A stretch of DNA of 10,559 nucleotides from IMG/VR virus record IMGVR_UViG_2526164631_000029, one strand, 5' to 3'. Made by a program: the position numbers and the translations under genes. Positions 1 through 10,559 of the stretch are shown here, one piece after another. Position 1 is the stretch's first letter, and every line of letters begins with the position of its first letter. This DNA comes from a virus (taxonomy: Duplodnaviria > Heunggongvirae > Uroviricota > Caudoviricetes). The notes under the pieces were generated by a model. It was given only the letters and a program-made list of their open reading frames with translations, was not told the DNA's origin and did not search any database.

Positions 1-7547: not shown

Positions 7548-9119
7548 TTACTGAGAGCTCAGATCAACTTTCCAGGGCAACAGATCGCGTACCCGGTTTG
7601 CCGGCCAGTCCTGGATATGTTCAATGACGTAGCGCAGCCACTTTTCTGGCTCCACATTGTTCAGACGGCATGTGCCGATCAGCGAGTACAACACCGCCGC
7701 ATGTTCACCACCGCTGTCGGAACCCGCGAACATCCAGTTTTTCCGGCCTACGGCCACTCCCCGTAAGGCGTTCTCTGCGATGTTGTTGTCGATTTCCACC
7801 CAGCCATTACTGCAGTACACGTTCAGTGCATCCCACTGTTTCAGCAGGTATGCGAACGCTTTTGCCGTATCTGAGTGACGCGACAGTGTTTTCATCTGTT
7901 GCTGTATCCAGTCATACAGTGACTGCATCAGTGGCGCGGCTCTGGTTTTTCTTGCCGCCAGACGCTGTTCTGCTGAACAGCCCCGGACCTCTGCCTCGAT
8001 GGCATACAGTTCACCGATACGCTGCAGGGCTTCCGTGGTGATGTCGGTGGGCGCTCTTGCATGCACATCGTGGATTTTTCTCCGGGCATGAGCCATACAC
8101 GCGGCTTCCGTTATTCTGCCGGATTCGTATAACGCCCGGTAACCACCGTAAGCATCGGCCTGAAGCACACCGCTGTAACCGGCCAGGTGATTTTGTGGAT
8201 GGATACCTTTCCGGTCCGGACTGTACGCGAACCAGACCGCCGGGGGCATCTGTGAACCGGCGTTACGGTCATCACGGACGTAGACCCACAGCCGGGCTGT
8301 CCGGGTTTTACCGCTGCCCGGCTCCTGGACCGGGACGGGGATATCATCAGCATGGACTTTACCGGGCATCAGCACATACTGGCGCAGGACGTCATACTGC
8401 GGCTCCAGTAGTTCAGCAACGGCACCAGTCCAGCGCCCCAGTGTGGCACGGCTCAGCTCCACACCCTGACGGCGGTATATCTCTGACTGGCGGTATAACG
8501 GCAGATGGTCTGCATATTTTCCGGTGACGACATGGGCCAGGAGCCCCGCTCCGGCATAACTGCGTGCAATGGGTTTTGAAGGCACCGGTGCCTGCACGAT
8601 ATGGTCGCACCGGCAACAGGCCAGTTTCGGACGTTGTGTTTCGATAACCTTAAAGGCGCTGCTGATAAGCTCCAGTTGCTCTGACACATCACATCCCAGA
8701 GAACTGAGTTCACCACCACAGGCAGGACAGCATTCCTCTTCCGGCCGGATAACCCGGGTTTCACGGGGAAGTGAGGCCGGTAACGGTTTACGGGCTGAAG
8801 ACTGGCGCAGGGCGGATGGCAGTACCGGGTCATATTGCTCACCCAGCGTTTCCGCCATTTCTTCCTGAAGTGCGCTGATTCGCTCCTGTGCTTCCTGTAT
8901 CTGCCGTTCGGTTTTTGCACGAAGTTTTTCTGAGCTTTTACCGAACTGCATACGTTGCAGTTTCGCAACCAGCGCCTTCAGCCGGTTGATTTCGGAAGCA
9001 TAAGCCGCCACCCGCTGTGAGAGCAGGCGGTTGTATTCAGCCATCTGGCGTATGGTGTCCTGTTGCGTCTGCAACAGTGCCCGCAGGCGGGCGTTCTCAT
9101 GAGCAAGTGAGGTGTCCAT
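7548..9119 (-). CDS. tnpC: IS66-family transposase TnpC (DDE transposase with N-terminal coiled coil and zinc-finger-like Cys cluster)
   Basis: 523-aa ORF; N-terminal heptad-like region ([48 protein letters not shown]), Cys cluster CCPACGG...CCRCDH, and a long catalytic region typical of IS66 Orf3. Start ATG at 9117-9119 with GAGGA just upstream. Confidence 0.93.
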
Positions 9120-9138
9120 ATCCTCACTTTACAACGGG

Positions 9139-9486
9139 TTATATGCGGATTCCAGCGCGTTCCGTTCGTTTCGGGTGCTTCCAGTTGATACCTTCAAGAA
9201 GCATGGATAACTGAGCCGGAGTAAGGTGCACCTTGCCGTCACGGGTGACTGGCCAGACGAAGCGGCCCCGCTCCAGGCGTTTGGTGAAGAGGCACAGTCC
9301 GTCACTGTCAGCCCACAACACTTTTATCTGGTCACCCCGGCGTCCGCGGAAGATGAACAGGTGTCCGGAGAACGGGTCATCCTTCAGGACGTTCTGAACT
9401 TTTGATGCCAGGCCGTTAAAACCATTTCGCATATCGGTGATACCGGCAACCAGCCAGATACGCGAACCGGCAGGGAGAGATATCAT
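9139..9486 (-). CDS. tnpB: IS66-family accessory protein TnpB (Orf2)
   Basis: 115-aa ORF MISLPAGSRIWLVAGITDMRNGFNGLASKVQNVLKDDPFSGHLFIFRGRRGDQIKVLWADSDGLCLFTKRLERGRFVWP, characteristic of IS66 Orf2. Its ATG overlaps the tnpA stop (TGATG), indicating translational coupling. Confidence 0.93.
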   Translation of the reverse strand: MISLPAGSRIWLVAGITDMRNGFNGLASKVQNVLKDDPFSGHLFIFRGRRGDQIKVLWADSDGLCLFTKRLERGRFVWPVTRDGKVHLTPAQLSMLLEGINWKHPKRTERAGIRI

Positions 9487-10067
9487 CAGTGGCTGCTCCC
9501 TTTCATTTCGCGGATAAGTGTCTGTAATAACGCCGGCGTCAGTTTACCTTTAAGCCTGAGAGTTCCGGCCGGCAGAATCAGCTCACAACACAGACTGTCG
9601 GACGGTGTATTTATCTGCTCTGGTTCCTGTGCGGGGGCCGGGATTTTATTATCCGGCTCCGGCGTTAACGTCACGGGAAGCAGTACCGGCATATTTTTTC
9701 CGGAAGGCAGCAGGCCACCTTTCCGGTATTGATGGCGCCAGTTGAAGAGCAGGTTATCGTTGATTCCGTTTTCCCGGGCGATCTGCGCCACACAGGCTCC
9801 GGGCTGCAGTGACTGCTCCACTAAGGCGATTTTAAACTCATAAGGGAAGTTGGGCCGCCGGGGACGTTTTTTTATCACGGGGGCTTCGGATATAACGGTG
9901 TTTTCAGGACGTACGACTGGTACCGTGGAAAATTGTCCGTAAAGGCAGGCATCAAGTTCCTGCTCCGACATGCCTGCGGGCAAAGGCCACGAAAGGCCAG
10001 CTCTCCGAAAGCGCACGAACATATTACAAACTGTTGATTTTGGTACACCCAGGCGACGCCCGGCCAC
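9486..10067 (-). CDS. tnpA: IS66-family accessory protein TnpA (Orf1); 5' boundary uncertain, possibly disrupted by the IS2 insertion
   Basis: The supplied ORF starts at a GTG (10065-10067). It contains a helix-turn-helix-like segment (RRPNFPYEFKIALVEQSLQPGACVAQIARENGINDNLLFNWRHQYR) and a C-terminus (CCELILPAGTLRLKGKLTPALLQTLIREMK) typical of IS66 Orf1. The frame stays open upstream to the IS2 junction at 10131 with no ATG, so the true start may lie beyond the IS2 insertion. Confidence 0.8.
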   Translation of the reverse strand: MAGRRLGVPKSTVCNMFVRFRRAGLSWPLPAGMSEQELDACLYGQFSTVPVVRPENTVISEAPVIKKRPRRPNFPYEFKIALVEQSLQPGACVAQIARENGINDNLLFNWRHQYRKGGLLPSGKNMPVLLPVTLTPEPDNKIPAPAQEPEQINTPSDSLCCELILPAGTLRLKGKLTPALLQTLIREMKGSSH

Positions 10068-10131
10068 AACCCGGGGTAAATGTTCTTCAAAGTGAAGACG
10101 TAAAGCTTCAGTGATCCAGGTCCGGTGTTTC

Positions 10132-10172
10132 TGGATTTGCCCCTATATTTCCAGACATCTGTTATCACTTAA
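10132..10172. repeat. IS2 right terminal inverted repeat (IRR)
   Basis: Matches the recalled IS2 end beginning TGGATTTGCCCC; lies immediately outside the InsD stop codon (10143-10145). The exact inner boundary of the repeat is approximate. Confidence 0.8.
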
Positions 10173-10559
10173 CCCATTACAAGCCCGCTGCCGCAGATAT
10201 TCCCGTGGCGAGCGATAACCCAGCGCACTATGCGGATGCCATTCGTTATAATGCTCGAACGCCTCTGCAAGGTTCTTTGCTGCCGTTAACCCGTCTGGTT
10301 TGGGCATGATACTGATGTAGTCACGCTTTATCGTTTTCACGAAGCTCTCTGCTATTCCGTTACTCTCCGGACTCCGCACCGCCGTGTTCTTCGGTTCAAG
10401 TCCCAACATCCGGGCGAACTGGCGTGTTTCATTAGCCCGGTAGCATGAACCATTATCCGTCAGCCACTCCACTGGAGACGACGGAAGATCGTTGCCGAAG
10501 CGGCGTTCCACCGCTCCCAGCATGACGTCCTGTACTGTTTCACTGTTGAAGCCGCCGGT
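10143..10559 (-). CDS. insD: IS2 transposase InsD (OrfB), C-terminal portion; 5' part lies outside the window
   Basis: Translation [139 protein letters not shown] matches IS2 InsD as recalled. The frame is open to the window edge, so the Met at 10523 in the ORF track is internal, not the start. Confidence 0.93.

Follow-up and report, generated by a model that had tools for sequence, protein, structure and literature searches.

A complete IS2 copy at the tnpA start of an ISCro1-like IS66-family element in a lambdoid prophage of Escherichia coli O111:H2 strain 12A

The stretch of DNA analysed here, called the window throughout, is 10,559 nucleotides long; across its full length it is 100% identical to the E. 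coli O111:H2 strain 12A chromosome (NZ_CP077479.1), bar one nucleotide in a poly-T run. This run reads T6 in the window (6176-6181) and T7 in the RefSeq record of strain 12A. It is the sole difference over 10.5 kb, it lies in an intergenic stretch 3′ of an Ail/Lom-family gene, and it probably reflects a homopolymer sequencing difference between two assemblies of one strain. Three consecutive minus-strand genes of the window, in the order tnpA, tnpB, tnpC, strongly fit NCBIfam and Pfam profiles of the IS66 family. The intact tnpC (7548-9119) encodes a DDE transposase of 523 aa (NF033517, 477 bits), and the intact tnpB (9139-9486) encodes the 115-aa IS66 accessory protein (NF033819, 129 bits). 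What is present of tnpA (9486-10130; NF038385, 292 bits) runs from codon 2 (AAA, 10130-10128) to the stop, and is therefore the full coding body without an initiation codon. The tnpB ATG and the tnpA stop overlap as ATGA at 9484-9488. Pfam matches across the IS66-family genes are PF05717 (tnpB), PF03050 (tnpC, along with others), PF13817, PF13005 and PF13007.

The outer end of this element lies at 7518, where the right terminal inverted repeat GTAAGCGGCTCGTCAGAACCGTATTG (7518-7543, plus strand) begins GTAAGCGGCTCG... / GTAAGCGGCTCGTCAGAACCG.... The 8 bp CATGAACA at 7510-7517 directly precede this GTAAGCGG end and form one copy of the target duplication made by the element. An inverted-repeat search recovered no inverted copy of the IS66-type end GTAAGCGGCTCG... 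in 10068-10131, as an earlier reading made from the window's letters had held, and none elsewhere in 7000-10559, because the second end lies outside the window.

Adjoining tnpA is an IS2 sequence that shares the minus-strand orientation of the IS66-family element. The window holds the right-hand 428 bp of this IS2 (10132-10559, minus strand), whose 41-bp right inverted repeat (10132-10172, minus strand; length from PMC3299598) abuts the split tnpA. The IS2 right end at 10132 reads TGGATTTGCCCC / TGGATTTGCCCCTATATTTCCAGACATCTG..., and the five bases GTTTC stand directly before it at 10127-10131; both placements agree with the sequence-only reading. The IS2 transposase C-terminus falls in this part (ORF 10143-10523) and fits the rve and rve_3 profiles, and its stop codon, TAG at 10143-10145, is in frame with tnpA. 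As had also been noticed, the minus-strand tnpA frame stays open through the junction (stop, then GQIQKHRTWITEALRLHFEEHLPRVVAGRRLGVPKSTV / stop, then GQIQKHRTWITEALRLHFEEHLPRVVAGRR...), and the first in-frame stop upstream is that of the IS2 transposase itself.

The strain 12A chromosome locus, L001, was read past the window end; downstream of the poly-T run its coordinates equal the window position plus 1601, such that L001 11744 is window 10143. IS2 spans L001 11733-13063, a total of 1,331 bp with GTTTC on both flanks, and its ends read TAGACTGGCCCCC... and ...GGGGCAAATCCA. The left end closes ...GGGGGCCAGTCTA and is followed immediately by the second GTTTC (L001 13064-13068), which is separated from the first by the 1,331 bp of IS2 and bears out the proposal that the pentamer is the IS2 target duplication. 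Past it come 83 bp of the IS66-family element ending in the terminal repeat ...GAGCCGGTTAC, and then a second copy of CATGAACA (L001 13154-13161), directly past the left end of the element. Everything that had been looked for beyond the window (the IS2 left end, the second GTTTC, the remaining 83 bp, the terminal repeat and CATGAACA) was thus found.

When IS2 and one GTTTC are removed, the rebuilt IS66-family element is 2,699 bp long and is flanked by CATGAACA at both sides. Its right repeat GTAAGCGGCTCGTCAGAACCGTATTG and the displaced left end GTAACCGGCTCATTTAAACCGTCTGG are identical at 19/26 positions; both are imperfect repeats that begin with 5′-GTAA, as GTAAGCGGCTCG... at 7518 and as GTAACCGGCTCA... 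at the displaced left end. The 8-bp target-site duplication around the rebuilt element is of the size described for IS66 (PMC6778807). Within the tail-fibre region of a lambdoid prophage, the element inserted (window 7507-7517 and L001 13154-13161) into the gene overlap TGACATGAACA, between the stop of a tail-fibre N-terminal gene (TGA, 7507-7509) and the start codon (ATG) of the small gene that follows. By virtue of the 8-bp duplication CATGAACA, the downstream small gene keeps its ATG and is parted from its upstream context.

We call the IS66-family element ISCro1-like, a putative name that is taken solely from the PGAP label of its tnpC ('IS66-like element ISCro1 family transposase'). ISCro1, an IS66-family element that takes its name from Citrobacter rodentium and is frequent in E. 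coli, shares with it the tnpA-tnpB-tnpC order, the ATGA overlap, the GTAA ends and the 8-bp duplication; the present copy differs in being split by IS2 at the tnpA start, and a copy of ISCro1 in ST131 measures 2,824 bp (PMC8764528) as compared to the 2,699 bp found here. The sequence-only reading had named ISEc8, IS679 and relatives as the ISfinder entries to compare. PGAP applies the ISCro1 label instead, and TnpA shares just 59% identity with its counterpart in the IS679 copy at window 1-268. The interrupted element is therefore a different IS66-family member, although IS679 resembles it in its three-gene layout, in a GTAAGCG kind of end, and in a similar leader hairpin just 5′ of the tnpA ATG.

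IS2 generates a 5-bp duplication of its target, and five base pairs are duplicated both here (GTTTC on both sides) and around a second IS2 copy described below (TTAGA on both sides). Thousands of E. coli genomes hold annotated IS2 copies to which the present one is 99.9-100% identical over its full length. Its transposase CDS is joined from two pieces, with the PGAP note 'programmed frameshift', and it has the two overlapping ORFs with a programmed −1 frameshift and the DDE (rve) catalytic domain that mark IS2. Its length and its characteristic imperfect terminal inverted repeats are likewise those of IS2, described as a 1.3-kb element with 41/42-bp repeats (PMC3219604, PMC3299598). Compared with other copies of this IS3-family element in E. 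coli, the element itself is the same in every respect, and only its target, the start codon of another IS's first gene, is particular. In both elements all of the defining features that were examined, namely length, ends, duplication size, gene content and profile matches, are as they should be.

The near-identical strain FDAARGOS_1059 (NZ_CP066032.1) provides the uninterrupted state. It carries the same prophage segment at 99.9% identity, with the IS66-family insertion at the same prophage position and without IS2, and its match to the window ends at 10131. A single GTTTC stands there (...CCGGTGTTTCATACG... / ...CCAGGTCCGGTGTTTCATACGATAGTG...), and the site is colinear with both halves of the element in strain 12A, making it a true empty site. 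Aligned to strain 12A, the 2,699-bp element of FDAARGOS_1059 splits into two pieces at 100% identity over 4,035 bp (2,699 + 1,331 + 5), and it also has 100% matches to uninterrupted copies in several other E. coli genomes.

The locus is best explained by the simple insertion of a complete 1,331-bp IS2, with a 5-bp duplication, into a complete 2,699-bp ISCro1-like element, a reading to which we assign a probability of roughly 97%. Because the 5-bp and 8-bp duplications are both found and the near-identical strain is uninterrupted, the junction is not a chance resemblance. The insertion of IS2 into the 5′ region of the IS66-family element, as it had been proposed, is supported by both the L001 sequence and the empty site. 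Nothing was deleted, and the family-conserved TnpA body is entire downstream of IS2. The sequence shows directly that an ISCro1-like element in the prophage tail-fibre region received IS2 on its tnpA ATG, with duplication of GAAAC. The left terminal repeat, the 83-bp leader and the ATG now stand 1.3 kb off, beyond the window, with the tnpA body, tnpB and tnpC following the IS2 right end. No observation speaks against this structure.

The exact target can be read from the rebuilt leader, ...AATGGACACTATCGT ATG AAA CAC CGG ACC TGG..., which translates as MKHRTWITEALRL.... On the tnpA strand the IS2 target is GAAAC, comprising the G of the native ATG, AAA, and the C of CAC; it spans the last base of the start codon, all of codon 2 and the opening base of codon 3. 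As a result CAG now stands in the place of the ATG before the tnpA body. The ATG itself is retained on the displaced left fragment, where it opens an 18-codon ORF into the IS2 left end (MKLDWPPESPDNQYHLNK, then a stop), and together with the 83-bp leader it is parted from the tnpA body by 1,336 bp (IS2 and the duplication). The earlier suggestion that IS2 went in 'probably within tnpA' and took away its native start and upstream end can therefore be made more exact: the insertion is on the initiation codon, and the tnpA body is complete. An autonomous copy would have tnpB-tnpC directly joined to an intact tnpA that retains its own start, promoter and leader, and this is not the case here.

Two candidate tnpA ATGs can be considered, that of MKHRTW and that of MSIIFNGHYRMKH. 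The split ATG is favored as the native tnpA start, since the NF038385 model begins at the third residue after it (the H of MKH), with the full protein covering model positions 1-189/190, and since the annotated tnpA ATG of IS679 holds the equivalent position, 5-7 nt past the conserved leader hairpin. In uninterrupted copies the PGAP start is a different ATG (element nt 54), 30 nt upstream of the split one, and the protein is 225 aa long. Under this 225-aa model IS2 falls at codons 11-13 and not at the start codon, and the outcome is the same. Either start model has the gene cut off from its start codon, leader and left end, and the GTG at 10067 is in neither case the native start.

According to the ORF list, the first ATG, GTG or TTG after the IS2 stop codon is the GTG at 10065-10067, with none of the three in between, and by inspection no Shine-Dalgarno sequence is apparent before it. 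Because no canonical start precedes this GTG, the native TnpA would no longer be made. Some translation might still start at the GTG or at an internal ATG, and mRNA for tnpA could come from IS2 read-through, no terminator having been found. Loss of TnpA may also be felt downstream. In a passage that cites Han et al. 2001, one paper describes the ORFs of IS66-family elements as translationally coupled (PMC3469429); given this coupling and the ATGA overlap of tnpA and tnpB, loss of tnpA translation should lower tnpB too. Expression of tnpC is possibly lowered as well.

It is also conceivable that IS2 has rewired the genes behind it, with the outward −35 of its right repeat, or read-through from its transposase gene, now driving tnpA′-tnpB-tnpC. 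IS2 and tnpA are co-oriented with no terminator-like site between them, and the InsCD stop is in frame with tnpA, three codons before the old start position. The hexamer TGGAAA in the right repeat is presumably the outward −35. However, a consensus scan of 9900-10559, which spans the junction, found no promoter-like or terminator-like site, and the candidate −10 hexamers at 16-18 bp from TGGAAA (GAAACA, AAACAC and AACACC) each agree with the consensus at only 2/6 positions. The IS2 right repeat is described as bearing an outward −35 able to form fusion promoters, and the IS2 junction promoter as strictly requiring a 17-bp spacer (PMC9330008, PMC3299598). Given these −10 candidates, a fusion promoter at the IS2 junction appears unlikely, and the start codon and Shine-Dalgarno sequence missing before the GTG at 10067 further argue against productive rewiring. 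Taken as a whole, we consider this reading improbable.

With IS2 simply inserted into the tnpA start, as we prefer, the interrupted copy is probably unable to move itself. Han and colleagues are said to have found in 2001 that transposition of IS679 needs all three ORFs. Mobilization in trans, as a 4,035-bp composite, could nonetheless be imagined for the interrupted copy, because both of its ends are intact and the genome has other ISCro1-like copies, the element matching 15 places in the strain 12A genome.

The insertion appears in a lineage where IS2 has multiplied. IS2 occupies 17 places in the strain 12A chromosome as compared to 6 in the near-identical FDAARGOS_1059 chromosome. A second IS2 lies at L001 13566-14896, 502 bp beyond the left end of the first, in inverted orientation and identical to it at all 1,331 positions. 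Flanked by a TTAGA duplication of its own, this copy is missing from FDAARGOS_1059 and lies within the 3′ end of tccP2, an effector gene annotated as 'EspF repeat-containing protein'. From this second copy, the 17 versus 6 places, and the rarity of the junction described below, it follows that the insertion is recent and part of the IS2 expansion in the strain 12A lineage. The two IS2 copies bracket the 83-bp IS66-family left end and a small tail-fibre C-terminal gene, in a composite-transposon-like arrangement. Strain 12A and FDAARGOS_1059 each carry a 97,453-bp plasmid.

One could go further and suppose that the arrangement is functional. Transcription from the IS66 leader would enter IS2, and transcription out of IS2 would enter tnpA′-tnpB-tnpC, resulting in co-regulation or in a read-through InsCD-TnpA fusion; with the inverted IS2 502 bp away, a new composite mobile unit carrying the prophage tail-fibre C-terminal gene would also have arisen. 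We regard such a function as very improbable.

Another possibility is that the IS66-family element is truly truncated, its 5′ end having been removed from the genome by an IS2-mediated adjacent deletion or by recombination between IS2 copies. Nothing within the window contradicts this, as the window ends inside IS2, and the inverted second copy is close enough that it could mediate rearrangements. Yet the IS2 left end is followed by GTTTC, by precisely the 83 bp that are missing, with their terminal repeat, and by the 8-bp duplication, colinear with the uninterrupted sibling, leaving truncation with an extremely small chance of being correct. An assembly artefact, in which collapsed or mis-joined repeats produced the junction, fares no better. 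Both elements are multicopy, with 17 IS2 and 15 ISCro1-like places, and such repeats are where assemblers err. Against this, the 5-bp and 8-bp duplications are perfect and correctly placed, the 2,699 + 1,331 + 5 geometry is exact, and the chimeric protein encoded across the junction is recorded on 2 contigs. The window and the RefSeq record also share the junction; since a single base sets them apart elsewhere, they may be independent assemblies. We therefore think it exceedingly doubtful that the junction is artificial.

There is next to no likelihood that the GTG at 10067 is native, with 10068-10131 a normal leader or element end and IS2 merely adjoining a complete element. This GTG is the first start in the ORF list, and IS2 does occur just outside ISCro1-like elements in other strains (L003 and L004). 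However, 10068-10131 holds no terminal repeat, uninterrupted copies extend 83 bp past the junction, and the GTG-start ORF covers only positions 22-189 of the NF038385 model, losing 21 N-terminal positions that are encoded in 10068-10125. The sequence-only reading had named a native GTG as something that would overturn it; the native ATG instead lies upstream of the junction.

The junction is rare. With a 160-nt probe centered on it, we found it in a single piece in strain 12A only, or 1/5,426 complete E. coli genomes. The other matches with full coverage of the probe are in two pieces, and in L003 and L004 IS2 lies outside the element. Recurrent IS2 insertion at the same spot was considered for the two-piece matches (H57-H61) and for three-piece matches from a separate set of hits (H3-H8), and rejected, given that IS2 is external in L003 and L004 and that in L005 it is ISCro1 that lies within IS2. 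The inspected arrangements of L003, L004 and L005 therefore give no evidence of an insertion hotspot.

In L005 (NZ_CM144235.1) and its ETEC O25 relatives (H3-H8), a complete ISCro1 copy lies within IS2, with IS2 fragments on either side. These nested elements resemble the present case in that one IS targets another and each keeps its own target duplication; they differ in that the nesting order is opposite, while the strain 12A junction is confined to the 12A lineage. Insertion of the IS66-family element into IS2, as in these relatives, has virtually no chance of describing strain 12A, where IS2 is a contiguous 1,331 bp, identical over its full length to other copies and bearing its own 5-bp duplication, and it is the IS66-family element that is split.

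The insertion of IS2 at the tnpA start is hidden in the current annotation. RefSeq PGAP calls a 216-aa TnpA, WP_032162805.1, at window 9486-10136 (minus strand), and has it begin at an ATC (10136-10134) that belongs to the IS2 right repeat. This call presents a start-less tnpA as intact via a non-canonical start borrowed from the IS2 repeat. The protein is chimeric between IS2 and the IS66-family element, and just 2 contigs carry a record of it, as against 33 and 193 contigs for the native 215-aa and 225-aa TnpA forms. The exact 193-aa product of the GTG-start ORF is absent from the protein collection, and gene callers have therefore not recorded that form. WP_032162805.1 is best treated as an artefact of annotation, and a flag marking the gene as disrupted would be appropriate.

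Nested IS insertion is ordinary and already known, being routine in IS-rich pathogenic E. coli, and both of these well-described elements behave in standard fashion; the biological importance of the case is small. Its use is to illustrate, with clean resolution and an empty site for comparison, how one IS inactivates another. The junction can additionally serve as a lineage marker for strain 12A, and it exposes a RefSeq PGAP artefact that conceals the loss of the tnpA start. The locus also documents the IS2 expansion of the strain: two identical new copies stand 502 bp from each other, and one disrupts tccP2.

The window contains part of another IS66-family element. The sequence at window 1-268 (minus strand) is the left end of a separate element, IS679, whose end GTAAGCGCATC... 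starts at 268 and whose tnpA ATG is at 183-181. Both the ISCro1-like leader (L001 13069-13153) and the IS679 leader (window 184-268) have a short hairpin 5-7 nt before the tnpA ATG, ATGTCCAT...ATGGACA in the former and ATGTCC...GGACAT in the latter. Folding of the ISCro1-like leader is predicted to pair GUUUC (nt 30-34) with GAAAC (nt 86-90), the IS2 target and start-codon region (z = −2.4), and this modeled pairing may represent a structure that masks the start site. The whole predicted fold of the IS679 leader is no better than that of shuffled sequence. The host site of IS679 is a tail gene of a prophage; the annotation gives it as a C40 family peptidase pseudogene without its N-terminus.
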